Position numbers and translations under genes: made by a program | In this document: in pieces, positions 1 through 64,000 of the stretch | Layout of the letters: each line of letters begins with the position of its first letter | How positions within the stretch are numbered: position 1 is the stretch's first letter | The notes under the pieces: generated by a model | Told to the model about the DNA's origin: nothing | What the model saw: the letters and a program-made list of their open reading frames with translations, nothing else | The model's database searches: none | Sequence record: PX068454.1 | Strand: one strand, 5' to 3' | DNA length: 64,000 bases | DNA from: a phage

Positions 1-124
1 GGCGGACGAAATGGGAATACTTCTCATTCTTATAACAATTCTCAAATATCAAGGCAGTGAGGCAAATTAATAGGTGAGGCCGTTCACACAGTGGCACAAC
101 ATTTGCAACCTATCTTGTGTGGAG

Positions 125-163
125 GAATGAGAATACCTATCATTGTGAGAACCATTATCATTA
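125..163. promoter_or_regulatory. operator-like motif (AATGAGAA..ATCATT / GAGAACCATTATCATT)
   Basis: Read directly; related copies at 11831-11857 and 11971-11987. Confidence 0.3.
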
Positions 164-454
164 CGGGCAATTTAACATAATACCCATTATGCGCACCACT
201 GGCGATACATACAGGGATTGATAACATGAGTTACTGTTTACGCATATAACAATTATATTTCTTACTATTTGTGTGGGATATAGTTAGCAACCAATAGATT
301 AGATATTGACCTGCAGACTTCTGACCGTCCAGACGTCTAAACGCCCACACACCAAGGGTTATACATACATTCCTGAATGTAAACAGGGCCGCAAAAATGC
401 TACCATACCAGTTTGTAAATTTTTCATGCAGCACTTGACAAAGAGGAGAAAAAC

Positions 455-565
455 TTGTCTGACACAATGTGACAAAATTGTCACTTTTGCCACTTTTACC
501 TTTGACACAATGTCACACAATATGCCATAATCTGACACCTTATACACTTTCGACACAATAACGAC
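455..565. repeat. cluster of GACACAAT(G) repeats with inverted repeat GTGACA-aaat-TGTCAC
   Basis: Four GACACAAT-like copies (461, 504, 534, 552) and palindrome at 469-484; no credible ORF. Confidence 0.5.
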
Positions 566-589
566 TGTTATTATTTCATGTTTCATTGT

Positions 590-660
590 TCACGTATAGA
601 CTATTCCCGCATAGACTGTTTACGCCTGGATAGTTTACACCTTGACAGTTTACACAAAGA
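590..660. repeat. direct repeats ATAGACT and (A)GTTTACAC
   Basis: gtttacgcc, agtttacacc, agtttacaca within 40 nt; further copies near 1048 and 1100. Confidence 0.45.
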
Positions 661-667
661 TGATAAG

Positions 668-910
668 CCATGACATTCGTTTGCATGATAACAATTAACA
701 AGTTAATAATATATGACATAATATAAAAGCAGGGCAACTATTAGCAGATCTATAGTTGCCTTGCTTGTTATGTCATGATTAACTAAATACAAGGCAACTA
801 TGATCTGATTAATAGATTGCAGACAAACTATCACGGGGGTGATGGTTACTGCTTTTATATTATGTCGCGACTCCGTCGCGCCATGCCATTCGTTTGCATA
901 GTTGCCTTAT
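668..910. repeat. direct and inverted repeat complex (candidate origin or packaging-site region)
   Basis: 20-nt direct repeat CCATG(A/C)CATTCGTTTGCAT at 668-687 and 881-900; inverted repeat GACATAATATAAAAGC (715-730) with GCTTTTATATTATGTC (851-866); palindrome around GCAGGGCAACTAT / ATAGTTGCCTTGC (730-765). Confidence 0.5.
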
Positions 911-1511
911 TGTTACAGGTAAAACAATTACATTATTAATTATTTCTTATCTTTCTCTTAGTCATCTAATGATTCCAGTCAGTATAGTAATGTACAGTAA
1001 ACATTAGACGACTAAAGATTTCTCTGTGTATAATAACTTATCGTGACAATTTCGAACTGTTTACGAAAAATGTTGACACCTGAGCTGATTTATGTTATGC
1101 AGTTTACACGAATAATTATTTTATGCAGGTATTGACTATTCCGTTATTCTGTGGTTGGAATAAATACTTTGCAGACTATAGAATGGCGTGCGTACGTGAA
1201 TTCTGAGATCTGGCGGCTATAGTTATACTCGATTTTTCGCGTAGAACACGCTTTCGATGCTGTGTAAGTGTATGACTTATAAAGGTTTTTAGTTGTTGAC
1301 AAGATATTGGAGATGTGCATCAGGTTAAAATTTGTGCAATAGCGGCATTACGTGCACTTTTGGGAGAGAAAACGGGTAAAAATGGCCCTGCTACCACACA
1401 ATGAAAGATTATGCAATAGTTATTTTCCATGTATATTTGTACAGTATGTGGGATTGATGGCTAGTCAATTATTCCACTTGCCAGGTAGGGCCGTTTATGG
1501 TAGGAGAAGAG

Positions 1512-1543
1512 CAGACAAAAAGAAAGGGGCCTTTAAGCCCCTT
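1512..1543 (-). terminator. rho-independent terminator
   Basis: Hairpin GGGGC-N-GCCCC followed on minus strand by TTTCTTTTTGT, just downstream of CDS 1562-1981. Confidence 0.55.
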
Positions 1544-1561
1544 GATAATTCAGTTAAGAAA

Positions 1562-1981
1562 TTATAATGATTCGTATATTTCAAAAATCCGATTTGCCAG
1601 GTCGTTACGGTAGCGGAATTTTTCCTCACGTTTGATCATCAGATCTTTAAAGCCATATTCTTTAAGCACTTCATTAACTTTATGGCGGCACACCTTCATA
1701 TTATCTTGAGCGTCACCAATAAACTTGTTGCTGTGGTGCATTGCTTTAATTTCTTCTTCCAGGACCAGGGCAACTACCCGGACCGGATCAAGCTGGTAGG
1801 CGGTAACATCGATGCGGCATTGTAGACGGCTTTTTACGTCTGCCACCGGATATACTGCAACCTCTTCCCCGTCAACATTGACAATAACTAGTTTACCATC
1901 GATTTCGAATCCTTTCGCCGCCGGACCGTGACAAAAAGCGTTATCAAAGCTACATGCCGGATTATTAGATTTAATGTTCAT
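1562..1981 (-). CDS. hypothetical protein (139 aa)
   Basis: ORF track; fits minus-strand operon; terminator downstream. Confidence 0.55.
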   Translation of the reverse strand: MNIKSNNPACSFDNAFCHGPAAKGFEIDGKLVIVNVDGEEVAVYPVADVKSRLQCRIDVTAYQLDPVRVVALVLEEEIKAMHHSNKFIGDAQDNMKVCRHKVNEVLKEYGFKDLMIKREEKFRYRNDLANRIFEIYESL

Positions 1982-2125
1982 GGTGTTTTTACCTCTTAGT
2001 TAATTTTCTTACAACTTCCCTTCAAAAAAGAATATAGCAAAACTGCCGATCCCTGTCAACCAAGGATGGCATAATTTTTATGTGATCAAGGGGCTTTATT
2101 GCCCCTGACCATGTAACTTGTTGTA

Positions 2126-2389
2126 TTATTTGTTATTCATCCAGTTTTCCCAAGCTGCCTGATAATCTGCCTCACTGCGGCGGATCTCTTCTTGCTCTTC
2201 AAGCCGGATCTCTTCTTCCAGGTACCCCAAGATATCGGCTTTTTTGGTCTGGCGTAACATCCAATCATCTTTTTTACGGGTAAAGATCTTATATGCTTTC
2301 TCGCAAACCTCTTTTTTGCTACCTTTTTGGACTTCAAGAACTTTGTAGGCCATGTACTGAACTAGTTTGAGCTGATCAAGACGTTTCAT
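2126..2389 (-). CDS. hypothetical protein (87 aa)
   Basis: ORF track; RBS-like sequence upstream. Confidence 0.5.
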   Translation of the reverse strand: MKRLDQLKLVQYMAYKVLEVQKGSKKEVCEKAYKIFTRKKDDWMLRQTKKADILGYLEEEIRLEEQEEIRRSEADYQAAWENWMNNK

Positions 2390-2451
2390 GATGTTTTTCC
2401 TCTTTATGTGGTTTTTGTTTAGTGGGCCTTTTGGCCCGTGTCATTATCTTA

Positions 2452-2724
2452 TTACTTACGGCGGCAGAATTCAAGCGTTTTTAATTGATAATCTTCCTCA
2501 GCCTGGAGTACAACCGCCTCGATCATTTCGTTGGCATTGGTGAAGCCATACCCTTGAGCGAACTCATCCGCGCCACCTTCGTGATCATGTTCTGCGTTCA
2601 TCGCTTCCACAAAATGGAATTCAAGATTATTGAGGTAAGGGCTTGATGTTCCGTCCTCTTTTTCGATGAGATCCCAGATAGCATTAAAACGTGATTCAAC
2701 TTCTTGATTAATCCAGCTTGACAT
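2452..2724 (-). CDS. hypothetical acidic protein (90 aa)
   Basis: ORF track; preceded by promoter 2779-2807 and 5' UTR hairpin 2754-2767. Confidence 0.55.
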   Translation of the reverse strand: MSSWINQEVESRFNAIWDLIEKEDGTSSPYLNNLEFHFVEAMNAEHDHEGGADEFAQGYGFTNANEMIEAVVLQAEEDYQLKTLEFCRRK

Positions 2725-2778
2725 AATGTTTTCCTCTCTTCTGGTTGTTGTGTGGGCACTTTTGCCCCTTCAAGATAA

Positions 2779-2807
2779 ATAATATCCCACCACCTGGCAG
2801 ATGTCAA
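2779..2807 (-). promoter_or_regulatory. sigma70-type promoter TTGACA-17-TATTAT
   Basis: Hexamers read on minus strand; GC hairpin at 2754-2767 in the predicted 5' UTR. Confidence 0.6.
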
Positions 2808-2830
2808 CGGTTTTTATAGTTTTTATATAA

Positions 2831-2878
2831 CAGGCACCCCCGGTGATTGTCTCCCCCCGTCGCCAGGTGCCTGCCGTG
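2831..2878 (-). repeat. conserved GC-rich element, copy C (core GGGGAGACAATCACCGGGGGTGCC)
   Basis: Near-identical core to copies at 11779-11816 and 11916-11957; flanking inverted repeat CAGGCACC/GGTGCCTG. Confidence 0.5.
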
Positions 2879-2887
2879 AAACAAGTA

Positions 2888-2919
2888 TAACAAAAAACAG
2901 GACCATTGCAAGCCCTGTT
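2888..2919 (-). terminator. rho-independent terminator
   Basis: Hairpin ACAGG-N11-CCTGT followed on minus strand by TTTTTTG; downstream of CDS 2936-3127. Confidence 0.55.
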
Positions 2920-2935
2920 TTGTAGTTTATAAGGA

Positions 2936-3127
2936 TTATATTTTTTCGCCTATGTAGTCCGGTCGGTTTTTCTCTGTCATGCGCTTTAGCAATTCTTGCA
3001 TGTTACTTATGGCTTGTAGTGTATCCCCTTCCAGGCTTGAATCGACATAATCAGGATCGTCTATGACCTTTCTATGATTATGATAACGCAGTACCGCCAA
3101 TACCTTTCTAACTTGTTCGATATTCAT
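2936..3127 (-). CDS. hypothetical protein (63 aa)
   Basis: ORF track. Confidence 0.5.
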   Translation of the reverse strand: MNIEQVRKVLAVLRYHNHRKVIDDPDYVDSSLEGDTLQAISNMQELLKRMTEKNRPDYIGEKI

Positions 3128-3139
3128 TTTTACCGCTCT

Positions 3140-3274
3140 TTAAAACAAGGTGCCAACCGTTTCCAATAGATCACTGACTACCAGGACAATACCGATCAGC
3201 ACATACCTAACCATAAGGAGAAAGAGCGCCAGCGATCCCGCCACAATCCCCAAGGTGATGATTATCTTTCTCAT
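3140..3274 (-). CDS. small hydrophobic membrane peptide (44 aa, not in ORF track)
   Basis: ATG 3 nt after stop of upstream gene; translation MRKIIITLGIVAGSLALFLLMVRYVLIGIVLVVSDLLETVGTLF. Confidence 0.35.
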   Translation of the reverse strand: MRKIIITLGIVAGSLALFLLMVRYVLIGIVLVVSDLLETVGTLF

Positions 3275-3276
3275 GG

Positions 3277-3561
3277 TTAACGGTTTACGTAAGTTTTCCC
3301 GTTTACGGTGATTGGCAGATCTTCCAGGTCTGGATCTTCCTTAAGGTCGCGAGCAAGCTCACCGCACCGGATACCCTCGAATCCGTAGTACTCTGTCGTG
3401 CCGTCCTTAAAAGTTTTAGCGGCAAGGCATAAGCGATAAGTGACCCCGATTCGATTGACGGCATGAATATCCGTTAGATTAACCTCTTTTGCCAGCTCTT
3501 TAGCCATTACAGGCGCATTAAGTCCAACAACCAGGGCAACCACTGCGATCATCTTTTTCAT
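3277..3561 (-). CDS. secreted protein with N-terminal signal peptide (94 aa)
   Basis: N-terminus MKKMIAVVALVVGLNAPVMA looks like a Sec signal peptide. Confidence 0.55.
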   Translation of the reverse strand: MKKMIAVVALVVGLNAPVMAKELAKEVNLTDIHAVNRIGVTYRLCLAAKTFKDGTTEYYGFEGIRCGELARDLKEDPDLEDLPITVNGKTYVNR

Positions 3562-3652
3562 TGTGTCTATCCTCTTTCTGCTACGTTTAAGGCGGCGGTA
3601 ACCGCCTGTTTATGCTTTATTGGTTAATTTTCAGGTATCTCTATAAATTAAA

Positions 3653-3868
3653 CTATGCTGTACGCTCAACTATAACAACGGTTTGAGGGATCTCACCTTC
3701 CACCACTATCAAGGCTTTTTTCTGCGTGATGGATATCTTTACCCGTTGCAGCGTGGCGGTGAAGTCTTTCATTTCGTCACGTGGTGTTTTAGTGCAATAC
3801 CAGATCTCAGGCTTGCCGATCTGCAAGTTGCGTAAAAATTCTGTTTTGCCTGTTTTGTTAGTGATCAT
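3653..3868 (-). CDS. hypothetical protein (71 aa)
   Basis: ORF track. Confidence 0.5.
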   Translation of the reverse strand: MITNKTGKTEFLRNLQIGKPEIWYCTKTPRDEMKDFTATLQRVKISITQKKALIVVEGEIPQTVVIVERTA

Positions 3869-3877
3869 TTGCCAACC

Positions 3878-3982
3878 TCACCCGATACCGTTGGAAGATA
3901 AGATCACATTAGCCATGGTTGCAATCAGGCCAATACCCAGGGCAATAACCAGGATCACCGCATCAATTAATTTCTGTTTCAT
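3878..3982 (-). CDS. small membrane peptide (34 aa, not in ORF track)
   Basis: RBS GAGGAA then ATG; translation MKQKLIDAVILVIALGIGLIATMANVILSSNGIG. Confidence 0.3.
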   Translation of the reverse strand: MKQKLIDAVILVIALGIGLIATMANVILSSNGIG

Positions 3983-4072
3983 TTTGTTTTCCTCTTCTTG
4001 TTCCAGGTGGCGGACCATTCCACCGCCTTATGTATTATGCTTTGTAAGATGGTTGTTTGTTTTCAAACTATT

Positions 4073-4252
4073 TTAACGATAATCATCGTACGCTTTATTA
4101 ACCTGGCGAATATAACATTCAAAAGCCAGATCAATAGATTTATATTCACGGATATACTCACCATAGGAAACCACATACATTTCTATAGCTTCCTCATATG
4201 CGAGGAGAATAGAATCCAAGCCTACGATCTCAGTCTTTGCAATAATAGCCAT
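4073..4252 (-). CDS. hypothetical protein (59 aa, not in ORF track)
   Basis: Manual translation MAIIAKTEIVGLDSILLAYEEAIEMYVVSYGEYIREYKSIDLAFECYIRQVNKAYDDYR fills an operon gap. Confidence 0.4.
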   Translation of the reverse strand: MAIIAKTEIVGLDSILLAYEEAIEMYVVSYGEYIREYKSIDLAFECYIRQVNKAYDDYR

Positions 4253-4323
4253 GATTTTTATCCTCTTTGTGGTTGGTGGGGCTTGCCCCTTTGATTTATA
4301 TACTACAGTCTTATATGGTCATG

Positions 4324-4557
4324 TCAACTATTTTCAAAAAATTTTTCTGCTGTGATATTTTTCCCGGTCGGATTGGCTACTTTTAAAATTCTATCATGCA
4401 CCGGACGCCCGAAAGAATAAGATCCGTATACAGTAAACCAATAATCGCCGTCAGGTTGTACTATTACCGCCGCATATGGTACGCCTTTTTCGTTTTTGCT
4501 GACAAAATAGATCACATTGCCATTAATAGCCTCAGCGCGTTTAATTTGTTCCATCAT
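4324..4557 (-). CDS. hypothetical protein (77 aa)
   Basis: ORF track; RBS GAGAGG upstream. Confidence 0.5.
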   Translation of the reverse strand: MMEQIKRAEAINGNVIYFVSKNEKGVPYAAVIVQPDGDYWFTVYGSYSFGRPVHDRILKVANPTGKNITAEKFFENS

Positions 4558-4611
4558 GATGATTTACCTCTCTTTATTTTCATAATTGGGGCCTTTTCGG
4601 CCCCGCCAGGT

Positions 4612-4896
4612 TTATTTATTGATAGCGTGCAGCGGGAAAGGTACGCCAGGTTGATAGATAACTTTTACAACCTCATCAGGGCAAAAGAAATTGCAGAATT
4701 CACCCTGATAAGCCTCATCCTCTTTTAATTCTTCATCAACATACTGGAAAAAGTAGTCAATGCTTGGATAATCCTGACCGGGATTATATTCAACCATGGT
4801 TAATAACAATTCTTGATCATTCCGTATGATATGCATACCAGCTTTTAAGTATTTGGCTTCCATTTCTACTACATCGCCAACGGTAACAATAGCCAT
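4612..4896 (-). CDS. hypothetical protein (94 aa)
   Basis: ORF track. Confidence 0.5.
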   Translation of the reverse strand: MAIVTVGDVVEMEAKYLKAGMHIIRNDQELLLTMVEYNPGQDYPSIDYFFQYVDEELKEDEAYQGEFCNFFCPDEVVKVIYQPGVPFPLHAINK

Positions 4897-4955
4897 GGTT
4901 TTAACTCCTATCTATCCGGTTAATGATTGGAGGCCTCCCCGCCCCCGACACCCTT

Positions 4956-4984
4956 TATTATCCATATTGTAGGACTTGATGCAA
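4956..4984 (-). promoter_or_regulatory. sigma70-type promoter TTGCAT-17-ATAATA
   Basis: Shares AATATGGATAATAA block with promoter at 6120-6148; GC hairpin downstream. Confidence 0.45.
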
Positions 4985-5101
4985 GTACTTCTTTAAAAAT
5001 TTTTTAAGCGCCTTGGGGGCCGCTGTAACGCCAAAATAATAAAGGCTATGCAACCGCATAGCCTTTATGTGATTATACCGCTGCAGGCCCTGCCAGGGGC
5101 C

Positions 5102-5452
5102 TTATTTTGCATTCTTTCCTATATTGCCGCTACGGTACCAGCGTTTACGGTGAAAATGGTAATAATCACCATCGGCATTAAACATCAGATGATTTTCAAT
5201 AGCCAGCTTACGAAGGTGGGCCGGATCTTGTTCCATTCTTGCCAGATTCTGGCGGCTGTTACGTAAGCGGATAAATTCCATATTCAGGCCGTTGATTGCA
5301 GCATGGATGTCAAAGTAACCACCTTTGAGACGTTCACGCATGGCGTTAAGCTCAACACAATATACAGATTTCTCACAAATCAAGGTATTAGCCAGGGCGC
5401 GGACCTGGGCAAGGGGGTTAAGCTCATTAAGGTAATATAGTTTTACTTTCAT
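5102..5452 (-). CDS. hypothetical protein (116 aa)
   Basis: ORF track. Confidence 0.55.
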   Translation of the reverse strand: MKVKLYYLNELNPLAQVRALANTLICEKSVYCVELNAMRERLKGGYFDIHAAINGLNMEFIRLRNSRQNLARMEQDPAHLRKLAIENHLMFNADGDYYHFHRKRWYRSGNIGKNAK

Positions 5453-5469
5453 AAAATCACCTGCTGAAA

Positions 5470-5790
5470 TTAGTTTGAGAAAACATCGTTCACAATAGCG
5501 ATCACAATGCCGCCCACCTTGTCACGGTCAACAATGCACAAATCACCATAGATCATGTGGTAGTCTGGATGATCTTTGACGGAATAGTCTATAAGTGTTT
5601 TCTTGTCATCCAGCTTACTAACTTCCATTCTCATAACGATATGAGAATCATCAAAGGCATTATTCCGAAAAGTCATAACCTGACCGCCAGGGCACCCGGT
5701 GATTTCCACCTCCACGCCGTCTACGATCTGACCATCAAAGAAATAAAGATTATTAGCCTGGATAAACATGATCATTACTCCTTTTTGCAC
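5470..5790 (-). CDS. hypothetical protein (106 aa)
   Basis: ORF track. Confidence 0.55.
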   Translation of the reverse strand: MQKGVMIMFIQANNLYFFDGQIVDGVEVEITGCPGGQVMTFRNNAFDDSHIVMRMEVSKLDDKKTLIDYSVKDHPDYHMIYGDLCIVDRDKVGGIVIAIVNDVFSN

Positions 5791-5860
5791 TGATTATTTT
5801 AACAGGGTTTAAATTTACTTTATTGATGGCCCTGGAGTCAAGGCCATCTAAAAATAAATT

Positions 5861-6061
5861 TTACAGGCCTACAATCTCTTTAATTCGTTTTACTGCTGCC
5901 TCAGCGCCTTGAGGGTAAAAATTATGGTAACCAATCACGCGAGTGATACTAATCGCCGTTTGATGATCTTCATAATCACCTTTAAAGATTTCTTGACCGT
6001 CAATCAGCACGGCAATTTTTTCTTCTTTTTTGAAGTTAATAACGCGGATATTGTTGCTCAT
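5861..6061 (-). CDS. hypothetical protein (66 aa)
   Basis: ORF track; promoter and 5' UTR hairpin upstream. Confidence 0.5.
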   Translation of the reverse strand: MSNNIRVINFKKEEKIAVLIDGQEIFKGDYEDHQTAISITRVIGYHNFYPQGAEAAVKRIKEIVGL

Positions 6062-6119
6062 TTTGTTTCTCCTTTTGGAACTTTGTCTATGCGGTGGGGA
6101 GTGTCTCCCCGTTGATTGT

Positions 6120-6148
6120 TATTATCCATATTCTGGATCGGATTGCAA
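6120..6148 (-). promoter_or_regulatory. sigma70-type promoter TTGCAA-17-ATAATA
   Basis: Followed by 5' UTR hairpin GGGGAG-N-CTCCCC at 6097-6111. Confidence 0.45.
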
Positions 6149-6157
6149 CACTCAGGG

Positions 6158-6199
6158 AGAAAAAAAAAATTGAAAAGTTAGGCCCCAGGGATCGGGGCC
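6158..6199 (-). terminator. rho-independent terminator
   Basis: Hairpin GGCCCCGATCCCTGGGGCC followed on minus strand by a T-rich run. Confidence 0.55.
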
Positions 6200-6203
6200 G
6201 TTA

Positions 6204-6323
6204 TCAGTTACTTACAGCGATAAAATACATCCCTACGCCTAACAATATTTCAAGGGCGATGATCTCAAGCCATACCATAACACGGCGCGCCTTATCGGTG
6301 CGGGGCTTATCCTTGGGTGTCAT
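6204..6323 (-). CDS. small membrane protein (39 aa, not in ORF track)
   Basis: Strong RBS GGAGGAAAGGGGGAG before ATG; hydrophobic core; ends immediately before terminator. Confidence 0.4.
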   Translation of the reverse strand: MTPKDKPRTDKARRVMVWLEIIALEILLGVGMYFIAVSN

Positions 6324-6343
6324 CGTCTCCCCCTTTCCTCCTG

Positions 6344-6583
6344 TTAGCAGTGACGTGGTTTGCAATGGCCCCCAGGAGTATTATCACCACGCACATTACA
6401 AGAAAAATTATCTCTGTCGTTGTTCGATCCATTGTTATAAAATTCCTTAAGATCAGGCCTGAAAATAAAGCTTTCGTTATTGAATCCATCCCGCCAGGCG
6501 GCTGGCTTCAAATCTTCACTAAAGGGGTTAATTAACGTGGCATTATTTAAACGGCTGGTCCACATATTTTCTATTCCTCTCAA
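6344..6583 (-). CDS. hypothetical protein (79 aa), uncertain
   Basis: ORF track; RBS GAGAGG; overlaps upstream gene; competes with ORF 6307-6489. Confidence 0.35.
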   Translation of the reverse strand: MRGIENMWTSRLNNATLINPFSEDLKPAAWRDGFNNESFIFRPDLKEFYNNGSNNDRDNFSCNVRGDNTPGGHCKPRHC

Positions 6584-6947
6584 ATAGGCGATCCGCCTCA
6601 GTTAAACAAATCTCATGGGCGTGATCTCTGGTTTTAGCTTCATCGAAAACCTGTTGTGCAAGGCTGCAACGTAGGGAGACTGGAAGATCACTATAATAGG
6701 CGTTGACAAACGTTTGAGCGTCGTACAGGTCTGAAAATACTTTACCCTTTCTATTATTCCCCTTGTCAACAATTGCAAGGATAACCAATACAATAGTTGC
6801 AACCACTCCCAGGAAAATAGATATAACAAACCATAGAAAAGCGGATCTACCCATCTTGCCAGCGATCCAGGCGTTGAACAAGGCAACTACTACAGCCAAA
6901 ATAATAAATTCCATTCTATGTACCTCTTTTGCAGTTCTGTTTAACAA
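6543..6947 (-). CDS. membrane protein (134 aa, two predicted TM helices)
   Basis: Hydrophobic segments FIILAVVVALFNAWIAG and FLWFVISIFLGVVATIVLVILAIV. Confidence 0.6.
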   Translation of the reverse strand: MLNRTAKEVHRMEFIILAVVVALFNAWIAGKMGRSAFLWFVISIFLGVVATIVLVILAIVDKGNNRKGKVFSDLYDAQTFVNAYYSDLPVSLRCSLAQQVFDEAKTRDHAHEICLTEADRLFERNRKYVDQPFK

Positions 6948-6978
6948 TAAGGCGGCAAATATGCCGCCTGTTACCTGA

Positions 6979-7359
6979 TTAAAAATTATCGCCGTAAATC
7001 TTTCCGCTTTCTGCCCACACCGCCACGCGGGGCATGTTATCCCATACGTCTTGTTTTAGATTTAACGCGTGCAATTCTTCTGTGGTGCTCATACCAGGCA
7101 CGGGCTGATTGTATACTGCAAAACGACCACCTGCATAATCATAAGCTAAAGTCAAATCGCACTGAATCATTTTCTTGATCATGGCGTTAAGCATAGCGTT
7201 AGCCGCGTACTGGTCACGTTTTAAAGGCAACTCTTTGATTAGTTTGCGATAGTTTTCGATATGGTCGCACACTGTTTCACGTGGAAGATCTTTCATATCT
7301 TCACGGAATGTAACCAGGTTAAACATAACGGTGTCAATAGCTTTAGTAGTGTTTTTCAT
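6979..7359 (-). CDS. hypothetical protein (126 aa)
   Basis: ORF track; promoter and hairpin upstream. Confidence 0.55.
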   Translation of the reverse strand: MKNTTKAIDTVMFNLVTFREDMKDLPRETVCDHIENYRKLIKELPLKRDQYAANAMLNAMIKKMIQCDLTLAYDYAGGRFAVYNQPVPGMSTTEELHALNLKQDVWDNMPRVAVWAESGKIYGDNF

Positions 7360-7414
7360 GATGTTTTCCTCTTTGTTTTGTGTGGGGGCAAGTCATCTCG
7401 CCCCCTTAAGTTTT

Positions 7415-7442
7415 AATATAGCAGGTTTTTAGATTATTGCAA
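7415..7442 (-). promoter_or_regulatory. sigma70-type promoter TTGCAA-16-TATATT
   Basis: Followed by 5' UTR hairpin GGGGGC-N-GCCCCC at 7384-7405. Confidence 0.5.
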
Positions 7443-7450
7443 CACTTTAT

Positions 7451-8074
7451 TTATGAAAAACTCATCTCCCCATATTCATCCACATCAAACCGCCAATCAT
7501 TGGCTTCAATAAGGCCGATCAGGTTTTCGGTAGTAAACTGTTCAAGATAGGCCTCCTCCAGGTCTACATAAACCTTGCGGGATAGCTCCCGTACCGTCTC
7601 GGTGATCAGCTCTTCCAGATCTTCCACTTTATTTTCTTGTTTTGCGGTCAGATCTAGCCAGGTAGTATCAATATATCCGCTTACAGTGTTTTCATGGCTG
7701 TAATGGCTGTACTTGTCGCGTTCAACACTGGCTGATAGTTCGCCATCGTGCATTGTGCCGAACAAGTGACGAATTGATCGGAACTTGGTCAGGGCCTTGA
7801 CTTTACGCAAGAATTTCTCTAAGTCTACATTTTCAGCACTAATTGACGCGCCATCGCCTTGACACCAAAAGCCGGACCAATGTACATCGGTATCTTCAAG
7901 GCCGTACTCTGGAAAAACTTGTTCTTTATAATATTCAATTACACTTTCTGCGAAAAAATCCTCTCCGCTGTGTTCTTCTCTTTCGCGGACCATTTCAATA
8001 GCTTTTTCTTTTTGTTCGTCGGTCAGCACGTCGAAAGATAAATTGCAACCTGTGGTAATGTTAACGGTAGTCAT
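7451..8074 (-). CDS. hypothetical acidic protein (207 aa)
   Basis: ORF track; promoter and hairpin upstream. Confidence 0.6.
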   Translation of the reverse strand: MTTVNITTGCNLSFDVLTDEQKEKAIEMVREREEHSGEDFFAESVIEYYKEQVFPEYGLEDTDVHWSGFWCQGDGASISAENVDLEKFLRKVKALTKFRSIRHLFGTMHDGELSASVERDKYSHYSHENTVSGYIDTTWLDLTAKQENKVEDLEELITETVRELSRKVYVDLEEAYLEQFTTENLIGLIEANDWRFDVDEYGEMSFS

Positions 8075-8131
8075 GATATTTTCTCCTATTTTCTTTGTTA
8101 GTGGCGGGAAGTTTTCCCGCCTGTGTGTTTA

Positions 8132-8159
8132 AGTATACTTATTGAGGCTTACTTGTCAA
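8132..8159 (-). promoter_or_regulatory. sigma70-type promoter TTGACA-16-TATACT
   Basis: Followed by 5' UTR hairpin GGCGGGAA-N-TTCCCGCC at 8103-8121. Confidence 0.6.
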
Positions 8160-8161
8160 CA

Positions 8162-8410
8162 CTATTTTTTTAAATTATTGTGGCGTAAAATGTTTAGAAT
8201 CTCTTCAACGTCATCAACACGGCGGCAATTTTTAAACGCTACCAATTGCCCCATGATTTTAATCACTGGGCGGCCTTGCCAGTGCCCCTGGAGAAAGCGC
8301 GCCTTGACTTTATCGGTGGAACTATCACGCCACCAAATGGCCTTGTTGTTGCAGTAGTAAAAATTATTCAGGACAACATCAACTTTATCAAAATTTTTTA
8401 ATTTACGCAT
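8162..8410 (-). CDS. hypothetical protein (82 aa)
   Basis: ORF track. Confidence 0.5.
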   Translation of the reverse strand: MRKLKNFDKVDVVLNNFYYCNNKAIWWRDSSTDKVKARFLQGHWQGRPVIKIMGQLVAFKNCRRVDDVEEILNILRHNNLKK

Positions 8411-8442
8411 GGCGTTTACTCCTTTCTCTCTTTGATGTGGTT

Positions 8443-8470
8443 AGTATAGCTAACCTGTTTAAGATGTCAA
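8443..8470 (-). promoter_or_regulatory. sigma70-type promoter TTGACA-16-TATACT
   Basis: Hexamers read on minus strand upstream of CDS 8162-8410. Confidence 0.55.
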
Positions 8471-8612
8471 GCTTTAAATAAAATCACTGTCAATGATATT
8501 TTTAACGCCATAAAACGGCCCTAAGCGATGTTTTCAGGTTAAAGGGGGGCGATTGCATAGGTGGGGCCTTTTTGGCGCTTACAGGGCCAACCAGGGGCGC
8601 TATTCGTAGGAT

Positions 8613-8643
8613 AGAAATAAAAAGCCCCGCACAATGGCGGGGC
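8613..8643 (-). terminator. rho-independent terminator
   Basis: Hairpin GCCCCGCC-N-GCGGGGC followed on minus strand by TTTTTATTTCT. Confidence 0.55.
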
Positions 8644-8651
8644 GTTGGTTG

Positions 8652-8873
8652 TTATTTGTCTTTATGGCGGTATCGTTCTGCCTGTCGTTCACGTTCCAAA
8701 AGTAGGCCAGGCAATTTACGATCATAATGATTCCGCCAGATCTTCCCAAATCTTTTTGGCTTATTCAGTTTATTGTTGCGCTGGCGACGTTCCGGCAACT
8801 CTTCGGAATCATGAGGGCGCTTTACAATTTTTTCGAAATTAATTTTCATAACTTCCCCCCTTACTGATCTCAA
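8652..8873 (-). CDS. hypothetical basic protein (73 aa)
   Basis: ORF track. Confidence 0.45.
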   Translation of the reverse strand: MRSVRGEVMKINFEKIVKRPHDSEELPERRQRNNKLNKPKRFGKIWRNHYDRKLPGLLLERERQAERYRHKDK

Positions 8874-9210
8874 TATTTGCCTGAATCGCCCGGATACGCC
8901 GTTTTATAACCTCCTGATCCTTGCAATCATATCCCCAAAAGTCTACGATTTTTGCGCCTCCAGCCTTTAGGCGGTATAGTGTTTCTTGCATCTTGTAGGC
9001 CGGGATCGGTCGCGGTGTTACCTGGTCGCCCTTCTCATTCTTGTACTTGATAATGTAGTCTTCATTGTCGTTGAATACCCAAAATGGGTATTCTGTGAGC
9101 GCGTTGCTCTCTTTTTCGTTTTTAGATTGGATCTTGTTTACAATTAAAGCCGTAGCAATAGCGCCAATAATAAAACTTGCCCCACTGATCATGTTACTTT
9201 CTCCTTTCAT
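8839..9210 (-). CDS. membrane-anchored protein (123 aa)
   Basis: N-terminal hydrophobic helix ISGASFIIGAIATALIV. Confidence 0.55.
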   Translation of the reverse strand: MKGESNMISGASFIIGAIATALIVNKIQSKNEKESNALTEYPFWVFNDNEDYIIKYKNEKGDQVTPRPIPAYKMQETLYRLKAGGAKIVDFWGYDCKDQEVIKRRIRAIQANIEISKGGSYEN

Positions 9211-9268
9211 TGTATTGATAAACTATCTTTATAGATGGCCCTGCTACCAGGACCACCGAAAAAACAGT

Positions 9269-9514
9269 TTATTTGACGATACCGACAAAACAGATCCCGC
9301 CTTCCCCTATATAGGCAATATCGGTAATTTTATAATTTGTCAAGATCCGCGTGTTCAGCTCATTAATAAAATCTGTCATCGCGTTGGTGTAGTTGTCTTC
9401 CGTGTCTAAGGCATAATCCCAGGTGTAAACCTTTTTACGTCCGAAGCCTTTTACCATGATCCGGGCGCTTTTGGTGTTGGTAGGGGCATAGTATTTGGTG
9501 ATTAGTGCTGCCAT
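9269..9514 (-). CDS. hypothetical protein (81 aa)
   Basis: ORF track. Confidence 0.5.
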   Translation of the reverse strand: MAALITKYYAPTNTKSARIMVKGFGRKKVYTWDYALDTEDNYTNAMTDFINELNTRILTNYKITDIAYIGEGGICFVGIVK

Positions 9515-9600
9515 GGTTTTAACTCCTCATTAGTTCAGTGTTAACAGTGTAAAGTTTACTTTATTGATGGCCCTGGAGTCAAGGCCATCTAAAAATAAAT

Positions 9601-9951
9601 TTACTCGTTTTCTTCCAGTTCTGCAAGCTCTTCTTTCACTTCTTCGAGCTCTGTCTGCAATTCCTGGTATTCTTCATCGTCCTCAATATCCAGGCTGTCG
9701 ATGTAGTCGCTAAATCCGCAGCGGTAAGCGATAGGATCTAGCTCTTTGAGGATACGCGACGGAAGAAAAGAAATGTTTCCGATCATAATTTCGCCGTAGA
9801 TCTCGTCTAACCATTCATCATAGTTTTCGTCGTACTTGTCCTCGTCGATTTCAAAGTTATCGATCTTGTCTTCAAGTTCTGCAATCTGTTTTTTCAGGGC
9901 GGCGATCTGCAGGGCTTTTTCTTCGGCGGTCATAGTGATGGAAGTATTCAT
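9601..9951 (-). CDS. acidic coiled-coil protein (116 aa)
   Basis: ORF track; highly acidic composition. Confidence 0.55.
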   Translation of the reverse strand: MNTSITMTAEEKALQIAALKKQIAELEDKIDNFEIDEDKYDENYDEWLDEIYGEIMIGNISFLPSRILKELDPIAYRCGFSDYIDSLDIEDDEEYQELQTELEEVKEELAELEENE

Positions 9952-10003
9952 AATGTTTTCTCCTTTTGGTGTTCTGGGAAGTTTTCCCGTTTATGTGCTT
10001 AGT

Positions 10004-10031
10004 ATTATACTGATTTAAGTTAGCTTGTCAA
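10004..10031 (-). promoter_or_regulatory. sigma70-type promoter TTGACA-16-TATAAT
   Basis: Consensus hexamers; followed by 5' UTR hairpin GGGAA-N-TTCCC at 9974-9989. Confidence 0.65.
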
Positions 10032-10226
10032 TTAAAAGTTTAAGAAAAATTTTGCGAAATCATTGGCGCTACTCATCAACATTTGCGCCAGGATGTAACC
10101 AATGATGCAAACGATAATAGTTACCTTTGTGTGCTGGCGTGTAGTGCTCATCTTCAAGCCTCCTTTTTAACTGGGATTAGTTTACTTTACTGATGGCCCT
10201 GGAGTCAAGGCCATCTAAAAATAAAC

Positions 10227-10622
10227 TCAATAAGTTTTTAGTACTTTCCCGTCCAATCTGTCAAGCTGGATCTCGATAGCTGCAGAAAACCTATTGTAAA
10301 CCACATCGCCCAAGGAGTCCAGCCAATCTATGACGTTATACACCTGCTCTTTATTCTTGCAAGTCCGGATCCGTTTCATTACGTAAGACGGATCAATATT
10401 AGCGCTCTCGTTGTTGTGGTCATGCTCCTGGCCTGCTGCATTAGTTATAGATTTTACAACCACCTGAAAAGGCTTTAAGGTGCCTTTTGCGTTCATCTCA
10501 CGCGCTTTTGCGGCGCGGTTGTTATATGTTACACAACGGCGGCAAATGTTGACCAAATGCATGTCAATAATTTTTTCATCGTTTGCCAGTTCGTTCATGA
10601 TGCGGCGTACGTTCTTATTCAT
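10227..10622 (-). CDS. hypothetical protein (131 aa)
   Basis: ORF track. Confidence 0.55.
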   Translation of the reverse strand: MNKNVRRIMNELANDEKIIDMHLVNICRRCVTYNNRAAKAREMNAKGTLKPFQVVVKSITNAAGQEHDHNNESANIDPSYVMKRIRTCKNKEQVYNVIDWLDSLGDVVYNRFSAAIEIQLDRLDGKVLKTY

Positions 10623-10670
10623 GATCTTTTTCCTTTGTGTTGGCGGGAAACATTCCCGCCTTTTGTGATT

Positions 10671-10698
10671 AGTTTACTTGAATTTTGCAGCGTGTCAA
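10671..10698 (-). promoter_or_regulatory. sigma70-type promoter TTGACA-16-TAAACT
   Basis: Followed by 5' UTR hairpin GGCGGGAA-N-TTCCCGCC at 10642-10660. Confidence 0.6.
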
Positions 10699-10704
10699 CA
10701 ATTT

Positions 10705-11103
10705 TTATTCGTGGGCGCATGTTACAATGTGCTTTTTATAGCCCAGGTGGTTAGCAAGTGCCGACAAAAACTCTTCTTCATAGATCCAGCCGTTGGCAGT
10801 GATCCCCATAGCATTTAATGCGCTCTCAAGTGCTGCATTAGCTTTATCGTAACCGTGACCGCTCGCCTTCCCGCCAGTATAACCGTACTTATTGTTCTTG
10901 TTGTCGTGAATCCAAAAAACGCAGTATTGAGTGTTCCCGCTGGCGGCGGCATAATACCGGATCTCAGCTACTTCGTGCAAATTATTGTCATCGTCCAGGC
11001 CCACCAGATTATAAGCCTTGTAAAATCCACGATCCCGGCGGCAGTTCTTGACATCAGAAAAAGAAAAGTCCGCATTATCAAAATTAAAGGTAGTGGTTTT
11101 CAT
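10705..11103 (-). CDS. hypothetical protein (132 aa)
   Basis: ORF track. Confidence 0.55.
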   Translation of the reverse strand: MKTTTFNFDNADFSFSDVKNCRRDRGFYKAYNLVGLDDDNNLHEVAEIRYYAAASGNTQYCVFWIHDNKNNKYGYTGGKASGHGYDKANAALESALNAMGITANGWIYEEEFLSALANHLGYKKHIVTCAHE

Positions 11104-11167
11104 GATTTTATCCTCTTAGTGTCTTTTGTGCTTTTAGTGTATTTGGTGTCAGACTATATGTCAATAC

Positions 11168-11365
11168 TTATTTTTTATTAAACCAGTGGTTGATCTGGCC
11201 TTTTGTCAGGGCGCAACGATTAAGCTGTTGCCGGGTATAGCTCTGACCGCGACGGAATTTATAAAGGCCTTGCCCGTTGTTGATGGTTACGTCCACCTGG
11301 CAAACCATTTGATCGGTGACGGCCTGGTGAGTGTTGCGACGTACTTTAATTCCGTAGGCGTTCAT
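11168..11365 (-). CDS. hypothetical protein (65 aa)
   Basis: ORF track; RBS AGAGAGG upstream. Confidence 0.5.
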   Translation of the reverse strand: MNAYGIKVRRNTHQAVTDQMVCQVDVTINNGQGLYKFRRGQSYTRQQLNRCALTKGQINHWFNKK

Positions 11366-11778
11366 GATTTTTATCCTCTCTGTTAATTAGTGTGGTGTTG
11401 TTCACCTTGCGAGGATAAGAATAACAGAACTCTCCGAGCTGTCAACCATTAGTTAGAATTATTTTTTGGGAAGAATTCTCCAGCCGCCGCCCCTGCCAGG
11501 TTAACCATCATTTTTCGTACTCTTCTTTATGTTCCAACGCTCCCGCCATAGCCTTTTCAACCAGGGTGATAACTTCAGCGGCGTTGATCGCTACATTTTC
11601 CAGGGGATTATATTACTTTTCATTTTTGTACCTCCTCTTCAATTGTTACCTGACCTGTAGCATAGGCCTGCCAGGCTGGCCCCGCCAGGTTGCAACGGTT
11701 AGCGCATCAGGTTAGAAAAATTTTTTGAAAAGTGTTGACAGCGGCCCCGCCAGGTGGCACAATATACCTATCGAAAGG

Positions 11779-11816
11779 ACGGCAGGCACCGGTGACGGGG
11801 GAGACAACCACCGGGG
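11779..11816 (+). repeat. conserved GC-rich element, copy A
   Basis: GGCAGGCACCGGTGACGGGGGAGACAACCACCGGGG; hairpin CCGGTG/CACCGG; promoter-like TTGACA at 11737. Confidence 0.45.
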
Positions 11817-11915
11817 ATGGGCGCTGCATAAAATGAGAACGGTTATCATTATCATTTAAAAATTTATGCAAAAAATCCTTGCTTTCTTTGTCCTGTGTGA
11901 TACTATAATAACAAG

Positions 11916-11957
11916 CCGGGGCAACAGGGGCCGGGAGACAATCACCGGGGGTGCCCG
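11916..11957 (+). repeat. conserved GC-rich element, copy B
   Basis: GGGAGACAATCACCGGGGGTGCCCGTTAT matches copy C; preceded by perfect TATAAT at 11904-11909. Confidence 0.45.
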
Positions 11958-12591
11958 TTATTCTGCAAACGAGAATGATTATCATTCAAAATTCTAAATG
12001 AGAACTCCTCGCATTTAATAAATTTAATTAGCGTGCTAATTACCCTCCGTAACAATTTCCTATAAAACAGTATCCCATAAAATATTCCCATATAGAAATT
12101 TTAAAAATCCATTTCTGAAAACGAAAAATCGATTTCGTTCCCAAAAATTTCAGGTCGAGCTCCGGAACGATTTCCAGAAAATCCGATTCAGAAAACGAAA
12201 AACAGATCGAGTACTGAGAAATTTATCGAGAAAAATTTTCAGAAAATTCAATCTTTGAAACGAAAAACAGATCGAGTACCCTGAAAGCTGTACCGCAACC
12301 TCAAGATAGTGGTTAGACTATTACCATAAAAAGTCAAGGGTAAGTGGAGGAAGTTCTAGTAGAAGGATGTGAGCATGTGCGGGAAATCTGTAATGGTGGT
12401 CTGGAATATGGTGCAAACGATAGGATGAGCGATTCAGCTTGTCGCGCCTACTCTGAAAAATCCATTTTAGTTTTCGATCCATTTTCTGATTTTCTAAGAA
12501 TTTTAAAATATCTGGTCCGGTGAAATATCAAAAGGAGGAAATCCATTTTAGAAATCCTCCTGATCTCTAGCAACCTGATAACTTAAAAATA

Positions 12592-12924
12592 TCAGGTGCC
12601 CAGTTTGTTCTTTCCTTTATACAACCGTAAGGGTATAGTTTTTGTAACAGTCCATCTCCCCAGCCCTTCCCAGTTCCAGTTGTAGGCATGGTACCCGGTT
12701 ACGCATGCACTGCTAGAGTGGTCATAGGCATAAGAGAACGCTATACGCACCAAATGGAACCAGTCTTTCCACGGTTGTGGTCCGTAAGCTTTTCTCCAAC
12801 ACCGACACAAACTAAATGTCTCAAGAATAGGTAGGATAACAAATCCATACACCGCCACCAGAATAGCCAGCGCAATGATTGTCAGGAATACATACCCTGC
12901 AGTTGAAACGATGATCTCTGTCAT
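12592..12924 (-). CDS. membrane protein (110 aa)
   Basis: Hydrophobic N-terminal region. Confidence 0.5.
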   Translation of the reverse strand: MTEIIVSTAGYVFLTIIALAILVAVYGFVILPILETFSLCRCWRKAYGPQPWKDWFHLVRIAFSYAYDHSSSACVTGYHAYNWNWEGLGRWTVTKTIPLRLYKGKNKLGT

Positions 12925-13124
12925 TTGTCGTCCCCTTTCTTACGGATATAGATGTGAGAGCCTGCCTGTATATAAATTTCTCGACCATCTTCTGCAAAGA
13001 TATGAAATACACGATCACCTTCATACTCGATACGTGATATCTTCATAATGGTCTTTCCACCTGGGATGCGGATCTCGTCCCCCACAGCGATGTTCCATGC
13101 AGATTTAAGCTTAAACATCTGCAC
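12921..13124 (-). CDS. hypothetical protein (67 aa)
   Basis: ORF track; 4-nt overlap coupling. Confidence 0.5.
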   Translation of the reverse strand: MQMFKLKSAWNIAVGDEIRIPGGKTIMKISRIEYEGDRVFHIFAEDGREIYIQAGSHIYIRKKGDDK

Positions 13125-13356
13125 CCTCCTTTGGGAGCTCTAACTCTGGCATAGCCATATACGCCACAACAGGGTTGTAATCAAAGTAGAAATGACCGTT
13201 AATTATCCCAGTTTTGTGAGCATAGTCACCAGATCCTGCAAGAACAACCTCGCAAACTCCGAAATCCACCTTGCCATTCTCATCTGCCATGGCTACAATA
13301 TACTTTCCTAGAGGCATGTTTTTAACGCCGTCTACAAATGTCCACCCTTTGTTCAT
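13111..13356 (-). CDS. hypothetical protein (81 aa)
   Basis: ORF track. Confidence 0.5.
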   Translation of the reverse strand: MNKGWTFVDGVKNMPLGKYIVAMADENGKVDFGVCEVVLAGSGDYAHKTGIINGHFYFDYNPVVAYMAMPELELPKEGADV

Positions 13357-13376
13357 ACTTTATCTCCTGCATTCTC

Positions 13377-13709
13377 TTAAGGTAACCAGTAAACAATCTC
13401 GCCTTTCAGCTTCATGTCGTTTCCAACATAAATTTGCCAGCCATCCATCTTAGCAGCTGCAGGCCCAAAGTCATCCGCACCCCTTACCTCTTTCCAGGTC
13501 CCGTAGTCAGGTTGCCAGATGTAAAATCCACCTTCTTTGTCCCATGCTCCATACACTACGTTTAACAAGTTTCCCATTGCAACAATAGTGGGCCGTGGGA
13601 ACAATGCATCTACAGATGCGCCACAATATCTGGTATCTTTTAAATTGCACTCCCAAAAGATGTCTGCCAGTGTGGCGGCGATAGCTTTACGTCTTTCTAA
13701 TGTTACCAT
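13377..13709 (-). CDS. hypothetical protein (110 aa)
   Basis: ORF track. Confidence 0.55.
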   Translation of the reverse strand: MVTLERRKAIAATLADIFWECNLKDTRYCGASVDALFPRPTIVAMGNLLNVVYGAWDKEGGFYIWQPDYGTWKEVRGADDFGPAAAKMDGWQIYVGNDMKLKGEIVYWLP

Positions 13710-13716
13710 ATCATAC

Positions 13717-13908
13717 TCACTTGTTGTTAATAAGTTCTAAAACTTTCTGTCTTACCTTATCAATATCTGTTGATTCAAAAACTGTACGATATCCCCAACT
13801 TTGCCCATAAGAATGGCTGCAATCACCATAACACCATTGCTCAATTTGATAGTATTCAAGGAACGGGTGCTGTCTAACTATGATACCGTCCCGGTTAAAA
13901 ATTACCAT
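13717..13908 (-). CDS. hypothetical protein (63 aa)
   Basis: ORF track. Confidence 0.45.
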   Translation of the reverse strand: MVIFNRDGIIVRQHPFLEYYQIEQWCYGDCSHSYGQSWGYRTVFESTDIDKVRQKVLELINNK

Positions 13909-13971
13909 AATACATCACTCTCTGTTAGTTTATGCGTATATTATACACTGCAGTTTTCAGATGTCAACCTC

Positions 13972-14166
13972 TTACAGATTGCTCCAGTACAATCGGCATT
14001 TACATTTTGGGCAATGAGGTTCTTTTATGTAATAACCGTCAGTCTTTGGAACACTTTTTGGTGCAGTTTTAATATTGTACCTGGTAAAACATCGGAAGCA
14101 GGTTACCTCTCCAATCTGTTGATCGTTGATCCACTCGCCAGAGTAAAGTTCTTTCTTGTTCCTCAT
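13972..14166 (-). CDS. Cys-rich zinc-ribbon-like protein (64 aa)
   Basis: CxxC and CPKCKC pairs. Confidence 0.5.
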   Translation of the reverse strand: MRNKKELYSGEWINDQQIGEVTCFRCFTRYNIKTAPKSVPKTDGYYIKEPHCPKCKCRLYWSNL

Positions 14167-14402
14167 AAGCCCTCCTCAGTCCTCCAGAACAAATACCAAC
14201 TCTCCGGTAAATGTTTTTGCAAAGTAATAGCCTGAACATTCATCACTTTTGTACAGCCACCACGTGTCCCAGTCAGGAAGTCGTACAAGGATATGCTAGG
14301 CCCATCTATTACTGGGTATTCTTCAAACGGCCCTTGATTATCCGATTGCGTGGACACACATATGTAGGTTTTCATGCCAGAATCTCCAGCCAGAAAGCGC
14401 AC
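14163..14402 (-). CDS. hypothetical protein (79 aa)
   Basis: ORF track. Confidence 0.5.
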   Translation of the reverse strand: MRFLAGDSGMKTYICVSTQSDNQGPFEEYPVIDGPSISLYDFLTGTRGGCTKVMNVQAITLQKHLPESWYLFWRTEEGL

Positions 14403-14596
14403 GGGAACACTTTGATGATTGAATCTTTACCCGGTTCGGCAGTTCTTTTTCCGTAGGGTAGGTAGAAATACCCTCCTGCAGATTCGAACACAGCCCCTTC
14501 GGTTGTATCTATCACAGCTAGAATTAAGATTTTAGTCTCCACAGTGCTCTCCTCTCTTAGTTGTTGTGGAAACTATATCACCTCAGAAGATGGTCG

Positions 14597-15055
14597 TCAA
14601 CACTTTTTGTACTCTACTACAACCACATCAATATCTGTGGTTGCAAGATTAATTACATCTTCTACATGTTCCCACTTTAGACCGCCAATACCGCATCCGA
14701 TTTTAGGAATGTAGAACGGCAATGACACACCTTTGAATACCTCGTTGACTCGCTCAAAACCTTTCATGATTGAGAAGTATTCAGCATTGGGCCCTGGGTA
14801 GAACTGGGTATACAGGTTGATTCCATATACGACCCTGTTCTTGGCAAAATGCTCCCAACAAGAAAACATACCCAGCTTGTCTAGATTCCCATAAGCAGTC
14901 TCTTTGTCGGCTGCCAGTGCTTGAGGGAACTCACGGGCAATATCTTTCGCTATGCCTGCACCCATTGTGTGAAAGCAGTTACAACCGTGGATCAGGTGAC
15001 CAGCACCGCTCTTAAAAAGGGAGATTAAATCTCCCGCTACAGTATCAATAATCAC
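14597..15055 (-). CDS. macro-domain protein (ADP-ribose binding or hydrolysing fold)
   Basis: Motifs HGCNCFHTMGAGIA and IGCGIGG resemble macro-domain Gly-rich loops; 152 aa. Confidence 0.65.
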   Translation of the reverse strand: MIIDTVAGDLISLFKSGAGHLIHGCNCFHTMGAGIAKDIAREFPQALAADKETAYGNLDKLGMFSCWEHFAKNRVVYGINLYTQFYPGPNAEYFSIMKGFERVNEVFKGVSLPFYIPKIGCGIGGLKWEHVEDVINLATTDIDVVVVEYKKC

Positions 15056-15470
15056 GGTATGTCAGCTCCTCTTCCGCAATTTCAAAAAACTCATCCCAAC
15101 CTTGTGGCATATTTGAGTTGCCGAAGTGGCTTTCATAGTAAAGGTTCTCACCACTTGGGAGATAGAAATCTGTTACCTCGTAGAATCCACAATCGTCGCA
15201 CTCGCCTTCTTCAAACTTGGCCTCAACCTTAATACCTAGGAAGGTGAAAAGTTTATGGATATCTTCAGTTTCGAACTCCCAGCAGATATTGTTTTCCGCA
15301 TCGGTGTAGAACTGGATCAGCAGACCATTATCCAGTTTACCAAAATATTCTGTGAAGTAACTACCTTCCCAGAAATCTTTATGACAAATAATATCCATGC
15401 GCTTGCCCATGATAAAGGTGTGGGCGTTTTGGGCATCGTCACGAATCAGTTTTGGCATTTCATAGATCAT
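15045..15470 (-). CDS. hypothetical protein (141 aa), coupled to the macro-domain gene
   Basis: 11-nt overlap with downstream macro gene. Confidence 0.55.
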   Translation of the reverse strand: MIYEMPKLIRDDAQNAHTFIMGKRMDIICHKDFWEGSYFTEYFGKLDNGLLIQFYTDAENNICWEFETEDIHKLFTFLGIKVEAKFEEGECDDCGFYEVTDFYLPSGENLYYESHFGNSNMPQGWDEFFEIAEEELTYRDY

Positions 15471-15538
15471 CTTAGTTCTCCGGGTTCAACAGGTGGTGGT
15501 GCTACAGGAAGATCATAAAACATAGCTATCACAGTCTC

Positions 15539-15736
15539 TTACACAGGAATTGCTTCAAACAGGCCGTTATCTATACCGTCCTTCAGATAGAGATTATATT
15601 CTATGTCGGTATCTGTATAAAGGGCAGCATCCAGCATTCTATCTGTGAGTCCATCCATTGGGTGGAGAAACCACCACCCACGCCAGTCAAAGTAACAGCC
15701 TGGTGCATCTTCTCTTACACGGATTCGATAAATCAT
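15539..15736 (-). CDS. hypothetical protein (65 aa)
   Basis: ORF track. Confidence 0.45.
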   Translation of the reverse strand: MIYRIRVREDAPGCYFDWRGWWFLHPMDGLTDRMLDAALYTDTDIEYNLYLKDGIDNGLFEAIPV

Positions 15737-15832
15737 GGGCAGTGGCCTCCTGTTAGTTATACATCCCAGTTTTCTTCGTTCATCACGTCCTCCCGTTCTA
15801 TGAAGTTATAATTGCACACCTTTCCACCTGTG

Positions 15833-16249
15833 TCAACAGAAAACTTCAACAAACTCTTCCACAGTTTTAATGCCGTGGGAAAAAGGTTTACGGCTATAAC
15901 GGGCAATAGCACTATCAACCACCGCCCGGTACTCCAAATCTTCAGAATATTTCATGAAGCATTGCAGCGTCTCTGGGCAGATAGCTAAATAGCTCCACCA
16001 CCCTTCTTCAGATTGGTAGTCGAATCCCATACTTTCCAACCATGAAGCATATACTCCTGCACCCTCAAGCCAGTGAGTATTTTCATCCAGAAACTTGTTA
16101 ATAGACATGTGAGCTTCTAAGCATTTATCCAGCTCTTTTCCGTTAACCAGCCACGCACTGACCGTGGCGCATCCAAGGTCTACAGATTGAGTTGACAGGT
16201 TGTATTGGTCATAGTTCTCAGGTTTAACAATGATATCTTCTAATGTCAT
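15833..16249 (-). CDS. hypothetical protein (138 aa)
   Basis: ORF track; RBS AAGGAGA upstream. Confidence 0.55.
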   Translation of the reverse strand: MTLEDIIVKPENYDQYNLSTQSVDLGCATVSAWLVNGKELDKCLEAHMSINKFLDENTHWLEGAGVYASWLESMGFDYQSEEGWWSYLAICPETLQCFMKYSEDLEYRAVVDSAIARYSRKPFSHGIKTVEEFVEVFC

Positions 16250-16265
16250 TTTTTAGATCTCCTTA

Positions 16266-16297
16266 TACAAAAATGCCCCACCCTTTCGGGCAGGGCT
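16266..16297 (-). terminator. rho-independent terminator
   Basis: Minus strand GCCCTGCCCGAAAGGGTGGGGC followed by ATTTTTG; same hairpin at 26598-26619. Confidence 0.6.
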
Positions 16298-16311
16298 ATG
16301 TTAACTAAATG

Positions 16312-17538
16312 TTAAAATGGGATGTCATCATCAAAGACGTACTGTGCTGGATTCTGATCCATTGGGTCATCTTCCGCATCATTTACAGGAGGAGCGTCTA
16401 CAGTGTTTTGCTGTGGAGCTGCTTCCTGTTTGGCAGCCTGAGGTTCTTGATGGTCAGTGGACTCAGCACCGTTCTTGATCCAATCGTACAACGGCTCAGC
16501 TAGATTAGTCAAGACATCTTTTGCTTCTGCAGTAATTGCTACTGCAAAATCATCAACTTTCGTTTTCTTGTCAATACGGCGACAAGCGTTCAACACCGCA
16601 TTACCGACACTGGCACCTACTTCATCCTCAGTTCGGTTGGTGGCTTGAGCATACTCTTTCTTAAGCTCAATGGTGACTACGTGCAGTGTTTTAGCCACGC
16701 TTAGTGGGTCGTCCACCTTAAACCCGCGATCTAGGATGATTTGCAACGCATTGATGCTATGTCCCGTCTCCACACCAATAGGGTCGTAAGAGGATTTACG
16801 CTTGCCACCAGAGCCTTGGGTGCCGTTCTCTGCCTTAGGTGGATAGGCTTTGAAACCACTGATAATGTTTCCGGTGTCTTTGTCAACAATGGCTGCAACA
16901 CGACCACCTACCACCAGGTCTTTAAGCTGCTCATCAGTGACAACCATAGCACCTTCGCCAATCTTGTGGTCATTAACAGTAACCACGTTGCCAACAATCT
17001 GAGTCACATCACCATAGATGCGTAAAACGTCCTGATTGGCATTCTGCTGAGGTTTCTGCTTCTGGCCTTGTGATTGTGCACCTTGTTGCTGTTTTTGCTG
17101 CTGAGTCGCTGCTGGAGCCTCTCCTGCACCTAGCTTGACCATCTTAGCCAGTGAGCCTTTGTAATAGGTCTTACCGTTATGCTCGTTTGCCTTCAAAGGG
17201 ATATTTACGATCCATCCCGGTGTTACGGTTTCCCACTTGTCATCAATTTTAACAGAGACAGAGTCTTGATGACCCGGTTTAAGCAGTTTATCACCCATAC
17301 TGATCCAGACTTCTTCACCACCTTGAAGCAGGTTATCAGAGGAATCCAGTTCAGAAATCAGTAAAGAGATGGTGTGGCTGGACTCAATTTTCTTACCTTG
17401 CCACACAGTGGTTTTAATACCTGTTGTAGGATCAGCACCTTTGATAGGTTTGATGCTGACACGTTTAATCATGCCGTGAGCCAGTAAAACAGTTTCACGC
17501 GGATTCATCGGGTTAGCAAATTGTTGAATAACGCTCAT
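16312..17538 (-). CDS. ssb: single-stranded DNA-binding protein (408 aa)
   Basis: C-terminus ends DDDIPF, the acidic tail of bacterial SSB; Gln-rich linker. Confidence 0.7.
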   Translation of the reverse strand: MSVIQQFANPMNPRETVLLAHGMIKRVSIKPIKGADPTTGIKTTVWQGKKIESSHTISLLISELDSSDNLLQGGEEVWISMGDKLLKPGHQDSVSVKIDDKWETVTPGWIVNIPLKANEHNGKTYYKGSLAKMVKLGAGEAPAATQQQKQQQGAQSQGQKQKPQQNANQDVLRIYGDVTQIVGNVVTVNDHKIGEGAMVVTDEQLKDLVVGGRVAAIVDKDTGNIISGFKAYPPKAENGTQGSGGKRKSSYDPIGVETGHSINALQIILDRGFKVDDPLSVAKTLHVVTIELKKEYAQATNRTEDEVGASVGNAVLNACRRIDKKTKVDDFAVAITAEAKDVLTNLAEPLYDWIKNGAESTDHQEPQAAKQEAAPQQNTVDAPPVNDAEDDPMDQNPAQYVFDDDIPF

Positions 17539-17903
17539 TATTTGTCTCCTTGTTCTTCGTTAGTGTTTGCCGTGTGTGCAAACCCTGCTTGAATTAATTT
17601 GTCCTGAACTTGAGCCAGCAGGCCCATTGCAAAACTTGTGGTCCCAGAGAGGGCCATCAGCATATCTCGTTGTTGAGCTACCCAACCTAAGGCATAGTCC
17701 AAACGACGATATTTTTCTTCTTCACGCAAAGCTTGGAATAATTGTTCAGCCTCTGGCTGTTGTGTGAGCTCCTGAAGTCTTCCCATGAAAGAAGAAAGCA
17801 CTAGCAGAAGAGACACTTGATCTTTACTTAACCCTAAGAAAAATTCTTGAGGTTGTTCTTGCTCGTTCATCGCAACCGACGCTTGATCGTTCATTTGTTC
17901 CAT
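17538..17903 (-). CDS. hypothetical protein (121 aa)
   Basis: ORF track. Confidence 0.5.
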   Translation of the reverse strand: MEQMNDQASVAMNEQEQPQEFFLGLSKDQVSLLLVLSSFMGRLQELTQQPEAEQLFQALREEEKYRRLDYALGWVAQQRDMLMALSGTTSFAMGLLAQVQDKLIQAGFAHTANTNEEQGDK

Positions 17904-17986
17904 TATGGAATCTCCGATTTTATTTGAACAACATAGAAGGAGACACTATTTTAGCATCCCCTTCTGTAAATTACAATAGGTATTTG

Positions 17987-18232
17987 TTAGCCAATCACTT
18001 CGAAAGTTCCCCAATTCCCGTCCAGCAGGCAGGTGATCGGATCTCCATCGTCGTCAAAGATTTCAAAGTTTTCAGCATCCAGGATGTGGCCCTCGAACAC
18101 AATACTCTCGTCGCCACCACCAGAAATAACAGCGTATTCCTTACCTTGAGTCAAGTTTTGACACCCTTTGCCACCAAAACCTACTTCCACACAACGTACT
18201 TTCTGTCCTGCGCGAGCAACTACTTCAGCCAT
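17987..18232 (-). CDS. hypothetical protein (81 aa)
   Basis: ORF track. Confidence 0.5.
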   Translation of the reverse strand: MAEVVARAGQKVRCVEVGFGGKGCQNLTQGKEYAVISGGGDESIVFEGHILDAENFEIFDDDGDPITCLLDGNWGTFEVIG

Positions 18233-18249
18233 CTTAAGGTCTCCTGATA

Positions 18250-18570
18250 TTAATCGTCAAGTTCAAAATAGATTTTAACAGCTTCATCAAAGATTGGAAT
18301 CCCGATGTTGTTGATAAGCTGCCAAACTACCATATCTTTACCTGGATCTGGGAGAATGTCAACCTTTCTCCATGCGCTGTATATCCAGTTCGGACCACCT
18401 TCTGCACTAACTGGCAGATTTTCACCAGCTTCCTGTAGATACTTATACAGCAAAAGATATTCTGGATACTCTAGAACACTGTCCTCTGTAGTATATAGCA
18501 GTTCACGGTATACTTTTAAGAACCCTGCTGGGGTAATGTTTTCAGTCTTCATTTGCCGCTTCTCCTGCAT
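18250..18570 (-). CDS. hypothetical protein (106 aa)
   Basis: ORF track. Confidence 0.5.
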   Translation of the reverse strand: MQEKRQMKTENITPAGFLKVYRELLYTTEDSVLEYPEYLLLYKYLQEAGENLPVSAEGGPNWIYSAWRKVDILPDPGKDMVVWQLINNIGIPIFDEAVKIYFELDD

Positions 18571-18934
18571 TCATCAGGTCTGCCATAGCGTCACCCACGA
18601 AGAGAACAACCACATCGTTGACAGCGTCAGCATCATCTTTGTTGACGTTGCTGAATTTAGGACACACAGCAATGATCATATAGACACCGTTACCAACCTG
18701 GACTGTCCGTGTGGTGCACATCATGGCGGTATTTGTGCCTTCTTTGAAGGCGAAGCCTTGAAGACGCTCCTCTAAAGTGTTACCGGTAGATTTCAGAAGC
18801 GCCAGCTCGTCCAAGGCATAAATGATATCTCCGGAAGTTAGTGTTGCCTTGCCATCAGACACCATAATAACTCCATCAGCACCGTCAAGCTTAGAGGCTT
18901 CAAAGATATCAATATCCCAAATATTTTTCATCAC
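18542..18934 (-). CDS. hypothetical protein (130 aa)
   Basis: ORF track. Confidence 0.5.
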   Translation of the reverse strand: MMKNIWDIDIFEASKLDGADGVIMVSDGKATLTSGDIIYALDELALLKSTGNTLEERLQGFAFKEGTNTAMMCTTRTVQVGNGVYMIIAVCPKFSNVNKDDADAVNDVVVLFVGDAMADLMNAGEAANED

Positions 18935-19251
18935 GCTTCCTCGTCGTCTAAGGAGTTGAAGATTTCACCGAAGTATTCTAAGACTTCTAGCTCCCGTGTG
19001 GTGCAGAAAACACAGTCACCGTTGTCATCCTCGATAACGGCCTCTTTACCCAACACATCTACTTCAAGTTTATCGTTCAACAGGACAGCCCCTGTGTAAA
19101 CTTTGTCGGCTGTGCAGTCCCGAAAAGCAGAGTCTTTCTCCAGATAGTCTGGCTTAACCTTGGCTTTAATTCGTTGATATTGTTTGGTCATTGCTGTGGT
19201 CCCCTTTCGTTTTGATAGGGCCATTATATTAGGCCCCATCACTGTTGTCAA
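18931..19251 (-). CDS. hypothetical protein (about 102-106 aa)
   Basis: ORF track; likely ATG start at 19239. Confidence 0.5.
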   Translation of the reverse strand: MTTVMGPNIMALSKRKGTTAMTKQYQRIKAKVKPDYLEKDSAFRDCTADKVYTGAVLLNDKLEVDVLGKEAVIEDDNGDCVFCTTRELEVLEYFGEIFNSLDDEEA

Positions 19252-19254
19252 GTA

Positions 19255-19422
19255 TTAATGTTCAGGTTTATCGATCTCTTCTTGTGATAAAGGGGCCCCT
19301 TCTTCCAGGAGGGCTTTTACCAGAGGGTTCTCACAAAACTCTGCTTCATAAATTGCACCGACTGTGCAATCTTTAAAAGCTCGGTCATTTGCAACGCATT
19401 CTGACTTCAAAGTAATTTTCAT
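19255..19422 (-). CDS. hypothetical protein (55 aa, not in ORF track)
   Basis: RBS AAGGAGA then ATG; translation MKITLKSECVANDRAFKDCTVGAIYEAEFCENPLVKALLEEGAPLSQEEIDKPEH. Confidence 0.4.
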   Translation of the reverse strand: MKITLKSECVANDRAFKDCTVGAIYEAEFCENPLVKALLEEGAPLSQEEIDKPEH

Positions 19423-19498
19423 CTTAGCAGTCTCCTTAGTTATTTAAAAATCAACGCTCTGTTTGTGTGAAGCATCTTATATCTAATCTTACTTCTTG

Positions 19499-19897
19499 TC
19501 AATGACTATTTTCAATCAGCCACACAGGGTCGAGGTAAATTTGTTGGCGTGTTGCCCAATGACAAACTTCATTGTACATCTGAACCTCTTTGTCTGTCAA
19601 TTCACGAATAGGCTCATCTATACCCTCATTTTTGTGGTAATCCCAGTCGGCATCGATTTCCCACAGCCATGACTTGTTGTCACCACGCTTACGCACACAG
19701 AAGTCACCAGGACGGCCTGCCAGTGCATTTAAGAACTCGTTCTCTGCTCGCTCCTGAAGAATGCTAAGGAGCAAAACGTTGGAGCATGACCGTAAAATAT
19801 GCTTCAGCTCGCAGTCATCAATCTCAACTTCAATACGTTGTTTGACTGTGTGGGTACCTTTTACTAACATTCTACCTCCTCTATACAAACTCTGCAA
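19499..19897 (-). CDS. hypothetical protein (132 aa)
   Basis: ORF track. Confidence 0.55.
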   Translation of the reverse strand: MQSLYRGGRMLVKGTHTVKQRIEVEIDDCELKHILRSCSNVLLLSILQERAENEFLNALAGRPGDFCVRKRGDNKSWLWEIDADWDYHKNEGIDEPIRELTDKEVQMYNEVCHWATRQQIYLDPVWLIENSH

Positions 19898-20075
19898 GTG
19901 TTGTGTTGTTCACTGCACCGCAGTAAATGGAGTATCCCAGCCCATTAGGGTGCAGAAACCACGGCGTGCCGAAATTATCTTTCACGTAGACATCGCCGTT
20001 GCTTGTAAAGGGCCAATATTCTTCACCAAGGGTGAAATACCTGCTCATACCCTCAGCCAGATACTTTACTTTCAT
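19881..20075 (-). CDS. hypothetical protein (64 aa)
   Basis: ORF track. Confidence 0.5.
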   Translation of the reverse strand: MKVKYLAEGMSRYFTLGEEYWPFTSNGDVYVKDNFGTPWFLHPNGLGYSIYCGAVNNTTLAEFV

Positions 20076-20299
20076 AGGTCCTCTTCAACAGCTACAAACT
20101 TGGCAAGCAGGGTGGTTCCGTAGATATGATACTCACCGTTTGCCAGATGGGAGATAAACCAGGCAATCCCTTCCTCGTCTTTAATCATTTTGTTTGCACG
20201 AGCTTTATCGTAATAAACCTCGTAGGTCTTTCCTTCTTTAAAGAATGAAAGGTCTGCCATCTTTTCTTCTACAAAGGTAGCTTTAACCAAAGTCGTCAT
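20072..20299 (-). CDS. hypothetical protein (75 aa)
   Basis: ORF track. Confidence 0.5.
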   Translation of the reverse strand: MTTLVKATFVEEKMADLSFFKEGKTYEVYYDKARANKMIKDEEGIAWFISHLANGEYHIYGTTLLAKFVAVEEDL

Positions 20300-20670
20300 T
20301 GATCGGTCTCCTTCTTGTTAAGTCTGAATACTGCAATAATAGCATTTCCAAGGTGCAGTGTCAAATCATTTCCAAGATACCACAGCATCCCACGGTCATC
20401 TTTAATGAAAGGGTAACAATCTGGTGCCTTCCAGACATTGTACACTTTGCCAACCTGAAAGAAATCAGGCCCTGTTGGGATTTTAGTGCCTGGCCACACT
20501 TGAGATACCTGAACACACTCCACCTGCATAATAACAGGGATAGTCATAGATGTAAATGTTTTTGTTGGTTCTACTACCATAAAAGTTTCCTCTTTGCTCA
20601 ACAACACTTCCATGTGTTGATAGTTTACATTAGTGACAATCACCCCAATTACGACCACACAAGTATTCAC
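20296..20670 (-). CDS. hypothetical protein (124 aa)
   Basis: ORF track. Confidence 0.5.
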   Translation of the reverse strand: MNTCVVVIGVIVTNVNYQHMEVLLSKEETFMVVEPTKTFTSMTIPVIMQVECVQVSQVWPGTKIPTGPDFFQVGKVYNVWKAPDCYPFIKDDRGMLWYLGNDLTLHLGNAIIAVFRLNKKETDQ

Positions 20671-20983
20671 CTGTGATCTGGAACGGGACTCCCATCATTT
20701 TAGAAGCTTGCCAGAAGCAATGTACCACCATTTCACCCACAGGGCTCCAGATAAGTTCAAGCTTTCCGTCATCGTTCAGGATAGGATCGTACACCGTGTT
20801 TCCGTCTCTGTCAACCACTTCGTTTCCGTTCTCATCTTTGCGTGCCTTTTTGTACTTATGACCGTCGAACACATGAAGTTTGGCCTCCTGTTCTGCCTTA
20901 AATGCTTCCAGTTCTTCAATTGTGTCGAAGGTGTACACAGTCTTATACTTCGGTGTGTCAGGCACTTGAAGTTGGTACTCATC
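20630..20983 (-). CDS. DNA polymerase (family A), exon 2: motif C to C-terminus
   Basis: Frame opens as DEYQLQV and ends GRNWGDCH, like the Pol I/T7 C-terminus; no ATG, ORF track used TTG. Confidence 0.8.
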   Translation of the reverse strand, partial: DEYQLQVPDTPKYKTVYTFDTIEELEAFKAEQEAKLHVFDGHKYKKARKDENGNEVVDRDGNTVYDPILNDDGKLELIWSPVGEMVVHCFWQASKMMGVPFQITGEYLCGRNWGDCH

Positions 20984-21259
20984 CAATAGTTCAGGTAGGT
21001 CGTTAAGCTACCCCGCACCATTACGTGCATAGCCATACGTTTTCACGTAGGATCGGACCATCTCATATTCCTATGATAAGCAACCACAGGAATCCTCCCA
21101 TTTCGACCGCACTTGCTGGTCTACTTCCTTTCGGAATGGCCTCTGAGCGTTCGCTCTTTTGAGCGCTTCGTTGCGGATTACCTTGCCATAAGGTTTAGGC
21201 TTCCCGCAGTTAAAGAGGTTATTCGACATAGATTACTCTATGAAGCCACAATGTTATTT
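20984..21259 (-). ncRNA. candidate group I self-splicing intron (ORF-less, 276 nt)
   Basis: Joins ..IIYYH to DEYQLQV restoring HDE; 5' exon ends in U and intron ends in G; IGS GUGG pairs with exon CCAU; P/Q/R/S-like elements ACUGCGGGAAGCC, AAUCCGCAAC, CUCAGAGGCCAUUCC, GAGAUGGUCCGAUCC. Confidence 0.7.
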
Positions 21260-23683
21260 ATGGTAATAAATAATACGACGAACACCTTCATCGTACCACC
21301 CACGCTTCACCATCTGGTGGTGCATGAGTATCCCAACTAAGTCACACAGCGATGCACCACCATTCTGTTGGTATGCATTAAGTAAAGAGTGTTTAGATCG
21401 GGTCCAGATAGCATGACCATCAAAAGAGTAGATAAACTTCTTACCCGTTGCTTCCCAGAATTTCTCCAGATCCTCTTTACGCCCTTTAAGACCAGGGTTG
21501 GCATCCCAAAGCGCATCGATTACCCTTTGCCCCAACTCTGGGGAGATATCCAGCATATCTGCAACTTTATCTTTTTGTGCCCCATACATAACCCCATACG
21601 TGATAGGTTTACCGTCGTTACGAGACACCTCTCTACCTGCCACTTTTGTATATGCCTCAGCATTGTTTTGGTGTGCGTCCCCGTTACTTACAACATCGTA
21701 ATACAGGCCGTTGTCGAACTCAAAGGCACCCCAAGCCCCGATAAGCTGCTCTAAGTTGGACCCGTCAATACCGATCTCAAAGTATCCTGGAGGAACACCC
21801 CACAGACTACGCATCTCTTTACCCATAACCACTTTAGGAGATGGTTTAGGCATGTTTGCACAAATACTGTGTTTCTGTCGGGAAGTGTTTGTTAATCCAG
21901 AACTTTTAGCAGGAAGCTTATGGTCAATCTTCAAACGTGGGTGATTAAGAAGACCAGTATCAACCTTATCCTCCTTGATTGGATCAAGGACCGATCTGCG
22001 GTTTCGCAATGATAACCACAAGACGATATCTTTAGCCATCTCTCCGTTCAATTTTTCAAGATTCGGACATAGGTGTCCAAACGTATCTTTCAGTTGCGGA
22101 GAAGTAATAAGTGCCCTGGCTTTTCTACGTATTTTCCCGAATACTTCCTTTTTAATCCTTTCGGAGTTAGGAAAGCTTCGGAACTTGTGCACGGTTGTCT
22201 GGAACTTAGCATCAGTTTTGTTCCAGAAGTTGATAATCAGGTCACAATACTCTGACTCTAAAAGCTCGTCCATATATGCATATACTCGTGCATCAACATC
22301 TGCATCAGGTAGAGCTTTCTTCTTGCTGTCTTTAGTTACATCCTTAGTTCTCCACATTGTCGGAAGCCAACCAGCACTGATCAGGTATCGCTTAATGTCG
22401 TCCTGATTGCTGATTTTCATAAGTATCTTGCAGTCCGGCATTCGCTTCTGCTGTAGATCACTTATTGCCTGATCCATTAGCTCTTTAGGTAAAGGTTGTG
22501 GTGTTGAGGTGCCCTTAATATAGCCTCTCAAGAAATCAGCCATCTTATCGGGGTCTTTGCAGCCCATCTCTTCACACCATTTTATCCCCATCTTACTGAC
22601 ATCTCCTGTGGAGGTAAATGCTCGCTTAGGCGGGGCTTTGAACTCTAAAGCGCTCATATCTACAGGATAGCCAAGCTTATCTTTTAACCATTTCCAGCCA
22701 TTATTGGAAATTGTCCCATCTTGGTTGAACGGCTTTTCAGGGAATTTAGGCCGCTGAGATATTGATAACTCTTTTAAAGGAAGTTGAGGTTCAACACGAT
22801 CAGCGATCTCTTTCATCCACGCATCACAGCGGTCACGTAAAGCAATAGCCCCGTCTATGTCGAAATACACACCCTGACGGGCCTGCAGCTCCATCAGGAA
22901 GTGCTGCAGCATGCCTCGGCGTAATGCGTTCTTCCAGGTGATCTTCTTGAACCCTTTCGGCTTCTCTTTGGCAGGATCGTACATAAAGTTCTGCATGTCA
23001 GACTTGCCGTAGAATACACCTTTTGATTCCGCTACCAGTTCTTTCCAGAGCAGCTCCTGGATGATAACGTCCTCAAATACACGATCCACATACTTCCACA
23101 ACGGAAGATCGCGCCAGTCATCAATTTGAACTTTCTGGTTACCAAGAGCATAGCCCCATGCCATAAGGCCGTGAGGACCAACAGGCTGCATTTTCTTAGT
23201 GACCGGGTTGAATACAGAGTCCGGACAACCTTTTGGTAAAGGGCGATCAGGCCACAAGATTCGACTCATCGCCAACGTATCAAACAGGTTAACCTGGTGG
23301 TCGTTGATAGTCCCCATGCATTTAGGATCACGGAACATGTCAAAATGAATACCGGATAATCTTTCCATCAGCATAAAGTCATAACTGTAGCAGTTATGGC
23401 AGTTCAAAGCTGTTGGTGACCAGTCGGAATTGCCTGTAAGCCAACCTTCCAACTCCGAAAAATCTGCTATGCGAACTTCAAAATCTTTATAAAGAGTTTT
23501 CTTTGCCAGAATGAAGTTCTTAGCCTTTTCTATATCCTCCTCGGAGTAGTGTGTGCGGTCATTTAGAGGAAGGAACAGCATAAAACGGTTCTTATTCAGC
23601 TCTTTAAACAGACCGCAGTGATAATAAAGATCTGGGTCTTCCAGTAAACCGGATGACTCAAAATCGAACGACCACATGCTCAT
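21260..23683 (-). CDS. DNA polymerase (family A, with 3'-5' exonuclease domain), exon 1
   Basis: Exo motifs FDFESSG and CYSYD; motif A GIDGSNLEQL; motif B KPITYGVMYGAQ; stops one codon after YYH. Confidence 0.85.
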
Positions 23684-23741
23684 ATACAGTTCTCCTTAAA
23701 GGGGAGGTGGTTGTACTACCCCTCCCACTCTTTGTTAAACA

Positions 23742-25820
23742 TTAAAAAGGTGTTTCATCATCCTCAAAACCAGGAACATGGTCAGAGGACGGATCATCGT
23801 ACTGGAGGTCTTCCTGCGTGTCAACAGGCTTAACAGTAGGAGTTACAACCTTATCAGCCACAACCTTGCCCATAGGTGTTTCTACAACTGCATGCTCCTG
23901 ATCCTCAAACATAGCCTGAGGTCTCCAAACAACCTCCCCACCTTCTCCATCTGTAAACATTTGCATTTCTTTGTCCCAGTACCAATTACTGGCATCATGG
24001 AACTTACCTGTATGTGGGTCCATAACCAAAGTGTCTGCAATACCCAATGTTTTTGCTGGACGGTTTTTAAGACCTACTAAACGGACACGCCCACGAGAAC
24101 GATCCACCATTTCTTCGGCCTCGACACCTATGACTACCCAACTCAACTGTTCAAGCCCAGCCGATCCTCGCAAATTCTCTTTTCGCACAGGATACCAGAA
24201 AGGTAATGGGTTACCATCCTTGTCCTTAGGAGGCACAATCTCTGTACGTTTGAGGTGAGCGATCACCAAGATAAACACGTTAAACTGCTTACAAAACGCA
24301 GCCAGCTGAGTCATAGCCATGTCCAGTTCTTTTCGCTCATCTTTAACATTAAGCCCTGAAATTACCATAGACAGGTGATCCAGCACAATATAGCGACAAT
24401 GGTACAGGCAGACCATTTGCTTAAGCTTGGTAATCAACTCGTCCACTGGAATAGACCCGAAATGTTTGAACACTTTGATTTTTCCAGCTTTTGCCCATGA
24501 TTGGTGAATCTCTGCATGTTCTTGATCAGTTAAAAACTGGCTAGGATCTTCAACAAACTCTTTAACATCAAACCCTAACTGGTTTGCATACAAGGAGTTA
24601 ATTGCTTCCTCTGGGTCCTCCTCAAGATGAATCATGCATAGACGATCATCCTCTTCGTAGTCATCGGCCTTTGGACATGTCGGGTCCATTAGGTATCTTG
24701 CAATACAGTGTTCCAGTTTTTTGGCTACAGTTGTTTTACCACCTCCTGATGGACCTGTAAGCATTACGAGTGTCCCTTTGTGCAAGCCTTTTAGCATTTT
24801 TTGCAGTTTTGGAAACTCTGCGCTGATATCTACCCCGTTGGAAGTCTTTTTCCGCAAAGATTCGATAGAGAAGTCTTCTAAATCCGACACAGCATCAGGC
24901 ACATACTTAACAGGATGCCGGAACATGTTTACAATATCTTCCAGCTTTTTAGCCTTCAGCATGTCACGGATATCTTTTACACCATCAGGGTCGTTTACCT
25001 CGCCAGGATATTCCACGTGGTAAACGTTGTCAGCCATCAAAAATGCTGCAATATTATGTGTGGCTTCAACACCTTTGATAACGTGTTTTTGCTTCTCTAC
25101 CTCGTTAGCCGCATCGTTGTCCATTGCAAGGACCACTGTTCCGTAGCTACGGATAAATTTCTCATTGTTTGCAAAAGTATCTACTGCGTTTGCACATCCA
25201 CAGTTAATTCCGACAAAAGGCAGGCAGGGTTTTCCTGCCAAATCACCCCCGTTGATAACTGCATCGATCCCGTCCTGGACCTCTTTAGCCCACTGTTTCA
25301 CCTTTGCCGGGGCTTTAGCGTTGGTGAGAATCCCTTTTACTTGTATTTGATATGCAGCCTGCCATGCTGCAATAACATCACCTTCTCCCTCACAAACATT
25401 AATCTGCTTACGGTTGTTGGAAGATGCACACAGCTTTTGACCAAACATCTGGGAGTTAGCCTTTACTATGCCAACAACTGAGAAATGGCCCCTTTGCTCT
25501 TTAGGAATCGTCCAGTCACGCTTTTTGAAACCTGACAGATTTCCGTAGCGGTCGTAATATGGGAAATATGTTGCAGTAACTGTCACACCGTCTTCTTGAG
25601 ACAATGCTGATCGCACACCAAAATATTGTGCAGCCATCAGACCGATATTTTGTTGTGGAACAGGGACAATTTTAGTATTTTCTAAAACAGTCTCTACAGT
25701 TTCAACCTCTTTTTCATCACGATAGTCTCGTTTCACACTTCCCCCACTTTTATACTTAGTTGCTTTCGGGTTTGGCTCACCGAAACGGTTGTATGCAGAT
25801 GCCATAAATTTACTTCCCAT
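23742..25820 (-). CDS. primase-helicase (T7 gp4-like)
   Basis: TOPRIM-like LAMDNDAANE; Walker A GPSGGGKTT; 692 aa. Confidence 0.8.
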   Translation of the reverse strand: MGSKFMASAYNRFGEPNPKATKYKSGGSVKRDYRDEKEVETVETVLENTKIVPVPQQNIGLMAAQYFGVRSALSQEDGVTVTATYFPYYDRYGNLSGFKKRDWTIPKEQRGHFSVVGIVKANSQMFGQKLCASSNNRKQINVCEGEGDVIAAWQAAYQIQVKGILTNAKAPAKVKQWAKEVQDGIDAVINGGDLAGKPCLPFVGINCGCANAVDTFANNEKFIRSYGTVVLAMDNDAANEVEKQKHVIKGVEATHNIAAFLMADNVYHVEYPGEVNDPDGVKDIRDMLKAKKLEDIVNMFRHPVKYVPDAVSDLEDFSIESLRKKTSNGVDISAEFPKLQKMLKGLHKGTLVMLTGPSGGGKTTVAKKLEHCIARYLMDPTCPKADDYEEDDRLCMIHLEEDPEEAINSLYANQLGFDVKEFVEDPSQFLTDQEHAEIHQSWAKAGKIKVFKHFGSIPVDELITKLKQMVCLYHCRYIVLDHLSMVISGLNVKDERKELDMAMTQLAAFCKQFNVFILVIAHLKRTEIVPPKDKDGNPLPFWYPVRKENLRGSAGLEQLSWVVIGVEAEEMVDRSRGRVRLVGLKNRPAKTLGIADTLVMDPHTGKFHDASNWYWDKEMQMFTDGEGGEVVWRPQAMFEDQEHAVVETPMGKVVADKVVTPTVKPVDTQEDLQYDDPSSDHVPGFEDDETPF

Positions 25821-26574
25821 TAATTCTGCTCCTTACTACAGGCTCGTTTGCTAAGAATACGGCTTTTGCCCAGCCACGTGGTGTGAGGCTTCGGATCATC
25901 TTCGTTCTTGCACTCTTTCCACCCAGCTTGGCGTGTTGCATGGAATACCCGCTAACCGCGTCAACTATTTGCGGGACAGGTTTTGTGGCCGGGATTATAA
26001 ATCCATTACCTATCCAGCCGCAAGTTATTTTTGGATAGGCATCACGTGGAGCTATAAATTCAGGAAACCAGGGGTTTACATCATCCTCCGGTAAATACCC
26101 GCCATAGTCAGAAGGGTGAAAACGGTAATCAGGTTTGCGCCACAGTGTGGACATAACACCCACAGGATTCTCTACATGCCACGGGCAATCGTAAATCTCT
26201 CCCAACTCTTCTGCAACCCGAGCATCCTTTACAGCATTAATCTGGATCAACGGGTCCTTAGCCAGCTTCTTCTTAAAGTGTGCAGCACCTGACACCGCTA
26301 AGTGGGTGCACGGAGGAAATGCAAGAACAAAGTCCGGAGCTGGGTACATGCAGAAAGTTTCCTGAGGGAACCATGGATCAATCCAATAATCTACATAGTG
26401 AATATTTGGATGATCGGTGATCACCTCTGCATAACTGCCGTGGTCAGCACCTTCTGCGTTAAAGCACAGGCACAGATATCCAGCTTTTGCCCAGTCAATG
26501 ACTGCACCACCAGATCCGTCAAATAGGCTCCACACAACACCTTTGTGGTAGTGTTCTTTGTAGATAAATTTCAA
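25810..26574 (-). CDS. DNA (cytosine-5) methyltransferase-like protein, short form
   Basis: Motif I FDGSGG, PC-like FPPC, motif VI ENPVG; likely TTG start at 26574 after RBS AGGAGA. Confidence 0.55.
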   Translation of the reverse strand: MKFIYKEHYHKGVVWSLFDGSGGAVIDWAKAGYLCLCFNAEGADHGSYAEVITDHPNIHYVDYWIDPWFPQETFCMYPAPDFVLAFPPCTHLAVSGAAHFKKKLAKDPLIQINAVKDARVAEELGEIYDCPWHVENPVGVMSTLWRKPDYRFHPSDYGGYLPEDDVNPWFPEFIAPRDAYPKITCGWIGNGFIIPATKPVPQIVDAVSGYSMQHAKLGGKSARTKMIRSLTPRGWAKAVFLANEPVVRSRINGK

Positions 26575-26591
26575 TTTGCTGTCTCCTAATG

Positions 26592-26619
26592 CAAAAAGCC
26601 CCACCCTTTCGGGCAGGGC
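26592..26619 (-). terminator. rho-independent terminator
   Basis: Minus strand GCCCTGCCCGAAAGGGTGGGGC followed by TTTTTG. Confidence 0.6.
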
Positions 26620-26625
26620 CTAGTG

Positions 26626-27108
26626 TTAAACCCGGATACCTATTGTATACTCGGTGGATACCAATGTCAAATCTAAATTTAAAATTTCTTGCATCTCATA
26701 ATATGCGTCCAGGGTGAGATACATTTCCCCATCCTTTTCTACATACTTGTCCAAGTGCTTGAGGCATTTCGGATAACTATCGAGTGCAGCTTTCAGACAC
26801 TCAAACTCTGTGCTGTTGATGAGTCCTTCCATCTTGGCTACCCGTTCTGGGGTAACGATAGCACTGTAGTGAGATTTAGCTTCCTGAATGCAATGGGTCC
26901 AAGCATCAACTTTCTCTTCGAAAAGCCCGAAGAATTTCTTTTTGGTGAGCTTCAGATTCTTTAAGTGCTTAAGCACTCGGTTGCCGATCACAGCCACATC
27001 ACGAAACTTAAGGATCACTTTGTCGATATCCTCGCGGCCTATTTTCACAAAGCAAGCCTCACACATTTCAGGAGCTGCGTAACCTACTTTCCACATAAAA
27101 TCTGACAT
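26626..27108 (-). CDS. hypothetical protein (160 aa)
   Basis: ORF track. Confidence 0.55.
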   Translation of the reverse strand: MSDFMWKVGYAAPEMCEACFVKIGREDIDKVILKFRDVAVIGNRVLKHLKNLKLTKKKFFGLFEEKVDAWTHCIQEAKSHYSAIVTPERVAKMEGLINSTEFECLKAALDSYPKCLKHLDKYVEKDGEMYLTLDAYYEMQEILNLDLTLVSTEYTIGIRV

Positions 27109-27120
27109 AACACTATCTCC

Positions 27121-27519
27121 TTATTCTTCCTGAAAAGCAACGATATCATATGAACTTGCAGACGATCCTGGTGAAGAATGACTCCAGTCTAGGTCATCAG
27201 AGTAGTCAGCGTACTGTGCACCACTACGTAGTTTATATTTTACCCACTTACCTGGTGCAGGGTTTTCACCACCTTCCCATACTTCCCAGCCTTCTGGCAG
27301 GCCGTCCTGGGGATAGTCATCCACCTCACTAATAATCTTAGGGTTTGGCACCAAGATCCCTGCAGGCTCTTCCTTACGGATAAGTGTCCACACAATGTAG
27401 GTGTCTGAGCAGGCGCATGATAGCAAAGTATATCCACTATTCAGAACTTCTGCAAGCTCTTTTTCAGCATCTTCCAATTTGGTTAAGTGGTATTGGATAA
27501 CCTTCACACCTGTAATCAT
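27121..27519 (-). CDS. hypothetical protein (132 aa)
   Basis: ORF track. Confidence 0.55.
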   Translation of the reverse strand: MITGVKVIQYHLTKLEDAEKELAEVLNSGYTLLSCACSDTYIVWTLIRKEEPAGILVPNPKIISEVDDYPQDGLPEGWEVWEGGENPAPGKWVKYKLRSGAQYADYSDDLDWSHSSPGSSASSYDIVAFQEE

Positions 27520-27821
27520 CAGAAACCTCCCACTTCTTCAGCAAATGCAGCTGCTGTCGTCGCTGCATCCAGATAGGACTCTAGTTCACGGGCTGCACGT
27601 TTGTAAATTGAGTGTCGCAAATCGTTTGGCAGTTGGTGGAAGTCCACCTCTTCACCGTTGTGGTAAACATGCACATCGGTAATTTGTCTAAATCCGTAAT
27701 AGTCAACATCAGAATCACGGCACTCCGGGTCTGGCAACTGGACAACTGCCTGAGCTTCTACAGTAAACATATCGTCAAGTTCGAAATCGATTTCAAAAGT
27801 GTATGGTTTATAACGTTTCAT
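27519..27821 (-). CDS. hypothetical protein (100 aa)
   Basis: ORF track. Confidence 0.5.
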   Translation of the reverse strand: MKRYKPYTFEIDFELDDMFTVEAQAVVQLPDPECRDSDVDYYGFRQITDVHVYHNGEEVDFHQLPNDLRHSIYKRAARELESYLDAATTAAAFAEEVGGF

Positions 27822-27881
27822 CGTTTAGTGCTTCCTTAGTTTTTGTGGGGAGGAGTGCCTCCCCTTTAGACTCACATCTTA

Positions 27882-28223
27882 CTACTGAAGGTCTTCAGAG
27901 TCAAGCTCAAAAAGAATCAAACTGTGCATACCTGCAGAGAGATCAACACACCCTGCAACAATAAGGGTCTGATAGTAATGTTCAGCACCCTCGATGTCTT
28001 CGTTAAAATCTACAACAAGGTAGTCACCTTTGTTAAAGGTGTATTTGTCCGATGTAAACGCAAAACCTGCCCAGTCCCCTACTGCAGGATCTTTATCAGT
28101 CACCTTTGTTAGCAGTAGATCTTTTTCACGAGATCTTTTAGTAAAATCGTGAATCACAACATCCTTCTCTTCAGGAGTTGGATTGCCGCACACGTAGTTA
28201 ACTATATTTCTCCACAAACTCAT
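27882..28223 (-). CDS. hypothetical protein (113 aa)
   Basis: ORF track. Confidence 0.5.
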   Translation of the reverse strand: MSLWRNIVNYVCGNPTPEEKDVVIHDFTKRSREKDLLLTKVTDKDPAVGDWAGFAFTSDKYTFNKGDYLVVDFNEDIEGAEHYYQTLIVAGCVDLSAGMHSLILFELDSEDLQ

Positions 28224-29590
28224 ACGTCCCCCTCTTCGGCTCTGGTTTCAAAATCTTTCCTGACAATTTTGTCTAAGTCAGGGAATGTTGTATTGTAAAA
28301 CTCTACGACTCGCGGGTCAACAATAATGTCAACTTCTCTTAGTGGACGCAACAAGTTTATTCCCTGTATTGTCTTAACTCTACTCAAAGCGACATACGTC
28401 ATCCCAGGAGAGAAAGCTCCGTTCTTTCCAAGGTCTAGGTTGTAACAATCTAGAGTAAGTCCTTGACTTTTATGAGATGTTACGGCGTACCCAGATTTCA
28501 GAGGAAGTTGCTTGTATGACCCAATCACTACCCTCTCTATAAACTTCTCCATCTTCCTTTCTGCAATGTTGTATCTCTGAGAGGGCTTATACTCGTTATT
28601 CTCCCACAACCTCTGCTCTATGTCAACCTGTGTTCCATCTTCAAGCTCTACCACCACTGCCTTGTTCTTAAATTTAACAATTGTGGCACGTGTTCCGTTC
28701 ACATAATAAGGTACTTTGTGCGTCGGGTCAACATCGTTGGCGGTTATCATAACTTTCATGCCAATTTTCAACTTCATCTCCTGCTCAACTGGCAGGGTGG
28801 AGGGAAACTTACCCTTCATTTCACCAGTGTATACCTTCTCTGGGGCGTTGATGGCATCATAGAACCTTCTGTTCACTTCCTCTGCTTGTTTGTTGGTGGC
28901 GCAAATTGTGAGAGCATCTGTTGGTACACCACCTTTGTAACAGCGAGCATTAAGTTCTGCTACAACCTCTTTTATGCGACGACCCTCACGAACACAGTTG
29001 AGCATTGTGGCAAATCGAATAGACTCCTGTCGGAACTGATCTATTAGGGCTATGTTGTGGAGGTCAAGCTCTTTCCAAGATTCGGTATAGCAACACAGGT
29101 CCGTATGGTAGAAGTTGAAGTAGGCTTCCTTCTCCATAGAAGAGACAACAGGAGGTGCCTGGTAAAAATCGCCAAACAATATGACCTGTATGCCTCCGAA
29201 AGGTTTGTCATTTTTTCGAAGGAAGCGGAGTTTCCTATCCATCTCTATAAACTTATCAGCACGGATCATAGAGATTTCATCGATAATTAGGATGGTAAAT
29301 GCCTTGCTTTTCAAAGGCTTTGCTGTTTTTGCCCTTATTGCGGTCCAGTCTGACTCCATGCTCACACCTGCTGCAAGATCGAAGGTTCGGTGTGCTGTTG
29401 CTCCATTAACGTTTAAAGCGGCTACCCCTGTCGGGGCAACCGTTATGCAAGAGTCTCCATACATCGACTGGATCATGTTGATGAGATACGTCTTCCCACA
29501 ACCTGCAGGTCCTGAAACGAAGACATTCTCACCGCTCATGATTGCAACGAGGGCAGCATCTGTGCCTACATCATACTGCCCTTTTTCCAT
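28220..29590 (-). CDS. SF1 DNA helicase (Dda/RecD/Pif1-like)
   Basis: Walker A GPAGCGKT, Walker B ILIIDEISM, C-terminal SHKSQG..ALSRV motifs. Confidence 0.8.
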   Translation of the reverse strand: MEKGQYDVGTDAALVAIMSGENVFVSGPAGCGKTYLINMIQSMYGDSCITVAPTGVAALNVNGATAHRTFDLAAGVSMESDWTAIRAKTAKPLKSKAFTILIIDEISMIRADKFIEMDRKLRFLRKNDKPFGGIQVILFGDFYQAPPVVSSMEKEAYFNFYHTDLCCYTESWKELDLHNIALIDQFRQESIRFATMLNCVREGRRIKEVVAELNARCYKGGVPTDALTICATNKQAEEVNRRFYDAINAPEKVYTGEMKGKFPSTLPVEQEMKLKIGMKVMITANDVDPTHKVPYYVNGTRATIVKFKNKAVVVELEDGTQVDIEQRLWENNEYKPSQRYNIAERKMEKFIERVVIGSYKQLPLKSGYAVTSHKSQGLTLDCYNLDLGKNGAFSPGMTYVALSRVKTIQGINLLRPLREVDIIVDPRVVEFYNTTFPDLDKIVRKDFETRAEEGDV

Positions 29591-30795
29591 TACGCCTCCT
29601 CGTAAAGAATGTCGATAGTGTTACCGTCACGATCAACTACATATTCAATAGGGTCTCCATCTTTGCGTGCTTCCGGAGCTACCACAATCTCATAGCGGCA
29701 TGCACGGCACTTGGCGCTATTGTGTTGGTATGGCACACTAACCACATCTGCAGGGTCAACCATGACAGTCATTACAGTGCCGTAGCTCTTTGCATACTCT
29801 TTGCTGGCGCAGTGTAAGCCATAGGAGCACGCAGCTTCCGGATCATCCTCTACAAAGTTACGAGGCATGGATACAAAAGCACCCTGGTATTGTGGAACTT
29901 TACCACTGTGCCAATCTACCCACTTGCTGCCGTTAAACTGAACCCCTTTGTAGCAAATGATTCGACCATCTTCTGCAATCTGGATATCGTTGGCCTGCAT
30001 AAAATCGTAGAGCATGTTTACAGATTTTGCAGAAGGATTGCGTAGCAGGCGAACTAGGAATTTCACATAGCGGTCATCCAGCGTTCCGTCTGCATAATCT
30101 TTCTCAATTTTCTTTGCAATGGTGGATCGCATCTCTACACCGTAGTAGTAGAGCTTACCATCTTTCATGATCAGGTTGTCTGCAAGTGTGGTGAACTCAT
30201 TCTTGCGTTCCAGCCAGACAAGGATTTCACCAATTGCCTCATCATATTCCTGAACAGAGATATGGTCGAAGACTTTCTGGTAAACTTCCTCACTTTCGCT
30301 GCGGCGAATTTCAAAAATGCCTTCGTTGCAGGTGATCTGGAGGAGTTCCCCACAAATAACTACTAAAGGCTCGATGCTTCGAGTCTGTTGCTGAGACACA
30401 CTGCTCACCACCTCCAGCACCGGGTCTTTGACTTCTACTAAAGGTTCTTCTGACTTGATTGCCACCCCGGTGAACCCCACACCGTGAACAACACACAGTG
30501 GGTATATCACGCCCCAACGTTTAACGGAACCTTCGCCTAAGTCTAAGATCATGGCGTACTTACCGTTATCTTCCAGCCCATATCGAAATAGACGGGCCTC
30601 TTCACGGGTTTCAAAATCCTCACGGGTGTAGCAGACGCTGTCACGGTCAGGATCGAACAATTCTGGGGCACCCACTGCCAGTGTCCAGGTTGTGTCACCT
30701 TTCTCAATGGCACATGTGAAACCCTTCTTCTCAAGTTCTGCACGGCGGTCGCGTGCTTCTTTACGAGTTTTGAAATGTTCGTAGATGAAAATCAT
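29590..30795 (-). CDS. rIIB: rIIB-like protein
   Basis: C-terminal region (GLHCASKEY..DVVSVPYQHNSAKCRACRYEIV) matches recalled T4 rIIB; directly downstream of rIIA-like gene. Confidence 0.65.
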   Translation of the reverse strand: MIFIYEHFKTRKEARDRRAELEKKGFTCAIEKGDTTWTLAVGAPELFDPDRDSVCYTREDFETREEARLFRYGLEDNGKYAMILDLGEGSVKRWGVIYPLCVVHGVGFTGVAIKSEEPLVEVKDPVLEVVSSVSQQQTRSIEPLVVICGELLQITCNEGIFEIRRSESEEVYQKVFDHISVQEYDEAIGEILVWLERKNEFTTLADNLIMKDGKLYYYGVEMRSTIAKKIEKDYADGTLDDRYVKFLVRLLRNPSAKSVNMLYDFMQANDIQIAEDGRIICYKGVQFNGSKWVDWHSGKVPQYQGAFVSMPRNFVEDDPEAACSYGLHCASKEYAKSYGTVMTVMVDPADVVSVPYQHNSAKCRACRYEIVVAPEARKDGDPIEYVVDRDGNTIDILYEEA

Positions 30796-30805
30796 CTTGG
30801 TCTCC

Positions 30806-32788
30806 TTATTTGATGTTATTCTTTGTATCGATCAGTTCACGGTATTCAATCATAGCAGGAGTGTCCCAATATTTCAAGCCTACATGCTTCAAAAGCGGGT
30901 ATTTCTTTTCCAATCTTGCAATATAGGCCTTCCCGCATTTAACTCGGTTGGCGATTAAGATTTTGGCACGATGATTTAGCTCACTGTGCTTCCACGTGGT
31001 GTTACCTTCCCACTTGTGGAAATGTGGCCGATAATTTCCAAAATCTTGCATGGGAATAATTTTCCCTAATTGTCTATACAGGCTGTCATAAGAAGTCTCA
31101 TTTGCTGCACGGGTCAGTAAGAATTTCCAAGCATCCTCTTTCAACAGGTGCTCCACATTCTTCTCTGTAACATACTGGCAATCAGGATCAGTCCAAAGCA
31201 GACGAGATTCAGATACCAGATACAGATCTTCACCTTCAGGAATCTGAAGTGCCGCACGTACACGGTCATAATCTTGCTGGTAGATGTTACTCATCTGCCC
31301 CAGCCAACAACTTCCACGTTGGATATCACCCTCATAAGGGATGCAGTGTTTAATCTTCCGGAACTCTGCCTTAGTAATACGCTCACGGCGGAAGTAACCA
31401 TCCTTCTCAAGTTTTTTAACCCAATAGCCTGGCTCATAACGAGTTTTGGTTTCACCTTTCTTCGCAGGTCGGCGTGGAAGCTCCGATAACAATTTGACCG
31501 TATCTGCAAAGAACGGATGGTGTGCCGCCTCTTTAAACTCTTTCACCAGATCCGTGTTCCGGCAATAGAAAACGTTGCGTCCGGTGATCTCGCTTAAGTA
31601 GTTACACTTATTCCGGTTATATTTGCCGTCTCCGTCGTTAAATACAAGGTATACACCTCGTAAGAACTCCGACTTTCCGTAACGAGCATAGCCTATGCGG
31701 CCTTTATTTAAGCCGCCAGCGAAAATTTCACAATCGCCTAAGTCGCCAAGCCCTGTTTCTTCCCAACGGTTCCACATAAAGTTCTTGCCGAAGATGTGTC
31801 CGAACACTCCACTATTCTTCATCATTTCACGTGCTTCTGCGGAGGTTTTTGCCGTCTCCAGTTCTGCAACAACTTCTGCCCCGCGAAGACGTATACCTTC
31901 TTTGACAAATGCCTCCAGGCGATCCTGGAATCCACCGTCGTCATGGCCCTCTATGGTCCATTCACGCCCAGGGTTAATATTGCAATCCCCAATAGGAATT
32001 TCCACGCAGATTGCAGGGTAATCGGTCAATGTCTCCAGGAACTTGGAGCGGTAAGGTTGGTGACCCATCACAACACGGCTCTCATCAGAACTGGTATAAC
32101 CTTTCAGGATGGTCATTTTCCAGCCATCCTTCTCGTAATGATACTGTGCCTCAACCTTGTCACCTTCTAACATCTTACTGGTCATGGGATCGGTGACAGT
32201 GAACGGAAATTTTGCATAGCGCAGGCATGATGCAATAGCGGTGCGATATTTCAGAACATGCTCTTTCTTAACATGAAACTGAACTTTTACCCCGTTGTGC
32301 TCTTCAGTCTTCCGCTCACGGATCTTGGTGACATTTGGGATACCCTGGTCCAAGAACAATAGGTATGTGCTTTCCACACCGTTGTGCACACTGATTACAT
32401 CGAAAGTGTCCACCATGCTGAACGGGGCCTTTGAACCAACACCTTTATTGCCTACCAGAGCGTTGCTGTTGCGCTTGGTCGACTCACCGAGGTTCATGAA
32501 AGTGTTACGGACCATCTCTTCTGACATGCCTAATCCAACGTCCTGCACAAAGAAGTATGGTTCAAGGTCTGTAGGAGAGTGAATGATGATCGGTACATCA
32601 CCTCGTCCAGACTCAACATGTGAGTCCACAGCATTGAAGATCGGTTCACGGCAGCTTGCCAGTACCTTATCTTCATAAATCCCTTTGATGATTAGCCCAA
32701 AAGTCTCTTTGTTCAGAGAAATTGATCCCCTGGTTACCTCCATATTCCCAGTTAGCACCGCTTTAGTTTCATTGCTGTTTACAATCAT
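30806..32788 (-). CDS. rIIA: rIIA-like protein with N-terminal GHKL ATPase domain
   Basis: Bergerat motifs E..N..D (REPIFNAVD), DxGxGM (DVGLGMSEE), GxGxGSKxPF (GNKGVGSKAPF); N-terminus resembles T4 rIIA. Confidence 0.75.
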   Translation of the reverse strand: MIVNSNETKAVLTGNMEVTRGSISLNKETFGLIIKGIYEDKVLASCREPIFNAVDSHVESGRGDVPIIIHSPTDLEPYFFVQDVGLGMSEEMVRNTFMNLGESTKRNSNALVGNKGVGSKAPFSMVDTFDVISVHNGVESTYLLFLDQGIPNVTKIRERKTEEHNGVKVQFHVKKEHVLKYRTAIASCLRYAKFPFTVTDPMTSKMLEGDKVEAQYHYEKDGWKMTILKGYTSSDESRVVMGHQPYRSKFLETLTDYPAICVEIPIGDCNINPGREWTIEGHDDGGFQDRLEAFVKEGIRLRGAEVVAELETAKTSAEAREMMKNSGVFGHIFGKNFMWNRWEETGLGDLGDCEIFAGGLNKGRIGYARYGKSEFLRGVYLVFNDGDGKYNRNKCNYLSEITGRNVFYCRNTDLVKEFKEAAHHPFFADTVKLLSELPRRPAKKGETKTRYEPGYWVKKLEKDGYFRRERITKAEFRKIKHCIPYEGDIQRGSCWLGQMSNIYQQDYDRVRAALQIPEGEDLYLVSESRLLWTDPDCQYVTEKNVEHLLKEDAWKFLLTRAANETSYDSLYRQLGKIIPMQDFGNYRPHFHKWEGNTTWKHSELNHRAKILIANRVKCGKAYIARLEKKYPLLKHVGLKYWDTPAMIEYRELIDTKNNIK

Positions 32789-33285
32789 TTATTGCGCTCC
32801 TTGTAGTAGATATGGCTCCCGAATTGAGCTGTCCTCTGCATCTTTTTTGCCCATTTCGGTCGTACTTTTGTTGTATGGTAGTGTGTTGCTCCGCCTGTTA
32901 TATCCATAGCCATGTATGCAACATGGTTGTTATTATAGACCTTTAGAAGCATCTTTGCAAGACTTTTAGCGTGATCCCATGAATCTTTTTCTGTCACCTT
33001 AAAAGTTTTGCCGTGGTTTGTCCACGAAAACTGGTTAGGTTGGTAGACAATCTTTCTTATAGTGTCTGGGTATTTGGGGTGAGATTTCCTGTTTAGTGTG
33101 GCAAATCCGGATGCCAGCATACCCATCGTGCCATCCCCTCTAGCCTCCCTGTAGATATTGCATGCTAGAATGTTTTCCTTAGTATCCGACGGCTTGCAAG
33201 TGTGATATACTTTTTGTTTTGGTGCTGCAACAACAGGCAGCGATAAAAATGCGCTCAAAATAATAGCAAAGATTTTAATTTTCAC
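32785..33285 (-). CDS. secreted cell-wall hydrolase (SleB/CwlJ-like)
   Basis: Signal peptide MKIKIFAIILSAFLSLPVVAAP; motifs NIYREARGD and GMLASGFATLNR. Confidence 0.7.
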   Translation of the reverse strand: MKIKIFAIILSAFLSLPVVAAPKQKVYHTCKPSDTKENILACNIYREARGDGTMGMLASGFATLNRKSHPKYPDTIRKIVYQPNQFSWTNHGKTFKVTEKDSWDHAKSLAKMLLKVYNNNHVAYMAMDITGGATHYHTTKVRPKWAKKMQRTAQFGSHIYYKERNK

Positions 33286-33289
33286 AATA

Positions 33290-33322
33290 ACTCCAAATAG
33301 AAAATCCCCGCCGAAGCGGGGT
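33290..33322 (-). terminator. rho-independent terminator
   Basis: Hairpin CCCCGC-TTCG-GCGGGG followed by T-rich run; identical hairpin at 59767-59782. Confidence 0.5.
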
Positions 33323-33334
33323 GTGTCTTAGAAA

Positions 33335-33715
33335 TTAATCGTAGTGTGCCAAAATCTCTCCATCGTTGCAAGTCCCCTCTACGAAGTTGTGAAGATTCAT
33401 GCATTCATCTTGATAGAAGAATTTACCGCTTTTCAGCCGTAGACCAAACAACTCCGCATCTCCACGATGGCAAGCCTCTACAAGTTCATAGATTTCATAC
33501 GGTAATTCCCCATCGTCATGGAAGAACCCCGCTTTATCGTTGACATAGATGAAGAAATAGTCACTGCTGTCGCAAGCGTCCAGTATTTTAAACCAGATTT
33601 CATCCACATCTTTTTCTCGGATATCGATCACACAAGTGGAGCTGCATTCGTACTCCTTCTCCGGCTCCTCGGTCAATACCACCAAGTAGTTTCCCCGCTT
33701 ACCTACTTTAGCCAT
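33335..33715 (-). CDS. hypothetical protein (126 aa)
   Basis: ORF track. Confidence 0.55.
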   Translation of the reverse strand: MAKVGKRGNYLVVLTEEPEKEYECSSTCVIDIREKDVDEIWFKILDACDSSDYFFIYVNDKAGFFHDDGELPYEIYELVEACHRGDAELFGLRLKSGKFFYQDECMNLHNFVEGTCNDGEILAHYD

Positions 33716-33724
33716 ACAACCTCC

Positions 33725-34909
33725 TCAAGCTTTAGCTAAAATGGCGCTAAACTCTTCACCAAACTCTTTTACAATCTTCATCAGGTTTGGGTATGCTTTG
33801 ATCAGCTGAGCAACGATCTTGTCCCTGCCTTTACCAATAAGTAAGGCATTTCCTAAGGCGTTAGGTTTCATCATCGCCATAAAGACTGAGAATACAAAGT
33901 CTCGGTTCTCATCCTTGAAATTTTCCCAAAGGAAATCAAGGAAGTTTGCCACACAGCTGACGAGATCTTCGTCGGAGATACTTGCATTTTCCATCATATT
34001 ACGAATAGCGATACAACCTTCAGACCCCAGAATCCACAAGATGTCTGGCTGCTTAGGACCTACATATTCTTTGCAGCCTCCTGCCATAATCCGACCGATT
34101 TCTGGCAAGTTTCGTTTCTTGGTGTGGTAGGTCCAAATTTCTACCGCTGCAGTGTGACCAATGGCACCTTGTAGAAGGACACGGGCCATAGCGTCAGAAA
34201 TAATACCGCTGTCAAAATCGTGCAAGATGTCAGATGCAGCAACCCAAGAGCGCGGTGTAGCAAAAGATGGACAATTAATCTCAGCCATGGCCTCATAATT
34301 ATCGATGGCCGATGGGACTCTTTTCAGATATCCAATTACCGAGGAGTGCACCCCATTAAGGAATGCATAGTCCTCAATAAACACCTCTGCACTGCTTGTA
34401 ACTTCTACAATGATAAAGCGGTTAGCTAGAGGAGCTTCGAGTGCCGAAAGAACAGCACCGTCTGTAGCACGGTTACCTGCAGCTACAAAAACAGAGCCTT
34501 TAGGAAATGCATAGGTGCCGCACTTGTGGTCGAGCATAATTTGCATTGCAACCTTCTGCAGGTAGTTATCTGCATGAGTAAGCTCGTCTAGAAAGATAAT
34601 TCCGCTCCAGTCCGGATCTGCAGGCCAAAATTCTGGAATTGCAAACACTGTACGTGTAGTTCCATCTGCCTCCACAGGGATAGGCAGTCCAGATAAGTCA
34701 GCAGGATCTTTATCTGACAACCGCACGTCAACCAGGTTGTCATCTCGCTCACCGAACATATTATCAGCAATCTGCTTCATCACCTGGCTCTTCCCCACGC
34801 CCATCGGTCCTAAAATCAGGACAGATCGGTTATGACGCTGGGCAAATTGAACAATGGCTGGCAACTCGCGGACAGTGATTTGACCACTTTCGAATACGTT
34901 TCTCGACAT
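33725..34909 (-). CDS. MoxR-like AAA+ ATPase (CobS-like)
   Basis: Walker A GPMGVGKS, Walker B IIFLDEL; 394 aa. Confidence 0.75.
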   Translation of the reverse strand: MSRNVFESGQITVRELPAIVQFAQRHNRSVLILGPMGVGKSQVMKQIADNMFGERDDNLVDVRLSDKDPADLSGLPIPVEADGTTRTVFAIPEFWPADPDWSGIIFLDELTHADNYLQKVAMQIMLDHKCGTYAFPKGSVFVAAGNRATDGAVLSALEAPLANRFIIVEVTSSAEVFIEDYAFLNGVHSSVIGYLKRVPSAIDNYEAMAEINCPSFATPRSWVAASDILHDFDSGIISDAMARVLLQGAIGHTAAVEIWTYHTKKRNLPEIGRIMAGGCKEYVGPKQPDILWILGSEGCIAIRNMMENASISDEDLVSCVANFLDFLWENFKDENRDFVFSVFMAMMKPNALGNALLIGKGRDKIVAQLIKAYPNLMKIVKEFGEEFSAILAKA

Positions 34910-35178
34910 TAGTAAAAGTCCTCTACTTGTGTGTAAGTGTTTTCAAAGTTTTCCAAAACAGACATCACATCGGATCTGTCAATATCATACGCAACTCTCC
35001 AGCCATATGCAACCCTTTCTGCTGTTGCCTCTTCTGGCGCTAGTCGTCTGCTGGCATAAAAGAGTGTTGGAGTACACTTTCTTGCTTGCCCTCTAACTTT
35101 CCCATAATAATATCTGTGAATATCTTTGTCAAAATTTAATTCTTTTTCTGCACGAAGTTCGTACTGCTGGTATAACAT
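34909..35178 (-). CDS. hypothetical protein (89 aa)
   Basis: ORF track. Confidence 0.5.
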   Translation of the reverse strand: MLYQQYELRAEKELNFDKDIHRYYYGKVRGQARKCTPTLFYASRRLAPEEATAERVAYGWRVAYDIDRSDVMSVLENFENTYTQVEDFY

Positions 35179-35222
35179 CTCTACTGCTCCTTAAGCAGCA
35201 TCCTTGCTGCCATCCATACCCA

Positions 35223-35603
35223 CTAAAATGCAGTCCGAATCCAGACAAGGTTCTTATCCGCCCAATCATAGAGGCAAGTCATTGCACTATTGAATTGCTC
35301 ACACGGAGGATAATCTTCTTCCATCTTGCGCATAGCAGAGCCTTGTGGGTAAAGCTCCCGTGCTGCAAACCACGCGTCGTAGTCATCAACGGTATCGAAG
35401 TAGTATACAACATCCTCCAACTCAGGATCGAACTTTGAACTATCAGGATCCAGCTGTTCAGGGAACTTGGAGCGTAACTTGCCAGCCACAATACTTGCCA
35501 ACTCGCTAACATGCTTGTTGTCCCACTCTACCAGTTTCCCGTCTTCAGTTATGCGTCCTAACCACTGATCATGAAGGTCAACTGTTGTCTTCCACTGGGC
35601 CAT
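35223..35603 (-). CDS. hypothetical protein (126 aa)
   Basis: ORF track. Confidence 0.55.
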   Translation of the reverse strand: MAQWKTTVDLHDQWLGRITEDGKLVEWDNKHVSELASIVAGKLRSKFPEQLDPDSSKFDPELEDVVYYFDTVDDYDAWFAARELYPQGSAMRKMEEDYPPCEQFNSAMTCLYDWADKNLVWIRTAF

Positions 35604-35605
35604 TA

Positions 35606-35857
35606 TCAGTCTACCTCTTCTTCTCGTTGCAGTTCAAGATACCCATAGGTCTGGATATCTTCAAGGGTGTGGAACTCTCCATCTGCTGCTAAGGCACGGA
35701 CAACCTGGCATAGAGTTTTATAAGGTACTTTCTCCAAACCCAGATTCAGCGCAGGAAAAAACTTATCTAAGTCAACAAAATATACAAACTGTAGCTCACC
35801 AGTTTCAAAAGGCGTATCTTCGATAAACATCTTCTCGGCATTAGTCAAGATCTGCAC
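35606..35857 (-). CDS. hypothetical protein (83 aa)
   Basis: ORF track. Confidence 0.5.
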   Translation of the reverse strand: MQILTNAEKMFIEDTPFETGELQFVYFVDLDKFFPALNLGLEKVPYKTLCQVVRALAADGEFHTLEDIQTYGYLELQREEEVD

Positions 35858-35862
35858 TTTTA

Positions 35863-36219
35863 TTATTCTACCCCCTCTTCTTTTTCTTCAGCATTAGTTT
35901 CAGTGCTACCCCACTCTGGAGTTTCCACCTCGATAGTGAACTCACGCACTACACGGTAATTGCCCATGAAGCGCTCCACTTCTTCAAGGCTTATGGAGAG
36001 GCCATTGGCAACCAAATCTGCAGCACCCTTCTCTACCAGGTAGTCCAGATTGGCTTCCAAGGCTTCAGGCTCAAACCCTGTCAATGCAATCATATAACCT
36101 TCCCCTTCATCAAGGAGGGCAATACAGCCCAACTGATTTTCTTTAAAAAAGCAGTGACCATCACTATTGATTGGTTGCTCATTGCAGTAAATAGCTGCAC
36201 GATAAGTAACTTTAGACAT
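35863..36219 (-). CDS. hypothetical protein (118 aa)
   Basis: ORF track. Confidence 0.55.
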   Translation of the reverse strand: MSKVTYRAAIYCNEQPINSDGHCFFKENQLGCIALLDEGEGYMIALTGFEPEALEANLDYLVEKGAADLVANGLSISLEEVERFMGNYRVVREFTIEVETPEWGSTETNAEEKEEGVE

Positions 36220-36231
36220 TGGTAGGCCTCC

Positions 36232-36510
36232 TTAGGCAACTGTCATTTTACATTCTTGAAATTTTAGCACAAGACGGTGATTGTGTCTAGTGTCTAAAAA
36301 GATTTTTTCAACCATCAGGCACACGGTGTAACCGTCCATCTTGTTGACAACAAAATCCTCAGGGTGAGGGAGAATGTCCCCAGGATTGGGGAAACATAAC
36401 CCGCTCAAGAAGGCATCATCGGTGGTGGACCTGATGGATTTCCACACACTATCTGCCTGGACACTCTCACCAACATAATATACACTACCACATGCCTTCA
36501 TCATAGTCAA
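36232..36510 (-). CDS. hypothetical protein (92 aa)
   Basis: ORF track. Confidence 0.5.
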   Translation of the reverse strand: MTMMKACGSVYYVGESVQADSVWKSIRSTTDDAFLSGLCFPNPGDILPHPEDFVVNKMDGYTVCLMVEKIFLDTRHNHRLVLKFQECKMTVA

Positions 36511-37406
36511 ATCTCCGCGTAAATTAAACTGGAATCAGTATACTTCTTTAGTGGGTAAATATCCTGTCCATAGATGCCGTCATTAAACACCTCATCTACC
36601 CAAAGGCTACACTTATATCCCATCATCTCTAAAACACCCATCTCTTCTTCGGTAAACTTATCACCGCTCTTGCAAGATGTCAACACCTCATTCTGTACTC
36701 TTGCTACCTCGAAGCGATTATTGGCAATATCGCTATTAGCGATCAAATACTCACCCAAAGGGTGTGCGGCATTAAAGATGCACAGTGGACGGTTGACGTA
36801 ATAGTCTCCAGGTGTATAAAAATTATTGAGGTCTTTCACTAGAACATTCTTATCAGTCACTTCATTTATAACATCATGCATATCGCACATCTTTATATGT
36901 TTGAGGATTCCATCCCCCATCACAAAATAAAAACTTGCTGAAACACTTTCGGCATAGATCTTACTAGATCCGTTGTAGTTGTATTTTACTCGGATGCTAA
37001 CGGGGGTTTTTCCTGTCGCGTTAGCCATCATCCAAAGAAATGGCAGCTCATACTTCTCCTCTGAGGAAACAAAAGGTGAAGTAGCCAGAGATCGAAAACC
37101 TCCAGAGAAGTTGAAAGTTACAGAACCGCTCCGGCGGTATGATACTGCGTATTCTACTTTTATATCAACGTATCCGTTGGAGTAAGTATGCCCTCCATTA
37201 TCAAGGTATGTCCACTTATCAGACCCGGATACCAACCTCCGCTCAATTACCTTCATCACCATAGGAATTAGCGGATTAGTACAAACCGATCTTGAAGTAG
37301 CTTTATCATCCAAAGCCTCGTAAATTGCAGAAAGGATATCTCCAGCTGAAAGATTGGTTGTTATATCCTGTTGCCACCTGGTGCTAAAACTGTTAAGATT
37401 TGCCAT
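36507..37406 (-). CDS. hypothetical protein (299 aa), first gene of leftward operon
   Basis: ORF track; promoter 37447-37475 upstream. Confidence 0.6.
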   Translation of the reverse strand: MANLNSFSTRWQQDITTNLSAGDILSAIYEALDDKATSRSVCTNPLIPMVMKVIERRLVSGSDKWTYLDNGGHTYSNGYVDIKVEYAVSYRRSGSVTFNFSGGFRSLATSPFVSSEEKYELPFLWMMANATGKTPVSIRVKYNYNGSSKIYAESVSASFYFVMGDGILKHIKMCDMHDVINEVTDKNVLVKDLNNFYTPGDYYVNRPLCIFNAAHPLGEYLIANSDIANNRFEVARVQNEVLTSCKSGDKFTEEEMGVLEMMGYKCSLWVDEVFNDGIYGQDIYPLKKYTDSSLIYAEI

Positions 37407-37446
37407 GAATAAGTGCTCCTATGTTAGTTTTCTTTCGAATGGGTGC

Positions 37447-37475
37447 ACTATATCGGAGATTTAGAGTAAAGTCAA
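37447..37475 (-). promoter_or_regulatory. sigma70-type promoter TTGACT-17-TATAGT (leftward)
   Basis: Divergent partner of plus-strand promoter 37489-37517. Confidence 0.55.
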
Positions 37476-37488
37476 CACGTTTTTGAGG

Positions 37489-37517
37489 TTGACATCTCCC
37501 CAGGCTCTTGGTAAGAT
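37489..37517 (+). promoter_or_regulatory. sigma70-type promoter TTGACA-17-TAAGAT (rightward)
   Basis: Hexamers read directly; drives plus-strand block. Confidence 0.6.
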
Positions 37518-37548
37518 TTCTCCACCCACAGAGAACAAGAGACAACTC

Positions 37549-38538
37549 ATGAATCTTGAAAAATATTATACACCAGAAGAGTTAGAGCGCTTGCTCAAAA
37601 AATACAGACGCAAACAGAATAACGCACGGAAACGGGATATAGAGTTCAACCTGTCATGGGAAGAATATCTCCTATTTGGTAAAAAACTTTTAGGAGAGGG
37701 AGTATGCGACTATACCCTTATACCTTTCGACATGCACACAGATGAAAACGGACTGGGAAATCCTTTCTACCCATCTCTGGAGCGGATAGATGATGAAGGT
37801 CCTTATGCGGTTGATAATTGTTGTGTGGTGGGATTGAGATGCAACTCCCTAAAGGACTGCCTGGTAGATAAAAAGACCGCAGTCTTGATTAAAGACAAAA
37901 CTGATCGAAAAATTGTCCAGCAGATGATGCTCCACCTGAGCGAAGAGCGTATGGAGAAATTGAAAGGTGATTACACTTTTGAAGATTTCATCTTGCAATA
38001 TGGAACGGAAGAGGATAAACTGGCACTCTTTGACGAAGAATGGGAGGAAGATATGTCACCAATGCAGGATTTTAAAAACTTCATGGCTAATCGTGGAGCC
38101 AACAAGCACATTTCTGACATTGTAAACGAGCCTGTAGTAGAGGAGATTGAAGAGATGACGCAACAGGCTTACGAAGAGGAAAAAGAGCCTCAAGGGGTCG
38201 AAGAAGAGCTTACAGAAGAGGTTCCTGCACTGCCTGACGATGTTGAGATTGCCAAAGCTTACACTTTCTATTGCCAGACGTTCTACGATGCAGGTATGAA
38301 AGTTGATCTGTCCTTCAGCCAGTTTAAGAGCACATACATTCGAAAATGTTGTGCTTTAACTGGTGAGCGTCTCGGGGCCGGACTTAAACCACTATTAGTT
38401 ACCGACTGGAACAAAGGTTTCACCAAAGGTAACTTCATGGTAGTATCTCCAATCATGGAAAAGGCTATGACAGACCTTATGAAGACCACTCGCATGACAA
38501 TGACCGAGTTGGCTGGTATTTTCAAGCACGTTAAATAA
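37549..38538 (+). CDS. protein with two HNH_3-like endonuclease-type modules
   Basis: Likely ATG at 37549; motifs SLERIDDEGPYAVDNCCVVGLRCNSLK and a second related C-terminal module. Confidence 0.5.
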   Translation: MNLEKYYTPEELERLLKKYRRKQNNARKRDIEFNLSWEEYLLFGKKLLGEGVCDYTLIPFDMHTDENGLGNPFYPSLERIDDEGPYAVDNCCVVGLRCNSLKDCLVDKKTAVLIKDKTDRKIVQQMMLHLSEERMEKLKGDYTFEDFILQYGTEEDKLALFDEEWEEDMSPMQDFKNFMANRGANKHISDIVNEPVVEEIEEMTQQAYEEEKEPQGVEEELTEEVPALPDDVEIAKAYTFYCQTFYDAGMKVDLSFSQFKSTYIRKCCALTGERLGAGLKPLLVTDWNKGFTKGNFMVVSPIMEKAMTDLMKTTRMTMTELAGIFKHVK

Positions 38539-38571
38539 TGACAGGGGCCATTGGCCCCTTCTGGAGTTTTA

Positions 38572-40032
38572 ATGGATAGCAGAAGTTCAGAAATCATTAC
38601 CGCACAAAAAGATGATGCCTTGCGAATGCTGCAGGCCGCTCGCATGTACCTTCTTGAAAAGCTGCCGTTTTATGGCACACTGTTGTCAGGGTTGCAGTTC
38701 GTAGAAAACCACACATGGTGCTCCACTATGGCAACAGACCATAAACGCATCTACTACAGCCCTGAGTTCATTATGGGGTTGGCAGATGAGCGTAAAACCA
38801 TTCTTAAAGCATCTCTGACTGACAAGCAGTTTGAGATGGCTGAGGTTTTCTATTCCCCAAAATCTGTGAAAGAGGTGGCCTTTCTTCTGTCACATGAGGT
38901 GGGGCATATTATCTGTGATCATCTGGTCCGTGGTAAAAGCTTTGAGCCGGAACTGTTCAATATTGCTTGTGATCACGTTATCAACACAGGTCTTGTGGTT
39001 GACTTTAGCAAGCCTCCTTGTGTTTTCTTCCCGAAGGGGAAAAGCACTGAGTTCGTAAAAGGTAAGCCTTTTGGCTTCTTAGCTAGTTGCTACTGTGACA
39101 TGAAGTTTCATGGATGGATTGCTGAGAACGTCTATGCAGTTCTTGATAAACAAAGAGATCAGAATGGCGGTAAAAGTAAGAACGGTAAAGGTGAGAACTC
39201 CCAAGGAGATAAACGACAAACCGATGATCACATGAGGGGGAACGGTGGCACCAGTGATGATCTTGGAAAGGCTATGGGGTATGATCAGCCGCAACCAGTA
39301 ATCAGTCAATCTGATAAAGATCAGGCCATGCAGGACTCTGGTGACATGTTGGAAGCAGCAATGCAAGCTTCAGGAGGTCGTTGCCCTGAGGCGGTGCGCG
39401 AGTTTGTCAAAAACAAAGGCAAGCCTGTAATCAACTATATAGATATTATTAAGCAACGTATGTTGTCTAAACGAAAGGCCGAGCTAACCTACAGAAAACC
39501 TGGTCGCCGATCTGGGTCTTTGACCACCACAATGCGAAAAGTTGGAGCTATAAACAAGAATCAACACGTTATTGTTCCTGGTCGTAATCCGGAAAACACC
39601 ATAGATATTGTAGTGGCTTTGGACGTTTCTGGATCGATCTCGCAAAGAACTTTAAAGAAAATGTTCAATGAGATCACCGGGTTGTGCAATTTGTATAAAG
39701 AGTTTAAGGTTACGATGTTCTGTTGGTCAACCGAGGTTGGAGAGGTTAAAGTATACACTCGCGGTAACATCGATGAGATGATCAACTATGAGGTCCACTC
39801 AACATGGGGCACAACAGCCGCCTGCGTGTTCGAGTATCTGGATGCTAACATACCGAATGCAAAAGATGTCATCGTCCTTACCGACCTCTACTTTGAGCAT
39901 AACTTTGAACAAAAGGCTGTTGACAACAAGTGGAAAAAGTACGATACTTTATGGGTTCTCACCGAAGGGTATAATAAAAATTATATCCCGAGCTTTGGGA
40001 AAACTGTGGAATTAATCGAGTATGCTAAGTAA
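38572..40032 (+). CDS. vWA-domain protein with N-terminal HExxH metallopeptidase-like domain (CobT-like)
   Basis: HEVGH zinc-binding motif; MIDAS motif DVSGSIS; ATG at 38572 after hairpin. Confidence 0.7.
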   Translation: MDSRSSEIITAQKDDALRMLQAARMYLLEKLPFYGTLLSGLQFVENHTWCSTMATDHKRIYYSPEFIMGLADERKTILKASLTDKQFEMAEVFYSPKSVKEVAFLLSHEVGHIICDHLVRGKSFEPELFNIACDHVINTGLVVDFSKPPCVFFPKGKSTEFVKGKPFGFLASCYCDMKFHGWIAENVYAVLDKQRDQNGGKSKNGKGENSQGDKRQTDDHMRGNGGTSDDLGKAMGYDQPQPVISQSDKDQAMQDSGDMLEAAMQASGGRCPEAVREFVKNKGKPVINYIDIIKQRMLSKRKAELTYRKPGRRSGSLTTTMRKVGAINKNQHVIVPGRNPENTIDIVVALDVSGSISQRTLKKMFNEITGLCNLYKEFKVTMFCWSTEVGEVKVYTRGNIDEMINYEVHSTWGTTAACVFEYLDANIPNAKDVIVLTDLYFEHNFEQKAVDNKWKKYDTLWVLTEGYNKNYIPSFGKTVELIEYAK

Positions 40033-40047
40033 GAGAGGATAGTATTT

Positions 40048-40305
40048 ATGGCAACAGAGGTAGTAATTAAAGCTGAACGCCCAGTTAAAAAAGCTATCAA
40101 CACGTTCCCTGTAGGAACCATTGTGAGCATGATTACAGAGTCAGGCCGTGTATCTACACTGCTAATCGTGAAATCTGCATGCTCATCTTGTGTGTGGGCA
40201 TACGATCTTGACGAGAAAGAACTGAAAGATTTTGTCGGGGAGCTGAAAGCAACAGAGCTTGACGCTCGTATCGAAGTATTTGGTGAAACTATGGAGGAAG
40301 AGTAA
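40048..40305 (+). CDS. small protein, tandem paralog 1 (85 aa)
   Basis: Shares FxxG(T/E)(I/V)V pattern with the next two ORFs. Confidence 0.5.
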   Translation: MATEVVIKAERPVKKAINTFPVGTIVSMITESGRVSTLLIVKSACSSCVWAYDLDEKELKDFVGELKATELDARIEVFGETMEEE

Positions 40306-40568
40306 TGACTACAAAAATCACCATTGCAGAACCAAAAGCTAACACGCAACCTATCGAAAAGTTTAAATGCGGTGAGGTGGTAACATTCACACCAGATAAT
40401 GAAGATGCCAAGATTTTTGCCATGGTTACAGCCGAGTGGATGTGTGACAATACCACACAGGTGCTGCGTTTTGACACCTATCTTACAGATGAAATCAGGA
40501 ACGACAAGATCGTGACTGGTGTGGATACTGAGATTATTTTCTACAAGAGCTTTTTAGAGGGTTTCTGA
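40305..40568 (+). CDS. small protein, tandem paralog 2 (87 aa)
   Basis: ORF track; shared pattern. Confidence 0.5.
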   Translation: MTTKITIAEPKANTQPIEKFKCGEVVTFTPDNEDAKIFAMVTAEWMCDNTTQVLRFDTYLTDEIRNDKIVTGVDTEIIFYKSFLEGF

Positions 40569-40569
40569 T

Positions 40570-40803
40570 ATGGCAAAAATTCGTAAATTATCCAGCAATC
40601 AGGTTGTGAAAGACTTTGAATCTGGAGAGATCTTGTATGTCCGTGATGCAGATGATGAATGTGAAGATCTTGTTATGCTGGTAGGGTACGCTGAAGACGG
40701 ATGCATCCAGGCTGTTTTTCTTGAAACAGCGATGGTGCACTGGATAGAGCTGGACCTGAAAGCACGAAAACCTAAAGCAGAAATCATTATTTACGAAGAT
40801 TAA
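40570..40803 (+). CDS. small protein, tandem paralog 3 (77 aa)
   Basis: ORF track; shared pattern. Confidence 0.5.
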   Translation: MAKIRKLSSNQVVKDFESGEILYVRDADDECEDLVMLVGYAEDGCIQAVFLETAMVHWIELDLKARKPKAEIIIYED

Positions 40804-40819
40804 CAAGAAGGAGAGAGCC

Positions 40820-41269
40820 GTGTTGAGCAAACGTGAATGCGACAGCATTAGCCTGAATTCTTATAAAAAACAATGGTTTGGGGTAGAAGTTTGCCGACTA
40901 CGGCTGGGCTCCTACTTGAACTTCGTCCATTATGAGAGTGACAGTCGTATCGTTTCTTATGAAGTGTTCTACACTAAGAATACATTCGAGCTGAGACGTA
41001 AGGTGGATGGCGGGAGATCTGCCGCCCAGAATAATTGGGAAACTATTCTGCCTCCAGATGTTATAGGAAGTCCCCTGAATGTATCTGAAGATGAAAATCT
41101 TATGGTTCATGCTATGATGGGACTTGACAGCTTAGAGCTGGCGATCTATGATATGTCCATCGAAGCAGTTAAGTTGGACTACATCGAAAACACTTTAGAG
41201 GAAGGTATCAAGAAGTTTCTCGGTGAGAAATTGAAAGCCCACTTTCATAAGGAGCTATATCTGTTATGA
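40820..41269 (+). CDS. hypothetical protein (149 aa)
   Basis: ORF track. Confidence 0.55.
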   Translation: MLSKRECDSISLNSYKKQWFGVEVCRLRLGSYLNFVHYESDSRIVSYEVFYTKNTFELRRKVDGGRSAAQNNWETILPPDVIGSPLNVSEDENLMVHAMMGLDSLELAIYDMSIEAVKLDYIENTLEEGIKKFLGEKLKAHFHKELYLL

Positions 41270-41511
41270 AGACCCGTAAAGAACGTAACAAGATTTTACC
41301 TGGCGCTCTCGAACACATGATGAAGTGCAGATCTATCTGGCACTCTGCCAAGGAGGGCCAGCATGTGGTCGTGGTTAGTGATAATGTCAACCCGTTCGGT
41401 GATTATGTCACCATGATGACTCCATACATCCGCGACGGTGTTGTGGAAGTGGTTCCTTATAACGGTCTGCATGAGAGGCATTTTGAGAGCACTTTGCTAG
41501 TGGAGCTATAA
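41266..41511 (+). CDS. hypothetical protein (81 aa)
   Basis: ORF track. Confidence 0.5.
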   Translation: MKTRKERNKILPGALEHMMKCRSIWHSAKEGQHVVVVSDNVNPFGDYVTMMTPYIRDGVVEVVPYNGLHERHFESTLLVEL

Positions 41512-41513
41512 TT

Positions 41514-41834
41514 ATGGCGGTCAATGTGGCTTACAACACAGGAAAGCTTGACAGAGACATTGGGTGTCTTGTCCTTTCAGATACAGAGGAGTATTGGGGT
41601 TATGGGTTGCTGTCAGACCCACACCCGAGCAACCTTGTATCAACGGTGCTCTATCGCTACGACCCTGTACCAACGGTGCACGACAAAGATATTCACGACC
41701 TTCGGATCAAGTGTCTGGAAGATCTTCTGAACAATGGCTGCAACGATCTGCGGGTAGCCAAGGAGAAGCTTACAAACATTCACAAAGAGGAAGTGATGAG
41801 CACCCTCAGTAAGAGGTCAGTGCACAAAAGATGA
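41514..41834 (+). CDS. hypothetical protein (106 aa)
   Basis: ORF track. Confidence 0.5.
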   Translation: MAVNVAYNTGKLDRDIGCLVLSDTEEYWGYGLLSDPHPSNLVSTVLYRYDPVPTVHDKDIHDLRIKCLEDLLNNGCNDLRVAKEKLTNIHKEEVMSTLSKRSVHKR

Positions 41835-42079
41835 TGTTAAACTTTGCGATGGGTATCTACATGGATGGGTATAAGGGAGGGGATCCGATCCTCAAGCTTC
41901 GCTGCCCAACACTGTGGGAAAGAGTGGTTGACAGTAAAGACGGTACTGCCCTGCTAGAACTCCACACTGCAGGTTGGATTTGGCGGTATGTAGACGGATA
42001 CCCTCTGTGGGCATGTGGGCCTGGGGAATTTGTTGACAGACCTAGCGCGGTAGTGGATTTGCTATTGCAGTTTGAATAA
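41831..42079 (+). CDS. hypothetical protein (82 aa)
   Basis: ORF track. Confidence 0.5.
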   Translation: MMLNFAMGIYMDGYKGGDPILKLRCPTLWERVVDSKDGTALLELHTAGWIWRYVDGYPLWACGPGEFVDRPSAVVDLLLQFE

Positions 42080-42135
42080 AAGGTGAGTTATAAAGCATTC
42101 ATACACCTATCAACAATACAACAAGAGAGACTGAG

Positions 42136-42411
42136 ATGACGAAAGAAGAAGCTGACGTATTAGACTTTGCACTGGAGGCTACGCAGGAGGCTTTGGTGTT
42201 AGCTTGGAAAATGAACCAGCGTGCTGCAGAATGCAACCGCCGCATCAATGAGATCCTGGGTATGTCTATGTATGATTTCACCATGCATGCTGGAGAGATT
42301 CCTGAATTAACTGCTGAGATGAATGATCTTGACAATAAAATTAATATCATTCTGAAGACAGCAGAAACAACTCACCAAACCGCCCGTAAATTTATCAACG
42401 AGAAGGTGTGA
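42136..42411 (+). CDS. hypothetical protein (91 aa)
   Basis: ORF track. Confidence 0.5.
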   Translation: MTKEEADVLDFALEATQEALVLAWKMNQRAAECNRRINEILGMSMYDFTMHAGEIPELTAEMNDLDNKINIILKTAETTHQTARKFINEKV

Positions 42412-42413
42412 AT

Positions 42414-42878
42414 ATGGACTACAGCTACTGCGGAGAAGAAGTACCTTTTAACTACAGCAATCTCACCACGAGTAATCCATATGAGACTCGTCACGGCACA
42501 CACATCATTGCTATTGACTTTGATGGAACGTTTAATGCGAGCCCTTTCATCTTCTCCCGCCTTATTAAGGACCTGAAGAAGGAAGGGTGGACAGTCTATC
42601 TTGTGACTTCCCGATTTATCACTCAAGACAACGTGGACATCGAATACTGGCGCAAGGAGCTTGATGTTGGTGTGTTTTATACTGGGGGTGTTCAGAAGGC
42701 AGCCTATCTGGCGCAGTTTGATATCTACCCAGATATCTGGATTGATGATTCTCCGGCATGTATTCCGGCTAAGAATCAGTTAGAGTTTGCAATGAAGGAG
42801 ATCGAGTATAAGTCTGAGGCTAAGCGGAACGGATGGCCCTTTATTATTGAAGATTACCCAGATCCTGAACCGGAGTAA
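42414..42878 (+). CDS. HAD-superfamily hydrolase-like protein (putative nucleotidase or phosphatase)
   Basis: HAD motif I IAIDFDGT; ATG at 42414 after RBS GAGAAGG. Confidence 0.5.
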   Translation: MDYSYCGEEVPFNYSNLTTSNPYETRHGTHIIAIDFDGTFNASPFIFSRLIKDLKKEGWTVYLVTSRFITQDNVDIEYWRKELDVGVFYTGGVQKAAYLAQFDIYPDIWIDDSPACIPAKNQLEFAMKEIEYKSEAKRNGWPFIIEDYPDPEPE

Positions 42879-42883
42879 GAGCC

Positions 42884-43054
42884 ATGAGGCGAAGATATTA
42901 TTACCTGATGTGGAAGTTATATCAAAATGCTGCCAAAGCCTATCATACCATGTTTGGCAATGACGATCACTACATCATGTTACATCTCACCGCTATTAAG
43001 CATCACAATGAGTGGATTCATGCAATCGTGGCAGGTGATAAAGACTTTAAGTAA
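42884..43054 (+). CDS. hypothetical protein (56 aa, not in ORF track)
   Basis: RBS GGAG then ATG; translation MRRRYYYLMWKLYQNAAKAYHTMFGNDDHYIMLHLTAIKHHNEWIHAIVAGDKDFK. Confidence 0.3.
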   Translation: MRRRYYYLMWKLYQNAAKAYHTMFGNDDHYIMLHLTAIKHHNEWIHAIVAGDKDFK

Positions 43055-43180
43055 AATATGCCTTAAAACGCAACAGGAGTCCCTGTAGCGCACTTAACTC
43101 ACCGCAGGCATAAGATTGCATTGCTAGGTAGTTTTGTGCATCATTTTAGTTACAGAGCTTTCTAGACGGAGACTGATTAA

Positions 43181-43561
43181 ATGTGCAAGTGTAAATCCTA
43201 TAATTGGAAAGTGAAAGGTGCCAAGCATCCAAATGTTATCGTTGATGTGCCTAAAAAACTTCGAGACGGCAAAAAACGTGTGTGCCTTGATAAGTGCATG
43301 GCTAAGCCTATCATGAGTCTATGGGCGGCAGGATTGAAAACTCTAAACTGCTGCTGTGGTCATAACAAAGATGTTCCAAGCATCATTATCCCAGAGGATG
43401 CAGACCCTAAAGCTTATGCCAAAATATTGACCCGCTACCCCAGCACCTTTCTGATCGGAAAATGGTGTCACGATGAACTTCAATGGTGGATAGCGTACGG
43501 CAGTGTAGGTGCTGCTTTTGGCTTCCCAGCTTTGTCAGAGCGCTACGTCAAAGCATCATAA
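43181..43561 (+). CDS. Cys-rich hypothetical protein (126 aa)
   Basis: ORF track. Confidence 0.5.
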   Translation: MCKCKSYNWKVKGAKHPNVIVDVPKKLRDGKKRVCLDKCMAKPIMSLWAAGLKTLNCCCGHNKDVPSIIIPEDADPKAYAKILTRYPSTFLIGKWCHDELQWWIAYGSVGAAFGFPALSERYVKAS

Positions 43562-43666
43562 TCTGTTTTAAGGCCTCAAACGAGGCCTGTGCCTTCAATA
43601 ACTCTACCCTCTCTTGTGATTACACTCACCTTTCAAAAAACTTCCCCAAAACGCTTAAAAATGTTG

Positions 43667-43696
43667 TTGACAGCAAACACCCCAGTTTGCTATTCT
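43667..43696 (+). promoter_or_regulatory. sigma70-type promoter TTGACA-18-TATTCT
   Basis: Hexamers read directly upstream of CDS 43730-44059. Confidence 0.45.
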
Positions 43697-43729
43697 CATT
43701 ATCACAGATACAGAACGGAGTAACAAAAA

Positions 43730-44059
43730 ATGGCACATGTGAATATTAAACTACATTATCATGGTAGAAAACCAAAATATCCAATGCATAAAGTATTTTG
43801 GGGGTTGCATATCCAAGAAAAAGAAGGTATTGGTTACTGGTTTTGTGACCACGATAGACAATGGCATACCCATGAAGAAGTGTGCACTATGATGGAGCAG
43901 GGTATTAAATTTAATTTCTCAAACTATGATCATGGTGTTAATTGCATTCGAAAATTGAAACGATTTCTTAGAAAGAATCCTGAACTTAAAGGGCTTACAT
44001 TCTTTATGTCTCATAACTACATGGGGTATAGCGCTACTGTAACTGCAAGGATTAAGTAA
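43730..44059 (+). CDS. hypothetical protein (109 aa)
   Basis: ORF track. Confidence 0.5.
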   Translation: MAHVNIKLHYHGRKPKYPMHKVFWGLHIQEKEGIGYWFCDHDRQWHTHEEVCTMMEQGIKFNFSNYDHGVNCIRKLKRFLRKNPELKGLTFFMSHNYMGYSATVTARIK

Positions 44060-44060
44060 T

Positions 44061-44279
44061 ATGAGCAAAGTAAAATTTGTTAAATTTAAAAATCCTAACG
44101 GAATAACAGCCCTTATGATGGGTGTACACTTTACACCGGGCAAAGAGTATGAGGCAGATGTATACAATGGGATAGATGGTAAAGTTGGGATAGGTGTGTG
44201 GACAAACCGTGGAGAAAGATACTTTATCAAGGATATGGATGCTCACTGGGGTATTTGGGAAGTTGTTGGAGATCTGTGA
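44061..44279 (+). CDS. hypothetical protein (72 aa)
   Basis: ORF track. Confidence 0.5.
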   Translation: MSKVKFVKFKNPNGITALMMGVHFTPGKEYEADVYNGIDGKVGIGVWTNRGERYFIKDMDAHWGIWEVVGDL

Positions 44280-44348
44280 TGATGAAATGAAATACTGTTT
44301 CTTCGGCAATATGTAATATAGATTGGTTAAATATGGAGACTGATAGAG

Positions 44349-44549
44349 ATGGCTGATTTTTGTAAAGACTGTTCTGAAGAGTTGTTTGGTTTTGACTGCA
44401 AAGATTTGGAAGGTCTGATCACTGAGGATCAGTGGAAGGAAGGCTATGCAGCACCTGTTATTTGTGAAGGTTGTGGCTATACCTATGTTGACCATAAAGG
44501 TAAGCGCGTCAAGCCGTCTGAAGATGGGGCATGTTGGGAGTATTACTAA
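44349..44549 (+). CDS. Cys-rich zinc-ribbon-like protein (66 aa)
   Basis: CKDC and CEGCG motifs. Confidence 0.5.
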   Translation: MADFCKDCSEELFGFDCKDLEGLITEDQWKEGYAAPVICEGCGYTYVDHKGKRVKPSEDGACWEYY

Positions 44550-44560
44550 CTATAAAAAGA

Positions 44561-44590
44561 AAGGGGCCATTTGGCCCCCTTTTTTATCTA
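44561..44590. terminator. bidirectional rho-independent terminator between convergent blocks
   Basis: Hairpin GGGGCC-ATTT-GGCCCC flanked by A-run upstream and T-run downstream. Confidence 0.7.
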
Positions 44591-44597
44591 CTCCTTG

Positions 44598-47500
44598 TTA
44601 AAGAGAGAAAGTCGCGTAGGCTCCCAGACGATACTGCTGGTCACCAGGGAACATAACACCTATAGAGGCTGTCCCTAGAATCCTGCCTTCCTTTCCAGAC
44701 TCCATTCTGAACCCTACCCATCCTGAACTCCTTGCAGCCTCGATGTTGTCGCTATACCCGAAAGTGGCAAGATCGTCAACACCAGCCCCAAACAGCAACT
44801 GAAGCTGACTTCTCGGAAGCCCTATAATTTCAGGAATATACGCACCAAAGTACACCATCTGCCCTACCTTAGGACCGCTGCCGTACTCCATCGGTTTGCT
44901 TGTAGAGAAAGTCTTCATACCAGAAGTACCTGCCGGATTAGGGTATGCCCCGTTTGTTGCTGTACCTATCCACATTCTCCACTGTGGTGCCATCTGTTTG
45001 ACAGTAAAAGATGTTGAAGACGTTTTGCGACCTGCATCATCAGTAGCTACAAACGTTATAGTGACATTACCAGGAGCTTTAAATGTTACCAGCCCTGTGG
45101 TAGCATCCACTGTTGCAATGTTGGTATTACTGCTTTCCCAAGTCTTTCTAATCCCAGACACATTGGAAGGGGTAATAGAAGGTTCCTGCATCTGCAGTTT
45201 ACCACCTACAATCCCTATGCCGTTACCGGGGTTATACAACACACCAACTTCATCTATAATGTTACCTGCCTTGAGACTATACTTCCTTGAGAAGTTGTAA
45301 GTTCCGTTATAAGTGTGTGTCCCTGAGAAGGTGACATCTGCTTTTCCGTAAGAGATGCAAACCAAAGCATACTTCCTGTCAGGCAACGTTTCTCCAGTCT
45401 CTGGGTGAGTTTTACCTACCTGGAACACACCCGGGTCAGTGGAGTCGTGGCTATCACTAACGGAGCTTGGACCACCCATCAGCTGTGACAAGCAATTCCT
45501 TACCCATGTCCAGTTATTATCGCTGGAGAAGTCCACAGTCAAATCAAACACAACCCACTCATTTGGCTTCCACACAGGTGTTGTAATGGACTTGCCTACG
45601 CCACCCCCTTGGAGTGTTGCCGACTGTTCGGTGATCAGGGCTGCATAGGCCAGAGTCCCTAAACTCAGAGTCTGGCTTGCTGTCCTTACTACCTTAGAAT
45701 CAGCATCTGTGAAGTTGTTGATTATTTGGAATGTGCCATAAGTGTTTTTACAGGTAATTCTGGCGTTCAGTGTGTCAATCTTCCTCACATCTGCCATAGC
45801 AGCGTTAGACACAGAGAAGTCAGAAGCTTTAGCTGAGTTTGCCGCAACAGCAGGATCAACGTTAAGAGTTGCGTTGAACTGACAGGCAGGGGTAACCAGC
45901 AGCTTGTTATCACCTATTTGCTTCCATGAAACACTTTGAACAGGAAGATTCCATTTAATACCTGAGAAAACTTTAGCAACCCTTGGCCCCAAAGCTCCAG
46001 TCCTGTTGTCTTTACAGCACATAGACATGGTGATCGTTGACGGAGCGGCTTGACCAAACAATTGCTGCGCTTTTGCAGAGGACATAGTGTAGAAATTGTC
46101 CTTAACAAACTCATCAGCAGCTAGAGATCCGTCAGCCCTCCACCACTGAACCTGATACCCTGTTTTATCCCAGCCTCCGACCTGCTTCAAGTCCTCCCAA
46201 GAGATTTCCAGATCCCCCGTGGTCGGGTTGATTGCAGCGGTCCCTGGTGTACCGGATGACCACAATGGGATATCAAACCACGCAGGTTTAACAGATTGCA
46301 CTGCATTAGGACCTATTGCAGCAGCAAGTTGTTGACCCATCAGCACGCGAGCATCTTTCACCAGGCCCCATTCTATCATAGATCCAGAGTAACCTTCTTT
46401 CTTGTAGGCAGAGGATCCGTTCAAATGGATGAGCCTGCTGCAGTCGAAGCCATACGCTCCACCACCGTTAGGATCTGCAAAGTTGGTTATGATTCTATCC
46501 CTAATATTTTTCCATGCCCTACCTCCAATCTCGTAGTCATGGTCATAACATCTTTGCAACGTTGTCCAGCAAATGATTGCCATTCTTCTGCCACCTGTGA
46601 ACCCGAAAGCGCCGTCATTCAGCTCTTTCCACAGGTAACAGTTGGTTGTCCACATAGCCCTGTGGATATTGAACCAGTTTATAGATTTAGCGGAGTTGTT
46701 CCACTGAGTTCCGGGTAATTCAGGCCACACTGCATTGACTAGCATGTCCTCTGTACCGGCATCCATTAAGAAACCTCTTACCTTCTTGCCCATACCTGCC
46801 CTGTCTTTAGCAATCCAATTGCCAAACAGTCTCAGTTTTGGACCATAAACAACATCCTCTGGGTGCTCAAAAGAGACATACTTTAAGTAGATTGTTGGGT
46901 CACCGTGGGTGCCATCACAAACACTTTTGTGCATGTTTTCGCCAAGGTCTAGACGAAGCCCCGTCACTACTTTAGACGTGTCGGTGAATTTGTCTGTTAA
47001 GTCAAATTCATACCACCACCACCCACCACCTAGCATAAATTTCTTGCATCGCACAGCGTCTGTGTCAGATATTCTCTTATCCCCTGCAAAAGGTGAATCA
47101 GCAAACTGATAGTGCAGAGCAGTCTCAAATAGGTGGGTGGAAGTTCCGTTCTCTGCAAGAACTTGCTTACCTATCAGATCGCACTTAATGATCATCACAA
47201 CACGCTTGTATCCGTTTGTTACCGGAACTTGCATAGATATGGATGTTCCATCCATGTTCGATCTTAGATCACTCATGATGATATAGGGGTCGACAGCGTT
47301 ACCTAAAGTTTCAGGCCCTGGAATTATCTTGTATTTCTTGACCTGGCCCATAAATCTGTCACTGGCGTAAGTTGCAGCCTCAAAACAAGAGCCACCACCA
47401 GGTAATTCTCCGGGTCCCCAGAAAAATGCCCCATAGCAGTTATAGAACCACTTATTAGGGTCGTATTTGTTCTTGAAGGTCTGGACCTCGTTGGCCTGTT

Positions 47501-50234
47501 TTGTCAAGAAAACCTGCGTATCTGTAAAGATTGCAGGATTTACCCTTGCCTGACGCGGAGGGTAACCTGTAGTTTGGTTAAACCACAAATTACAAGAGTA
47601 ATCCCTCATATAGTCATAATCAGAGTATTTGTTTACATCTTCGTTCCAACACATGTTTAGGTTGGTACCTCCCATGCATACAATATATTCTGCGACATAC
47701 TTATCACTTCTGGTAGGAATACCTATGAACCATCTGTTAACAGGCTCATCCCAAGCTGTGCGCTCATCTTTAACGCAGATAGCAATCCAGTCATGTGTTC
47801 CTGTTTTCTTGCACACATCTCGCTTCATACCATAGTAGAACTCTTTAGTATTTGGCTCAGGTGCATTTATCAGGTAACTCCATGCCTGATTTGCATAAGT
47901 CCCATTGGTGCGCGGATCATGGTCAAAGGCATACATGATGATCCTTTCCCCACCAAGATGTTCGCCAAGAGTAACTTTGACATTCACATCGCCGTAACCG
48001 TTGCGAACAACATCCATATTGTCAATAGAGATGCCTCTAGGGGTATAGGCAATTTTCAGTGAGTTATCCTCACTAGTGCCACCAAGAGTGATCCCTATGT
48101 TGTTTGTTGTCCCGTCGGCATATCTTACTGTAGCTTCCCAGCGTATTCCGAAATATCCTACATCATGGCTGACAATTTTCAATGTACGAGCGCCAGGGTG
48201 AGGTTTTCCAGGATCAGGCCAAGGGTCTGGGTGTTCGTGGACAGTCAACGACGTTCCGTTTTGCTCGTTAACCTGCAACATTTTACCACCTCTACCGTTA
48301 GGGTTGAACTCCCATACGGCCTGTGTCTGCACCAAGTTGTTGTAGGTATTTCGTCTCTGATCATAAATCTCTTGGGTAACATCATAAGTGACTGATCCAG
48401 CATCCATTCTGTGGAGTCGGACCATATACGATGTATCCCCTTCTACTGCAGGCTGAGTCCCATTCAGTCCGAAGTATACAGTATCGTTAACATGGAACTG
48501 CTTGTTTCTGCCAACGGTATGCCACTTGCCGTTGGACGGATACGCAGGAACTATGGTGTTCCAGTTCAAAGTCCTTGTCGTGTGAGTTCTGCCTGTGCCA
48601 TGCTTGTCATGATAGGTTATTTTTACAGAGTACAGGCCACGTCTGTTAACATTTCTGTTATACTGGGTAACAACAACTTCGTTGGCCCCGCCGTGGTTCC
48701 AGTTGGCGGAGAATTGGTAATTTGCATCTGTAACAACCGTACCTGCAGCATTCACCAGTTCAATCTTGTCAATAATGAACGTAGCCCCATCTGGCTGAGG
48801 CTTCAATTTCATCTTGACCGTGTCACCAATGTAGATATTGCTAACACTGCTAACACCATTAACGTCAAAAATATCCTCAACACCCCAACTGTCTACTGGG
48901 ACATTTTTATACCAATTCTCAGGAACCTCTGTGAACCCCTGACTGTTAAGTCTGCCGCCAAACAGGTTGTTAGAGCCTGCAAAACTTCCCCTTGGGACTC
49001 CTGACCACCAAAGTTTACCATTAACAACAGTGAAGGTTCCTAAGAAACCTTCCCTGTGGATGCCTTGGAAATAAACACTCTCTGTCCAGCTAACTGGCAG
49101 GCGTTGCTCAACATATTTAGCTGTAGCAAGAGCTTGATAGTGGATAAAATCGGCCCTAGGACTATTGTTTGCAGATTGTGCACCAATATCATTGCATAAG
49201 TTGCGAGAGAACCCACGATACTGCTTAGTGCCATTATTGAAGAAAATGCCACTTGTGCCGTACCCACGAGCCATTATTACCTCATGGGTGTAGGTGATAT
49301 TCAGTTCCCGCCATGTATCATCTCCCCAAATGTTTTGACCATAAAATACGTTAACAAGCTGCTGGTCATCGGGTCTGTGCATCCTCTGTGTGGCAATTAT
49401 TGCCCCGTTAGGACCGCACATAAACCCTTTCCACTCCTCATCTGCAGGAATGCCCCTCAAATCGTTACGAGTAATCTGCACAGGAGGCCAAACAAGGTCG
49501 TTTCTACTGTTATTTCTCAGAAAGTCATATCCAGCAATCCAGAAACCTCTAGGACCACCGAAAATAACAGAGTTGTCATGCACCTCGCAGTTGATGCTTG
49601 GGTTTTTCCAAGGACCTGTTTCAGGATTTTCCGATGTTTCACCAATCTTTACAGGGGTTGCATGCTGATTTTTATCTACATGCAAAGATCCGTAGGTGTT
49701 GTTACCAGATCCATACAGGTTAAGTATGCCAGTGCCTTCTGCCTCTGCAATAACCCAGACAGTGTTGTTAATACCACCCATCACCTCAATAAGGCGCTCT
49801 GGGTGGGTGTCAAGGTGCAACCCTTTAACGATCTGTTCAGGAAGAGGTGTCCACTCTCTTACACAAACATCATTACCGCCTGCAGCATCAGACCCAATAA
49901 GCCCTGCAGTGCAGCCGATGTAGAAAAACTGGTTATCAAAAGTTCGGATCACAAACGCACGGTCTGCTCTCCACACATGATCAACGTTCCAGGCAGCCTC
50001 GTTGGGATAGTTTATCGTGTCAAGATCCCCAGTGCGGCACTCTCCGAACCTGTTATAGCCTGTGATATTAAGTTGACCATCATCAAAAAGTATAGCTAAG
50101 CTATTTACATAGGATACTGTAGTGCTTGTGCCATCACTGTTGTCTATTGGGTATGACAGAACAGCAAGTTCCTTAATTCCACCCCTCTTATCGAGGAAAT
50201 GACGACCAAGTTTTAGCAAAGGGATTGGAAGCAT
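44598..50234 (-). CDS. giant structural protein (1878 aa) with Ig-like (Big_2-type) domain; candidate fibre or adhesin
   Basis: Single uninterrupted ORF; Big_2-like segment (TWESSNTNIATVDATTGLVTFKAPGNVTITFVATDDAGR); position at end of tail module. Confidence 0.6.
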   Translation of the reverse strand: MLPIPLLKLGRHFLDKRGGIKELAVLSYPIDNSDGTSTTVSYVNSLAILFDDGQLNITGYNRFGECRTGDLDTINYPNEAAWNVDHVWRADRAFVIRTFDNQFFYIGCTAGLIGSDAAGGNDVCVREWTPLPEQIVKGLHLDTHPERLIEVMGGINNTVWVIAEAEGTGILNLYGSGNNTYGSLHVDKNQHATPVKIGETSENPETGPWKNPSINCEVHDNSVIFGGPRGFWIAGYDFLRNNSRNDLVWPPVQITRNDLRGIPADEEWKGFMCGPNGAIIATQRMHRPDDQQLVNVFYGQNIWGDDTWRELNITYTHEVIMARGYGTSGIFFNNGTKQYRGFSRNLCNDIGAQSANNSPRADFIHYQALATAKYVEQRLPVSWTESVYFQGIHREGFLGTFTVVNGKLWWSGVPRGSFAGSNNLFGGRLNSQGFTEVPENWYKNVPVDSWGVEDIFDVNGVSSVSNIYIGDTVKMKLKPQPDGATFIIDKIELVNAAGTVVTDANYQFSANWNHGGANEVVVTQYNRNVNRRGLYSVKITYHDKHGTGRTHTTRTLNWNTIVPAYPSNGKWHTVGRNKQFHVNDTVYFGLNGTQPAVEGDTSYMVRLHRMDAGSVTYDVTQEIYDQRRNTYNNLVQTQAVWEFNPNGRGGKMLQVNEQNGTSLTVHEHPDPWPDPGKPHPGARTLKIVSHDVGYFGIRWEATVRYADGTTNNIGITLGGTSEDNSLKIAYTPRGISIDNMDVVRNGYGDVNVKVTLGEHLGGERIIMYAFDHDPRTNGTYANQAWSYLINAPEPNTKEFYYGMKRDVCKKTGTHDWIAICVKDERTAWDEPVNRWFIGIPTRSDKYVAEYIVCMGGTNLNMCWNEDVNKYSDYDYMRDYSCNLWFNQTTGYPPRQARVNPAIFTDTQVFLTKQANEVQTFKNKYDPNKWFYNCYGAFFWGPGELPGGGSCFEAATYASDRFMGQVKKYKIIPGPETLGNAVDPYIIMSDLRSNMDGTSISMQVPVTNGYKRVVMIIKCDLIGKQVLAENGTSTHLFETALHYQFADSPFAGDKRISDTDAVRCKKFMLGGGWWWYEFDLTDKFTDTSKVVTGLRLDLGENMHKSVCDGTHGDPTIYLKYVSFEHPEDVVYGPKLRLFGNWIAKDRAGMGKKVRGFLMDAGTEDMLVNAVWPELPGTQWNNSAKSINWFNIHRAMWTTNCYLWKELNDGAFGFTGGRRMAIICWTTLQRCYDHDYEIGGRAWKNIRDRIITNFADPNGGGAYGFDCSRLIHLNGSSAYKKEGYSGSMIEWGLVKDARVLMGQQLAAAIGPNAVQSVKPAWFDIPLWSSGTPGTAAINPTTGDLEISWEDLKQVGGWDKTGYQVQWWRADGSLAADEFVKDNFYTMSSAKAQQLFGQAAPSTITMSMCCKDNRTGALGPRVAKVFSGIKWNLPVQSVSWKQIGDNKLLVTPACQFNATLNVDPAVAANSAKASDFSVSNAAMADVRKIDTLNARITCKNTYGTFQIINNFTDADSKVVRTASQTLSLGTLAYAALITEQSATLQGGGVGKSITTPVWKPNEWVVFDLTVDFSSDNNWTWVRNCLSQLMGGPSSVSDSHDSTDPGVFQVGKTHPETGETLPDRKYALVCISYGKADVTFSGTHTYNGTYNFSRKYSLKAGNIIDEVGVLYNPGNGIGIVGGKLQMQEPSITPSNVSGIRKTWESSNTNIATVDATTGLVTFKAPGNVTITFVATDDAGRKTSSTSFTVKQMAPQWRMWIGTATNGAYPNPAGTSGMKTFSTSKPMEYGSGPKVGQMVYFGAYIPEIIGLPRSQLQLLFGAGVDDLATFGYSDNIEAARSSGWVGFRMESGKEGRILGTASIGVMFPGDQQYRLGAYATFSL

Positions 50235-50246
50235 TGTGTTCTCCAG

Positions 50247-50272
50247 ATAAGAAAACCGCCCCGTCAGGAGCG
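50247..50272 (-). terminator. putative rho-independent terminator
   Basis: Hairpin AACCGC-N-GCGGTT followed on minus strand by TTTCTTAT. Confidence 0.35.
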
Positions 50273-50282
50273 GTTAGATATA

Positions 50283-52028
50283 TTAACGTTGTGCAATTAC
50301 CACGTCTACGATATCACCAACACCGCAATACGTTAATTGCAGCAAGGTAACACTGTTAGCCTTGTTGTTAATAACAGGTGTTGCCGACAGGATAGCATAC
50401 TTATCGTGCAAAGTCACGTTGTGACCTACAGCATCCTGAATTACATAGATAACTGCAGTGAATGGATAAGGTTTATCTTCCGCTGATGTACCAGGCCATT
50501 GTCCTATTGTAAAATCCCCTTTCGCGTGGACAACATACATACTGGCCTGCCCGTTAGGTGTCCATGTCCCACTGGACGCGTCAACCTCCTCTAAATCAAA
50601 ATCTACCTTTCCTGCGTGGAAAGTAGGGGCAGTAATGGTTTTACCCGCCTCAATTTCTTGAGAGGTGGTTATCTTGCCACTGGAGTTAATGCCATTACAA
50701 ACAAAGTTGACATTGGAGAAGTCTGGCAGCCACCCAGTCACTGTGCCGGATATTTCAAGGTTGTGAAGGTGGGTGGTGCCCGTCCCTGCTGCGTTTAAAC
50801 TAACATCTCCATCTACCTGCAAGTTTCTGGTAACGTTGCAGTTTTCAGAGTTTGCAGTTGTTGCAGTTAAAGTAGTGGTTGTCAGCTCGGTAATTACACC
50901 TTTGTTGGCTGTAAGCCCTTCCCCTTCAAAAGTTGCACGCTCATTGACTCTTAGGGTATTCAGAGCTATGTTTTGGATAGAGGCTGTACCTCGAATAACT
51001 ACAGATCCGCCAACTTCTAAATCACCATTTATTAATGCGTCCCCCGTGCTTTCAATATAGCTAGGGTAAATCATGGTGCCATCGACAGAGTAGGTTATCC
51101 CTGTAACAGTACCTGTCACCTCAAGGTTCTTAACCCTGGTGGTCCCATCTACCTGCAATGTCGGTTCGGTTGCTGCCTTCATGGCATTACCACGAATGTA
51201 CACGTAGTCAAAAAAGTTATTACCTAGACCATCAAAATGCACATCGTTGTTATTAGCCACTGGTTTCCCAGAAGTTATAGTGTCAGCTATAACTCTGTGA
51301 GTTGATACTTCATGAGGTTGCAGCTCTGTGCTTCTCCAGTCTGCATGCTTAGGATCGCTCCACGCAAAAGTTAGTGTAGAAGTATTTGCCGTAAGGATTA
51401 GGTTCCTGAAGCGTGCAGTAGAATCTGCTCCATTAACAGGTCCGTGTAAGGTAAGGGTGCCCCCAACTATGGTGTTGGCAAGTTCTGTAAGACCTTTTAC
51501 CACCAAAGATCCTACAGTAACTTTCATCCCCTCCATGGCTTTAAATATGCTATCCACATAGTCAACAACAAACTCTGTGTTTGCTATAGATTCGGACTTA
51601 TCGTCCATTGGAGGTGTAGGTACTCTCGGGTCACCTTCGAACCTTGGACTGTTAAGTTTTGCGTAGTATTTTGCCATTACTGCAGAATCGGTATATAATC
51701 TCCAGTTCGGAGATTGTGAAGGATCTGCTGGCATCCTAACCGGGTTAGATTTTGATGCTGCTGGGGCGTACCACCACTGAGTGCCTGTATCCCCTTTAAA
51801 CTCGTACAACTGGTTAAAAACTGTTGTGGATGCACCATACGCCCAAGGGATTGGTGGCGTTTTAAAATAAAGGGTGTCAAGCATGGCTTTTCGTACCGTA
51901 GGGATAGTGGTCCCATCCTCTACGACAACTTCATCCACAGCGTTACCGTTGACAATCAAGTGCAAACGTTCAGAATCAACAATTACTTGATCTACCGCCT
52001 GCTCGAAGCTTGTCATGTCTTGCGCCAT
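50283..52028 (-). CDS. tail fibre or tailspike-like protein (581 aa)
   Basis: Gly/Thr/Asn/Val-rich repetitive composition typical of beta-helical fibre proteins; position in tail module. Confidence 0.55.
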   Translation of the reverse strand: MAQDMTSFEQAVDQVIVDSERLHLIVNGNAVDEVVVEDGTTIPTVRKAMLDTLYFKTPPIPWAYGASTTVFNQLYEFKGDTGTQWWYAPAASKSNPVRMPADPSQSPNWRLYTDSAVMAKYYAKLNSPRFEGDPRVPTPPMDDKSESIANTEFVVDYVDSIFKAMEGMKVTVGSLVVKGLTELANTIVGGTLTLHGPVNGADSTARFRNLILTANTSTLTFAWSDPKHADWRSTELQPHEVSTHRVIADTITSGKPVANNNDVHFDGLGNNFFDYVYIRGNAMKAATEPTLQVDGTTRVKNLEVTGTVTGITYSVDGTMIYPSYIESTGDALINGDLEVGGSVVIRGTASIQNIALNTLRVNERATFEGEGLTANKGVITELTTTTLTATTANSENCNVTRNLQVDGDVSLNAAGTGTTHLHNLEISGTVTGWLPDFSNVNFVCNGINSSGKITTSQEIEAGKTITAPTFHAGKVDFDLEEVDASSGTWTPNGQASMYVVHAKGDFTIGQWPGTSAEDKPYPFTAVIYVIQDAVGHNVTLHDKYAILSATPVINNKANSVTLLQLTYCGVGDIVDVVIAQR

Positions 52029-52037
52029 GATTTCTCC

Positions 52038-52304
52038 TTAAGCTTTTTGCTCTTCGTTTTTAACGTGGTCAGGGTGCTGGCAACCCCACCGGAGCGAGAT
52101 GAATTTGCTAATAAGCTGGGGGCAAGCTACCGAAGGTGCGTATATCCACGCATACCATTCAGGAAGCGTATCATTATACCCCATATGAATAAACACCCCA
52201 GTCATCACTGCCATGCCTATGTTTGACCATAGCTTAGATTGGGACACTTTCGTAGGGTCATCAGATGCCGCAACCAACCCCCATAAAAACTGAGTTAATT
52301 TCAT
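52038..52304 (-). CDS. small membrane protein (88 aa)
   Basis: Hydrophobic segments; downstream of fibre gene. Confidence 0.45.
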   Translation of the reverse strand: MKLTQFLWGLVAASDDPTKVSQSKLWSNIGMAVMTGVFIHMGYNDTLPEWYAWIYAPSVACPQLISKFISLRWGCQHPDHVKNEEQKA

Positions 52305-52313
52305 TTACCCTCT

Positions 52314-53360
52314 TTAAGCATAAGATATCGTGATCCATTGACCGTTTACAAATTTTTGAATAGCACCAGTCCAATAGTCACCTTGATACGGGTGTTTATA
52401 GGCGTAATTGCCGGAGCACATTACATGCCCAGGGTATACTCTTGATTCTCTGTAGGTGGTTCTGAAACGGTTTGCTATCCTTACATCTTCAACACCCCTA
52501 CTAGGCATAGGGATAGTAAGGTTACCACTGCTATCTGCGCTACTACCATTTACCCTGCGGACCACGTTTCTCCCACCAACTGTTGCATATTGACCTCTGG
52601 CGGTTTTATCGTTACAATCTACTCTTCCACCTATTTGAGCGCTGCCGCAGGATTGTTGTCCATTAACAGTGGCTCTTGGTATCGTTACCGCATTGGCATT
52701 TGCAGAGGAGCTTTTTGCATCATTGCATTCAAGATTTCCTTGGATAGCCAGTCTTGCACGGTTGGCAGTTATAGCATTGAGCTTCATAGCCGAAAACACA
52801 GGCTGCCCACCAGAAGGTTGAAATCTCCAACGGAAACCGTCTATTTGGTGAGAAGGATCATCAAGGTCTGTGCCGTCAGCGCCACCGATGTTGTCCATAA
52901 TCCAGAAATCCATCATCGTCTTGTCTGGAGTTATGGTGGTGTATATCGCCGCATTGTCTGTTGACGCAGATGCAAACTCAATTCTTTGAAGACCTAAAGT
53001 TTGAGTCTGGATCATTGTGTCTCCAGTCTTGTCAACATAAAGGTCATCCATTTCTTCAGGCGAGTATACATTGAGGACTTTACGTGCAGCAGCTTTGTCT
53101 GGAACGTCTGCCAGATTATTAGTGACCCTTAAGAATCTATTGTCCCATCCGGGGACAACATCTTCTGTTAAATGCTTTAGCCACGCAGAGAGCATGTGGA
53201 GTTCAAAGTTAACAACTTCACATGCTATCCTTTGTGTCATATCCCAACCTTTCAATCTCTCTTCTTTGTTCGGTTGAGACTTGTTCAACTCTCCTGTATT
53301 TTCAAGCACAACATCCTGATTGGCCCAAATATCAAGAGGGATAACTGGTTTAGTCATCAC
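52314..53360 (-). CDS. tail fibre protein, paralog 2 (348 aa)
   Basis: Motif TGDTMIQTQTLGLQRIEF; paralogous along its length to 54373-55413. Confidence 0.65.
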   Translation of the reverse strand: MMTKPVIPLDIWANQDVVLENTGELNKSQPNKEERLKGWDMTQRIACEVVNFELHMLSAWLKHLTEDVVPGWDNRFLRVTNNLADVPDKAAARKVLNVYSPEEMDDLYVDKTGDTMIQTQTLGLQRIEFASASTDNAAIYTTITPDKTMMDFWIMDNIGGADGTDLDDPSHQIDGFRWRFQPSGGQPVFSAMKLNAITANRARLAIQGNLECNDAKSSSANANAVTIPRATVNGQQSCGSAQIGGRVDCNDKTARGQYATVGGRNVVRRVNGSSADSSGNLTIPMPSRGVEDVRIANRFRTTYRESRVYPGHVMCSGNYAYKHPYQGDYWTGAIQKFVNGQWITISYA

Positions 53361-53447
53361 GTTCTCCTGAGAAAATTCCTTAAGGACTATTTTAACACTT
53401 TAGAGAACAAAATGCAAGAACGGCATCCTTGCCGTTCTGGCCTTTGT

Positions 53448-53762
53448 TTACCTTTTACTATGCTCTACAAGCATGTGTAAAATCTTTTGCACATCAGCTC
53501 TGATACCGGAGACATCTGTCCTGACATCTTGCTTAAGGTCGTTAATATCGGCCTCTAGCTTACTTAACCGGGTCTCGATAATGGAATCAAGTCTATCTTT
53601 TGTAACCATGCTATTTTTCACTAAAATGAGGTCTTTCTCCAGCTCATCCAACCTCTTGGAAATGCCTTTCCATTTGGTGTGCCACTGGTTGAAAGCCCAT
53701 ACACAGATCGGGACAACGGTACCCATGCAGATACCGTACAATGCCGCCAAATCCAACTCCAC
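53448..53762 (-). CDS. membrane-anchored coiled-coil protein (104 aa)
   Basis: N-terminal TM helix LAALYGICMGTVVPICVWAF followed by charged helical region. Confidence 0.45.
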   Translation of the reverse strand: MELDLAALYGICMGTVVPICVWAFNQWHTKWKGISKRLDELEKDLILVKNSMVTKDRLDSIIETRLSKLEADINDLKQDVRTDVSGIRADVQKILHMLVEHSKR

Positions 53763-53773
53763 AACACCTCCTC

Positions 53774-54358
53774 TTAGAGGGTAGGTCGTTCCGGGAAGAA
53801 AATGTCAGGGGCTTTAGATGTATCTATTTCAAGAAGTTTTACCCTGTACATTTTCAAATCTCTGATGTTGCGTTTTTGGTCATCAGTAAGATCGTATTCA
53901 AGGTCAATCATGTCTTGATAGGCACCAATTCTAGCAGTAGCCCAAGCAAGTTCTGTCTCTATGACACCCTCTGCCTGTTGAACAAAGAATTCATTGTCTG
54001 TGACAAATTCATCACCAACTAAACGCAAAGCGTCGTGGTGGAGCATAATGTTTTCTGGTACCTCTTCTTTTTTGGCGATAACCACACGAAGACCTGGAGC
54101 AGGCCACAAGGCATCAGGTTCTTCTGTAGATGTCTTAAGAATACCCTTCTCGTCAACAAGTAAGAAGATACAGCCTGGATTTTCTTGTCGCAGTGTTCGT
54201 GATTGCACATACCAATCGCCATCATCATTACGTAAAAAATATCCAGTGTATGCTGTGTAATCCTCAACCTCCTGAGGAGTCAGCTCCTTGGTCTCCTTGT
54301 TGGTGTAGTATTCGCCAGATCCCGGCTGGTAAAGTTTAAACTCTTGAAGTATTTTCAT
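53774..54358 (-). CDS. tail fibre assembly protein (Tfa-like chaperone)
   Basis: Directly downstream of fibre gene; C-terminal region typical of Tfa proteins; 194 aa. Confidence 0.55.
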   Translation of the reverse strand: MKILQEFKLYQPGSGEYYTNKETKELTPQEVEDYTAYTGYFLRNDDGDWYVQSRTLRQENPGCIFLLVDEKGILKTSTEEPDALWPAPGLRVVIAKKEEVPENIMLHHDALRLVGDEFVTDNEFFVQQAEGVIETELAWATARIGAYQDMIDLEYDLTDDQKRNIRDLKMYRVKLLEIDTSKAPDIFFPERPTL

Positions 54359-54372
54359 GCTAGTCCTCCGAT

Positions 54373-55413
54373 CTACGCATAATTAACAGTGATCCATTGA
54401 CCATTTACAAGTTTTTGTAAAGGTCCTGCCCAGTAGGTTGAACCACGCATCTCTTTTTTATCACCAAAATGCCAACCTGTGACAACGTAGCCGTTGCGAA
54501 CTGGAGATTCAGAAACACCATCAACAAGTCTTGCACCGATTCTGATATCCTGTACCCCTGTCTGCGGGATGGTGATCGTTACATCGCCGTTACCGTTAGC
54601 CGTCACTCCATTCACAGAGCGCACCACATTTCTGTTACCGACAACACAATGCTGGCTTCTTACAACCATACTGTCACAACTTGCGCCGCCATTAACATAT
54701 ACGGACCCAGCTGTCAACTGACTAGCCACATTACAGTTGGTGAATGTTGCTGTGCTGCTAATGGTAAGGTTGTTACACCGCATGTTATCGACAACTTCAA
54801 CATTACCTACCACTTTCAACAGCGCACGGTTAGCCGTGATCGCGTTCAGGTACATCAAAGTGAACTCTGGATTAATGTCTGGCTGAGTTGGCTGGAATCT
54901 CCAACGAAACGCATCTACTGTAGATGTGCCACCATCATCAAACGCCCCAGTGTTATCACTTAACCCAAAGTCGAGAGTTGTCTTATCTGGACCAATAGTT
55001 GTCTCTATCCAAGCCTTATCTGTCTCGGCAGCTTTAAAGTTGATACGCTGCAAACCTAAGGGGCCTGTCATTGTATCGCCTGTAACTTTTACATACCTGG
55101 CGTCTGCCTCTTCCTTAGTAATAATCCCAAGGTTTCTACGGGCAACAGGAATGTTCAAAAGATCGCTCAGGTTATTATCACGTACCAGATAACGGCCCTC
55201 TTGGGCAGGGATCTGCTCGTCAGCAATATATTTTGCCCAAGTCCCGAGCATATTGAAAATATAGTTAAGTTCTTCACATGACGGCTTTTGACCAAGATCC
55301 CAACCTTTTCTCCACAAATCATCAATCGGGCGTAGCCTGTTCTGTCTGTGGGTGTTAGGCAGAACCTGATCCTCCTCTGCCCAAATCTCTAATGGAAAAC
55401 TAGGTTTTGACAT
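54373..55413 (-). CDS. tail fibre protein, paralog 1 (346 aa)
   Basis: Motif TGDTMTGPLGLQRINF; C-terminus ..LVNGQWITVNYA. Confidence 0.65.
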   Translation of the reverse strand: MSKPSFPLEIWAEEDQVLPNTHRQNRLRPIDDLWRKGWDLGQKPSCEELNYIFNMLGTWAKYIADEQIPAQEGRYLVRDNNLSDLLNIPVARRNLGIITKEEADARYVKVTGDTMTGPLGLQRINFKAAETDKAWIETTIGPDKTTLDFGLSDNTGAFDDGGTSTVDAFRWRFQPTQPDINPEFTLMYLNAITANRALLKVVGNVEVVDNMRCNNLTISSTATFTNCNVASQLTAGSVYVNGGASCDSMVVRSQHCVVGNRNVVRSVNGVTANGNGDVTITIPQTGVQDIRIGARLVDGVSESPVRNGYVVTGWHFGDKKEMRGSTYWAGPLQKLVNGQWITVNYA

Positions 55414-55425
55414 TTTATCTCCTGA

Positions 55426-57498
55426 TTATGAGAAGTCTGGCGGAACAACATCTTCTACATACCCTTTCAGAGCAACCTGCCCCATATGCAGAACAGTAGA
55501 ATCTCTGGCGGTAACAGTGATGCTGTCAGACATTACTTGCGGGTATGCCCACACATACTGTTTTACCTCAGGGTATCTATACTCTATGGTTGCCATGTTT
55601 CCGCAAATACATCTCCATAAAAATTCTTGGTAATTCCTGGTTGGGTCGTAGCCATATACCGGAGCAAGCTCTTTGCTAGGAACGAACCCTGCAAGGTATT
55701 GTATTTCAGACGGTTTCCAACCTAACTTAACGATAGGTATGTTTACAGACTCTTTTGCCTTTTCAATACCTCCCTGCATCACCCAATCGTAGCACTCAGT
55801 GCAGAAGAAATCAAGAGCACCTGCTTCCTTTTTATATTGGTCAGCAAGGTTCAGTTTTTGCGTAAGCTCGGTTTCCATAATAGTGGGGAAAAACAGTAAA
55901 GCTGTCATCTGAGCTGATGCAGCGTGTGCTTTTATTGCCTTTGAAATAGCTGCAATACGAGCGCCAAGCTTACCACGACAAAATGCTACATACTTGTCAT
56001 AAACACCGCCAGTTTTAGGATCGTCAATAGTCCCAATGTCTAGTGCATATTCACCAGTCTCATCATAAAACGCCTGCTTTGTAGGGTAGTCATAAATACA
56101 AGGCTTACGAGTATCGGTATTGAACCACCACCACGGTTCACCAATCTGCATAATCACTGGCAGGTTGTTTCTCATAGCGGCTGATGCAAAATTCTTAAAT
56201 ACTGCAGTAAGGAAATTCATGCCCTCTTCAATGGTTGGAGACAGGAGGTAACTACAAGGCGTATAGCCTGTTTTAGCATAGTTATCGTTCCAGTCTCTCT
56301 GGGTCCATTCCAACGGACAGGCATCGCTATAAAGCTCAAAGCTTACAGACTGCATAACGTCGAAGTCATGCCGTTTGGCGTTGTACATAAAATCATCATG
56401 CCATTTATAAGCTGCAGCGTTTAGAGCTCCTGTTTTGTTTATAGACCATTGGGTTCCTGACCATGTGTAGTCATAATAATGGCTCATACCAACATAATGG
56501 TTTATGGTTCCTGTATAGCCCAGACGCTTGATATTACTCAACACCCTTAAAGGGGATACGTTCCACATATCGTCATATGCTGTGCAGATCCCAACATCGT
56601 GTTCTTTCACCTGAATATTGTTAAGTTGCATCATTTTCCAGCCTGTGTCCGGCTGAAGAAGATCTAGACGCAACTCACATTCTACATTTTCCGTTCTCGG
56701 GTCTGTACTATTACCTACCCAATCTTTAGGCATAAGTGGTATTAGAATCCTTCTCACCTGCCGAGGATCAACACCCATCATGTTGTTGTTCTGGTCCATC
56801 CCGACGCAGTCCTCGAAATCAATATGAATTTCTGCAACATTCTTATCCTCTGAGATGCTGACAGCATATTGAGCTAAAGGAACATAGATGATTGTACCAT
56901 CAACAAGGTCTACAGTCATAATCATCTTTTCAGGGGTGGAGAAGTTGCTGGCATTGGTTATTGACATTCTGAACCAAAGCTTGGTGTTTCTCATCTCGTA
57001 GTGATCATCAAATCCAATGCCGAAATGGTCATACTTGTCAACTGTTTCCCAAATGCACCCAGCCATGCCTCCATATGTTCTTGACACTAAACGGTTAATA
57101 CAGCAGTTATTATCCGCAACAATACAGGTGCTTTCAGTCTGCTGTGTGGTTGTAACCCAGTATCTTGGGTGAAACATTCTCTCCTCAACGGTATCCCAAG
57201 ATATTCTGTCAAGATTCTCATCTGAAACTATTGTACATTTCGCTCTTTGTGTTCCAATCATAACCCCTTGGGAGTTTGATGAAAACTCCATAAAGAAGCT
57301 TCTTGGCAACCTGTTTGGCAATTTGTCAACAATTTCTACAGGGATCTCAATACTGGTTGCCCCAACCGGGATAGTTACATCGCCCTCAACATGATCATAA
57401 TCCCTACCCGGAACTGCAGTATCCTGAACTGTGCGGTAATGAAACCGTGCAGCCATTGTAGAGTAATCACGGTAAGGTTTAAAAACAGCTGTTGCCAT
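55426..57498 (-). CDS. tail-associated protein (690 aa), possible hydrolase domain
   Basis: Large ORF in tail module; no motif confidently recognised. Confidence 0.5.
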   Translation of the reverse strand: MATAVFKPYRDYSTMAARFHYRTVQDTAVPGRDYDHVEGDVTIPVGATSIEIPVEIVDKLPNRLPRSFFMEFSSNSQGVMIGTQRAKCTIVSDENLDRISWDTVEERMFHPRYWVTTTQQTESTCIVADNNCCINRLVSRTYGGMAGCIWETVDKYDHFGIGFDDHYEMRNTKLWFRMSITNASNFSTPEKMIMTVDLVDGTIIYVPLAQYAVSISEDKNVAEIHIDFEDCVGMDQNNNMMGVDPRQVRRILIPLMPKDWVGNSTDPRTENVECELRLDLLQPDTGWKMMQLNNIQVKEHDVGICTAYDDMWNVSPLRVLSNIKRLGYTGTINHYVGMSHYYDYTWSGTQWSINKTGALNAAAYKWHDDFMYNAKRHDFDVMQSVSFELYSDACPLEWTQRDWNDNYAKTGYTPCSYLLSPTIEEGMNFLTAVFKNFASAAMRNNLPVIMQIGEPWWWFNTDTRKPCIYDYPTKQAFYDETGEYALDIGTIDDPKTGGVYDKYVAFCRGKLGARIAAISKAIKAHAASAQMTALLFFPTIMETELTQKLNLADQYKKEAGALDFFCTECYDWVMQGGIEKAKESVNIPIVKLGWKPSEIQYLAGFVPSKELAPVYGYDPTRNYQEFLWRCICGNMATIEYRYPEVKQYVWAYPQVMSDSITVTARDSTVLHMGQVALKGYVEDVVPPDFS

Positions 57499-58184
57499 TA
57501 ACCCTCCTGTCTAGTTGCGTTTACTGTAATACTTTCACAATAAATAGTTGTGGTATCCCAATCAGGTCTTACGTCAGGAACATATAACAAAGTAGCCAGC
57601 CCACCAACCCCGAACTGGTTTTCTTCCCACACTGATCCGAAGCCGAGAGCTGTAGAGTCTCCTTCAAAACCAAAAGCTTGCCCTTGCGACTCCGTAAGAC
57701 GCAAATGACAAGGCAATGGCAGCATATCTAAGATCTGGTCGATAGACTGCAATATGTCAAAGCAAGTTTTTCTAATGTTTATGTCAAACCTGAAATTGTC
57801 ACCTTTCCACGTATCGAAATTGTCTCTTCCGAACAATTGTCGCAAGGTGGAGATGACATCTTCGCGAGTCCCACCCCTTGATGCTGCTGCTTGCTGAATA
57901 ACCAGGGTAGCACGAAAATCCGCATCTGAAAGCCCATTCCGAAGAATACCGAGTTGATTACCAACTTCGTCAAGGTATCTCCCGCTGGCATTGTTAAGCA
58001 ATCTTCCTTCAGCCAAGCCTACCAGCATTTTATCAACATTCTCCAACCTTTTAAGGTACACGGTTAAGAATGTGACTAAATTAACCTTCTCAGCCAGAAA
58101 ATCTCCAGGCAGGTAATCAAGACCTCCCTGAACAAAATCTGGCAGAGTGTGGATGTGGTTGACATCCGACTTAATCTCTGCCAT
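57498..58184 (-). CDS. tail or baseplate-associated protein (228 aa)
   Basis: Stop/start overlap with upstream gene; position between baseplate-like and fibre genes. Confidence 0.5.
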   Translation of the reverse strand: MAEIKSDVNHIHTLPDFVQGGLDYLPGDFLAEKVNLVTFLTVYLKRLENVDKMLVGLAEGRLLNNASGRYLDEVGNQLGILRNGLSDADFRATLVIQQAAASRGGTREDVISTLRQLFGRDNFDTWKGDNFRFDINIRKTCFDILQSIDQILDMLPLPCHLRLTESQGQAFGFEGDSTALGFGSVWEENQFGVGGLATLLYVPDVRPDWDTTTIYCESITVNATRQEG

Positions 58185-58195
58185 ATCTCACCGCC

Positions 58196-59686
58196 TTAAA
58201 TAGTTTGTTGGAAAGTTATATTACTTTCGTCTAGGTCAAACACCTCAGTCATGTTTGCAACAATATCGTTTGTAGTGTAAGCCTCATCAGAGGCTCCCAC
58301 AGGTTTGACTTGAATTACAAGTCTGTTAAATCTGCCTATTGACACAGCAGCCGATGCAGCACCAACCAATTGGATATTGTACAACGTATCTGCAACATCC
58401 AGTCCGTTAACAACCTGCAAAAGAGCCTCTACAATGGCATCTTTTTCGGTTGTGGAAAGCGCAGCACCTGAGTAGGTAATTCTTACATCTAGGCGGTAGG
58501 TATTTGCCTTGGAGTAATAAATCCTTTCAGTCTGACCGTCTGATGTGGTAATATCGTAGAAGATATTCCCATAAGTTCTGTTTGTGCAAGCTATGGTTTG
58601 ATACAGCGCCTGACAGATATCCTCTGTTGCACCACCAAACACCACCACTTGAAACTTATAAGGTGGTATACCTTTCGCATCCGTTTTATCGGTGTTGTTG
58701 GAGAACACTCTTACTTTCTCAACACCTTTCACCTCGCTTACAGCGCTAAGGATTGCAGGACGGGTAGCTTTAGATGTCAGCTGTTTAGTGCTGGAAGCTC
58801 TTAAGCGATACTCAGAGTCTTTCTCAACATCCCTACCCTCATTGAATCTTTCTCGGTTGGTAAGCTTGATAAATCCACTGGGAGTAGGTGACATTGTTGT
58901 CACGGTTTCTGCCTCTCTTGACAGCTCACCAGCCTCGTTAGCGATAACATCTAGGGTGATAGTTCTTTCACCTACAATCGGGGATACTCTGAAATCTACT
59001 CTGCTATTAAGCCCAACTTGATCAAGATTTGAATTGTATCCTATCCACAACGTTCCTGTCAACATATCTATCTGAATTAAATCGTCGTTCAACAGGGTTG
59101 TATTATCTACAATGAATTGCTTAATCTCTCCGTAAAAGCTTGGTAAATCAGAAGAGTCCAGAGACTTATCGGTTAAAACCAGACTTTTTGTTTTGATACT
59201 TCCATCTGTCTGGTTAGTAATTTGAAAGTTGTATTTACCGATTCTTAGGTCTGGAGCGTTTATTCTGTGAGCAATAAGATTTCCCGCCACCTGCACGTCA
59301 CTGCTAAGAACAAAGTTACCACTATCCAGCGTGTAGGTTTTGGAATCATAAATCATATTGTACGGCACAGTTGTGTTAATTGTCAACTGGCAAGTACCTG
59401 ATGATTTAGAACGGCCTCTTCGATAAATACCTTGCCTTCCAAGAAGTTCATCAAGGTAAATACCTTCTGCCCCATAAAGCGTCTGCGATGCGTATACAGA
59501 TGCTGCCATAAGAATAAGTTGATACTCTCGCTCGTTGAAGATAGTGGTCAGCTTATCTGCAACGGAGTTACTTTGTACGTTGAAGTTTTCGCCAAAAGCA
59601 CGGATCAGGCTTTGCTTAGTTTCAACGATTAGGTCATTTAGAGTTGGTATAACGAAACCAGCCTCTGTCAATCCATACTTAGCCAC
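58196..59686 (-). CDS. baseplate J-like protein (496 aa), tentative
   Basis: N-terminus MAKYGLTEAGFVIPTLNDL resembles baseplate J/gp47-family starts; position after tail tip gene. Confidence 0.45.
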   Translation of the reverse strand: MAKYGLTEAGFVIPTLNDLIVETKQSLIRAFGENFNVQSNSVADKLTTIFNEREYQLILMAASVYASQTLYGAEGIYLDELLGRQGIYRRGRSKSSGTCQLTINTTVPYNMIYDSKTYTLDSGNFVLSSDVQVAGNLIAHRINAPDLRIGKYNFQITNQTDGSIKTKSLVLTDKSLDSSDLPSFYGEIKQFIVDNTTLLNDDLIQIDMLTGTLWIGYNSNLDQVGLNSRVDFRVSPIVGERTITLDVIANEAGELSREAETVTTMSPTPSGFIKLTNRERFNEGRDVEKDSEYRLRASSTKQLTSKATRPAILSAVSEVKGVEKVRVFSNNTDKTDAKGIPPYKFQVVVFGGATEDICQALYQTIACTNRTYGNIFYDITTSDGQTERIYYSKANTYRLDVRITYSGAALSTTEKDAIVEALLQVVNGLDVADTLYNIQLVGAASAAVSIGRFNRLVIQVKPVGASDEAYTTNDIVANMTEVFDLDESNITFQQTI

Positions 59687-59752
59687 GTCACTCCTCCGGT
59701 ATGAAAATCTCTACAAGGTATTTTACCAAATTTTGTAACAATAGTCAATCTG

Positions 59753-59785
59753 AGCATAAAAATAAACCCCGCCGAAGCGGGGCTT
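59753..59785 (-). terminator. rho-independent terminator
   Basis: Minus strand CCCCGC-TTCG-GCGGGG followed by TTTATTTTTAT; downstream of J-like gene. Confidence 0.55.
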
Positions 59786-59790
59786 TACTG

Positions 59791-62700
59791 TTAGTCATGA
59801 GACTCGTTCCAAGGTCCCTGGAAGCTAGAGTTTGAACGACTAACTATTACGGTTGGACAAGATATTGTAACCCCTGTCACACTTGACGTTGACCATGGTG
59901 TGTAAATCTCGACGATAATGTCTATAGTTTGTTCACCAAGACCTGTTATCCCTACCGCACACATGCCGTTGTTGTCGTTTCCGTACTTCTTGCCTGCAAG
60001 GATTTGATGTCCGGCTATCCAAACGTTAAGCTGGGAGCTGGCAAGAGTACCATTCAGTTTAAAGAAGAATGTTACGTTCTTACCCTGACCTGAAACGTTA
60101 TCTACATATCTCCACCTCCAACGGCAAACCCTTTGCTGGGAGTTGTATACTGGAGCACAATCTCCGTAAGTCCTGTGTGCAACAATCGCACCTTCGAACT
60201 GGTTAGCACGGATAACGGAAGCTTCTACACGTCCACGGAATGTACCTCCTGTTGCATCTATGGTTCCTCTAAAGCTACCATTGTTGGCATAAACATCTCC
60301 ACGGAAGGTGCCACTGGTAGCGTTAACTGCCCCTGTGAAGTTACCTGCACTAGCGTTGATGTTACCTTTCACCCACACATCCATAAACTGGGCGTGCCCG
60401 TTCTTGTTAATATACCAACCGTATTTGTGGTACCCATTGCCATCGTAGTTGTTTGACGAAATTTCTTGTGCGATCTTGGCAGATGAAATCGTCCCGTTCT
60501 CTATAAAAGCATCTTTCAAGAACGCTTGGTTGTTCTTGATTGCGAAAGCAAGGGTTGCTGTTCCATTTCCAGGGTTGTATACCGCAAAATTGTTTGCACT
60601 AACCATGAAGTAGGATTGAACTTGGCCTCCAGACCCTTCCATCCCCAACTGGATACCTGCAACATATTTATTCCCTGCGGAGTCTACCTGTATTTTTGTG
60701 CCCCATTGAGCATTTACTTTACCCTCTAAGTCGGTTACAGCCTTAGATGTTGTAGCTACTGCAGCCCTGATCTCGGACACATCCCCAACATCATCAATGA
60801 TCTCCTGCTTAGCAACAGCAAGTTCTTGACGAATAGCTGACGCTGTGCCGTTGATAAGGTCCACAGTAGCTTTGTTGGTATCGGAAATTGTAGCATCCAG
60901 CGCTGTTTTTGTGGAAGTCAGTTTTCCATCCAAAGCATCAATCGCCTGCTTGTTGGTAGAAATCTCCCCACGTGCAGAAGTTATCTGCTCTGACAGTGCA
61001 GATGTTTTCTGATTCAACAAGTCAGTGGTGGCCTTGTTGGTATTGGCAATCAAGGTGTTGAGGTCAGTTTTTGCGGTGGTTATCTTGCCATCCAGGGTGG
61101 TATAGTTTTTAGATACCGTCGCGTTTGTCTGACTGATCTTTTGATCCAGAGTTTCAGATGTCCTGTTCAAAAGATCCACAGTTGCCTGGTTAGTGCTCAA
61201 GATGCTTGCGTCAAGTTCTGTTCTCTGAGTATTGATCTTACCATCCAGAGTTTTATCTCCGGCTAAATACCCGCTCTCAACTCCCTCTATCTGCTCTACC
61301 AGCTCACCTTTGGCGGCAACCAATTTCTCATCTAAAGCCTCTGTCTTTTTGTTCAGAAGATCAGCAGTTGCTTTATTGGTTGTCTCGATCAGAGATGCCA
61401 GTCTGCCACTTTCAGTGTTCAGATCGTTGGTGAATTTGTTCTGTGCAGCAACAAGTTTCCTATCCAGCGCTGTAATGTTACCATTGACATCTTCAAACTT
61501 CTGAGTTGTTTCTGTAACTACCGCACCTATTCTGTCCCCAAGTTGTTGGAACGCTTCATCTACCCTACCATCCATGTACCTGTTAAGTTCTGTGACACGA
61601 TTTTCAACCTCTTCAATAGAGGAATCCAAAGTGCTCATCAACTCTTTATAAGTTTCTGTCTTTTTGAATTCAGCATCTATCTGAGGCATCAAATCCTCAA
61701 TAGAGGTATAGCAGCGTGCAGCGCATTCTACAAACTGAGAGCTACCAAAAGCGTTTGTGGTTCGAATATACCAATAATAAACCTTATCGTTCTGCAGACC
61801 TTCAGATGTCCAAGTCGAACCAACACCCATACGGGTGGCTTCTGAAGTAACGGTTGCATCACTAGTGTCTGGCAACCTTGTCATACCAGATGTCCAAAAG
61901 TCATACTGGGTGCTTACACTTGCTAAATCCCTGCTGTGTGGAATCAAGGTGATAGCAAAGTATCCTTGCTTAACCTCTACAGAAACAGGAGCTTCAGGTG
62001 CCTGAATGTTAAACTCGCAGTACGCTTCTGGAGATACACCACCTTTATAAGATGTTGCAACCACGGTTGCTGTGTATGACCCTTTGGTCAAGCCTTCTAC
62101 TCTGACAAACTGCTCAACTGTCTGTGCTGTCCAAACAATCTCTCCGTTCTTTCTTACCTGCACAATATTTTGAGCGTAAGTTCCAACGTTGTCCCAAGCC
62201 AAAACACCGTGAGTTACTTCCCCAGCTTGGAGAACGGAGTATCTGAAGTTTTGCGGTTGAGCTACACCGGATGGGGATATCGGAATATCTACATCGCCGG
62301 AATCCGGAAGTTGCCCTGTGGCATCATTCCACTCTTTAGCATCTTGACGAAGTTTTACCTTGACACCGCCCTTTTTGGTGAACTCCCATTCAAGAACCCT
62401 CATTTCTTGGCCCACTATACCAATACTTGGGAGATTCATTGTAACGTAACGGCCAGGTTTAAATTTAAAACCTCGCATATTGCAGGTGACTTCAATAATC
62501 CTGCCAGCTCTAGCACGTCTTAAAAATATTGCAGAAACACGCTGAGCTTGATAAGGGCTGGTAACAAAGCGGTAGTCTATATCGATTATCTTTCTTTCTC
62601 CATCCTTCTCTATCCACTCTGGGACAAACACTGATGGAAAATCTGTTTCAGAATACCCTTTGGTCGGACTGGTGAATCTGCCAGTTATTGTGTTGGATCT

Positions 62701-63630
62701 TTTGTCAAACGAGGCTTCCGGATAGATCTTAACCTCACCACAGACACAGTCCTCACTCAGTGTCATTGTTGCCGGACCATAATATGCACCTACCAGCAGT
62801 CCATACTTACCAGCTACATAGCTGAGATCTGCACCACAAGCTTTCAGCATTTCTGCCATAATACTTGCTGGGGCCTCATCCATATCGAACTCGCCATTAA
62901 TGGTGTAACGGCGCTCACTAGTTCCGTCCGCGTTTCTTACCGCCTCATCGCATATGTTAGCAGCCTCCTTGAAGGACTCCCAGTTGATGGTTTCGTCAGG
63001 ACATTTAAGGTACGTTCTTAAATAGTCTAGAATCACCAAGGCCGCGTTATTGGTATACACCTCTTTACTGATACGAGGATCATAGCATTTTTTACCAACC
63101 TTGACGAGTGTAACGTTTGGCAACCCAAAAGGGAACTTGTTAGGGTCAAACCTGAAGCTGGCACGTAGCCAACTGATCCCTCTACCTATCATGTCTGGTG
63201 ACCACGACGGGCAGTGTGTACCCATGAAAGGATCAGATGTTTTTCTGTCGTTATGTAGCTCCCACGATATCAAATCTCCATACGAGGAAATAGGATTACC
63301 GTCGATGAGTATATCTTCTATACCTTCCAGGGGATGATTGGCAAGAACAATAGCACAATGGAGGGTCCTGTCCCTGTCCTGCTCCAAAAACGCAAGTAAT
63401 CCAGATGTGCGTGTCTTCCCATACACTACAGAGCAAGGTGCAGCAGAAGATCTGAGAAGCTTTTGTCTATCTTGCTGACTTCTGTAAGATTTGTTGCCCT
63501 CAAAAATCTTATCCAGAGTTCTGGTGGTAACAGTGTTCAGGCTGTCAGCCAGAGCTGCCTTGGATGCGTTCCAGTCATAACTTGAAGATCTTGCAGAAGC
63601 AACGATGTTATCAATCATTGCAATTGGCAT
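59791..63630 (-). CDS. tail tip / host-specificity protein (lambda J-like, 1279 aa)
   Basis: Fibronectin-III-like central region (QGYFAITLIPH..QYDFWTSG..YYWYIRTTNAFGSSQFVECA) matches recalled lambda J; N-terminal ..EGIEDILIDG. Confidence 0.7.
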   Translation of the reverse strand: MPIAMIDNIVASARSSSYDWNASKAALADSLNTVTTRTLDKIFEGNKSYRSQQDRQKLLRSSAAPCSVVYGKTRTSGLLAFLEQDRDRTLHCAIVLANHPLEGIEDILIDGNPISSYGDLISWELHNDRKTSDPFMGTHCPSWSPDMIGRGISWLRASFRFDPNKFPFGLPNVTLVKVGKKCYDPRISKEVYTNNAALVILDYLRTYLKCPDETINWESFKEAANICDEAVRNADGTSERRYTINGEFDMDEAPASIMAEMLKACGADLSYVAGKYGLLVGAYYGPATMTLSEDCVCGEVKIYPEASFDKRSNTITGRFTSPTKGYSETDFPSVFVPEWIEKDGERKIIDIDYRFVTSPYQAQRVSAIFLRRARAGRIIEVTCNMRGFKFKPGRYVTMNLPSIGIVGQEMRVLEWEFTKKGGVKVKLRQDAKEWNDATGQLPDSGDVDIPISPSGVAQPQNFRYSVLQAGEVTHGVLAWDNVGTYAQNIVQVRKNGEIVWTAQTVEQFVRVEGLTKGSYTATVVATSYKGGVSPEAYCEFNIQAPEAPVSVEVKQGYFAITLIPHSRDLASVSTQYDFWTSGMTRLPDTSDATVTSEATRMGVGSTWTSEGLQNDKVYYWYIRTTNAFGSSQFVECAARCYTSIEDLMPQIDAEFKKTETYKELMSTLDSSIEEVENRVTELNRYMDGRVDEAFQQLGDRIGAVVTETTQKFEDVNGNITALDRKLVAAQNKFTNDLNTESGRLASLIETTNKATADLLNKKTEALDEKLVAAKGELVEQIEGVESGYLAGDKTLDGKINTQRTELDASILSTNQATVDLLNRTSETLDQKISQTNATVSKNYTTLDGKITTAKTDLNTLIANTNKATTDLLNQKTSALSEQITSARGEISTNKQAIDALDGKLTSTKTALDATISDTNKATVDLINGTASAIRQELAVAKQEIIDDVGDVSEIRAAVATTSKAVTDLEGKVNAQWGTKIQVDSAGNKYVAGIQLGMEGSGGQVQSYFMVSANNFAVYNPGNGTATLAFAIKNNQAFLKDAFIENGTISSAKIAQEISSNNYDGNGYHKYGWYINKNGHAQFMDVWVKGNINASAGNFTGAVNATSGTFRGDVYANNGSFRGTIDATGGTFRGRVEASVIRANQFEGAIVAHRTYGDCAPVYNSQQRVCRWRWRYVDNVSGQGKNVTFFFKLNGTLASSQLNVWIAGHQILAGKKYGNDNNGMCAVGITGLGEQTIDIIVEIYTPWSTSSVTGVTISCPTVIVSRSNSSFQGPWNESHD

Positions 63631-64000
63631 TAATACCTCCAGACATCAACAACAATAGAATCTTTCATGTCGAACATAAAGACCCCTTTATCACCTTTCG
63701 CCCAAATCTGGTTGTTCCAGAACACACCCGCGGTGAGTCCGTTCAGTCCTTCGAAAATAACAATATCCCCACGCTGAACCTGTTTAGGAGTGTCCAGTCG
63801 AGTCATAAAGAAATCAAAAATAGTAGGCAGGTGTGTGGTTTTGAAATGAAGCATGCACCATCTCTTGCTTTCCAACTCTGTTTTATACGTTCCTTCGAAG
63901 TTAGAAAGAAAATCTGTTCCGTATTGGGCATCAACACACTTAGCCGCAAAGGTGCAACAATCGTGGAATCCCCATTCAAAAGGTATGGTGGCCTCTTCGT
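63630..64000 (-). CDS. 5'-truncated tail assembly protein with NlpC/P60-like Cys motif (lambda K-like)
   Basis: Frame stays open to window edge (..FEWGFHDCCTFAAKCV..); the 81-aa track ORF is its C-terminal part. Confidence 0.4.
   Translation of the reverse strand, partial: EEATIPFEWGFHDCCTFAAKCVDAQYGTDFLSNFEGTYKTELESKRWCMLHFKTTHLPTIFDFFMTRLDTPKQVQRGDIVIFEGLNGLTAGVFWNNQIWAKGDKGVFMFDMKDSIVVDVWRY

Follow-up and report, generated by a model that had tools for sequence, protein, structure and literature searches.

A 64,000-nucleotide stretch of phage DNA (sequence record PX068454.1), analysed here at full length and called the window, contains a 7-kb block of rightward genes between two leftward modules, and the question raised by this locus is whether the block is a mobile accessory island, as the first-pass annotation of the sequence had suggested, or a regular part of the genome. 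Sixteen plus-strand ORFs, corresponding to 15 genes of which one is split by a frameshift, fill positions 37549-44549 between the minus-strand modules, in agreement with the 14 to 15 genes counted in that annotation. The genes for MoxR, rIIA/B, helicase, primase and polymerase are located to the left of the block and the tail fibre genes to the right, and the GC skew is positive at 37-45 kb only, being negative across the rest of the window. The divergent promoter pair and the bidirectional terminator that had been proposed as the boundaries were both located. The promoters (37447-37517) are a leftward sigma70-like promoter on the minus strand (37447-37475, TTGACT-17-TATAGT) and a rightward one on the plus strand (37489-37517, TTGACA-17-TAAGAT with an extended -10). 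The intrinsic terminator (44560-44581, both strands) is a GGGGCC-ATTT-GGCCCC hairpin with T-runs on either strand, and it is common to the block and the convergent tail fibre gene. These promoters and the terminator were detected in the window independently of the annotation of phage rV5.

The source phage of the window is a Vequintavirus (rV5-like), and the block is the "genes 11-26" transcriptional unit, which was described together with its promoters and terminators for rV5 (Kropinski et al. 2013, Virol J 10:76, PMC3606486), so the identity of the block was already known. The back-to-back promoters lie between the homologues of gene 10 and gene 11, matching the rV5 annotation and its Table S4. 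The leftward promoter is the equivalent of rV5 P010, whose sequence is listed in that table and is essentially identical, and the rightward promoter is at the position of P011 (annotated as P11 in rV5 and predicted by PhagePromoter in phage Gotham). The terminator, between the homologues of gene 26 and gene 27, corresponds to t026/t027. The homologues of rV5 ORF11-ORF26 are collinear in the window (tblastn), with two exceptions: g13 is an addition, and part of gp25 has g14 in its place. Gene order, the promoter pair and the GGGGCC...GGCCCC terminator all match between the two phages, and an internal promoter likewise stands ahead of the last genes. In contrast, the window has g13 and a short g14 where rV5 has gp25, the gp19 homologue is frameshifted in the window, and the vWA gene is whole in the window and appears as ORF12 and ORF13 in the rV5 record. 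Mass spectrometry of the rV5 virion detected none of gp11-26.

The block was present over at least 80% of its length, with more than 90% identity and with unchanged position and boundaries, in about 114 phage records; compared with the database members, the window showed only about 93-96% DNA identity. The order and strand of four genes, g01 (Srd-like), g02 (vWA-metallopeptidase), g06 and g10 (HAD-like), were unchanged also in Seunavirus and Mydovirus, and these genes diverge from the MoxR arm in GAP31, Mydo and AV124. The amino acid identity of these backbone genes to their Seunavirus and Mydovirus homologues was about 40-47%, and that of g06 was about 25-32% with partial alignments. The retention of backbone synteny over three genera at such identities therefore argues for vertical descent. 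Because homologues of 11 of the 15 block genes could not be detected at the loci examined in the sister genera, the term "ancestral" applies strictly to the frame of the unit and these four genes.

We also looked for traces of insertion. No direct or inverted repeats flank the block, where only short, scattered repeats at chance level were found. Pfam and PHROG searches with the 16 block ORFs gave no match to an integrase, transposase or other recombinase, and no Rfam family was matched. The GC content is 0.41-0.47 in the block and 0.42-0.48 in the flanks, showing no compositional shift; the sign of the skew alone flips, together with the direction of transcription. Patchy presence and absence among close relatives was not seen for the block as a whole and was limited to g13, the g14 variant and an extra g03-type copy. 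These comparisons indicate that the block is an old, fixed component of the Vequintavirinae backbone and not an insertion, and that accessory or mosaic behaviour is limited to the array formed by g03-g05 and to the 3' segment (g13-g15, the last approximately 1 kb).

The array consists of small acidic proteins, namely g03 (40048-40305, plus strand), its first member, g04 (40305-40568, plus strand), a distant g03 paralogue with a match of 16 bits to the g03-family HMM, and g05 (40570-40803, plus strand), a possible third paralogue with a Smith-Waterman z of 4.8 against g04 and just 3-5 bits against the g03 HMM. BLASTP among the three gave no paralogy match. Gotham-type strains have two 40%-identical copies in place of g03, and the copy number is three or four depending on the strain. 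The earlier description of three tandem paralogues is thus supported by the HMM match of g04 and the g04-g05 alignment score, but not by BLASTP, and the count is not fixed at three.

The 3' segment is preceded by an internal sigma70-like promoter (43667-43696, plus strand), which is at the position of rV5 P025 and has a counterpart in the promoter annotation of Gotham. Only some 30 Vequintavirus records, roughly one in four for the genus, contain the accessory gene g13 (43730-44059, plus strand), which Krischvirus (RB49-group T4-like phages) also has, with 58-70% identity. The next gene, g14 (44061-44279, plus strand), is variable, and other strains have a variant with about 49% identity fused into the 135-residue gp25 of rV5. 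The last gene, g15 (44349-44549, plus strand; rV5 gp26), encodes a 66-residue protein with two CxxC pairs and is common to Felixounavirus and T5-like phages (836 records from several virulent phage groups). Both g14 and g15 are common to other coliphage groups. This distribution suggests that the 3' segment is mosaic and trades genes with T4-like, FelixO1-like and T5-like coliphages.

It is conceivable, though less likely than not, that g03-g05 and g13-g15 are diversifying anti-defence or superinfection-exclusion genes inside a housekeeping operon, in which case the word "accessory" would fit about 1.7 of the 7 kb. Apart from the varying copy number, strains with 93-100% identity elsewhere have g03-type copies that are about 60% different, g13 and g15 have the distributions given above, and g13-g15 have their own promoter and terminator in a moron-like layout. 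However, none of these six genes received a family or structural assignment, and variability by itself is no indicator of function.

The first gene of the unit, g01 (37549-38538, plus strand; homologue of rV5 gp11), encodes a 329-residue Srd-like protein, in which two degenerate HNH-fold modules flank an acidic and disordered linker some 60 residues long. It had been described as carrying two HNH_3-like modules and was taken as a sign of mobility. The HNH fold (beta-beta-alpha-metal) is genuine, and the module is apparently duplicated, the second copy being degenerate; the family name does not hold, because no Pfam family, HNH_3 included, was matched at E <= 0.1. There was no relevant NCBIfam match either. 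In the alignment of g01 homologues (A1), no histidine occupies an invariant or near-invariant column, and the motif is S-x-E-R-I-D. The protein matched PHROG 4592 and 1400 (E = 1e-10 to 1e-12), tblastn reached annotated Srd genes, and the N-terminal module aligned with Srd of a T4-like phage (hhalign 97.4%, E = 1e-11, 32% identity), sharing the motif VC-Y-G-PF...(L/M)ERI..GY..N..V...N..K. In every genome examined, three other genera among them, the unit opens with this gene, with no sporadic presence and no trace of an intron-like or intein-like insertion. A homing HNH endonuclease was considered and rejected, as there is no Pfam match or invariant histidine and the site is fixed in every relative; nor does a histidine-less Srd homologue at a fixed first position point to mobility.

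T4 Srd and g01 are each encoded amid non-structural genes, but g01 differs in its length, its second module copy and its acidic linker. Overall, g01 looks like a host-takeover protein rather than a homing nuclease. An older annotation of T4 Srd is "decoy of sigma70/sigmaS" or anti-sigma factor. The homology of gp11 to Srd was already noted in the rV5 paper, as was the assignment of gp12 as a DUF2201_N protein (PMC3606486). According to Qi et al. (2015), as cited in PMC7430671, T4 Srd binds RNase E, stimulates it and speeds up the decay of host mRNA, an activity that is known for T4 Srd only. An Srd-like activity of g01 is extrapolated from the roughly 32% identity across one module. Between g01 and g02, a GC-rich hairpin (38543-38559, plus strand; AGGGGCC-ATT-GGCCCCT), possibly an attenuator or an RNA-stabilising element, was kept in eight of nine Vequintavirus genomes checked and was missing from FV3.

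The second gene, g02 (38572-40032, plus strand; rV5 gp12), had been called a vWA/metallopeptidase gene, and this was confirmed by Pfam matches above the cut-offs to both DUF2201_N (1.4e-28; 100.7 bits, cut-off 23.2) and DUF2201 (3.2e-11; 43.9 bits, cut-off 26.4) and by intact motifs, HExxH as HEVGH at residue 108 and the MIDAS motif DxSxS as DVSGS at residue 351. Proteins of this type were found in 618 phage records, N4-like and jumbo phages among them. The predicted partner, a MoxR-type AAA+ ATPase matching PHROG 1297, is encoded outside the block in the divergent arm (33725-34909, minus strand). It has Walker A at residue 34 and Walker B at residue 104, its AAA and bpMoxR Pfam matches are weak and under their cut-offs, and rV5 gp4 is annotated as MoxR. 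The two genes are 3.7 kb apart in the window and are split over the divergent promoter also in GAP31, Mydo and AV124; thus they are separated in Vequintavirus, Seunavirus and Mydovirus, whereas they adjoin in Certrevirus (PBES02). The N4 gp24/gp25 pair, which are core genes of the middle transcription class, and the jumbo-phage pair resemble this arrangement in that a DUF2201_N metallopeptidase-vWA fusion with intact motifs is paired with a MoxR AAA+ ATPase and is a core gene. By this analogy, we infer that g02 is an N4 gp25-like partner of the divergent-arm MoxR ATPase, with which it is predicted to cooperate, and because of this partnership its function is probably a core one.

Taken together, we estimate a probability of about three in four that the block is the Vequintavirus rightward unit transcribed by the host RNA polymerase (sigma70), equivalent to rV5 genes 11-26, and ancestral rather than inserted. 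Once the DNA is injected, host sigma70 holoenzyme would initiate at both back-to-back promoters, the leftward arm comprising MoxR, rIIA/B and the replication genes, and the rightward arm the block. Rightward transcription would cross the conserved hairpin after g01, be reinforced by internal promoters (the equivalents of rV5 P020 and P025) and end at the bidirectional terminator common to the convergent late tail fibre operon. With its two putatively catalytically dead HNH-fold modules, the Srd-family protein g01 is predicted from the T4 analogy to target RNase E or RNA polymerase, which would lead to host shutdown. The zinc-metallopeptidase-vWA protein g02 would work with the MoxR ATPase, as N4 gp24/gp25 appear to do, g06 may join them as a third component, and g10 would be a small HAD-type phosphatase.

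The first-pass annotation had also offered a host-interaction cassette, and this part of it is plausible; the sigma70 promoters, the Srd homologue and the many small acidic proteins favour it, and it also fits the virion mass spectrometry of rV5. The predicted early timing depends on the consensus promoters, and the authors of the rV5 study found such promoters genome-wide. In the literature, we found no transcriptome or timing data for any rV5-like phage.

Alternatively, the conserved core (g02, g06 and neighbours) could be a middle or late chaperone/protease module for morphogenesis, one that aids in assembling or processing the adjacent tail fibre apparatus, and not for host takeover. Iyer et al. 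(2021) proposed the jumbo-phage MoxR and vWA-metallopeptidase pair as an assembly chaperone and cited a requirement for MoxR-vWA in ATV tail development, and the N4 gp24/25 homologues, middle-class core genes, stand beside a second structural module in roseophages. Because of this proposal and the middle class of the N4 genes, part of the block may serve morphogenesis. The tail fibre genes adjoining the block and the PHROG label "tail protein" on g06 point in the same direction. However, the block converges on the tail fibre operon and is not co-transcribed with it, it starts with a strong sigma70 promoter region shared with the rII/replication arm and with an Srd homologue, its rV5 products were not detected in the virion by mass spectrometry, and the putative late-promoter motif has a single near-match, immediately upstream of g15. 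We regard this explanation as unlikely for the core as a whole.

That the whole 7 kb is a horizontally acquired mobile island (moron or anti-defence), possibly HNH-mobilised, is very improbable and largely refuted, because its orientation against that of its neighbours, its discrete bounds at promoters and a terminator, the HNH fold of g01, the numerous small ORFs without assigned function and the 3' genes truly common to unrelated phages are outweighed by the constant site, the synteny across three genera, the lack of repeats, GC shift and recombinase matches, the nature and fixed position of g01, and the predicted functional pairing of the vWA gene with a MoxR gene outside the block. The annotation that proposed the island had named, as findings against it, conservation with synteny in relatives and a structural or replication role of the genes; the former was observed here and the latter was not.

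In the sigma70-dependent unit that we prefer, the products other than g01, g02, g06 and g10 are about ten small proteins, mostly acidic. The gene g06 (40820-41269, plus strand) encodes a phrog_6790 protein, whose homologue is directly downstream of the vWA gene in the sister genera; its "tail protein" label is without experimental basis. It is followed by g07 (41266-41511, plus strand; rV5 gp18) and the split rV5 gp19 homologue g08a/g08b (41514-42079, plus strand), which consists of ORFs of 106 and 82 residues overlapping at an ATGA stop/start. The split results from a 1-nt deletion in an A-run (A5 to A4 at 41826-41829), and the homologue is unbroken, with 188 residues, in all nine relatives. 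Downstream are g09 (42136-42411, plus strand; rV5 gp20) and the HAD-like phosphatase candidate g10 (42408-42878, plus strand; rV5 gp21), for which the ATG at 42414 may be the true start. In the g10 alignment (A2), D37-F-D39-G-T41, T67, K97 and D113-D114 are invariant; the first of these is motif I (DxDxT), and the others probably represent HAD motifs II, III and IV. The proposal of a HAD-like hydrolase thus stands on motif residues but not on a profile, since there was no Pfam match and the NCBIfam HAD-IIB score was 15.5 bits, below the cut-off of 41.8. Similarly, two proteins had been described as Cys-rich and zinc-ribbon-like, and the cysteine patterns are real, without a match to a zinc ribbon family. 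One of the Cys-rich proteins is g12 (43181-43561, plus strand; rV5 gp24), a basic protein of 126 residues that matched no family. The preceding gene, g11 (42884-43054, plus strand), encodes a basic protein of 56 residues and shows more divergence across the genus (73-96%) than any other gene of the block.

The segment 36500-45500 of the window matched 122 phage records by megablast. Of these, 113 covered at least 80% of the query with 90-97% identity, and nearly all records at this coverage were Escherichia phages of the genus Vequintavirus (rV5-like), the nearest to the block being ECO111 5-P (95.5-96.5% identical). Sixteen plus-strand ORFs tile 37549-44549. The first-pass annotation had counted fourteen to fifteen rightward genes, and our count is 15 (g01 to g15) from the 16 ORFs, the homologue of rV5 ORF19 being split in two. 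Its placement of these genes between the replication and tail modules agrees with the annotated relative JohannBauhin, in which the block lies between leftward tail-fibre and baseplate genes and a leftward arm encoding a 299-aa protein of unknown function, a MoxR ATPase, a cell-wall hydrolase, rIIA, rIIB, a helicase, methyltransferases, a primase and the DNA polymerase. GC skew is positive only at 37-45 kb and negative across the remaining window, and the GC content of the block (0.41-0.47) is like that of its flanks.

The divergent promoter pair and the bidirectional terminator proposed as the bounds of the block were both located. At the left edge, a leftward sigma70-like promoter (TTGACT-17-TATAGT, 37475-37447, minus strand) stands back to back with a rightward one having an extended -10 element (TTGACA-17-TAAGAT, 37489-37517, plus strand); the right edge is marked by the hairpin GGGGCC-ATTT-GGCCCC (44560-44581), which has T-runs on either side and is therefore scored as a terminator for each strand. 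The region downstream of g12 contains a hairpin and a further plus-strand sigma70-like promoter (TTGACA-18-TATTCT, 43667-43696), which corresponds to P025 of rV5 and to a predicted promoter of Gotham. The rV5 RefSeq record has the same layout, with promoter P11 ahead of ORF11 ('Srd-like protein'), ORF11-ORF26 oriented rightward, and rho-independent terminators on both strands preceding the leftward ORF27. Four transcriptional units including 'genes 11-26' were proposed for rV5, with P010, P011, P020, P025 and t026/t027 given in Table S4 and no product of genes 11-26 marked as a virion protein by mass spectrometry in Table S3 (Kropinski et al. 2013, PMC3606486). The P010 sequence of that table is present in the window. 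The feature is already known as this published unit of rV5 genes 11-26, and we have established the anatomy, conservation, homologies and folds of its equivalent here. With a probability of roughly three in four, we regard the block as a conserved, rightward, sigma70-driven transcription unit of Vequintavirus that encodes non-structural proteins and combines an old backbone with two plastic spots. The backbone most likely comprises the Srd-like (g01), vWA-metallopeptidase (g02), g06 and HAD-like (g10) genes, and the unit is presumably transcribed early; a literature search turned up no transcriptomics, no gene-essentiality work and nothing on DUF2201 function for rV5-like phages.

The block had also been interpreted as a mobile accessory cassette, and synteny with related phages does not bear this out. 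The block is kept in all nine Vequintavirus genomes retrieved, and 12 of its 16 ORFs share at least 87% protein identity with their counterparts in each of the nine. Its frame is kept in Seunavirus (GAP31) and Mydovirus (Mydo and AV124), where the leftward arm bearing the MoxR gene diverges from a rightward arm starting with the g01 homologue (39-40% identity), followed on the same strand by the g02 homologue (43-47%), g06 directly 3' of it and, further on, the g10 homologue (42%). In Certrevirus (Cronobacter phage PBES02), a g01 homologue was not found within the locus examined, and the pairing of g06 with the vWA gene was a sub-threshold match only (E 0.31), albeit at the syntenic position. 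Judged from these sequence comparisons, the frame and at least four genes are older than the split of Vequintavirus, Seunavirus and Mydovirus, so that the block is no recent insertion or mobile island. In addition, the repeat search detected no direct or inverted repeats bracketing the block and no island-type boundaries, and none of the block ORFs matched a recombinase family. The layout as first described was confirmed, but the accessory reading holds only for a small part of the block, namely the g13-g15 segment and the g03-g05 spot. These results are mainly corrective, since a large lytic phage can have a series of small ORFs in opposite orientation without their being an island, and they narrow the real accessory spots to about 1.7 kb, on which work with therapeutic rV5-like phages can focus.

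The first gene, g01 (37549-38538, plus strand), had been described as carrying two HNH_3-like modules pointing to a mobile insertion. The two modules were supported by their fold, but not by the HNH_3 profile, which remained unmatched; Pfam gave nothing for g01 at E <= 0.1. The AlphaFold2 model (mean pLDDT 78.9) consists of two folded modules joined by a low-confidence acidic linker at residues ~165-227, and the N- and C-terminal modules align in register (P = 0.002). The protein belongs to phrog_3118, with weaker PHROGs matches to 'Srd anti-sigma factor', 'decoy of host sigma70' and 'endonuclease VII', and a tblastn search with its N-terminal 142 residues led to T4-like phage genes bearing the annotation Srd or sigma decoy. 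A profile built from twelve g01 relatives matched the Srd of Enterobacter phage PF-CE2 (Pseudotevenvirus; 97.4% probability, E 1e-11, 32% identity) through the common motif VC-Y-G-PF...(L/M)ERI..GY..N..V...N..K. The g01 alignment contains no invariant or near-invariant histidine, and in every relative g01 holds the fixed first position of the unit; given these features and the unmatched HNH_3 profile, g01 cannot be classed as a homing endonuclease and lends mobility no support. The rV5 gp11 family is a histidine-less, HNH-fold relative of Srd. Comparison of the g01 and g10 sequences with solved structures yielded noise only, and the homologues collected from large databases (26 proteins for g01, 5 for g10 and 11 for g12) contained no Pfam domains, so that functional transfer to g12 was not possible. 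T4 Srd stimulates RNase E and thereby speeds host mRNA decay, as described in a paper citing the original work (Qi et al. 2015, cited in PMC7430671); by analogy, g01 could have a similar host-directed role. The T4-like Srd proteins share the histidine-less S/M-ERI...GY...N...N..K motif of g01 (PF-CE2 Srd, L014:524-1051, compared with window 37549-37890). Because g01 is modelled with an HNH fold, the Srd family as a whole may represent an HNH domain that has been inactivated. If T4 Srd has the degenerate HNH fold modelled for g01, this would provide a structural handle on its engagement of RNase E.

The second gene, g02 (38572-40032, plus strand), proved to be a vWA/metallopeptidase gene as first annotated, with Pfam matches to DUF2201_N (1.4e-28) and the DUF2201 vWA-like domain (3.2e-11), the motif HEVGH at residue 108 and the MIDAS-type motif DVSGS at residue 351. 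It is a single 486-aa ORF in the window and in other relatives, and since it appears in the rV5 RefSeq record as two overlapping ORFs, ORF12 (441 aa) and ORF13 (81 aa; L008 7756-9217), the old rV5 sequence probably contains a frameshift or sequencing error. Homologues were found by tblastn in 618 phage records, including all genera of Vequintavirinae, 121Q-type jumbo phages, phage G and N4-like phages, where they are labelled 'N4 gp25-like'. The rV5 gp12 family is the vWA-metallopeptidase partner of MoxR, with which it presumably cooperates. The MoxR-type ATPase (33725-34909, minus strand; Walker A and B motifs at residues 34 and 104, respectively) is encoded on the divergent arm, so that g02 forms a conserved two-gene system with a partner encoded beyond the block, an arrangement that also argues against a self-contained cassette. 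In Certrevirus PBES02 (L006 7680-10545) the two genes adjoin on one strand, whereas in Vequintavirus (the window included), Seunavirus and Mydovirus they are on opposite arms of the divergent promoter; this split in three genera and adjacency in a fourth makes the co-regulation of the pair testable.

The main alternative to a non-structural unit is a role of the MoxR-vWA core in morphogenesis during middle or late infection. In its favor, a chaperone role in virion assembly was proposed for the MoxR AAA+/vWA pair of jumbo phages, which includes an N-terminal metallopeptidase (Iyer et al. 2021), and N4 gp24 and gp25 (vWFA), which are within the 14 core genes of N4-like phages, are middle transcripts. 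It seems unlikely, in our estimate, that the products of the conserved head of the unit (the Srd-like protein with its double pseudo-HNH, the vWA-metallopeptidase and g06), together with the divergent MoxR, form an unrecognised early host-manipulation system of Vequintavirinae, in which a MoxR-driven vWA-peptidase would remodel or cleave host targets (e.g. defence or RNA-decay components) rather than act in virion assembly, with the neighbouring g03-g05 array, which expands and contracts, as a diversifying anti-defence family.

Returning to the conserved unit with two plastic spots, the first spot is the array g03-g05, which encodes acidic proteins (pI ~4.5) of 85, 87 and 77 aa. The view of these genes as tandem paralogues received modest support from a profile and a shuffle test (an HMM of three g03-type sequences matched g04 at 16 bits, and g04 versus g05 gave a Smith-Waterman z of 4.8, with 0 of 300 shuffles as high), but all-against-all BLASTP detected no paralogy among the block proteins. 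Gotham-type strains have two g03-type copies, ~40% identical to g03 of the window, and thus a four-member array. No g03-g05 homologues were detectable in the sister-genus loci, where g06 lies directly 3' of the vWA gene, which makes the array a genus-specific insertion. The second spot, the ~1-kb promoter-to-terminator segment g13-g15, is a mosaic, moron-like zone. Within Vequintavirus, g13 was found in 30 records only and is absent from rV5, Gotham, ECP32 and MiataMamis; it also occurs in 59 RB49-group T4-like phages at 58-70% protein identity (~76% DNA identity). The g14 product shares ~49% identity with the C-terminal portion of rV5 gp25 (135 aa), and g15 matched 836 records, Felixounavirus and T5-like phages (60-72% identity) among them. 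The variable genes might have an anti-defence role.

In Pfam searches of the block ORFs and NCBIfam searches of six of them, the vWA protein was the only match. The two supposed zinc-ribbon-like proteins are Cys-rich (eight Cys in g12, two CxxC pairs in g15), but domain and family searches assigned neither to a family. The rV5 ORF19 homologue, 188 aa in all nine relatives, is split in the window into 106-aa and 82-aa ORFs (41514-42079) because an A5 run has lost one A at 41826-41829; the stop and start codons of the two ORFs overlap as ATGA. Either the sequence is in error here, or the gene is truly split or a pseudogene and would then be dispensable. Programmed frameshifting was rejected, a 1-nt deletion or sequencing error being simpler given the in-frame A5 of all nine relatives.

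The hairpins after g01 (38543-38559) and at the end of the unit (44560-44581) share the GGGGCC/GGCCCC stem. Among their equivalents (loci L001, L002 and L007-L012), the loop alone flips to its reverse complement between strains (ATT/AAT, ATTT/AAAT and GTTT/AAAC) with the same stems, as if the palindromes inverted; FV3 lacks the hairpin after g01. The rV5 'late promoter' motif TGGTAAAATA gave 14 scattered matches against 6.9 expected, so that the search was uninformative. The sequence TGGTTAAATA (44324-44333, plus strand), 15 nt 5' of the g15 start codon, has one mismatch to this motif and could reflect a second, late mode of g15 expression or chance. An Rfam scan of 36-46 kb yielded no matches.

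Several database labels are at variance with these assignments. RefSeq and phrog_1314 mislabel the vWA-metallopeptidase (38572-40032) as 'HNH endonuclease', several records call it 'anti-sigma factor', and one record sets 'fucosyltransferase' over the g01 homologue (37549-38538); such propagated errors were seen in search records H8, H20, H26 and H41. The 'HNH endonuclease' and 'anti-sigma factor' labels, widely copied for gp11 and gp12 homologues, are misleading. Both g06 and an unrelated small gene of the sister genera are called 'tail protein' without evidence. We judged PHROG names such as 'HNH endonuclease', given to the vWA protein, and 'tail protein', given to g06, to be unreliable. The first gene of the leftward arm (36507-37406, minus strand, 299 aa) is widely annotated 'putative alpha 1-3 fucosyltransferase'; Pfam and NCBIfam gave nothing for it at E <= 0.1, and the only match was the function-unknown phrog_12338. 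Finally, among records with odd host names (search hits H14-H16, H32, H44, H129 and H268), about 16-19 'Campylobacter phage' records match the block of this E. coli Vequintavirus with 92-98% identity, and copies of g15 of the FelixO1-like or T5-like kind occur in 'Staphylococcus phage SA1' and 'Listeria phage LM 4-14-1'; the host labels of these records look unreliable.

Follow-up and report, generated by a model that had tools for sequence, protein, structure and literature searches.

A near-identical 29-nt block in two short tail fibre genes of an rV5/FV3-like phage: peptide constraint and probable short-patch gene conversion

Two tail fibre genes in the window (the whole stretch of 64,000 nt of phage DNA analysed here, PX068454.1) share a block of 29 nt near their 3' ends, while the rest of the two genes has diverged. 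This raises the question of what keeps the block alike. The initial annotation suggested that it could mark a recombination junction for the exchange of receptor-binding modules, and named as the opposing case that relatives have no breakpoints there and that constraint on the encoded C-terminal peptide is sufficient. The window comes from a Vequintavirus, an E. coli phage of the rV5/FV3-like kind, and falls in the FV3-like sub-clade. The paralogous pair of fibre genes (rV5 gp33 and gp30) and the lone Tfa gene between them have been published before, and their annotation as known Vequintavirus short tail fibres with a chaperone is unaffected by the present results.

The locus and its two fibre genes

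The order deacetylase-type fibre, STF1, Tfa, orf104, STF2, orf88 and 581-aa fibre is kept when the ORFs of the window are compared with the annotated loci of WalterGehring, FV3, Murica and others. The following features are referred to below:

54373..55413, minus strand: STF1, short tail fibre paralogue 1, 346 aa, orthologue of rV5 gp33 (ORF; phrog_4465, E = 4.5e-171)
55090..55413, minus strand: STF1 residues 1-108, putative N-terminal domain for attachment to the baseplate (phmmer match to PDB 9cuy chain c, E = 1.5e-19)
54376..54555, minus strand: STF1 putative C-terminal tip domain, Mu gpS-like, residues 287-346 (aligns to PDB 5yvq_A residues 440-501)
54389..54417, minus strand: 29-nt block, copy 1, codons Q333-T342, CAAAAACTTGTAAATGGTCAATGGATCAC (paralogue comparison)
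53774..54358, minus strand: Tfa, tail fibre assembly chaperone, 194 aa, rV5 gp32 (PF02413, E = 1e-11; phrog_136, E = 1e-36)
53448..53762, minus strand: orf104, 104 aa (phrog_5345, E = 1e-48)
53417..53438, minus strand: intrinsic-terminator-like hairpin in the orf104/STF2 interval (9-bp stem, then a T-rich tail)
52314..53357, minus strand: STF2, short tail fibre paralogue 2, 347 aa, orthologue of rV5 gp30 (ORF; phrog_4465, E = 4.7e-163)
52317..52496, minus strand: STF2 putative C-terminal tip domain (comparison with the STF1 tip)
52330..52358, minus strand: 29-nt block, copy 2, CAAAAATTTGTAAACGGTCAATGGATCAC (paralogue comparison)
52038..52304, minus strand: orf88, 88-aa membrane protein, directly downstream of STF2 (phrog_1322, E = 2.7e-32)

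The two fibre genes are paralogous over their full length, as had been proposed. BLASTP aligns the proteins with 153/356 identical residues (43%, E = 5e-95), both match phrog_4465 end to end (1-342/342), and both contain the TGDTM motif and the ..VNGQWIT(V/I)(N/S)YA C-terminus; the nucleotide identity is 52%. The sizes first given were 346 and 348 aa. The former stands, and an ORF of 348 aa exists for STF2 (52314..53360, from GTG), but its likely start is the ATG at 53357, since an AGGAG is found 6 nt upstream and 347 aa are annotated in all relatives. STF1 is 95-100% identical across 116 phage records, and in the BASEL phages it is annotated as "short tail fiber protein". Among phage records STF2 is found in 117 Vequintavirus records only, each at least 92.5% identical at the nucleotide level, and a search of 5.8 billion proteins gave as sole find a 77% orthologue, which defines what is here called lineage B. 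An import of STF2, or of its tip, was considered and rejected, as the best tblastn matches outside the genus, for the whole protein and for its terminal 70 residues, reached no more than 36-42%.

Residues 1-108 of STF1 match residues 1-111 of the phiTE short tail fibre (9cuy_c), which in that phage form the joint docking on the wedge-1 protein (PMC11972413). Residues 286-343 align in sequence with Mu gpS 440-501 (phmmer, 5yvq_A, whole-sequence E = 1.4e-6), and Rosemountvirus and phi92-like phages have the tip module, about 58% identical, on fibre bodies of unrelated kinds. The STF2 tip is 33% identical to that of STF1 over residues 287-332 and 79% over the last 14 residues. An AF2 monomer of STF1 calculated from an 8-sequence alignment reached a pLDDT of 33. 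Judged by homology, STF1 and STF2 each have an anchor to the baseplate at the N-terminus, then a shaft, and a tip domain like that of Mu gpS, and for engineering purposes residues ~287-346 would act as a tip module that can be transplanted. In rV5, gp30, gp32 and gp33 were all identified in virions by proteomics (PMC3606486). Binding of the terminal (LPS core) receptor by short tail fibres has been proposed, for neither paralogue individually (PMC8594841).

That fibre 1 is followed by a Tfa-like chaperone gene was confirmed by the matches of 53774-54358 to Caudo_TAP PF02413 and phrog_136, the former scoring 45.5 bits against a gathering score of 22.1 bits. The gene lies immediately downstream of STF1 only; STF2 is without a chaperone gene of its own, and when the window was searched for a second copy by tblastn, Tfa returned itself alone. 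In their work on the Mu fibre and its Tfa, North et al. in 2019 reportedly found the variable N-terminal domain of Tfa on the tip and ascribed trimerisation from the C-terminus to the conserved C-terminal domain. It has been described that Tfa contacts the fibre tip through its variable N-terminal domain, while the conserved C-terminal domain drives trimerisation starting from the C-terminus of the fibre (PMC9608196). The C-terminal motif of STF1 and STF2 may be kept because both fibres need the same Tfa-assisted, C-terminus-first trimerisation, and in engineered fibres this terminal motif is probably needed for Tfa-assisted folding.

As for the small genes, orf104 follows tfa in every Vequintavirinae examined, and its Av-05 homologue is annotated as a membrane protein. 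The orf88 protein is 51% identical to its Av-05 homologue. In other genera a 157-aa membrane-protein gene sits at the position of STF2; no remnant of it was found by tblastn within the window.

The block in the window and in its relatives

The copies at 54389-54417 and 52330-52358 match at 27/29 positions, and the near-identity thus stands. They are, however, not the last 29 nt of the genes as first described: the block spans -45..-17 counted from the last stop-codon base and ends 16 nt upstream of the gene end, and the bases beyond it have diverged. It is the best direct repeat in the locus, the copies being offset by 2,059 bp. The block encodes QK(L/F)VNGQWIT, a tip-domain motif that is the most conserved peptide in this fibre family and by itself forces about 80% nucleotide identity. 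Q333, G338 and W340 are invariant in 8 distant fibres, including those of Rosemountvirus and phi92-like phages, and the motif can be aligned with Mu gpS (PVQKNINGTWYNV) as well as with the phiTE STF.

Chance was assessed by shuffling codons gene by gene, with the two proteins and their alignment held fixed. From the peptide 23.2/29 matches are expected, and P(>=27) is 0.008, both for this 29-nt segment and for the best one anywhere. The same codon is used at 6/8 positions vs 35% elsewhere (P = 0.025), while no exact run exceeds 14 nt (P = 0.22). Taken by itself, the window thus has an excess beyond peptide constraint that is real but weak (P about 0.01-0.03, marginal), and a conversion event is therefore inferred mainly from the relatives. 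In the FV3-like sub-clade the island is now decaying, STF2 having gained two substitutions, a T at the Leu/Phe codon and a C at the Asn codon.

The relatives comprise three deep lineages only, of which lineages B and C are represented by assembled metagenomes. Most of them have paralogues that are identical at 29-30/30 positions over the block. In the rV5 clade the figure is 30/30, and the codons are identical at 9/9 positions vs 31% elsewhere (P = 2e-5); the same-codon rate outside the block, used as baseline in the paralogue comparisons, is 31-38%. Identical codons are found at 8/9 positions in lineage B (L026, P = 1e-3) and at 7/9 in L003 (P = 0.017), and exact runs between paralogues of 30 nt (rV5 clade), 29 nt and 24 nt have P values of 1e-4, 7.5e-4 and 0.002, respectively.

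Lineage B, which is uncultured, differs from the window at 24-29% of the bases in the fibre genes and at 59% of the conserved codons. Its two paralogue blocks are identical at 29/29 positions and carry three synonymous bases unlike those of the rV5 clade, both paralogues having CAAAAACTGGTCAATGGTCAGTGGATCAC where both in the rV5 clade have CAAAAACTTGTAAATGGTCAATGGATCAC. Identical blocks with three co-substituted synonymous sites, in spite of near-saturated synonymous divergence from the window, point to concerted evolution. The three sites are exactly those whose alleles separate the two lineage C paralogues. Outside the block the concerted pattern is found in 5 of ~110 columns; some of these stem from a codon-usage shift peculiar to lineage B, in which three conserved Arg codons went from CGY to AGR, so that parallel codon drift adds noise. 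Looked at for ongoing conversion within the genus, the paralogues share 24 polymorphic sites, one of them in the block, which are spread over the whole genes at near the rate expected from the 28-30% of third positions that are polymorphic. The FRWRFQP motif, where 20 nt are identical between the lineage B paralogues vs 11 nt in the rV5 clade, might be a second conversion island, but this is only suggestive (20-nt longest run, P about 0.05).

In lineage C, tip-domain tracts of 30-100 nt have been copied between the paralogues. STF1 of L038/L045 differs from STF1 of L033 at 0/99 positions in the 5' flank and at 18/104 in the tract, and over the tract it differs from its own paralogue at 6/104 positions, compared with 23/104 (L033) and 29/104 (L040) in unconverted genomes. 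This tract of ~100 nt has its 3' end at -46 to -37, which is the 5' edge of the block, and a second, shorter conversion patch is found in another lineage C contig. The lineage C STF2 orthologue combines an N-terminus of STF2 type with a tip of STF1 type (87% aa). One of the fibres in a sister lineage has had its entire tip replaced by that of the other. The block peptide is identical between the paralogues of lineage C at a nucleotide identity of 23/29 only.

Chimeric assembly over repeats of 30-100 nt might play some part in these metagenome sequences, yet samples independent of each other show the patterns again (L026-L029; L038 and L045).

Explanations for the shared block

Over a delimited tract the paralogues within a genome are thus closer to each other than orthologues are between genomes, and the tract has an excess of synonymous identity by Fisher/binomial and codon-permutation tests, an excess that is weak in the window. 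We consider it likely that recurrent short-patch gene conversion within a protein-constrained island, together with the conserved peptide, explains the block. In replicating phage DNA, homologous recombination of a non-reciprocal kind from one direct copy to the other would let short heteroduplex patches form in the island, and their repair would reset synonymous sites to identity. Because the peptide is held fixed the block copies never diverge far, and heteroduplex patches could still form; the flanks are ~50% diverged and would stop the conversion tract. Such conversion is ordinary tail-fibre evolution and no new system. It would mean that a peptide-constrained island of a few tens of bases keeps two highly diverged receptor-binding genes in recombinational contact.

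Peptide constraint without any recombination, with QKxVNGQWIT kept and the other synonymous matches due to chance and shared codon bias, is an improbable explanation. The window taken by itself would suit it, as most of the 27 matches are predicted by the peptide, 6/8 codons match and no exact run is longer than 14 nt, and so would lineage C, where an identical peptide is encoded with 23/29 bases shared. It does not account for the 9/9 codons and the 30-nt run of the rV5 clade, nor for the full identity and the co-substituted sites of lineage B, where orthologous synonymous sites are near saturation, and explicit conversion tracts adjoin the block in lineage C. As the only cause it is contradicted already by the data from the rV5 clade and lineage B. 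Since the relatives have both a breakpoint and identity beyond the peptide, the opposing case named at the outset does not apply. The block might instead be kept as a nucleotide-level element found once at the end of either fibre gene, where it could form an RNA structure, act as internal promoter of the small downstream gene or bind a protein. Both copies lie ~30-60 nt upstream of the next gene start (tfa and orf88, respectively), and the complete identity in the rV5 clade would be in line with this, but it is the least probable of the readings weighed here. Folding of 111 nt around each copy and of the 29-mers alone gave different folds and no significant common hairpin (block alone -3 kcal/mol, z about -1), Rfam gave no match at E <= 1 over 51500-56000, and a sigma-70 scan found no coding-strand site at either block, the only clear signal being the terminator-like hairpin upstream of STF2. 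The synonymous sites of the block also drift freely, varying among genomes at the gene-wide rate: 2/10 third positions per paralogue are polymorphic vs 28-30% gene-wide, and 3-4/9 codons change between orthologues vs 59%.

The exchange of receptor modules, in which the block and a conserved motif upstream of it would be a kept homology anchor for swapping tips between the fibres or between co-infecting phages and thereby altering host range, we regard as very unlikely, although recombination has acted on the block in relatives. The tip domain (residues ~287-346) is mobile as a module across families, the lineage C orthologue of STF2 pairs tip and N-terminus of different types, and one lineage C tract stops at the block; moreover, T-even adhesins are known to cross over within short motifs that are conserved (PMC3157838). 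A breakpoint at the block was found in lineage C, but within the genus all 117 Vequintavirus isolates carry both genes, collinear, at least 92.5% identical and free of allelic swaps or mosaics, as is likewise stated in PMC8594841. The identity of the block is not selectively maintained, given its decay in the FV3 clade and its absence in lineage C, the exchanges found homogenise the paralogues rather than diversify them, and family-wide breakpoints lie near residues 108 and 287-291, not 333-342. As the copies are in direct orientation, a crossover between them would remove tfa together with the greater part of fibre 2, and in constructs a 30-nt direct repeat around tfa could trigger deletions. 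Finally, the shared C-terminus might be a tag by which one Tfa folds two fibres, with conversion keeping the tags co-adapted and the outcome selectively retained and not neutral. The tail after QKLVNGQWIT reads ..VNYA/..ISYA in Vequintavirus and ..VQTL in both lineage C paralogues. We hold this reading to be unlikely; if it were true, mixed trimers or tip swapping between both fibres might be possible.

Comparison with known systems

Short-patch conversion with a conserved peptide, the reading preferred here, can be set beside several described cases. The genes are those of rV5 gp33, gp30 and gp32 (Kropinski et al., 2013; Maffei et al., 2021), with 95-99% protein identity. The rV5 papers reported paralogues that are 42.3% identical, a single chaperone, no allelic variation in the genus and homology to Mu GpS/GpU, but mention neither the 3' block identity nor conversion between the paralogues (PMC3606486; PMC8594841). 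In the literature library searched, no paper was found that connects Vequintavirus with gene conversion.

Mu gpS/gpU (TfaMu, PDB 5YVQ) is similar in its C-terminal tip, including ..Q.K.NG.W..V, and in having a Caudo_TAP chaperone gene next to the fibre gene. In Mu two tips alternate by Gin-mediated inversion between inverted repeats. The genes of the window are, unlike this, both complete and in the same orientation, with one chaperone for two tips, and the N-terminal anchor and shaft of their fibres are unrelated to those of Mu. An invertible segment or shufflon was rejected for the locus, in which the complete genes lie on the same strand, the notable repeats are direct and the sole inverted repeat is a 15-nt palindrome.

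In T-even gp37/gp38, crossovers occur in short conserved motifs, including the glycine-rich ones of gp38 (Tétart et al., 1998, cited by Trojet et al., 2011, PMC3157838). The likeness is that short peptide-constrained islands in diverged genes are the only sites for homologous recombination. The T-even exchanges described there take place between phages, swap specificity and were shown by experiment, whereas the exchanges of the present case would take place between two paralogues of a single genome, make them more alike and are read from sequence comparison. Bacterial and eukaryotic interlocus gene conversion (PMC3966226; PMC3924837) has in common with the present case that paralogues are closer than orthologues over a tract bounded by divergence. 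What sets the fibre genes apart from these cases is an exceptionally short tract of ~30 nt, in genes that otherwise are 43% identical in protein.

The fibre locus and its two paralogues

Region 52000-55700 (3.7 kb) shares 95-99% identity with 117 Vequintavirus phage genomes; B9-1, S127 BCL3 and ECP26 are the closest (98.9%), and FV3 and the rV5 relatives come next. The locus search returned 202 matching places in 117 records, which fits a second place in about 85 of the records, caused by the cross-match between the paralogues. Every gene of the fibre locus is found on the minus strand.

Features of the fibre locus in order of transcription
55426-57498, minus: 690-aa fibre with NCTSP TIM-barrel domains, first
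54373-55413, minus: STF1 (short tail fibre paralogue 1, rV5 gp33), second; phrog_4465 match end to end
53774-54358, minus: Caudo_TAP chaperone (Tfa, rV5 gp32), third, after STF1
53448-53762, minus: 104-aa ORF (orf104), fourth, after the chaperone
53438-53417, minus: terminator-like hairpin between orf104 and STF2
52314-53357, minus: STF2 (short tail fibre paralogue 2, rV5 gp30), after the hairpin; phrog_4465 match end to end
52038-52304, minus: 88-aa membrane protein, after STF2
minus: 581-aa fibre, then 1878-aa fibre, last in the locus, after the 88-aa membrane protein

The initial annotation described two fibre genes that are paralogous along their whole length, the first followed by a Tfa-like chaperone. 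Both points hold: STF1 and STF2 align over their full length (43% identity, E = 5e-95), both match phrog_4465 end to end, and the gene at 53774-54358 belongs to Caudo_TAP. The second fibre gene is also real, but its 348 residues had been counted from a GTG; the start is most likely the ATG at 53357, three bases further in, giving 347 aa, the length annotated for the STF2 orthologues in all relatives. Neither the duplication nor the chaperone is new, since both have been described previously. The two rV5 proteins gp30 and gp33 are of similar size and 42.3% identical, they are found together with gp32 in the virion proteome, and it was proposed that two LPS chemotypes are recognised (Kropinski et al., 2013, PMC3606486). 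The gp30 and gp33 types were later described as a pair of short-tail-fibre paralogues belonging to Vequintavirinae sensu stricto, without allelic variation between genomes; they and the chaperone were linked to Mu GpS/GpU and to the one fibre that phi92-like phages have (Maffei et al., 2021, PMC8594841).

For residues 1-108 the match is to the N-terminal region of the phiTE short tail fibre (PDB 9cuy, E = 1.5e-19), which cryo-EM has identified as the joint docking on the wedge-1 protein (PMC11972413). Residues 286-343 align with Mu gpS 440-501 (PDB 5yvq, gpS in complex with Tfa). Judged from such matches, the fibre protein is visibly modular across phages: in Mydovirus fibres the match covers residues 1-291 only, in Rosemountvirus fibres residues 287-344 only (about 58% identity), and in phi92-like fibres only the N- and C-terminal parts. 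Structure prediction gave a pLDDT of 33.

Members of other Vequintavirinae genera (Av-05, GAP31, a Seunavirus-like Salmonella phage and KPP-1) have a single fibre-Tfa-orf104 unit, followed by a gene encoding a 157-aa membrane protein. In Vequintavirus this gene is absent and STF2 takes its place; no remnant of it is detectable in the window. In Avunavirus, Seunavirus and Mydovirus (loci L007, L008, L009 and L010) it is flanked by orf104 and orf88. Upstream of STF2, the intergenic region (87 nt, 53361-53447) contains the hairpin (53417-53438) and a 15-nt palindrome at 53372-53391, around CCTTAAGG, and STF2 may thus be a transcription unit separate from STF1-tfa-orf104.

Some records deserve comment. 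Sixteen "UNVERIFIED Campylobacter phage" records, MG0656xx (e.g. MG065635, MG065662 and MG065644), are about 95% identical to the E. coli Vequintavirus locus, and their host label is therefore probably wrong. Salmonella phage vB_Sen_SG_WM_SEW_6S is filed under Demerecviridae, yet has a Seunavirus-type locus. In Escherichia phage V18 (KY683736; L022:4459-5498) one base is missing from the STF1 gene at nt 77 (AACAGG to AACAG), and the annotation gives a truncated CDS. Either the sequence contains an error here, or V18 is a viable phage with a natural knock-out of STF1.

The conserved block in Vequintavirus

The sequences at 54389-54417 and 52330-52358 match at 27 of 29 positions. They form the best direct repeat in the fibre locus, the copies lying 2,059 bp apart. 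The near-identity previously noted is thus correct, but the block is not the last 29 nt of the genes; it is found at -45..-17, counted from the final stop-codon base. It encodes QK(L/F)VNGQWIT, and Q333, G338 and W340 within this peptide are among the few positions invariant in an alignment of eight distant fibres, Rosemountvirus and phi92-like ones included. When synonymous codons were shuffled within each gene, keeping both proteins and their alignment, the expected match was 23.2/29 (P = 0.008 for at least 27/29, both at the block and for the best-matching stretch anywhere). The same codon is used at six of the eight degenerate identical block residues, vs 35% elsewhere (P = 0.025), and the longest exact run, 14 nt, is not unusual (P = 0.22). 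For the window alone, "mostly peptide constraint" would be a fair verdict.

STF1 and STF2 were also compared in another 18 Vequintavirus genomes and contigs. Within the rV5 clade (WalterGehring, V18, A147, O157 typing phage 5, Murica and one IMG/VR contig) both paralogues share an exact 30-nt run, CAAAAACTTGTAAATGGTCAATGGATCACT (permutation P = 1e-4), and all nine block codons are identical, vs 31% elsewhere (P = 2e-5). The FV3-like clade, to which the window belongs, has acquired two substitutions in the STF2 block. The block is not frozen: STF1 varies at CAA/CAG and AAT/AAC, STF2 at CTT/TTT (Leu/Phe), AAT/AAC and ACT/ACC/ACG, and one contig has an AAA/AAG variant. Two of ten block third positions are polymorphic in each paralogue, vs 28-30% gene-wide.

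Two uncultured sister lineages

Searching a large protein collection with STF2 gave one deeper orthologue (77% identity), leading to lineage B (L026-L029, Logan/ENA). These 67-126-kb contigs have the gene order of the window and are about 74% identical to isolates at this locus (nucleotide identity to the window 76% for STF1 and 71% for STF2); 59% of the codons at conserved residues differ. Both lineage-B paralogues contain CAAAAACTGGTCAATGGTCAGTGGATCAC, and their blocks match at 29/29 positions in L026 and L028 and at 28/29 in L027 and L029. The synonymous changes CTT>CTG, GTA>GTC and CAA>CAG differ between the lineages and agree between the paralogues. Since orthologous codon change in the block (3-4/9) is close to the gene-wide rate, its synonymous sites are free to change, and they change together. 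In a rough calculation assuming an identical ancestral block, 59% divergence and independent evolution, a paralogous codon pair would be identical with a probability of about 0.46; the chance of 9/9 in one lineage is then about 1e-3, and that of 8/9 in the other about 1e-2. Outside the block, some of the "concerted" codon columns are due to a shift from CGY to AGR at three conserved Arg positions of both lineage-B fibre genes, relative to Vequintavirus isolates.

The second-best conserved island between the paralogues encodes the FRWRFQP motif (54890-54917 / 52816-52843; 22/29 in the window). In lineage B 20 nt of it are exactly identical, and the residue following it in STF2 is Thr instead of Ser, as in STF1; it may be a second conversion patch (P about 0.05). 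The very large lateral fibre downstream of the STF locus is the one that the BASEL paper described as variable. Its 1878-aa gene (44598-50234) is replaced by genes of 475, 183 and 1209+ aa in one lineage-B contig, while the others keep a 1876-aa gene (L026:8124-11044 compared with L027:8124-11044).

Lineage C was recovered from IMG/VR and metagenomes using a degenerate pattern for the block (L038:6151-9289, also L033, L040, L045, L031, L032/L037, L039/L044 and L047). It is an uncultured sister lineage of Vequintavirus, with about 67% nucleotide identity to any isolate in the phage collection. The 117-140-kb contigs have the gene order of the window, and STF1 is 73% identical to that of the window. 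The N-terminus of the second fibre is of STF2 type (58% to STF2, 42-43% to STF1s), but its tip is of STF1 type: over residues 287-332 it shares 87% identity with its own paralogue, and the two have the same tail, ..QKLVNGQWITVQTL. In the unconverted L033 and L040 the tips differ at 23-29 of 104 bases, mostly synonymous sites. L038 and L045 have an STF2-type tract within STF1, which differs from L033 STF1 at 0/99 positions in the 5' flank and 18/104 in the tract, and from its own paralogue at 6/104, including stretches of 59 and 39 nt that match exactly. The tract has its last shared derived base at -46, and the first STF1-type base follows at -37, so the tract ends at the 5' edge of the block, a breakpoint of the kind that the initial annotation proposed to look for in relatives. 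IMGVR_..._157310 has a different, shorter patch (about -121..-94), and closely related lineage C contigs differ by patches of unequal length. Six third positions of the block differ between the paralogues in every lineage C genome; the peptide is identical, and nucleotide identity is thus not required. The three sites separating lineage A (the Vequintavirus isolates) from lineage B are exactly the alleles separating the two lineage C paralogues, a pattern that independent homogenisation of two ancestral alleles would produce.

Origin of the block

Primarily, the block codes for the peptide under the strongest constraint in a Mu-gpS-type tip. Judged by sequence comparison it is for the most part a conserved peptide, to which a demonstrable history of gene conversion between the paralogues is added; the strongest evidence for the latter comes from metagenome assemblies, replicated across samples. 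Short-patch conversion between the two direct copies has most likely reset the synonymous sites of the block repeatedly. In lineages A and B it is confined to about 30 nt because the surroundings are about 50% diverged; lineage C, with tips that are 72-78% identical, has longer conversion tracts.

The proposal that the block is a recombination junction for exchange of receptor-binding modules is borne out as far as recombination goes, in the paralogue conversion of the relatives, but not for module exchange, as no mosaics were found among 117 isolates. That absence also speaks against a designed recombination anchor for host-range switching, as does the decay of block identity once conversion ceases; tfa, orf104 and most of STF2 would moreover be lost if the direct repeats crossed over. 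Such an anchor is not supported. An RNA structure was rejected after a folding test, and no known RNA family matched at the locus. A sigma-70 promoter was rejected as well, none being found on the coding strand, and repeat analysis of the locus led to rejection of an invertible segment.

The locus has a single chaperone gene for two fibres. North et al. in 2019 reportedly regarded Tfa-type chaperones as initiating trimerisation at the fibre C-terminus. The same role is ascribed to them in PMC9608196. This C-terminal start, together with one chaperone having to serve two fibres, may be the cause of the constraint on the peptide. The block adds a small new case to a mode of tail-fibre evolution that is well known.
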